Part shown: positions 1 through 20,989 of the stretch, one piece after another | Layout: each line of letters opens with the position of its first letter | How positions within the stretch are numbered: position 1 is the first letter of the stretch | Assembly: GCA_016839605.1 (NCBI GenBank) | Contig: JAEOTX010000157.1 | Coordinates: forward strand, 1-20,989 | Origin: Candidatus Thorarchaeota archaeon | GTDB taxonomy: Archaea; Asgardarchaeota; Thorarchaeia; Thorarchaeales; Thorarchaeaceae | Length of the DNA stretch: 20,989 nucleotides | Direction: 5' to 3' | The notes under the pieces: model-generated | Told to the model about the DNA's origin: nothing | Seen by the model: the letters and a program-made list of their open reading frames with translations, nothing else | The model's database searches: none | Translations under genes and position numbers: made by a program

Positions 1-641
1 AGGTCTTGATGATAGAACTCTGCTTTAGTCATGAACATCATTTTTTCAACAGTCATATTTTGACGGCAATGGTCATAGACTGATCCAATCACCTCGATAA
101 ACTTGACATAGTCTTGTTCGCCTCTTAGACCTCTCATTGTGTATCCATTTGGCAGAGGATTATCAGGTATAGCAGCATCCTGTGGGAATCTGTAATTGTA
201 CTCATGAAGACCATAGTCTTGATAGCCCATTTCTGTGAGGACTTGGGCTCTCCTAGAGTCAGGTCCAACCGTGTACATATACATTCGAGACCTCCCTTCA
301 CCGACTATTTCTCTCTCAAGCTTCTCAATCTCTTGAAACAGATTCTTCTCCATGAGTTTAAAATCTGGATGAACCTCAATGTGATAATTTCCTGCTGAGC
401 CGCGATGTGATATCGCGATGATTTCTGAATCGTCTTCGTCTGATGCTCTCCAAATCATGATTGCCTCATCATCTTCAGGTGAATACTTAGGGCCGCAAGG
501 ACCAAATTTCTGATTTTCAACCTTTATAGGAATCAGGTAATGGAGTGAGCCGGATTGTTTGTAGACCTCTAGCAGGAACCTACGGGCCAAGTCCAAGTCT
601 CTATCAAAACTGAATGGGCCTCTAACTATATTCACATCCAT
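1..641 (-). CDS. GNAT-family N-acetyltransferase (tandem-GNAT type), truncated at the window edge
   Basis: Not in the ORF track because it has no stop inside the window. Hand translation from ATG at 641 stays open to base 1: MDVNIVRGPFSFDRDLDLARRFLLEVY...EVHPDFK...RAQVLTEMGY...PDNPLPNGYTMRGLRGEQDY...EFYHQD. The 'LPxGYxxR' linker and 'FYxxD' are typical of two-domain GNATs; the acetyl-CoA motif would lie outside the window. Confidence 0.65.
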   Translation of the reverse strand, partial: MDVNIVRGPFSFDRDLDLARRFLLEVYKQSGSLHYLIPIKVENQKFGPCGPKYSPEDDEAIMIWRASDEDDSEIIAISHRGSAGNYHIEVHPDFKLMEKNLFQEIEKLEREIVGEGRSRMYMYTVGPDSRRAQVLTEMGYQDYGLHEYNYRFPQDAAIPDNPLPNGYTMRGLRGEQDYVKFIEVIGSVYDHCRQNMTVEKMMFMTKAEFYHQD

Positions 642-832
642 GCCTCTCGAGTTGACCTTTGTACAGCCGATAAATACCTCCAGAATTGCGCAATATAATT
701 GACTTGAAGGAACTCTGCGCGACTGTCCACGGAACAAATCACAATCATATGGATTATGTTTCTTTCATCCTGATTGCATTGGAATTCGGAAAGCTTAAGG
801 CGAATCTAAACAATTAGTTTCGAGGGTCTAGT

Positions 833-3031
833 TTGTTGGCATCCCGAAGAGTAATTCTGATGAGTCTGCTTGTTCTCTTTTTGACTCCATCACTACTGGT
901 TCCTGTTTCAGCCAGTGACTGGTCTATGTTCCGGAATGATCTTAGACATAGCGGGCATACATCGGGTGCAGCACCCCATTCTAACACGACACTCTGGAAT
1001 TACACAATGGAAGGTTCTGGCGCACCTTCGCCAGCAGTGGCTGATGGTATGGTGTTCATGTGTTCCAGAAGCGGTAGAGTATATGCATTGGACATGGAAA
1101 CAGGTGAAAGAGTTTGGAACAACACTGTCGGAGGCACCTTGGATGCTTCTCCAGCAGTAGCCAACGATATGGTCTTCGTAGCCTCAGGTTCCAGGATATT
1201 TGCCTTGGACGAGTACACCGGTGCGCAGATCTGGAATTACACCTTTGTGACAGGTTTACGCTCTTCACCCGCGGCAACTAATGGTCTAGTATTTGCTGTT
1301 GATGTGCTAGGCAATTTCAGGGCGTTTAATCAGTCTACTGGAGCGGTGGAGTGGAGTAATTCTGCAGGTGTAGGTTTTGGTCTTCTAGCATCTTCTCCTG
1401 CTGTTGCTGACGGGATGATCTTCATTGGCGCAGACTACTCCCTATTTGCTCTGAATGAGACCAATGGCAATCAAATATGGGCATATCCCATTGGTGATCG
1501 GATAAGATGGTCTTCCCCCGCTGTGGATAATGGCATGGTGTATGTAGGCGCAGAAAACAACAGGGTATATTGTGTGAATGAATTCTCTGGTGCTTTGGTA
1601 TGGAACTATCCTACTGGAGGTGATGTCCAATCTTCTCCTGCTGTGGCAGATGGGGTTGTTTTCGTAGGATCTTATGATCGAAATGTCTATGCGCTAAATC
1701 AGACGAATGGGGCGTTGATATGGGAATATACCACAGGGGGCCCTGTACACTCCTCTCCAGCTGTAGCTGATGGACTTGTCTTTATCGGATCGAATGATGA
1801 CAAGCTCTATGCATTGGATCAGTCAAATGGAAGCTTAGTCTGGAGCTATACTGCAGGTGGTGATATTCAGTCTTCTCCAGCTATAGCAAATGGCTTGTTG
1901 TTTGTGGGCTCACATGATAACAAGGTCTACGCATTTGGGTCCATTGCAATTTGGAGAAACTTGGATGTTGACGTGAGTGTAGGTTCTCCTGTATTCCGAG
2001 GGGACACATTGGATTTCTATGTAATGACTTCAATAGATGGTGATCCTATAGATGCGTCAATTACTAACGCTATTCTCTATTATGGAAACGGGACATATCT
2101 GGCGGATTTGACAAGCTCAGCTATGGTAATCGCTCTGGGAATCTATAAGATTCCTTACTTGGTTCCCTCAGATTTGGCGAATGGCTCCTACTACATGATA
2201 GTGTCAGCTCACTATCCAGGTGGAGTCCAATATGAAGCAGTGTCTAGTTCAGGCCTCTGTTCATTTCTTGTTAGCTCTACTCTGACCGAGTGGGCTGCTT
2301 GGCTTGCCGAGATAAACGCGACACTTGTCGGTATTCAAGGATCCCTTGCTGTGGTTCAGTCAGATATTGGCGTATTGATGCTGGACCTGGCGAGTATCAA
2401 TGCGAGCATCATCAGCATTCAGGGGAACATAGTTACTATTGAGTCAGATATTGGCTCATTGATACTGGACCTGGCAAGTATCAATGCGAGCATCATTAGC
2501 ATACAAGGGACCATAGTTACTATTGAATCAGATATTGGCTCTATCCAAGTGGGACTAGCTAACCTGGGTGCCGATCTAAGCGACCTAGTTTCCATTCTAG
2601 AAGGGTGGATGATTGTTACTACGGAGTTGGTCGTTGGAGAGGCCGCATTCGATTTGCAGCTTCTAACCAACTCTACTGTAGATGATGTATCGTCACTCGG
2701 CAATGTTCTAACTGTTACACTCGATGGCGATAGCAACGCTAATGGAGTATCCCACTTTTGGATCCCAAAGGCTCTCCTTGAAGAGATAGGGTCAAGTGTC
2801 GAACAATTAACTATCACATTCGATGAAGAGCAAGCCGACTTCACGGTGGCTGAAGGCGATGACTACTATGTTATAACATTGGCATATGGCCATAATGTTG
2901 ATACAATCACAATCTATCTAGAGGGACCGTATCCTGCCTTTCCTTCTCTCTTTCTGATTCTCGCGGGGCTATTGATGACACTTGTAATTGCAGCTACTTG
3001 CTTGGTCCATCAATCCAAGGTAGGTGCCTGA
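833..3031 (+). CDS. Secreted, membrane-anchored PQQ-like (BamB-type) beta-propeller surface glycoprotein with a repeat stalk and C-terminal TM anchor
   Basis: N-terminal signal peptide followed by 'DWSMFRNDLRHSG'. About 8 repeats of ~40 aa (SSPAVADGxVFVGSxDxxVYALxxxxGxxxWxYxTGG). Many N-x-S/T sequons, 28-aa tandem repeats, and a C-terminal 'PAFP' plus hydrophobic helix. GAGGG lies upstream of the TTG start; ATG 859 is in a different frame, so the start follows the ORF track. Confidence 0.9.
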   Translation: MLASRRVILMSLLVLFLTPSLLVPVSASDWSMFRNDLRHSGHTSGAAPHSNTTLWNYTMEGSGAPSPAVADGMVFMCSRSGRVYALDMETGERVWNNTVGGTLDASPAVANDMVFVASGSRIFALDEYTGAQIWNYTFVTGLRSSPAATNGLVFAVDVLGNFRAFNQSTGAVEWSNSAGVGFGLLASSPAVADGMIFIGADYSLFALNETNGNQIWAYPIGDRIRWSSPAVDNGMVYVGAENNRVYCVNEFSGALVWNYPTGGDVQSSPAVADGVVFVGSYDRNVYALNQTNGALIWEYTTGGPVHSSPAVADGLVFIGSNDDKLYALDQSNGSLVWSYTAGGDIQSSPAIANGLLFVGSHDNKVYAFGSIAIWRNLDVDVSVGSPVFRGDTLDFYVMTSIDGDPIDASITNAILYYGNGTYLADLTSSAMVIALGIYKIPYLVPSDLANGSYYMIVSAHYPGGVQYEAVSSSGLCSFLVSSTLTEWAAWLAEINATLVGIQGSLAVVQSDIGVLMLDLASINASIISIQGNIVTIESDIGSLILDLASINASIISIQGTIVTIESDIGSIQVGLANLGADLSDLVSILEGWMIVTTELVVGEAAFDLQLLTNSTVDDVSSLGNVLTVTLDGDSNANGVSHFWIPKALLEEIGSSVEQLTITFDEEQADFTVAEGDDYYVITLAYGHNVDTITIYLEGPYPAFPSLFLILAGLLMTLVIAATCLVHQSKVGA
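2360..2542 (+). repeat. 84-bp (28-aa) tandem repeat, about 2.2 well-conserved copies plus a degenerate upstream copy
   Basis: TCAGATATTGGC starts at 2360, 2444 and 2528 (exact 84-nt period). The unit is SDIGxLxLDLASINASIISIQGxIVTIE. Confidence 0.95.
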
Positions 3032-3190
3032 CTGCAATCCGTCACTCCATTATTGATTACGTTGGGAGGAATCCTTTCAGAACCGAATTGGCATTCTCTA
3101 GTCTGAAATCTAATACTTTGGCAAATATTGACCTCTTTCGCATGTTTAAATGAATTCGTAATCCTTCTTGTACTTGAAGGGTGCCGCTGC

Positions 3191-4009
3191 TTGATAGGAT
3201 CGCTCCAAATCACTGTGCCTGCAGGATGCATGAATGACTGCGGATTCTGTGTTTACAGACAACACGCAACCAAGTTCAAGACTGAGTGGAAGAGCGACCA
3301 CGAGAGATGGTGCAAGGAAGTGGAGAAGCGACTCAGGTATGCAGCTGACAGAGTGGAGGCTGTCATGATCACCAGTCACGGTGAACCAACTCTCAATATG
3401 ACATATATCGAGGACATAATGGGCATCCTCAAGAGGGCCACACCTTGGCTTGCGCACGTGGAAATACAGACGAGCGGAGTTGGCCTGACAGAGGAGAATC
3501 TGGACTTCCTTTATGAATTAGGAGTGCGCGTCATCTCCTTATCCCTCCCTGCTCTGGAAAAGGACAAGATACTCGACATAATGAGAGTGCCTGCGAAGTA
3601 TAATTATGATCCGATCAAACTCTCAGAACTGATTCCTTCGAAGGGATTTACTCTCAGACTCTCTATAGCCATGACCAACTGGTTTGACGAATACACATTG
3701 GATGATATTCTGAACCAGTTAGAGTCGATTTGGACACCCGACCAAGTTTCCTTCAAGAAACTCATTGGAGCAGATGAAGTGGCCTCCAAGAATTATGACA
3801 GACTGGCTCAGGAATTCAGGAGCCGGGATTATACTCGACTGGAGTTACTTCCCTTGGGTGTGTGGAAGTATGAAGCCCATGGTATAGGCGTTGTCTGGAA
3901 CGATGACTGCATGGTCTCTGGGGAACAAGAAGCGCCACGATATCTCATCCTCCAACCAGATGGGAAACTATACACTAGATGGGATACTAGAGCCTCAGTG
4001 GTTTTCTAG
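3191..4009 (+). CDS. Radical SAM protein (uncharacterised family)
   Basis: CxxxCxxC motif (CMNDCGFC) near the N-terminus, 'SHGEP' (variant of GGEP) and 'EIQTSG'. The start is moved from 3128 to the in-frame TTG at 3191, which follows GAAGGGTG (SD-like) and a TTTAAA box at ~3145. Confidence 0.85.
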   Translation: MIGSLQITVPAGCMNDCGFCVYRQHATKFKTEWKSDHERWCKEVEKRLRYAADRVEAVMITSHGEPTLNMTYIEDIMGILKRATPWLAHVEIQTSGVGLTEENLDFLYELGVRVISLSLPALEKDKILDIMRVPAKYNYDPIKLSELIPSKGFTLRLSIAMTNWFDEYTLDDILNQLESIWTPDQVSFKKLIGADEVASKNYDRLAQEFRSRDYTRLELLPLGVWKYEAHGIGVVWNDDCMVSGEQEAPRYLILQPDGKLYTRWDTRASVVF

Positions 4010-4154
4010 CTGGACATCATCAATCCGAGAGCTCTCTCCAGCTGTGAACTACTCTTGTTGCCCCATCATCCATGAATGATTTGCCATTCACTCGTTCTTT
4101 CCGAGGGGAAGTTCAATATCGACCTTTGCTCGTGAGCGTTGATTGTGAGTTCAG

Positions 4155-5006
4155 ATGAAGTACGGGATAAACCTCCCCAACTTTGGTTGGTTTGGAGATA
4201 TCGACACATTAGTTGAGGTCGCCGTAGAGGCTGAGGAGGCTGGCTGGGATGGCTTCTTTTTGTGGGACCACATGTTGGTCTTCAAGCAAGAGGACATGGT
4301 CTTGCCATTCGCTGACCCGTGGGTTGCGCTAGCTGCGATAGCCTGCAATACTGAGAAAATTCAAATCGGCCCTCTAATTGTACCGCTACCGCGAAGGCGA
4401 CCTTGGAAGGTGGCCAGAGAGGCAATATCAGTCGACCATCTTTCAAGGGGACGACTGATTCTTGGAGTAGGGATTGGGGCACCTCCTGATGTTGAGTTTG
4501 AGTATTTCGGTGAGGGGTCCAATACAAAGACGAGAGCGGAGATGCTAGATGAGAGTCTAGACATCATCACAGGTCTCTGGTCCGGTGAGAAGTTCTCCTA
4601 TAAGGGTAAACACTATGAGCTTGAAGAAATGACATTCCTGCCCAAGCCAAAGAAGGAGTCCGGCATTCCTATTTGGGTGGGAGGTGGGTATCCCTTCAAG
4701 GCACCTTTCCGAAGAGCCGCTCGATATGATGGAGTTACTCCTGTGAACTCGAATTGGCCTGATTTCCTTATGCCGGACCACCTTGAGAAAATACTTGAAA
4801 TCGTGAAAACTGAGAGAGGGACTCTGAAGAATTATGATGTCGTAGTCTGTGGAGATACTACAGGCACCGATTCTACATCAGATAGAGCCACTATTGAATC
4901 GTGGGCAGAGGTTGGAGCGACTTGGTGGCAGGAGAATATCAGCGGAATGCGTGCAGGGATAGACGATCTCCGAGAGAGGGTGAGAGCAGGACCGCCTGCA
5001 ATGTGA
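4155..5006 (+). CDS. LLM-class (luciferase-like) flavin/F420-dependent oxidoreductase
   Basis: Motifs 'AEEAGWDGFFLWDH', 'DPWVALAAIA', 'RRPWKVAREAISVDHLSRGRLILGVGIG', 'IPIWVGG' and 'RRAARYDG'. Confidence 0.92.
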   Translation: MKYGINLPNFGWFGDIDTLVEVAVEAEEAGWDGFFLWDHMLVFKQEDMVLPFADPWVALAAIACNTEKIQIGPLIVPLPRRRPWKVAREAISVDHLSRGRLILGVGIGAPPDVEFEYFGEGSNTKTRAEMLDESLDIITGLWSGEKFSYKGKHYELEEMTFLPKPKKESGIPIWVGGGYPFKAPFRRAARYDGVTPVNSNWPDFLMPDHLEKILEIVKTERGTLKNYDVVVCGDTTGTDSTSDRATIESWAEVGATWWQENISGMRAGIDDLRERVRAGPPAM

Positions 5007-5122
5007 TAGCCTCGATCGGCCACTAAAAGATGGAATCTCATAATGGGAGAATATGCGAGTTCACACTCAGGATTTCCTAAGGTATAAGAAGTCTATTTCT
5101 CTATTGACAGGTGAGGGTCTAG

Positions 5123-5368
5123 ATGAGAGTCATCGAGGTTCATGTTCCATATTTGCATAGTTTCAGTTTGTGGCTTGAGAAACTCCATCAGCAACTTGGA
5201 GGCCTTTTTAGCCCGTGGGACTTGATGCTCTCTACATCCCCAACAGATGATATTTGGTTCCGTGTCTATAGCATGGGATATACTGTAGCAACCCTGCATC
5301 TAGATTGGGATGAATCAAAGAAGAAGTGCAAGATTTCAATCCATTCATCGTCGGACATAACTGAGTAG
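5123..5368 (+). CDS. Small hypothetical protein (81 aa)
   Basis: ATG preceded by AGGTGAGGG (SD-like) and a TATAAG box at ~5083. Globular-looking composition; fills the intergenic gap. Confidence 0.6.
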   Translation: MRVIEVHVPYLHSFSLWLEKLHQQLGGLFSPWDLMLSTSPTDDIWFRVYSMGYTVATLHLDWDESKKKCKISIHSSSDITE

Positions 5369-5404
5369 AAAATTGTTGATTATTGGGAGGAGTTTGATTG
5401 GCAG

Positions 5405-5590
5405 ATGATTGATCTCAAACCACCAGCATCACCACCTCTCCGGCGCTCGAAATTGAAAGTACGACCTGCTATCAAATGGTCCCCTCCCATATCCTGTCCT
5501 AATTGCTACGCTGTGTACAGGTATTCCAAATCTATGGTCGATTCAGGAACTATTGAATGTCAGAACTGCGAGCGGACATTCGAATACTGA
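5405..5590 (+). CDS. Small zinc-ribbon protein (61 aa)
   Basis: CPNC...CQNC pair, Pro/basic N-terminus, and a strong GGAGGAG upstream. Confidence 0.75.
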   Translation: MIDLKPPASPPLRRSKLKVRPAIKWSPPISCPNCYAVYRYSKSMVDSGTIECQNCERTFEY

Positions 5591-5645
5591 TGCCTGCCAC
5601 CTTAGTATTACTCGATGATTTATGCCTTAGAGAGAGAAATCTAGG

Positions 5646-5760
5646 TGGCTGCCTAGGTAAGCATCCCATAGCCCCGGCAAAACAGAATACTGCATTGTCT
5701 TGGTGTCCATACCTAAACAAGCCTAGGCTACAGAACTAAGTCTTGCCACCCCGACAGCCA
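5646..5760 (-). ncRNA. Putative structured ncRNA (~115 nt): long closing stem, 8-nt bulge, 11-bp stem and a three-way junction with two hairpins
   Basis: On the minus strand UGGCUGUC-G-GGGUG-GCA pairs with UGC-U-UACCU-A-GGCAGCCA, and UUCUGUAGCCU pairs with GGGCUAUGGGA, followed by GGC/GCC and two apical hairpins. About 9 G-U pairs work only on the minus strand. A TATA-like CTTATCA lies ~22-29 nt upstream and a pyrimidine tract lies downstream. Confidence 0.55.
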
Positions 5761-5768
5761 TTTTTTCG

Positions 5769-5834
5769 TTATCAAATCCCCCTGATAAGGGTTCACTCTA
5801 ACCACATTTGGAAGCGAAAGGATACGCCAAATGT
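5769..5834. promoter_or_regulatory. Divergent promoter region with two inverted repeats (TTATCA-N8-TGATAA and ACATTTGG-N15-CCAAATGT)
   Basis: Perfect inverted repeats at 5769-5788 and 5804-5834. The first overlaps the putative ncRNA TATA box; the second abuts TATATC upstream of the 5893 gene. Confidence 0.4.
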
Positions 5835-5892
5835 ATATCTAAGATTGATACTTATTGCTGAACATAATTCCTTGGTATAGGAGTCGTTTGAT

Positions 5893-6864
5893 TTGAAAAC
5901 GTGTCCAAAGTGTGGGAAAGCGAATGACATAATGCGGAAGTACTGTAGGGCTTGTGGAGCCTCTCTGATGAAGAAGGAGGAACCAGATCCTGAACCAGTT
6001 TCAGAACCAGAGCCTGAGCCAATTCCGGGTGCACCTGTCGAATCAGATGATGCGCCGCTTGTGCGTCCAAGTGATGTTGCTTCTGCCTCAGTCGAGGAGG
6101 TTGACGAACCACCCGTTCCTGAAGTTCTAGCAGAAGAAATTGAGGAGGAAGTTGAGGATGCTGAACCGGAAGTTATGGACTATGAAGAAGGCAGAGAGGT
6201 TGTCAAAGACATCCTAGCAAAGGTCAAAGCTGCAGAAGAACGTGCTACTACTGAAGACAAGGTCGTAGAACCTGAAGTCAGTGAAGCTGCTGTAGAAGAA
6301 GAAGTCGTTGAGGAGGCGATACCTGAGCCGCCCTCAGTTGAGGAGCCAGCCTATGAGCCTGAAATTGAAGAGGCTGCAGAAGTATCTGAAGAGCCGGCCC
6401 CTCCATCGCCTGAGGAAACGCCTGAACCTGCATTCACAGCTGTAGCTCCCACTCCTCCTGTTGCAGAGCCAGTTGACGAAATCTCGAGAGATGAAAAAGT
6501 CAGATCACTGGAGGCTGACATCAAGGCCTTCAACATAGAACTACAGGGTCTGCAGGCCGAGATGGAAAAACTACGCTCCCGCCTTGATGCAGAAGTTGAC
6601 CGATGTCACACTGTTGCCGAAACCAAGCGAACCCGGTTTGAGAGTGCAGAACGAGAGATGCGGCTCGCAAAGAAGGAGTTCGAGGAAGCTGACAAGGAAC
6701 ACAAGACCGCTGAAAAGCGTCGGAAGAAGGAACTGTCAGAGGCTGAGAAGCGTATCAAGGGCGTTGACAAGCGAATCAGAAAGGCAGAAGATGGCAAGAA
6801 GAAACGCATTGAGGACTTAGAGAAAGAGCGAAGGAAGCGTGAAGAAGCAGCAATGAAGGATTAG
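5893..6864 (+). CDS. Zinc-ribbon protein with an acidic Pro/Glu-rich disordered linker and a long C-terminal coiled coil
   Basis: CPKC...CRAC at the N-terminus, ~170 aa of E/P-rich low-complexity sequence, then a ~125-aa charged helical region. AGGAG lies upstream of the TTG start. Confidence 0.85.
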   Translation: MKTCPKCGKANDIMRKYCRACGASLMKKEEPDPEPVSEPEPEPIPGAPVESDDAPLVRPSDVASASVEEVDEPPVPEVLAEEIEEEVEDAEPEVMDYEEGREVVKDILAKVKAAEERATTEDKVVEPEVSEAAVEEEVVEEAIPEPPSVEEPAYEPEIEEAAEVSEEPAPPSPEETPEPAFTAVAPTPPVAEPVDEISRDEKVRSLEADIKAFNIELQGLQAEMEKLRSRLDAEVDRCHTVAETKRTRFESAEREMRLAKKEFEEADKEHKTAEKRRKKELSEAEKRIKGVDKRIRKAEDGKKKRIEDLEKERRKREEAAMKD

Positions 6865-6870
6865 CGATAG

Positions 6871-6917
6871 AGCTTTGAGTTGGTGGACTTAGGGTCTATC
6901 AACTCAGCTTCTTTTCT
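6871..6917 (+). terminator. Hairpin plus U-rich tract after the coiled-coil gene
   Basis: 13-bp stem TGAGTTGGTGGAC/GTCTATCAACTCA (2 G-U pairs on the + strand), loop TTAGG, followed by GCTTCTTTTCT. Confidence 0.65.
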
Positions 6918-7016
6918 ACTCCTATTGTGAGTTTGCTCTCGCATCCAGGACTATTTGGGTCAAGACATTTAGGGATTGCAATTATCTTCACATCACTAGC
7001 CAAGAGGGGATAATAG

Positions 7017-7796
7017 ATGAATAATGAAAGAATGGTTTCATTTCTCCGTATCATTGTTATCGCGATATTGCTAGCAGTAGTCGGCCTATATTCAGTGAAC
7101 TACATTATTTATGGTGGAGCCGATCCGTTGTATATTCGCTTATCGTCATCCATCCTTGTAGTGTTAGCAGCTCTAAATCTCCTATCAACTCGTTTTCGTC
7201 AAGATAGCAGATGGATGGTTTACTCATTATTCTTCGCAGTTGCAATGCTTTTTGGGTCAATTGGCGACTTCATGATGGCGGGACTAATCTATCTCACACC
7301 AGATGCTTTCGTCAATAGTGTCATCTTCTTCGGGATTGGGAACGTGTTCTACATACTTGGTCTGAGGACTATATCCCCCTTATTGGTTCGACAGCCAGAA
7401 ATCGAAATCTCTGCGCTTGAACGTCCAAGGCTAAATCCAATATTAGGGAATTTGATTCTACTCTTCCTGGTTGTGGTCGTAACAGCTGGAGCATATCTCC
7501 TGACTGTAGTCAATCCATTTGATCCTTTCCTAGGCCTTGCTGCTCTCAGCTGCGCTGTCCTGCTAGCTTCAGCTGTGGCATTTGCATGGAGTAAATTCCT
7601 TGATGAACTTCCTCTGCTGTTCAAGTTAGTAATAGCTATTGGATTTGCCCTCTTCTTATTCTCAAGCTGGGTTGTGGGCGTGAGAACTTTAACAAGTTCA
7701 GATTTCCTTGATAGCTTCATAGTGGGCATAACATACGTCATTGGTCTCTTGCTAATTCATCTGTCACCAGCTGTTGTAGCTGAACCTGAATCTTGA
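7017..7796 (+). CDS. YhhN/TMEM86 (lysoplasmalogenase)-like multi-pass membrane protein, divergent
   Basis: About 8 TM helices. 'FGSIGDFMMA...FFGIGNVFY' matches the first YhhN motif; 'GFALFLFSSWV' and 'TYVIGLLLI' match the second-half motifs with substitutions. Confidence 0.6.
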   Translation: MNNERMVSFLRIIVIAILLAVVGLYSVNYIIYGGADPLYIRLSSSILVVLAALNLLSTRFRQDSRWMVYSLFFAVAMLFGSIGDFMMAGLIYLTPDAFVNSVIFFGIGNVFYILGLRTISPLLVRQPEIEISALERPRLNPILGNLILLFLVVVVTAGAYLLTVVNPFDPFLGLAALSCAVLLASAVAFAWSKFLDELPLLFKLVIAIGFALFLFSSWVVGVRTLTSSDFLDSFIVGITYVIGLLLIHLSPAVVAEPES

Positions 7797-7908
7797 AGAA
7801 GGAACGAATTGGGCCAGATGCGCTGAGAATTAGTTATTTCACGAATTATCCAAAAACTGATTTGTGTTTCTATATCATTAAATGCTATCACTTCAGGGAG
7901 GTTGATAA

Positions 7909-8199
7909 ATGCCAACATTTGTGATGTTAGGAAATCACACAGCAGAAGCTGTCAAGAAGTTTGGTGAAGAAGGGAAGCGGCAGAAGAATGCATTTGATCT
8001 TGCCAAGAAATATGGTGTTGAAGTAAAGGCATTCTACTATACCATGGGAGAATATGACTGGGTTGTCATAGCTGATGCTCCAGACAATGAAACTGCCCTC
8101 AAAGCAATAATGGAATTAGCAGCTGGAGGGTTCGCCAGAACAAGAACGATGCTTGCTTTCCCAGCAGAAGAAGTAGCAAAGATGACAGCCAAGCTCTAA
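7909..8199 (+). CDS. GYD domain-containing protein
   Basis: 96 aa with 'MPTFVMLGNHT', 'FYYTMGEYDWVVIADAPD' and 'RTRTMLAF'. GGAGG SD upstream. Confidence 0.9.
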   Translation: MPTFVMLGNHTAEAVKKFGEEGKRQKNAFDLAKKYGVEVKAFYYTMGEYDWVVIADAPDNETALKAIMELAAGGFARTRTMLAFPAEEVAKMTAKL

Positions 8200-8210
8200 T
8201 ACAATTCAAT

Positions 8211-8322
8211 TGAGAGTTGGTGAATTAGCAATTCTGTTCTGAAGGATTCGTTGCAGCCCAACTCTCATCTCTTTCTAATCCTGTCATCATACCCGGAGGT
8301 ATCAAAGTGATGGGGTTAGAAA
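8211..8322 (+). other. Tandem long hairpins downstream of the GYD gene (structured 3' UTR, terminator or sRNA)
   Basis: Perfect 10-bp stem 8211-8220/8258-8267 with an inner stem. Then a 16-bp stem 8272-8287/8307-8322 with 4 G-U pairs on the + strand, capped by ATACC-CGGA-GGTAT. Confidence 0.55.
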
Positions 8323-8384
8323 TATGACCATCATCACTTAATAGGGAGTTTAACCACCGATAAGGTTCAAGGTAGTGATTTGTC

Positions 8385-8720
8385 GTGTATTGTCAGAGTT
8401 GCGGACAAGAGAATGCAGAGAATGCTACGTTCTGCTCCAACTGTGGAGCTCAGCTACATGCGGATGCCCCTCCACCAGAGAGCAGACCGCCAAAGAAACC
8501 CGATGAAGAATGCTTCGGACTCCCATATGGTGATGCGATTTGTGGTATCGTATTTGGTTCGATTGTCATCATTAGCGGGTTAGCCTATTTCTTTGGTTGG
8601 GACTTTTCGACCATATGGGAAACGACGATATTTCCATATCTTGTAGTCCTCTTCGGTGCTCTAATCATCTTGGGAGCAATATACAGCTCATCAACCAAAT
8701 CTAAGCGCGTTCGATATTGA
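8385..8720 (+). CDS. Zinc-ribbon domain membrane protein (2 TM)
   Basis: 'YCQSCGQENAENATFCSNCGAQL' double-knuckle zinc ribbon, 'EECFGLP', two hydrophobic helices and a basic tail. Confidence 0.85.
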   Translation: MYCQSCGQENAENATFCSNCGAQLHADAPPPESRPPKKPDEECFGLPYGDAICGIVFGSIVIISGLAYFFGWDFSTIWETTIFPYLVVLFGALIILGAIYSSSTKSKRVRY

Positions 8721-8792
8721 ATTCAACTGATTAGACATAGGTACACGAGTCCCTACATAGGGGTCTGAATGGATTCTAGACCATCTAAGGGC

Positions 8793-9527
8793 TTACTGGT
8801 TTTGACACAACTGAGAACCACACCGTGAACAGATTCGCTGATGCTCGCTCTTCGACATCACTATCCTGGTATAGATCCAGAATAGCACGATCAGAAGAAT
8901 GTATAGGTCAATAGCAATACTGCCTGCTAATTGATCAGTACCAGCGAGGAGCAGGAAAGCTCCGCTGACAAAGATGACATTCAACAAGAAACGGAATGCG
9001 CCACTTGGTTTTCCAAGAACTCTGTAGACATTGTGCTGAATGATTCCGATCGCCACTCCAGCAAACCCTGTCCAAAAAGCCAATTCCGCAGAAAGGAGAG
9101 GAACTCCAATGATAAAGTAGAGCCAGCTTCCGAGAATAGCAAGTGCAGCTCCTGTTGACAATCCTGTACAGCCTGCACAAAACACGCTCTCACCAATATT
9201 TAGTACATGCGTAGAGAAGTCCTCACAAGGGTAGTGATGTCCTCTGCGGGCGGATTCAGTTCTTGGCAATGGTTCTTGACTCATCTCGCGATCTTCTTGC
9301 ATGGAGTCAGGAGAGCGCGATACGGAACAGGTTGAAGGACGAACGCCTGCAATTCCCCCCAGTAGACAGATAGTGATGAAACTGAATCCTACAACAAGTG
9401 ACTGTGATTCAATCACCGAGGGAGTCACTATAGACCGAATCGCCATCAACGGCACCAAGCTGAGCCCAAGAAGTGATATTCCTTGAAATCGCTTTGACCA
9501 AGATTCAGCTGAGCCCAGGCCATGCAT
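8793..9527 (-). CDS. Cys/His-rich multi-pass membrane protein (DUF2085-like)
   Basis: About 6 TM helices with 'GHHYPCEDFSTHV...FCAGCTG' and a C-terminal 'HQRICSRC....C'. Its start lies 2 nt after the stop of the upstream radical SAM gene. Confidence 0.75.
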   Translation of the reverse strand: MHGLGSAESWSKRFQGISLLGLSLVPLMAIRSIVTPSVIESQSLVVGFSFITICLLGGIAGVRPSTCSVSRSPDSMQEDREMSQEPLPRTESARRGHHYPCEDFSTHVLNIGESVFCAGCTGLSTGAALAILGSWLYFIIGVPLLSAELAFWTGFAGVAIGIIQHNVYRVLGKPSGAFRFLLNVIFVSGAFLLLAGTDQLAGSIAIDLYILLIVLFWIYTRIVMSKSEHQRICSRCGSQLCQNQ

Positions 9528-9529
9528 TA

Positions 9530-10954
9530 CTAGAACATACTCCTCAATACTCCAATCATTCCCTGACGCATCATGTACCTGTAGGTTACACGTTTGAACT
9601 TGTTGCTGGAAAAGACACCTGTTACCCTTCGCTTCATGGATCCATAGAAGCTCCTATAGCACAGGTAAAGCTCTTCTTGAACTTCTTCTCGTGAGAGATG
9701 TTCAGTGGGCATTATCGCATGAACCATGTCATAGTGCGCCCAGTTCTTGTCTTCAATCCATCCCTCGCTATCGGCTTTTTCGTAAAGGGCTGTGCCTGGA
9801 AACGGCGTAAGTATCATTGTGATTGCTATGTCTGGGTCAATATCATTAACATAAGCGCGCAGTCCTTGTATTGTTTCATGAGAATCACTTCGTTCTCCTA
9901 TAATGAGTGTAGCCTGAGCGAATATGTCGTTAAGCTTCATGATGCGCATAGCCTCCTTAGACGCTGTGGGATTAATTCTCTTGTTGAAAGAAGCAAGGGT
10001 TTCAGGACTATGACTCTCCACGCCAGCAAGAATCCAGGTCAATCCTGCTCTCCGTAGTTTTGGCAGAATTGTTTGGTGATTGACTATGTCATCGCAACGA
10101 GCCTGCATGAACCACATGATGTCATCTGCAAATCCTTTACTGATGATTTCGTCACATAGCTCGTCTGTTCTTTTGCCCAACCCGAAATTGTCATCTGTAA
10201 GCCAGAAGAACCGTGTGCCAAATTTGTCGTAGCAATACTCGAACTCATCAGCAATTCGTTTGGGTGACTTCGATCTCCATCTTCCTCCCCAGAAGACACA
10301 CTGCGAACAGAAATTGCAGTTGTGTGGACACCCTCTTGATGCTTCAACAAGAGCATAGGGGGTATGACGTCCGGCCATCATCGTGAAGTGGTACTCCTTC
10401 ATATAGTCCTCAACAAGATCATATGCTGGAAATGGCAAATCCTCAAGCCCCTCGAAGAATGGACGATCAGGATTTACGATAATCTTGTCATTATGTCTGA
10501 ATGTGATTCCTTTTACATCAGAGAGCGGCAAATTTCCCTTCAAACATTGAACTACTTCAAGCAGCGTCTGTTCTCCCTCCCCACGCACGATAATGTCTAG
10601 TTCAGGATAGGTTTCAAGGGTTTCTCGAGCCAGTGCAGTGAAATGTTGGCCACCAACCACAGTGGTGATGTCTGGATTGACATCCTTTGCCATGCCAATT
10701 GTCCGAATGGCTACATAGGTGTTGCATGTTGCCAATGCACTAGGTGCGACGAGATTTGGCTGAGATGAAGCGATACGTTGGCCAAGTCCTTTCCAAGTCA
10801 TTCTCTCTGCATTACAGTCAACAACCTCTATCTCAAGTGTATCATCATGTTCGCGAAGGTAGGCTGCGAGATTCAATATGCCAAGAGGCGGTGGGAGATA
10901 TTCACCCATTACGAACCAAAACTCCTTCGGAGGTTCCACAAACATGATTTTCAT
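9530..10954 (-). CDS. B12-binding (class B) radical SAM protein, BchE-like superfamily
   Basis: N-terminal cobalamin-binding domain ('PPLGILNLAAYLR', 'VVGGQHFT', 'IVRGEGEQT'), then 'SRGCPHNCNFC', 'DDNF', 'GVES' and 'TPFPGT'. ATG 10954 is preferred over GTG 10963 because of the upstream GAGAGTGA. Confidence 0.92.
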   Translation of the reverse strand: MKIMFVEPPKEFWFVMGEYLPPPLGILNLAAYLREHDDTLEIEVVDCNAERMTWKGLGQRIASSQPNLVAPSALATCNTYVAIRTIGMAKDVNPDITTVVGGQHFTALARETLETYPELDIIVRGEGEQTLLEVVQCLKGNLPLSDVKGITFRHNDKIIVNPDRPFFEGLEDLPFPAYDLVEDYMKEYHFTMMAGRHTPYALVEASRGCPHNCNFCSQCVFWGGRWRSKSPKRIADEFEYCYDKFGTRFFWLTDDNFGLGKRTDELCDEIISKGFADDIMWFMQARCDDIVNHQTILPKLRRAGLTWILAGVESHSPETLASFNKRINPTASKEAMRIMKLNDIFAQATLIIGERSDSHETIQGLRAYVNDIDPDIAITMILTPFPGTALYEKADSEGWIEDKNWAHYDMVHAIMPTEHLSREEVQEELYLCYRSFYGSMKRRVTGVFSSNKFKRVTYRYMMRQGMIGVLRSMF

Positions 10955-11112
10955 GGCTATCACTCTCTAGTCGGGACTCTTTACAATGACCAGCAACGAG
11001 CTAAAATACCTTGTTAGATAAGGTGCAGGAGTTCCGCGCAGTAAGGTACACATAGGAGAAAATTCTGAAAGAAATATACCGAGGATTGGCTTCGCACACA
11101 ACGGTGAATTGA

Positions 11113-11784
11113 TTGGCAATAACAATTCGATATCTAGCACATGCGAGCTTTTTGATCAAGGTTGACGATCAGCACATCTACATAGACCCGTCAACAAAGA
11201 ACACAGGCCTGAAGAATGAAGACTTTGGTGAAGCAGACCTGATTCTGGTCACTCACGGTCATCAGGACCACTTCGATAAAAAACTCATCAAGAAGATCCG
11301 CAAATTGGGGTCTCCCATCATTGCTCCTCCGAACCTCAAGAAAGAGCTTAGCGGAGGAATTGTTTGGGATTTGGGACCTGGCCAGTTCATGAAGATGATG
11401 TTTGCAGATATAACCATCAGTGCGGTTCCTGCGTATAATGTGAAGAGGTTTCGCAAGTCTGGTGAGCCATTTCATCCCAAAGATCTCGGTGTGGGCTACG
11501 TCGTGAAGATAGACGGCAAGAAGATCTACCACGCAGGAGATACCGACCTGATCCCTGAGATGGAAGACTGGTGGGATTTTGATGTTGCTTTATTGCCCTG
11601 TGGAGATACATACACAATGGACATTGAAGAAGCATCAGAGGCTGCGATAAAGATGAATCCCAAAGTGGCTATTCCAATGCATCTCAAGGGAGCAGACCCG
11701 AATGTCTTCAAGGACATAGTCGAGAGTAGTTCTTCAACTGAGGTAGTGATTCTTGGTGAAGGTGAAGAGTACTCTCTGGAATGA
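11113..11784 (+). CDS. Metallo-beta-lactamase-fold hydrolase (UPF0173/UlaG-like), cytoplasmic
   Basis: Motifs 'HASFLI', 'IYIDP', 'THGHQDH', 'IYHAGDT', 'DVALLP' and 'IPMH'. Confidence 0.92.
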   Translation: MAITIRYLAHASFLIKVDDQHIYIDPSTKNTGLKNEDFGEADLILVTHGHQDHFDKKLIKKIRKLGSPIIAPPNLKKELSGGIVWDLGPGQFMKMMFADITISAVPAYNVKRFRKSGEPFHPKDLGVGYVVKIDGKKIYHAGDTDLIPEMEDWWDFDVALLPCGDTYTMDIEEASEAAIKMNPKVAIPMHLKGADPNVFKDIVESSSSTEVVILGEGEEYSLE

Positions 11785-11789
11785 TGTGT

Positions 11790-12026
11790 TCACTCCTTCT
11801 TCAGATGAACTCCCAGTTGCCTCTTCATGCGTCGAATGAAGTAAGCTACACTGCCATAGAGAAGCGCACCGGAAACCAGCATAGTAACTGCAGCCTGCAC
11901 AATGCGTATCTCTAGAGCTAGATGGGGATTCAGGAGTATAGCCACAGTGAGAATGAACATAGCAGGAAACACGAATAGGAACAGCACGGTTATTGTTATG
12001 ATCTCAAACAACTCGCCAAGGGGCAT
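11790..12026 (-). CDS. Small two-TM membrane protein
   Basis: Two hydrophobic helices and a basic C-terminus. The start is uncertain (12083, 12068 or 12026); GAGAGG precedes ATG 12026. Confidence 0.65.
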   Translation of the reverse strand: MPLGELFEIITITVLFLFVFPAMFILTVAILLNPHLALEIRIVQAAVTMLVSGALLYGSVAYFIRRMKRQLGVHLKKE

Positions 12027-12098
12027 AGCAAACACGAACCTCTCTTTCTGAGAGTATGTGTGTTTCATAATGAGATGATGCAATTGGTCAACGCAATG

Positions 12099-12434
12099 CT
12101 ACTCGAATAAGCCCATTTCCTTCTTTCTCTTCTGCGCTTCACGTATGGTTCCTGCATACGCCTTAGCCTTTGTGGCATTGGGGTCATTTGGATTTGCTCT
12201 TGCTGCTCTGTCGAAGGAAAATGCCGCCTTGATTTTGTACATATTCGCCCGAGAATGGTCTCCCGTTCCTTCAATCTCTGTGCCAAATAGATTACACGCT
12301 CTTCCGAGCTCCCACCACGCAGCAAACGAGGAAGGAGTCATGCTGGAGGCTTGGTTGAAGGCATTGATTGCATCCTCAAGGCGACCCGACTGCATCGCCT
12401 CTCTTCCGAGTTCAAACCAATCTGCGGTATCCAT
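12099..12434 (-). CDS. Small tetratricopeptide-repeat (TPR) protein
   Basis: 'WFELGREAMQSGRLEDAINAFNQASSMTP' and 'AWWELGRA...AAFSFDRAARANPNDPNA' fit two TPR units, the second with an insertion. Confidence 0.8.
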   Translation of the reverse strand: MDTADWFELGREAMQSGRLEDAINAFNQASSMTPSSFAAWWELGRACNLFGTEIEGTGDHSRANMYKIKAAFSFDRAARANPNDPNATKAKAYAGTIREAQKRKKEMGLFE

Positions 12435-12537
12435 GGGAGTGACCAGCTCTTTGGAATTATGCTGGCGCTGATAAGCTTAGTGCACTCTTGCTCTCTTCGT
12501 CAGTTAGATATCGATGCAACCTGGCTTGTGAAACAAG

Positions 12538-13005
12538 ATGATAATTCGTGAGGCAACAAGGGATGATGCCGAGTGGGTGCTGCATCATAGACTAGGTATG
12601 TTCAGAGCTATGGGTGAACCTAAGGAATTCATCGATGAGACCTCGGTCTTAATGAAGGCGTATCTCGAGGGTGACTGGACACGCGACTATCGCTACTTCT
12701 TAGTTGAGGATAAAAAGGAGGTAATTGGCGGCTGTGGGTTAAGCACATTCAGATTGCCTCCCATGGCTCACCAAAAGACTGGAATCTATGCCTATCTCTC
12801 CAACATGTTTATCGAGCCAGAATATCAGAGCAAGGGTATTGGTCGAGCCTTGCTTAAGCATGTGATCGAAGTTTGTGAGAATGAAAATATCGGCTTAATC
12901 ATCCTGCATGCCTCTGTACATGGATCACACCTTTTCAAATCTGAGGGATTCAGCGGCCCTGAGCATCTTATGCATCTGCTTACGTTGAAACATCGTAGGG
13001 AGTAA
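12538..13005 (+). CDS. GNAT-family N-acetyltransferase
   Basis: 'IREATRDD', acetyl-CoA motif A ('NMFIEPEYQSKGIGRALL') and 'LHAS...LFKSEGF'. Confidence 0.9.
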   Translation: MIIREATRDDAEWVLHHRLGMFRAMGEPKEFIDETSVLMKAYLEGDWTRDYRYFLVEDKKEVIGGCGLSTFRLPPMAHQKTGIYAYLSNMFIEPEYQSKGIGRALLKHVIEVCENENIGLIILHASVHGSHLFKSEGFSGPEHLMHLLTLKHRRE

Positions 13006-13051
13006 GACACCGAAGGATATTGATTATAAACAAGTCAACGCAAAGCAACGC

Positions 13052-13381
13052 ATGCCAGAATTACAGATTGAAGACATTATTGTTGGAACAGGTGCCTCTC
13101 CAACCAAGGGGCAGACAGTAGTGGTCCATTACACCGGGTGGTTGACTGATGGCAAGAAGTTCGATAGTTCGTTGGATAGAGGTACTCCCTTTGAATTCAA
13201 GATCGGTCTTGGTGAAGTGATTCAAGGCTGGGATCAAGGAGTCCTCACAATGAAGATTGGCGGCAAAAGAAAGCTGACAATTCCTCCTGAATTAGCATAT
13301 GGTTCACGAGATGTCGGCGGTGGATTGATTCCAGCTAATTCAACTCTTGTCTTTGAAGTAGAGCTCCTTGGTCTGAAGTAG
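13052..13381 (+). CDS. FKBP-type peptidyl-prolyl cis-trans isomerase (short, FKBP12-like)
   Basis: 'VVVHYTGWLTDGKKFDSS', 'VIQGWDQG', 'IPPELAYG' and 'IPANSTLVFEVELL'. Confidence 0.97.
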   Translation: MPELQIEDIIVGTGASPTKGQTVVVHYTGWLTDGKKFDSSLDRGTPFEFKIGLGEVIQGWDQGVLTMKIGGKRKLTIPPELAYGSRDVGGGLIPANSTLVFEVELLGLK

Positions 13382-13454
13382 TGTCCAACACTCAGCATTG
13401 ATGTGTTACATACATGAATATAGTATAAAGACATACACAGTCCGAGTTCCTACA

Positions 13455-13793
13455 ATGACCATGACGAATTCATCAACTGTTTGCGGCAGATGCGGATGCA
13501 TCCTCTTCTATACTGGAGAGAACTGCATGTTTTGCCCTGCTGCTGATGAAATCCTTGAGGATGTGAGAGCGCCTCTCGAAGTCGAAGACAGTGCTATTTG
13601 CCGAATTGACATCGAGGACATGAATGAAGATACCTTAGATGCACCTGTCACCTCAATACCTATGATGCGTATATGTGACACCACGATAACTGGACTCCCA
13701 GACGAATCCTCAGTCAGGGATGCACTCATTGCAATGCTAGTAAAGTCATGCTATTATGAAAGCCAGGATGGGATGTCCTTCCAAGCTAGATGA
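13455..13793 (+). CDS. Hypothetical protein with an N-terminal CxxC...CxxC knuckle
   Basis: 'CGRCGC...CMFC' followed by an acidic region. The start is moved from 13398 to the in-frame ATG 13455, about 25 nt after TATAAG. Confidence 0.6.
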   Translation: MTMTNSSTVCGRCGCILFYTGENCMFCPAADEILEDVRAPLEVEDSAICRIDIEDMNEDTLDAPVTSIPMMRICDTTITGLPDESSVRDALIAMLVKSCYYESQDGMSFQAR

Positions 13794-13881
13794 CTAACAC
13801 TCTTACCTGTATGTCTTGCATCACACATCGCCTGCGTTGAACCTTACCTTAAATACTGGCTTGCAGAGTGTAATTTGGATT

Positions 13882-14694
13882 ATGGGACTTACAAGCAATC
13901 CCCGGACTATGATAGCCTTGGGAGCTATTCTTATTCTTGTCACGGTTGGTTCTGCTGTAGTGGTACTTCCGCTCTTGACACCTGCTCCTCCTGCTCCACC
14001 CGATGCAGGGGAGTCAATCACCCTCACATTGCTAGATAACGCGGGAGTTATGATTGAGGCTGATGACCTGAGGATATACGTTGACCCAATAAACCTCAAC
14101 TCGAGTTTCGAGGATCTTGATGCAGATGCTATTCTGGTAACTCATCCTCATGGAGATCACTATCAGAGCAATACAGTAAACATGCTTCAGAAGGAAGGCA
14201 CAGTGAATGTCTTTCCTGCGAATATGTCGACAGAAGTCACCCTTCATGACGGGATAGGAGTAGTTCCTGGTGATAGTGTCCAAGTTGGTACAGCTAACAT
14301 CACTGCATTCTACATGTACACACTTCCAGTAGATATCTATCCTGCTTCTCATCCCAGTGAAGCCAACTGGACAAGCTATATCATAGAAATTGACGGATTT
14401 ACCATCTTTCATGCTGGGGACTCGAAGAACATTGACGAGTATGAACAACTCGAAGGCCAGATTGATGTTGCACTCTTGCCTCTTGGACCTGGTTGTCAGA
14501 CAATGGCTGACTACGAGATTGTCTTGGTGCTTGAGACGATAAATCCTGGCTGCTTTATTCCAATACACTATGCGGCTGGTGCCGACCAGACATGGATTGC
14601 AGAATATGATGATATGGTGGCCGACAGAACAGACTGCGAAATCCTGAGTCTGGCCTATTTCGAGTCTCACACATTTGAGAACATCGGGCAATGA
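13882..14694 (+). CDS. Membrane-anchored/exported MBL-fold metallo-hydrolase
   Basis: N-terminal TM helix and Pro-rich linker, with 'IYVDP', 'THPHGDH', 'IFHAGDS' and 'IPIHY'. Sequons NSS, NMS, NIT and NWT. In-frame ATG 13882 lies ~26 nt after CTTAAATA. Confidence 0.88.
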   Translation: MGLTSNPRTMIALGAILILVTVGSAVVVLPLLTPAPPAPPDAGESITLTLLDNAGVMIEADDLRIYVDPINLNSSFEDLDADAILVTHPHGDHYQSNTVNMLQKEGTVNVFPANMSTEVTLHDGIGVVPGDSVQVGTANITAFYMYTLPVDIYPASHPSEANWTSYIIEIDGFTIFHAGDSKNIDEYEQLEGQIDVALLPLGPGCQTMADYEIVLVLETINPGCFIPIHYAAGADQTWIAEYDDMVADRTDCEILSLAYFESHTFENIGQ

Positions 14695-14702
14695 CTGCAA
14701 TA

Positions 14703-14748
14703 GGGAGCTAGGTACAGCAAGTGCCAGCTCCTTCGCTTATTTCATTCT
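14703..14748 (+). terminator. Hairpin plus U-rich tract after the exported MBL gene
   Basis: GGAGCT-A-GGTAC-(AGCAA)-GTGCC-AGCTCC stem, followed by TTCGCTTATTTCATTCT. Confidence 0.55.
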
Positions 14749-14951
14749 AACCACATGGAATCGGTCAATCTGATGGCTTTCAATACACAGTCTCAAGCAC
14801 TTCTTTTCGCTGAACAGCTATAATAGGACAACACAATTATACTCCCAATCACAAGCGGGAAGCGTCACCTATTGAGCAGCGCAGCTATAGGTGTTCGCCA
14901 AGCCGGGGTCCAAACGGGGTTTGAGACTTGACACACCATACTATCAATGAT

Positions 14952-15590
14952 ATGCATGAACACAAGGACTCAACTCAGCCTGTACAGCACATCATCGTTT
15001 CATTAATCGAGAGTGGGCTCTCAATATTCTACAAGCCATTTGTCAAAGAAGAGATTGACCCGGACCTCTTCAGTGCCATTCTCACTGTGTATGCATTAGT
15101 TGAGGAGGTGCATGGTAGTCAAGGTGTGAATGCGGACCATGAAACCTATCCTATTGAGGATCACACTGCCAACATCTGTTATGGGGACTATTTGGCAGGT
15201 ATAGCAGTCGCGAGTGGACCTGTTGAGGACCAGTTCATGGTCAAGCTCAAGAAGTTCATAACAGCCTATGAGAATGAATATGGCTTTGTCCTCACGACAT
15301 GGGATGGGGACCGTTCGTTTTTCGATCACGAGTGGGCTGACATTCAATTGCAGGAGTACCTCAGTCCAAAAGAAACCATGTACAGACTTCATGAGCGCCC
15401 TCTGAGCCTTTCAGAAAACGCCCGGCAATTTCGTCTCATTCTTCTTGTTCGTAGGTTTGTTGGATCTGATTCTTTTAGCCCTGATACTCTCAAAGATCTG
15501 CTCATGCGTGAACTCGACATCCCTGAATACATTGCTAATGATTTTCTATCTATGATGGAGGACAAAGGAATAATCCTGAGGGTCTCGTAA
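14952..15590 (+). CDS. Asgard-type longin-like domain protein with a C-terminal winged-helix-like extension
   Basis: 'ESGLSIFYKPF..EEIDPDLFSAIL' and 'KLKKFITAYENEYGFVLTTWDGDRSFF' fit the Asgard longin pattern as I recall it. The C-terminal 'LSMMEDKGII' is wHTH-like. The start is ATG 14952 or TTG 14928. Confidence 0.65.
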   Translation: MHEHKDSTQPVQHIIVSLIESGLSIFYKPFVKEEIDPDLFSAILTVYALVEEVHGSQGVNADHETYPIEDHTANICYGDYLAGIAVASGPVEDQFMVKLKKFITAYENEYGFVLTTWDGDRSFFDHEWADIQLQEYLSPKETMYRLHERPLSLSENARQFRLILLVRRFVGSDSFSPDTLKDLLMRELDIPEYIANDFLSMMEDKGIILRVS

Positions 15591-15684
15591 TACTGTCTCG
15601 CACATCGATTCCCGAATGCAAATCTGCAGAAGTAAGATCTGATACCAAGAAAAAGCCGCCAACGCTTAGATTACGGAAGAAGGA

Positions 15685-16464
15685 TTAGATTTTTGCCTTT
15701 GGTATTGTTTCTCGCTTGTGTTGAGAACCAGATACCATGCTAAGGACCCTATTGATGTTCTCTTCCGAATATCCTGCGGATACAATGGCATCCGGCTCCA
15801 TGCCTTTGTCGAATCTAAGATACAAGATACTGTCAAGCTCTGGATACGCGACTCCTATCTCACCCTCATCAGTCTGATTCGCCCAGAGACCAGCTGAAGG
15901 GATTTTCTCGACTAGGTGGTCAGACACACCGATATACCTGGCTAGGCCCCAGACATTCACCTTGTAGAGTTCAGCGATAGGAAGTATATCGACACCACCA
16001 TCGCCGTATTTTGTGAAGTATCCGATCAGAATCTCGCTCTTATTACCTGTACCAAGAACAAGTCCGTTGTTGTTGTTCGCTACGCCATACCACGCCGCCA
16101 TTCTGAGTCTGGCCATGAGGTTTCCAAGTGCGACTTTGCCAAGATTCAGAGTACTGTAGGCTTCAACAGCTGGACCTATCTCGAATAAATCGTAGGACAT
16201 TCCTAGAGACTCTGCTAGGTCTGAGGCATCTTTGACGTTCTTCGCATCTTTCTTCGCATCGACTGGCATGAGAAGTCCTTTGACCTTGTCTGGTCCCAGA
16301 GCCTCACATGCAAGTGTCGCCATCAGGCTCGAGTCTATTCCACCACTGAGTCCCATCACTACACACGAAACACCTGCTCCATCGAAATACTCTCGGATGA
16401 ACTTCACTATCCTATTTCTCGGTCCCTCAAAATCCTCGATGAGTAGGCCATCAGGCAGTTCCAT
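15685..16464 (-). CDS. nadE: NH3-dependent NAD+ synthetase
   Basis: 'GLSGGIDS' PP-loop, 'GNLMARLRM', 'GTGNKSEILIGYFTKYGDG', 'PSAGLW..QTDE' and 'SQHKR'. Confidence 0.97.
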   Translation of the reverse strand: MELPDGLLIEDFEGPRNRIVKFIREYFDGAGVSCVVMGLSGGIDSSLMATLACEALGPDKVKGLLMPVDAKKDAKNVKDASDLAESLGMSYDLFEIGPAVEAYSTLNLGKVALGNLMARLRMAAWYGVANNNNGLVLGTGNKSEILIGYFTKYGDGGVDILPIAELYKVNVWGLARYIGVSDHLVEKIPSAGLWANQTDEGEIGVAYPELDSILYLRFDKGMEPDAIVSAGYSEENINRVLSMVSGSQHKRETIPKAKI

Positions 16465-16543
16465 TTGTAATCCCTCTAATCTACGCTCTCCTTAGTATTG
16501 TGCTTTAGAAGTTACGTGTTTCGGGCGAATCTTGCACTAGCGC

Positions 16544-17224
16544 CTATACACCCGGCAAAATGCGTTCAATTAGCAGATAAAAGAACGAAACGTTTCCGAG
16601 ATAGAGAATCATTACCGTGAACGCTCCAATAATCCACAGCCAGAACGGTCGATCGCGAACGAGTTCAAAGGATATCACTGTGGAAAGACCAAGCAGAATC
16701 TCAGGAATAACAATATAGACTGCGACATGCCCAACCATCATGACGTTCTGAGCATTCCAGGATGGAAGCATCCACATAGTTTCCTCGGCTAGCCCAAATA
16801 TGAATAAAGTGAGGGCTGCCACAGCGAGGTATGCAACCTTGTATGATCTCTGCTTGCCCAGTTCTTGTCCCATAAATAGAATCACGAATAAGGGAATGGC
16901 CCAGAGACCTGCCATATACGCTGACACTGGACCTATCATTAAGAATCCATCATCTGGAAAGGCGATTGTTTCAAGTTCAGTGGCAAGGAACCAGTCTGGA
17001 AAGATCTGAAAGAGGCTTAGAATGAACACGTACGCCCATATCGATAACCACTCCTTATGTCCTCGAACATAGGCTACTAACGGAATTAGCACATTGTATG
17101 CAGCAATTAATGCAAACATCTTTGCACCAATCGCGAGACCGGGCAGAAGCAATACAGCAACGCACATGATCATGAAGATGATATGTACTAAGAGGAGGTC
17201 TAGGTACTTCTTCTCGACTGTCAA
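16544..17224 (-). CDS. Multi-pass membrane protein (possibly DUF6989-like)
   Basis: About 7 TM helices with 'FQIFPDWFL', 'YMAGLWAIPLF' and 'YIVIPEILLG'. The family name is from memory only. Confidence 0.75.
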   Translation of the reverse strand: MTVEKKYLDLLLVHIIFMIMCVAVLLLPGLAIGAKMFALIAAYNVLIPLVAYVRGHKEWLSIWAYVFILSLFQIFPDWFLATELETIAFPDDGFLMIGPVSAYMAGLWAIPLFVILFMGQELGKQRSYKVAYLAVAALTLFIFGLAEETMWMLPSWNAQNVMMVGHVAVYIVIPEILLGLSTVISFELVRDRPFWLWIIGAFTVMILYLGNVSFFYLLIERILPGV

Positions 17225-17363
17225 AAATGCGAATCTCCTGATTGTTCCTTTCCGTGATTCGCGTTGGTGATTTCCTTCTGATAAATAGTGGGAAAAGCAC
17301 GAGAACCACTACAACTTATAGGGGTATATCTACCAAGCTGCATAATGTTATGGTGTGATGGGT

Positions 17364-18263
17364 ATGTCGGAGAGATTAGGGCAACTAGACTTGGTCTTTG
17401 TCGTGGACAATACGGGTTCAATGGGACCTTACATCGACGTAGCAAAGAGCAAGATCCTTGAGATAATTCGTACGATAAAGAAAGAGGAGTTATGTCACAA
17501 CTTGAGAGTTGGCTTGGTTCCCTACCGGGACCATCCACCTGAAGAGCGAACTTACATCACAAAGAAGTTTCACCTCACTGATGACTCAGCGGCCATTGAA
17601 CGTAATGTCAGGAGCATGTCTGCTCATGGAGGTGGTGATGGCCCAGAGGCTGTTGATGATGGGCTCAAAGATGCCATCAATCTTGAGTGGAATGGAGAGG
17701 CTGCAAAAGTCATAGTTCTTGTGGGCGATGCCCCTCCACATGGTGTTGAGTCTGGAGATAGGTGGCCAGATGGTCCTCCCAGTGGTGTACGATGGGAAGA
17801 AGAAGCAATAAACGCCTACTATGAAGGAATCATTGTTCATACTGTGGGCTGTTATCCTGAGATTTCTAGGTATGGCAATGCTGTCAATGTCTGGAAGAAG
17901 ATAGCAGCTGCATCTGAAGGCAAATTCTTTCCACTAGACCAAGCTGAAAACCTTGTCCAGATAATAACTGGCGTTGCTATCGAGGAGATAGACAAGATTG
18001 CAATTCAACAGGCTATTTTGAGAGAGATGGGTATATTCGCTATCGAGGACTTTCCTTCGGAAGATGATCTTACAGAAGAGAAAGTTGCGGAACTGGCCAC
18101 CAAGGTTCGTGGAAGTGGTCTGAAGAAGCGCGCGGTGACAAAGGCACGTGTGGCAGCTGGTGCGCCGGGAGCTGAGAGATTCACTCTCGAAGAGAAGGAG
18201 ATTACTGAGGGGGATGTCATGGAAGCTCTCCGGCAGCTTAAGAAGAAGGCTGATAGTTGGTAA
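17364..18263 (+). CDS. von Willebrand factor A (vWA) domain protein, paralog 1
   Basis: MIDAS 'DLVFVVDNTGSM', plus 'YRDHPP', 'GGGDGPEAV' and 'DAPPHG'. The start is set at ATG 17364 by alignment with the paralog (MSERLGQ/MSEKLGQ). Confidence 0.92.
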   Translation: MSERLGQLDLVFVVDNTGSMGPYIDVAKSKILEIIRTIKKEELCHNLRVGLVPYRDHPPEERTYITKKFHLTDDSAAIERNVRSMSAHGGGDGPEAVDDGLKDAINLEWNGEAAKVIVLVGDAPPHGVESGDRWPDGPPSGVRWEEEAINAYYEGIIVHTVGCYPEISRYGNAVNVWKKIAAASEGKFFPLDQAENLVQIITGVAIEEIDKIAIQQAILREMGIFAIEDFPSEDDLTEEKVAELATKVRGSGLKKRAVTKARVAAGAPGAERFTLEEKEITEGDVMEALRQLKKKADSW

Positions 18264-18340
18264 GGGGACTCCCCAAATATACAACTAGAACTTTATAGGT
18301 GCCAATCCGCAGCATTAGCCAGATAAAGGGTGGTCAGATT

Positions 18341-19234
18341 ATGTCTGAGAAACTAGGTCAGTTGGATTTAGTATTTGTAGTTGATAACACGGGCTCTATG
18401 GGGCCTTACATCGATGTCACCAAGAGAAAGATCCTTGAGATAATTCGTACAATAAAGAAGGAAGAGCTCTGTCATCGGCTGCGAGTGGGATTGGTATCTT
18501 ATCGTGATCACCCACCGGAAGAGTTGACATTCGTAACTCAGAAGTATGAGCTATCTCCTGATACTGGCAAGATTGAACAGAATATCATGCAGATGTCTGC
18601 AGATGGTGGAGGCGATGGACCCGAAGCTGTGGATGACGCTATGGATGCCGCTAACCGGATGGAGTTTCTTTTGGACGCTGCTAAGGTTGTCGTGCTAGTG
18701 GCTGATGCGCCGCCACATGGTGTTGAGGAAGGCGACAGATGGCCTGATGGTCCTCCAAGTGGAATAAAGTGGGATGTTGAAGCCAAGAAGGCATATGATA
18801 AGGGAATCGTCTACCACACTGTGGGTTGCTTCCCTGAAGTGAAAAACTACACACATGCCGTACGCGTATTTCAGGAGATTGCTGAAACGACTCAGGGTAA
18901 GTTCTTCCCGCTCAATGAAGCAGAGCTCTTGGTGAAGATCATAACTGGAGTCGCGATTGAAGAGATCGACAAGATTGCTATCCAGAAGTCAATCCTAGAA
19001 GAAATGGGGGTCTCTATGGAGGAGTTTCCAGCAGATGAGGAGCTAACCGATGAGAAGATTCACGAGTTGGCGGCCAAGGTCCGAAGCACAGGCATGACGA
19101 AGCGCGCTGTAAAACACGCTCCTTCAGCTGCGGGAGAAAAGGAAGTTGAGGGCTTCATCCTTGAACCTGAAGAAATTTCTGAAGCTGACATCAGAGAAGC
19201 AGTGCGGCAGCTGAAGAAGAAGTCTGACAAGTAG
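18341..19234 (+). CDS. von Willebrand factor A (vWA) domain protein, paralog 2
   Basis: Same motifs as paralog 1 and colinear over the full length. It has its own AACTTTATAGG promoter-like box at ~18289; ATG 18341. Confidence 0.92.
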   Translation: MSEKLGQLDLVFVVDNTGSMGPYIDVTKRKILEIIRTIKKEELCHRLRVGLVSYRDHPPEELTFVTQKYELSPDTGKIEQNIMQMSADGGGDGPEAVDDAMDAANRMEFLLDAAKVVVLVADAPPHGVEEGDRWPDGPPSGIKWDVEAKKAYDKGIVYHTVGCFPEVKNYTHAVRVFQEIAETTQGKFFPLNEAELLVKIITGVAIEEIDKIAIQKSILEEMGVSMEEFPADEELTDEKIHELAAKVRSTGMTKRAVKHAPSAAGEKEVEGFILEPEEISEADIREAVRQLKKKSDK

Positions 19235-19240
19235 AATTTG

Positions 19241-19347
19241 CATGTGTGCGGTGACCAGAGCCAACAAGGCTTACTGGTAGGAGGGGGGGAGTTATGAGGG
19301 CATGTTACAGAAAATAGGCCCTGTCAGCCGCCTGACCACCACACATG
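19241..19347 (-). ncRNA. Putative small RNA: 28-bp imperfect hairpin presenting a C-rich loop
   Basis: Minus-strand stems CAUGUGUG/CACACAUG (8 bp), GUGGUCAGG/UCUGGUCAC (9 bp) and GCUGACAGGGC/GCCUUGUUGGC (11 bp), with 6 G-U pairs possible only on the minus strand. The loop contains AUGCCCUCAUAACUCCCCCCCUCCU. TTATTAAG lies ~20-27 nt upstream. Confidence 0.65.
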
Positions 19348-19374
19348 TAGTGTACTGCGCTACATCTTAATAAG
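19345..19374 (-). promoter_or_regulatory. TATA box (TTATTAAG) and an imperfect palindrome ATGTAGTG-N5-CGCTACAT between the TATA box and the putative RNA 5' end
   Basis: 7/8-matching inverted repeat at 19345-19365; TATA-like element at 19366-19373 on the minus strand. Confidence 0.45.
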
Positions 19375-19493
19375 CACTACTCTCGAAATCTGTGAGCTGG
19401 CGCCCATTTCATTTTATAACAACTGCAAAGCGGAGGTTGCCAAAGCACAATGCTATTCAAGGAGTCCTATGCCAGCAAAATGAGGTTCACGCG

Positions 19494-19931
19494 ATGACTG
19501 AAGAACATCGATATGAGCTTGAGAGCAATTGGGTACGTGAGAAGATTGTCACTATTGAGATTGGTGGCAAGTCAACATTCGAAGTAGCGACTCCCCCTGA
19601 TTTTTGGCCAGAGTCTCCCAGAGAACTAATCTCACCTGAGGATCTCTTCCTTGCTTCTGCGGTATCATGCTACGGAGTGTCCCTCTCTGGTGTTTCCAAG
19701 CGATTCCATGCGGAATTCACTACGTTTTCAATAACGGCAGAAGGTACACTTGCAAAAAGGGAGTTTGGCTGGGAGTTCGACAAGATATCGATGTTCGCAA
19801 AAATAGTGGTTCCTACAGAGAAAGATCGAAAGCGAATGGAAAAGGCCGCTCAAAGGGCGCACGCATATTGCCTTGTAACCAATTCGATGAAGTGCACTGT
19901 TCACCTTGAGACTGAGATAGTTATAGGCTGA
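19494..19931 (+). CDS. OsmC/Ohr-family protein
   Basis: 'SPEDLFLASAVSCY' and 'AHAYCLVTNS' carry the two conserved Cys. The start is moved from 19392 to the in-frame ATG 19494, after GAGGT. Confidence 0.9.
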   Translation: MTEEHRYELESNWVREKIVTIEIGGKSTFEVATPPDFWPESPRELISPEDLFLASAVSCYGVSLSGVSKRFHAEFTTFSITAEGTLAKREFGWEFDKISMFAKIVVPTEKDRKRMEKAAQRAHAYCLVTNSMKCTVHLETEIVIG

Positions 19932-19947
19932 ACACCCTTGAGTGAAT

Positions 19948-20328
19948 CTAGTCCTCAATCTGCGGAAGCAATATTTCTGTTTGATAGGCTGCTCCGCAGT
20001 CGCAGTTGAACTTGGCTGACCAACGCTTAGGAAGAGGTACATTGAATTCATCCACTACGTCCTTGAGGCTGTTCTTTATTCCTCCAATGAGCTTGACATA
20101 AGCTCCTGAGAGTCGCTGAACCTCTTCGGGAAAATCAAAGTCTGAGAGGATGTATTTCACTCCTTTCTTGCATTCGGGACAAGTGGTGAGCATCAAATGA
20201 GTTCCATCGCCGCAGTTCTTACATTTCATTTCAACATGACTGAAATTTGGAGCAATCGGAGCTACTGGAGTCAGGTCTACTGGATGTCCACAAACATAGC
20301 AATAGTAACGGAGATCAACCTTGGGCAT
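19948..20328 (-). CDS. Cys-rich putative double zinc-finger protein
   Basis: CYVC, CKNC, CPEC and CDC knuckles (8 ligands) flanking a helical insert. GAGGT lies upstream of the ATG. Confidence 0.8.
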   Translation of the reverse strand: MPKVDLRYYCYVCGHPVDLTPVAPIAPNFSHVEMKCKNCGDGTHLMLTTCPECKKGVKYILSDFDFPEEVQRLSGAYVKLIGGIKNSLKDVVDEFNVPLPKRWSAKFNCDCGAAYQTEILLPQIED

Positions 20329-20445
20329 TTCCTTAACCTCAGGACTTTCTTATCCTACCCATGTCAATCACAGCTCTAAAAGTATTGGCCTGATGTGACC
20401 AGACCTCAGTTTGCGATAAATCAATCAGGCTATCTCATAACTCAA

Positions 20446-20989
20446 TCATTTCTTCGTGAGGACTCCAATATACAGATTCCTTGGACCGTATGTCTTAGTG
20501 AGTTTCCACCCCGCCCTATCCGCGATTGCTGCCATCTCGTCTGCATTGACCATTCGAAGAAGCCACCAACCACCTACGTGTCCTTTGTATTTGAGCCGTA
20601 TCTTAACAAATCCAAGTGGTTTTCCATTGACTCTATTCTTTTCATGATACTTATGATGCTCTGGATTGTCAGTATCTTCAACATCTCTAGTCTGAGCAAG
20701 AATGACCGCATCGGATTTTGTGATGCGATGGAGGTCTCTCAGCATTGCCACTATCTTGTCCTCGTCACCAAGTACTCCAAAGTTGTTTCCAAATAGGAGG
20801 ACTGTATCGAATGTGTTCTCAGGGAATTCTAGATTTTCAGCAGACATGAAATGAGCCTCTCTTACTCCCCTCTTTCGTGAAGCATCCACGGCTGCTTGAG
20901 AGATGTCTATTCCAACAACTTCATGGCCTTTCTCTTGAAAGTGGAGTGCTACCCTTCCCGCACCGCATCCGATGTCGAGAACCTTTCCC
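20446..20989 (-). CDS. Class I SAM-dependent methyltransferase, 5' end outside the window
   Basis: The frame is open to the window end. Hand translation gives GKVLDIGCGAGRVALHFQEKGHEVVGIDIS (motif I), continuing into 'FDTVLLFGNNFG'. Confidence 0.92.
   Translation of the reverse strand, partial: GKVLDIGCGAGRVALHFQEKGHEVVGIDISQAAVDASRKRGVREAHFMSAENLEFPENTFDTVLLFGNNFGVLGDEDKIVAMLRDLHRITKSDAVILAQTRDVEDTDNPEHHKYHEKNRVNGKPLGFVKIRLKYKGHVGGWWLLRMVNADEMAAIADRAGWKLTKTYGPRNLYIGVLTKK

Follow-up and report, generated by a model that had tools for sequence, protein, structure and literature searches.

A candidate structured non-coding RNA gene confined to one sub-clade of a Thorarchaeota genus

Results and discussion

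A folded, non-coding RNA is predicted from a conserved intergenic module

The window, a 20,989-nucleotide stretch of DNA from a Candidatus Thorarchaeota archaeon, very probably encodes on its minus strand a folded RNA, about 115 to 155 bases long and non-coding, as judged from the comparison of related genomes. In all likelihood this is a real functional RNA gene; it is probably transcribed on its own, is limited to one lineage and specifies a stable structured RNA, the first of a family that is not yet catalogued. An earlier note, made from the letters of the window, had proposed a novel stand-alone RNA on the minus strand, and this is still the best reading: the segment is conserved far above neutral DNA, is non-coding, follows a promoter-like box and matches no known family. 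The parts of the module and its neighbors are collected in Table 1.

The minimum-free-energy fold of the minus strand between positions 5640 and 5765 has a ΔG of −50.2 kcal/mol, compared to a mean of −37.5 kcal/mol for shuffled sequences (z = −3.64; 0 of 200 shuffles as good). This fold reproduced every element of the anatomy described beforehand, i.e., a 16-bp stem, an 8-nt bulge, an 11+3-bp stem and a junction with two hairpins, with P3 and P4 branching from a three-way junction. The approximately nine G-U pairs said to be specific to the minus strand were counted as nine in the fold. The plus strand of the same region folds much more weakly (ΔG −32.4 kcal/mol, z = −1.23), and the anatomy is thus strand specific. 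Four homologs, each folded alone, assumed the same architecture with z-scores of −2.6 to −3.5.

Between 98.7 and 99.6% of paired cells across the alignments hold a pair, compared to 32–48% when the partners are slid by one to three columns, a control that is biased because the structure was derived from those very sequences. Nine substitution events were observed in paired columns. Seven of these keep the pair (G-U to A-U or G-C), which by our own estimate is only weakly unusual under transition-biased mutation; one, a G to U change at column 34 in the homolog L070, breaks it; and one is compensated in an alternative register, being G-U in the window's assembly (G000) and in G001, U-G in G011, and G/G in the others. 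Among 11 sequences averaging 95% identity, zero to one double-sided changes were found, none of them clean, and column shuffles reached the observed covariation scores in 175–323 of 500 trials. These data thus agree with the fold but do not prove it.

Table 1. Features of the candidate RNA module and adjacent DNA (window coordinates)
Feature	Position	Strand	Basis
Block 1, AGAGTGAACCCTTATCAGG, BRE/TATA-like putative promoter, 19 nt, with TTATCA at 5788-5783	5781..5799	minus	conservation
Variable spacer from box to start; A-rich at −10, pyrimidine at −1 (5760), G at +1 (5759)	5760..5780	minus	alignments
Structured RNA body, 113 nt	5647..5759	minus	fold and z-score, homolog folds, identity, pairing across alignment
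P1 closing stem, 8+5+3 = 16 bp	5759-5744 with 5663-5647, plus U5760:A5646 pair	minus	predicted fold
One-sided bulge, 8 nt versus 0, AGACUUAG (as contact segment, AAGACUUAG)	5743-5736	minus	predicted fold
P2, 11+3 bp	5735-5721 with 5678-5664	minus	predicted fold
P3 hairpin, 6+3 bp, loop AUGGAC at 5710-5705	5720-5695	minus	predicted fold
P4 hairpin, 4 bp	5693-5682	minus	predicted fold
U-rich (UUU) junction	5681-5679	minus	predicted fold
3′ tail: invariant ACCUAGAUU, then variable pyrimidine-rich linker; includes 3′ half of terminator-like hairpin 5656-5641	5624..5646	minus	alignment
Block 2, ATAAATCATCGAGTAATAC, 19 nt, ∼23 nt downstream, 3′ boundary of conserved module	5605..5623	minus	conservation
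Extra DNA, ∼600 bp, G000 only, from RNA module to convergent LLM gene, outside RNA gene	5007..5604	.	
61-aa ORF, CxxC...CxxC, in extra DNA	5405-5590	plus	weak Zn-ribbon Pfam matches only
Zn-ribbon, acidic and coiled-coil protein gene, divergent neighbor, own TATA box ∼5829-5843	5893..6864	plus	

The RNA body is restricted to one sub-clade and conserved beyond its surroundings

The window's assembly comprises 3.08 Mb in 259 contigs and is 80% complete. Homologs were sought with BLAST and with a covariance model (R1, built from alignment A2). Full-length copies were found in four assemblies of the same genus (G001, G002, G005 and G011). Two more assemblies of that genus hold truncated copies, that of G009 being cut by a contig end and that of G015 consisting of the last 39 nt at a contig end. 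Public contigs reached via the adjacent LLM-class oxidoreductase gene yielded five further full copies (L070, L071, L072, L073 and L074) and a cut copy (L069), and a metagenome DNA contig (L055) holds the 5′ half of the RNA. In total, 10 further copies were recovered, plus fragments. All of them come from a single sub-clade of one Thorarchaeota genus, where they invariably occupy the same locus, with one copy per genome. Beyond these carriers, R1 found none in 10 other genomes of the genus, in 86 genomes of the family (70 of them outside the genus) or in 150–151 genomes sampled across the phylum. With laxer filters, five genomes of the genus gave a single 17-bit match, inside a coding region; the orthologous gaps beside the Zn-ribbon gene in G004, G006, G007, G012, G013 and G016 gave noise only; and no copy was seen in two viral-contig scans.

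Identity of the 113-nt body to the window's copy ranges from 91% (G011) through 94% (G002), 95% (G009) and 96.5% (G005) to 98% (G001). In the adjacent LLM gene, DNA identity is 78–82% overall and 55–64% at third codon positions, and in the Zn-ribbon gene it is 80–82%. Just outside the body, the same alignment is scrambled both in the 21-nt spacer on the 5′ side and in the ∼14-nt linker on the 3′ side, and these two stretches serve as internal neutral controls. Since 5S rRNA is 99–100% identical in the same genomes, the RNA evolves slightly faster than 5S rRNA, though far slower than its surroundings. From these sequence comparisons, the body appears to be under purifying selection.

This conservation is not that of a coding sequence. 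The conserved core has a 1-nt deletion in four genomes, its variation lacks codon periodicity, and no ORF is common to the homologs on either strand; the indel together with the non-periodic variation excludes a conserved ORF on both strands. One small frame, of 30 codons opened by an AUG at 5709, was considered specifically and rejected, as in four homologs it is put out of frame by the indel, and the substitutions it contains are non-synonymous and non-periodic.

A promoter-like block and a second conserved block bound the module

All 10 full homologs and L055 have block 1 unchanged or almost so, and the DNA further upstream differs between genomes. The spacer that follows is scrambled between species, with the A-richness and the step from pyrimidine at −1 to G at +1 kept in all copies. 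The TTATCA motif ends 23 nt ahead of G5759. In the same genome, the genes for tRNA-Gly, tRNA-Ile, tRNA-Thr and two tRNA-Arg have boxes (TTTATCA, TTTATCC, TTTTATAA or TCTATAA) 22–25 nt before the mature 5′ end. Given this likeness in spacing to tRNA genes, the geometry fits an archaeal promoter with a start at the first base of P1. The locus would thus have the features expected of an archaeal trans-encoded small RNA, being apparently intergenic and non-coding with putative promoter elements of its own at the right spacing.

The TTATCA box, the palindrome TTATCA-N8-TGATAA and the downstream pyrimidine tract (UUUCUCUCUCU, 5639-5629) pointed out in the earlier note are each present in the window's genome. 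The palindrome exists in that genome only; its TGATAA half sits in the variable spacer, and an operator was rejected on these grounds. A second copy of the promoter block, at C158, was also set aside, there being no RNA-like fold after it.

At the 3′ end, a T3 run only is present, with no strong oligo-T. Block 2 is nearly invariant in 10 homologs, and conservation ends directly beyond it. In the window's genome it stays with the RNA and not with the LLM gene, and it is absent from an otherwise syntenic site without the RNA (L066, below). Block 2 may be either a single-stranded tail of the transcript or a 3′-end signal. Elsewhere in the window, at a small-RNA candidate on the minus strand (19241-19374), neither block 1 nor block 2 recurs.

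The RNA persists through rearrangement of its neighboring genes

Orthologs of the Zn-ribbon/coiled-coil gene occur in 15 of 16 genomes of the genus, most of them without the RNA. The RNA had been described as transcribed divergently from this gene, which is correct for the window's genome, whereas its relatives have a DUF4760 membrane-protein gene or a remnant of it in between. The ancestral order appears to have been Zn-ribbon/coiled-coil (plus), divergent DUF4760 (minus), RNA (minus) and convergent LLM oxidoreductase (plus). The DUF4760 gene is intact in G011, L070, L071 and L072, cut down to its last codons in G001, G002, G005, G009, L073 and L074, and gone in G000, where tblastn at E ≤ 1e-3 found no DUF4760 homolog in the whole genome. 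Where intact, it lies on the same strand as the RNA and ends ∼5–10 nt before block 1 and ∼45 nt before the RNA. As the RNA is intact whether DUF4760 is whole, a remnant or gone, it has no cis dependence on that gene. An origin of the RNA from DUF4760 coding sequence was also considered and rejected, tblastn giving only fragments at E of approximately 1. A link to defense systems was rejected as well, PADLOC returning no match for the DUF4760 or Zn-ribbon proteins. Two side observations concern DUF4760: in G011 (L016 627-1375, minus), a 174-aa DUF4760 gene is followed in tandem by a second, 75-aa copy of the C-terminal half alone, immediately after which comes the RNA; and in the extra DNA of G000, the strand opposite the 61-aa ORF shows very weak, frame-shifted similarity to DUF4760 C-termini (E about 1).

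It is conceivable, though improbable, that the RNA is an element of the DUF4760 mRNA 3′-UTR, or a small RNA processed from it, whose structured end stabilizes or terminates the message. The intact gene just upstream on the same strand in G011, L070, L071 and L072 and the last codons remaining in five other genomes favor such a relationship. However, the RNA and both blocks are kept where DUF4760 is a stub or deleted (G000), sequence invariance over 113 nt is far beyond the need of a stabilizing hairpin, and block 1 matches a promoter in both sequence and spacing.

On the other side of the module, the stop codon of the convergent LLM gene lies 65–72 nt from the RNA in G001, G002 and G005. Two pairings compete with the main fold. 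The first, a mutually exclusive 10-bp helix between 5719-5710 and 5659-5650, had been offered in the earlier note as a hint of switching. The helix can indeed be drawn here and exists in G000 and G001; however, both of its variable columns produce mismatches, one in three and the other in four of six homologs, with one mismatch falling mid-helix, and the same two changes are harmless to the main fold. With the alternative helix broken in most homologs, the switch was rejected. A riboswitch or cis-acting leader was likewise rejected: no minus-strand gene follows the RNA, the next feature in relatives being the convergent LLM gene, and the mutually exclusive 10-bp pairing is not conserved.

The second competing element is a terminator-like hairpin at 5656-5641 (CUAGG-CAGCCA-CCUAG, then AUUUCUCUCU), which is invariant and would tie up the 3′ strand of P1. 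On one reading this is a conditional stop, the RNA being the folded 5′ part of an antisense transcript that reads through over the 3′ end of the LLM-class oxidoreductase gene, in which the hairpin CUAGGCAGCCACCUAG with its U-rich tail would oppose P1 in a riboswitch-like antisense control. The closeness of the LLM stop codon in most genomes, the overlap of the hairpin with P1 and the lack of a strong oligo-T terminator are in its favor. However, in the window's genome ∼600 bp part the RNA, itself unchanged, from the LLM gene, and no LLM ortholog was found beside the RNA in G011. In addition, the 16-bp P1 is too stable for switching, the other alternative helix fails conservation, and archaeal termination is not hairpin reliant. 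Antisense control of this kind is accordingly very unlikely.

One relative lacks the module altogether. The JGI contig L066 preserves the gene order LLM–Zn-ribbon–YhhN, with an LLM protein that is 79% identical and a DUF4760 remnant that is kept, and is without block 1, RNA and block 2, i.e., an empty site. The presence of an empty site in a close relative indicates that the RNA gene is accessory and dispensable. In a tree of LLM proteins, L066 falls in an unresolved polytomy with the carriers, such that loss and gain are indistinguishable. No target-site duplications are visible between L066 and the filled sites, the intergenic DNA being too diverged. Four assemblies (G009, G015, L055 and L069) end inside the element, in keeping with heterogeneity between strains at a locus prone to rearrangement. 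No integrase, transposase, repeats or defense genes were found near the RNA.

These features also bear on whether the conserved unit acts as DNA, e.g., in recombination or attachment, or by binding protein where rearrangements are frequent, with the fold being incidental. Both flanks are indel hot spots (DUF4760 lost, duplicated or reduced to a remnant on one side and ∼600 bp extra in G000 on the other), and the empty site and the assemblies ending within the element point the same way. In contrast, the nine G-U pairs make the fold strand specific, the favored changes from G-U to A-U or G-C are relevant to RNA alone, and there is one copy per genome with no integrase, transposase or repeats nearby. 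A purely DNA-level role has correspondingly little probability, and an RNA product is the preferred reading.

Known RNA classes do not account for the module

Over the whole window, Rfam 15 produced nothing at gathering score, and nothing touched the 5646-5760 region at E ≤ 10; the family search called for in the earlier note thus ended without a match. That note had seen neither tRNA-like nor 5S rRNA features, and both statements held up. ARAGORN found no tRNA in the region, and a tRNA or tRNA-like identity was rejected: there is no cloverleaf with a T arm on a 7-bp acceptor, and the bases 5′ of the acceptor-like 3′ strand cannot form a T stem-loop. RF00001 (5S rRNA) was absent both from the window (gathering score and E ≤ 10) and from the whole G000 assembly, and the lack of a match in this incomplete genome made 5S rRNA a serious candidate at first. 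However, the carriers G001, G002, G005, G009 and G011 each have a canonical 5S gene (54–67 bits) on a separate contig. As relatives that carry the RNA also have a canonical 5S gene elsewhere, the RNA is not 5S rRNA.

Guide RNAs and other classes were rejected on their defining motifs. For a box C/D RNA, UGAUGA is missing from the RNA, as is a conserved GA from the spacer on the 5′ side of the body; block 2 reads CGAG, CUGAG or UUGAG and is D-box-like only, and it was rejected as a D box, as its partner C box is not conserved and Rfam returned nothing for look-alike loci. For a box H/ACA RNA, the internal loop is one-sided (8 nt versus 0) and no ACA follows the closing stem, the tail being ACCUAGA. 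For a Y RNA in a Ro ribonucleoprotein, the TROVE domain (PF05731) was not found in the genome (80% complete), nor was there an Rfam Y RNA match. The core motifs of the K-turn and the hammerhead were absent by sequence inspection, with Rfam empty at E ≤ 10.

A divergent member of one of these classes (5S rRNA, tRNA-like, C/D or H/ACA guide, Y RNA or ribozyme) that all searches missed is hardly probable: a length of ∼115 nt with a three-way junction recalls 5S rRNA in an incomplete genome without a 5S match, and block 2 is similar to the 3′ terminus (YYGAGUAAUAC) of a further small conserved unit with C- and D-box-like motifs, but canonical 5S genes are present elsewhere in carriers, Rfam (E ≤ 10) and ARAGORN are empty, and UGAUGA or a conserved GA 5′ of the body, an ACA box, a two-sided pocket and a TROVE/Ro protein are all missing.

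Two side observations arose from these searches. The 5S gene of G015 (L081, C14:2485-2606) is 88–89% identical to those of its sister genomes, themselves 99–100% alike, and the RNA copy of G015 (taken from the near-identical assembly L073) is 95–100% identical to its sisters' copies; the contig with this 5S gene may have been binned from another lineage. ARAGORN reported 13 tRNA genes in the whole G000 assembly (3.08 Mb, 80% complete), a low count that may reflect intron-containing or unassembled tRNA genes.

Proposed mode of action and relation to described RNAs

In the proposed scheme, transcription would start at G5759, ∼23 nt past the TTATCA TATA-like box. The first 113 nt would fold into a rod (P1, the 8-nt bulge and P2) capped by the three-way junction and its two hairpins, and a 3′ tail would reach the pyrimidine tract or beyond, probably taking in the 19-nt block at 5623-5605. 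We infer that the RNA acts in trans, with the rigid 5′ domain providing stability and a scaffold for protein binding, and with four invariant unpaired segments as likely contact surfaces for protein or, as in archaeal intergenic small RNAs, for target RNAs: the bulge AAGACUUAG, the AUGGAC loop, the UUU junction and the conserved block of the 3′ tail.

Helices and loops alike are near-invariant despite near-saturated synonymous divergence next door, which argues that more than secondary structure is read; this in turn favors protein binding or multiple RNA contacts. The role is consequently taken to be that of a trans-acting regulatory or protein-bound RNA. Given a functional RNA gene, a protein-bound RNA within a ribonucleoprotein and a base-pairing regulator are equally plausible, each with a little under an even chance, and other roles are less likely. 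A genome-wide search for complementarity to the RNA and to block 2 gave chance-level matches only, with no target or partner; a pile-up of complementarity on ACCAAGACAAUGCAG was rejected, as it occurs on both strands and looks compositional.

The RNA is tentatively placed, on sequence features, in the broad class of archaeal intergenic small RNAs. Like members of this class, e.g., sRNA162 of Methanosarcina mazei (PMC3510493; reviewed in PMC4152357 and PMC5867862), it is a stand-alone gene of ∼100–200 nt in an intergenic gap. It also resembles archaeal intergenic small RNAs in having a BRE/TATA-type promoter, a structured body and conserved unpaired segments, in being lineage restricted and in being missing from Rfam (PMC3510493, PMC4152357, PMC5867862). 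In contrast to them, the Thorarchaeota RNA is conserved over its whole length including the helices, rather than in a short seed; it has no target complementarity above chance; and it comes from a different phylum (Asgard/Thorarchaeota).

With 5S rRNA (RF00001) the RNA shares its length, a three-way junction closed by a helix of the 5′ and 3′ ends, high conservation and its own promoter. It differs in consisting of a long rod with two short hairpins instead of two long arms, in giving no RF00001 match at all, and in being confined to one sub-clade and missing in a close relative. A third comparison is with motif candidates of the Weinberg/Breaker type, which are likewise defined by conservation, predicted fold and genomic context alone. 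Such orphan families are usually backed by many covarying pairs over wide phylogenetic ranges, whereas the Thorarchaeota RNA is represented by 11 near-identical sequences with essentially no covariation.

Asgard archaea are the closest prokaryotic relatives of eukaryotes, and their non-coding RNAs are almost unexplored; the clade considered here has no cultured member. A small RNA that stays near-invariant amid drifting and rearranging genes points to a function missed by protein-centered annotation, and it is short and well defined enough to be pursued by metatranscriptome mapping, probing and pull-downs. Its narrow distribution, in only about ten lineages that are closely related to one another, and its dispensability in one close relative limit its value. 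The RNA adds one well-documented entry among orphan RNAs, rather than a new question.

A bolder and rather unlikely possibility is that the RNA is the scaffold of a clade-specific Asgard ribonucleoprotein, its helices frozen in sequence without compensatory swaps, the whole surface being read by proteins or RNAs. Were this true, these frozen helices and the signals shared with a second small-RNA family in the same genomes would together suggest a dedicated pathway of small-RNA expression and processing in Thorarchaeota.

A second conserved intergenic unit carries similar signals

This second unit, of ∼85 nt, occurs twice in G000 (C116:15553-15571 and C156:10407-10425, both minus) and at L082 (G001 C230), L083 (G009 C103) and L084 (G014 C106). 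It is laid out as TCTGTTTATCAAGG, then GCGCAGC-GGAGATGATTGC..., then ∼24 nt of variable sequence, then ACAAATTAC[T/C]GAGTAATAC. Its upstream box resembles block 1, and its 3′ 19-mer agrees with block 2 at 14 of 19 positions (17 of 19 with the L070 variant), a likeness that was found post hoc and is to be set against 8 observed and 7.6 expected matches to block 2 at up to four mismatches. The signals common to both units are a promoter-like YTTATCARGG and a 3′ AYAAAUYAYYGAGUAAUAC. The second unit also has a C-box-like GAGAUGA and a D-box-like CUGA or CCGA, and on these motifs it may represent a C/D-type small RNA family.

Follow-up and report, generated by a model that had tools for sequence, protein, structure and literature searches.

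Almost nothing is known about the regulatory RNAs of Asgard archaea, which are the prokaryotes most closely related to eukaryotes, and a 259-nt gap separating two plus-strand genes of a Thorarchaeota genome raises the question of whether it holds a gene for such an RNA and, if so, what the RNA might bind. A first-pass annotation of the window (the whole stretch of DNA analyzed, 20,989 nt) had read this gap as containing an independent minus-strand Asgard sRNA gene with its own promoter. The conservation of the TATA box and the marks of selection at the RNA level described below agree with this gene-level reading: as judged by sequence comparison, the locus is an undescribed small RNA gene. Very probably, positions 19237-19347 of the minus strand constitute a non-coding RNA gene of ~110 nt with its own TATA box, in which a long G-U-rich helix undergoing compensatory turnover displays a G-poor apical region with a U-rich linker and two invariant C-rich strands (Table 1).

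Fold and promoter of the predicted RNA

Table 1. Features of the candidate RNA locus and its neighbors, in window coordinates.
Feature	Position	Strand	Remark
vWA-domain gene (second of two tandem paralogues)	18299-19234	+	upstream neighbor
Predicted small RNA, ~105-111 nt, type A paralogue	19237-19347	-	covariance model matches
P1 3' arm	19241-19270	-	pairing and covariation
C-rich strand CUCCCCCCCUCCUACCA, includes CCUCCUA	19275-19291	-	invariant in alignment
Invariant motif ACAUGCCCUCA	19295-19305	-	open strand in type A; hairpin loop in types B, C
U-rich linker CUAUUUUCUGUA	19306-19317	-	U-rich in all three subtypes
P1 closing helix 5' arm (7 + 9 + 12 pairs; GC bulge 19330-19331)	19318-19347	-	covariation, types A/B
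TATA-like promoter box CTTATTAAG	19366-19374	-	fixed offset among type A/B copies
OsmC TTTTATAA box	19412-19419	+	OsmC gene's own promoter box
OsmC-like gene	19494-19931	+	divergent neighbor, outside RNA; Pfam OsmC E 2.7e-15

On the minus strand, positions 19347-19318 pair with 19270-19241 in segments of 7, 9 and 12 pairs with two GC bulges between them, and the previously described 28-bp stem with six G-U pairs is recovered exactly, as 22 Watson-Crick and six G-U pairs. This pairing, enforced on the minus-strand RNA (19347 to 19236), gives -35.7 kcal/mol; the unconstrained MFE of -38.2 corresponds to an alternative three-way fold whose pairings are not kept in relatives. Folding energy alone favors neither strand, and the comparison with shuffled sequences that the annotation had proposed turned out unexceptional, with z-scores of -1.87 for the minus strand (10 of 200 shuffles as good) and -2.06 for the plus strand. 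The apical region (19271-19317, ~47 nt) is G-poor, has almost no internal pairing potential and is predicted to be open. The C-rich loop claimed for the locus is present within it, at 19275-19305, with a mean unpaired probability in the window RNA of 0.79 for CUCCCCCCCUCCUACCA and 0.62 for ACAUGCCCUCA. The U-rich linker might conceivably be a site for an Sm-like protein.

The promoter box CTTATTAAG lies 19 nt upstream of the outer extension of the stem and 26 nt upstream of a GGUGG segment conserved in the family, and a spacing of ~20-26 nt between box and stem start fits archaeal TATA-to-start distances. A TATA box at the expected distance, as noted earlier, is therefore confirmed, and it also recurs in relatives: CTTATTAG or CTTAATAG stands at a fixed offset from the motifs in 24 of 30 type A and 28 of 34 type B copies (subtypes are described below), while type C copies have a TATA-like box ~40 nt further upstream than types A and B, which implies a 5' extension. 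The predicted transcription start, at ~19344-19347, coincides with the first bases of the stem. The operator-like palindrome reported between the TATA box and the 5' end survives only in part, being present in the window and in a 92%-identical relative but lost or changed in an 84%-identical relative and absent from distant type A copies.

At the opposite end, only 7 nt separate the 3' arm from the vWA stop codon, so that the two would be transcribed convergently. A simple terminator scan finds no site at the RNA locus; most copies have a pyrimidine-rich tract after the helix, and the window copy has no clear U-run.

Some features of the surroundings deserve mention in their own right. The two tandem vWA-domain paralogues (window 17355-19234) share ~72% DNA identity across blocks of ~300 nt. 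Within 19375-19419, the TATA box of the small RNA (minus) and the TTTTATAA box of OsmC (plus) stand back-to-back, ~40 nt apart, and a block between both promoters, CACTACTCTC...GTGAGCTG, is kept in genus-level orthologues; it may be a site for a shared regulator.

An RNA family of the Thorarchaeales

The family was defined by alignments A1-A3 of this analysis, and its members carry, on the RNA strand, ACAUGCCCUCA followed by CUCCCCCC(C)UCCUACCA, a covarying closing helix around both motifs and, a constant distance upstream, a TATA-like box of their own. All of these are present at the RNA locus in the window. Judged by these features, the window element is one paralogue (type A, linked to OsmC) of an uncatalogued multi-copy RNA family of the Thorarchaeales. 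Covariance model R2 matches 19237-19345 of the minus strand at 97.2 bits, and model R1, built from type C paralogues only and with the window copy left out, finds that copy at 31.3 bits (E 1.3e-4, whole genome searched), confirming homology between subtypes.

Three subtypes can be distinguished in the alignment. A small inner hairpin (P2) occurs in types B and C, the latter of which also differs by a closing helix of only 14 bp and a 5' extension of ~50 nt; type A is without P2 and the 5' extension and keeps the motifs. The stretch in the window is single-copy at the DNA level in its own genome assembly (80% complete), which also holds a type C copy (contig C192:50281-50397). In both BLAST against relatives and the alignment, conservation is greatest in the loop, not in the stem: among the 113 aligned sequences, AUGCCCUCA is invariant in all, with the two preceding bases kept in at least 90%, and the 12-nt CCCCCCUCCUAC is likewise invariant in all 113, its flanks nearly so.

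The stems, in turn, change in a compensatory manner. In type C (54 sequences), 97.8% of the cells in the named structure are paired, as opposed to 33-57% when the partner is slid, and 12 of the 14 P1 pairs show compensatory double changes, a level reached by none of 500 shuffles; in types A and B (53 sequences), 85% of cells are paired vs 35-45% with the partner slid, and 15 of 28 P1 pairs show such changes. The covariation expected by the first-pass annotation is thus found in the closing helix of all subtypes. Moreover, the non-Watson-Crick cells, when read on the window minus strand, are G-U rather than A-C in ratios of 96:2 (type C) and 167:44 (types A/B), and this excess indicates an RNA read from the minus strand. 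Together with the compensatory changes, these ratios bear out the earlier proposal, made from the window copy, that selection acts on RNA rather than on a DNA palindrome.

The same results bear on a simpler explanation, namely that the element is a mere DNA palindrome, a terminator serving the vWA gene or, on the plus strand, a leader of OsmC that holds a tiny ORF. The element lies 7 nt after the vWA stop codon, its plus strand folds equally well and that strand shows GGAGG and then ATG, but both the G-U/A-C asymmetry and the conserved TATA box point to the minus strand, the paralogues sit in unrelated contexts, the loop and not the stem is most conserved, and the terminator scan finds none; we consider this explanation highly improbable. 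A terminator typically consists of a short GC-rich hairpin followed by a U-tract, with conservation confined to the stem, and an intrinsic or bidirectional terminator was rejected given that the scan finds no site and that the loop is the invariant part. A coding plus strand was also rejected: the tiny frames vary in length and stop among subtypes, no synonymous change is seen and the strand asymmetry is opposite.

The RNA is widely distributed in its own lineage. BLAST yields matches in 24 of 24 genomes of the taxonomic family, frequently with several loci in one genome; a pattern joining the two conserved blocks occurs in over 118 contigs, almost all of which bear the name Thorarchaeota (Asgard archaea) in their titles. 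Among 151 genomes sampled from the phylum, R2 finds the RNA in all 26 genomes of the own family and in the single sampled genome of a sister family in the same order (1-9 copies per genome), and in none of 123 genomes from 25 other Asgard families. The search for homologs and paralogues suggested at first pass thus returned copies in 26 of 26 genomes, falling into three paralogue groups.

Each group has its own genomic context: an OsmC homologue is divergently adjacent to type A at 31 loci, type B adjoins a gene for a 428-aa membrane protein, and type C is flanked by genes for a radical-SAM and a PhzF-like protein. This persistence of neighbors indicates vertical inheritance of old paralogues and not mobility. 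A mobile, MITE-like repeat would account for several copies per genome and for the long inverted repeat, yet the own genome has only two copies, which cross-score at 31-65 bits and are not near-identical, synteny is kept across genera in each paralogue group, and there are neither target-site duplications nor transposase neighbors, so that such an origin is barely conceivable. Neither a known mobile repeat nor a simple bidirectional terminator, the two alternatives named at the outset by the annotation, therefore fits a locus with no terminator site and with syntenic, divergent paralogues. Some genomes carry tandem type C copies ~330 nt apart (L163:4215-4329 and 4546-4660; G052:C26:68224-68652), indicating that local duplication contributes to copy number. 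Several loci (L011-L014, at ~1500-1690, L024, L042, L080 and L166) have extra hairpins of 20-40 nt at loop or linker sites, for example between ACCAGU and the 3' arm, and the invariant motifs remain intact, as expected for a modular structured RNA.

Relationship to known RNAs

The annotation had recognized no known family, and a search of Rfam 15 agrees, giving nothing relevant for this region of the window (E up to 10) and no match at four paralogue loci (E up to 1); literature searches found no description of the Thorarchaeales RNA. The family thus combines an order-wide, multi-copy distribution and strong covariation with 28 nearly or fully invariant unpaired nucleotides, and is absent from Rfam.

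Several candidate identities were tried and rejected. Neither RsaE/RoxS, 6C nor any other Rfam 15 family gives a covariance-model match; ARAGORN reports 0 genes in the window, which dismisses a tRNA or tRNA-like gene; and an rRNA-guide RNA (C/D or H/ACA) is disfavored as no C/D or ACA boxes were seen when the sequence was inspected and complementarity to rRNA is limited to 7-9 nt, like that of shuffles. The idea of a Y RNA in a Ro60 RNP rested on the long terminal stem, the pyrimidine loop and the vWA neighbors, but vWA linkage holds at only some type A loci, and the TROVE domain (PF05731) is found in 0 of 31 genomes, with positive controls; the window RNA is therefore not a Y RNA.

Covarying stems combined with invariant junction or loop nucleotides are also a signature of ribozymes and riboswitches. 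The RNA could accordingly be a ribozyme or a ligand sensor, with its invariant nucleotides built into a tertiary core instead of being exposed for binding, and the 5' GGUAGG or GGUGGG of type C, which complements CCUACC, would allow a pseudoknot. Against this, the apical region is poor in G and offers hardly any scope for internal pairing, type A keeps the motifs without P2 and the 5' extension, no consistent sense gene lies downstream, and no ribozyme or riboswitch in Rfam matches, making a tertiary core very unlikely. The predicted 5' end of type C (e.g., L003:1400-1470, and upstream of 50281 on C192 in the own genome) has a conserved G-rich motif—GGUAGG, GGUGGG or GGAGGG—which matches the complement of the invariant CCUACC/CCCUCC and, in part, that of the CCACC tail beyond the helix; a pseudoknot, or masking of the motif within the same RNA, may result.

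Similarities of design can be found in both prokaryotic domains. RsaE/RoxS and 6C RNA, the C-rich-loop sRNAs of Firmicutes and Actinobacteria, act on G-rich ribosome-binding sites, and the Thorarchaeales RNA resembles them in being small, in its predicted independent transcription and in having two or more unpaired C-rich motifs complementary to such sites; they differ from it in fold, in motifs (UCCC; C-runs in two hairpin loops) and in domain of life. In Archaea, trans-encoded sRNAs such as sRNA162 of Methanosarcina mazei mask ribosome-binding sites and have experimentally known targets. The Thorarchaeales RNA is likewise intergenic and archaeal, has its own promoter and is proposed to pair with mRNA 5' regions, but whereas RNAs of the sRNA162 type are single-copy and species- or genus-specific, it forms an order-wide, multi-copy family with invariant motifs.

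The closest analogue is provided by the cuckoo RNAs of Alphaproteobacteria (RSs0680/CcsR and SmelA075/SmelA099 families), which occur in up to 9 copies per genome and consist of 2-4 adjacent hairpins with CCUCCUCCC in each loop (PMC4615179). Their invariant C/U-rich loop motif partly matches the anti-Shine-Dalgarno sequence, their stems vary by compensatory mutation with little sequence conservation, and subsets of copies keep their intergenic neighborhoods (PMC4615179). The Thorarchaeales RNA likewise comes in several copies, with an anti-SD-like motif that never varies, stems that covary and neighborhoods that are kept; in contrast with these bacterial RNAs, it is archaeal and has a single clamp helix, a large open apex and two different motifs, with no sign of homology (no Rfam match). 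It is not a member of the cuckoo family, given that CCUCCUCCC is absent and that it forms one long helix with an open apical region.

Possible partners of the C-rich strands

By the precedent of the cuckoo, RsaE/RoxS and 6C RNAs, and given the CCUCCUA likeness and the predicted unpaired state of the motifs, we propose tentatively, and with somewhat less than even confidence, that the RNA acts in trans through its C-rich strands. These would pair with the GGAGG-type Shine-Dalgarno regions of mRNAs at their ribosome-binding sites, which would alter the translation or stability of the mRNAs, possibly with the assistance of an Sm-like protein on the U-tract.

The sequence context is suitable for such pairing. 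The 3' tail of the own 16S rRNA ends in UCACCUCCUAAG and has the 7-mer CCUCCUA in common with the C-rich strand of the RNA, and AGGAGGUGA Shine-Dalgarno sites are enriched ~6-fold or more upstream of start codons, extending genome-wide the earlier remark that genes here use GGAGG/GAGGG-type motifs. Duplexes of -10 kcal/mol or stronger with the motif form at 24.8% of 1891 start regions vs 17.3% of coding windows, but shuffled or reversed motifs reach 29-35% of start regions in the same test, and the C-rich motif therefore has no specificity for these 1891 start regions over its shuffled versions. Since shuffled motifs pair equally well or better, generic anti-SD pairing leaves the 17-nt invariance unexplained; more broadly, generic SD pairing, which involves 5-7 nt, cannot account for 17 + 11 nt that never change. 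The extended complements GGAGGGGGG and TGAGGGCATG show no enrichment in the genome, and the 7 occurrences of GGAGGGGGG vs ~14 expected suggest that extended targets are rare. Complements in 16S or 23S rRNA reach 7-9 nt at most, and shuffled motifs do as well. For the trans-acting translational regulator with an anti-SD loop envisaged at first pass, CCUCCUA of the 16S tail and the SD sites of the genome are thus in keeping with the anti-SD likeness, but pairing with starts is no better than that of shuffles.

The fixed partner may instead be a protein. The RNA would then be part of a ribonucleoprotein, or a decoy, its C-rich strands serving not as mRNA seeds but as sites for a conserved protein, for instance one of the poly(C)-binding KH type or the Sm-like type, or a factor that recognizes the 16S 3' tail. 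A fixed macromolecular partner would account better than generic SD pairing for 17 + 11 nt that stay exactly the same throughout an order in which the stems turn over, and the equally good pairing of shuffled motifs with start regions and the failure to find an rRNA partner in 16S and 23S point the same way. The recurrence of the 12-nt CCCCCCUCCUAC in an unrelated scaffold on contig C154 would also suit a modular binding site. However, no candidate protein is linked to the RNA in the genome, neighbors vary by paralogue, and no TROVE/Ro60 protein occurs in 31 genomes, and overall we regard a protein partner as a serious but somewhat less probable alternative. The element on C154 (own genome, C154:1900-1990; L179, minus) is intergenic and has CCCCCCUCCUAC followed by AGGAAACAGAGAGA; it is kept in five genomes of the genus, is without the ACAUGCCCUCA motif and is matched by none of the family models.

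A further, quite unlikely, scenario is that the family mimics the 3' end of 16S rRNA, as an order-wide decoy that would titrate either SD-led mRNAs or factors by which the 16S tail is read during small-subunit maturation or initiation. Besides the internal CCUCCUA, most type C paralogues have a stable helix and then a CACCUYCU tail. If correct, this would imply a global control of translation peculiar to Asgard archaea, or else a new RNP, and not a gene-specific regulator.

Under trans pairing with ribosome-binding sites, as preferred above, C-rich anti-SD sRNAs would have arisen independently in archaea; if a protein is bound, the family would mark a new RNP of the lineage. In either case, the covariance models, motifs and promoters can be used for annotation and for mining metatranscriptomes.

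The 16S rRNA gene of the own genome has a peculiarity of its own. It carries an insertion of ~29 nt within its 3' end, between GGAUC and UCACCUCCU (contig C82:4549-4577; L171:1481-1509, minus), that can form a small hairpin, and the whole 16S is matched in Rfam over 2131 nt, which indicates further insertions or introns.
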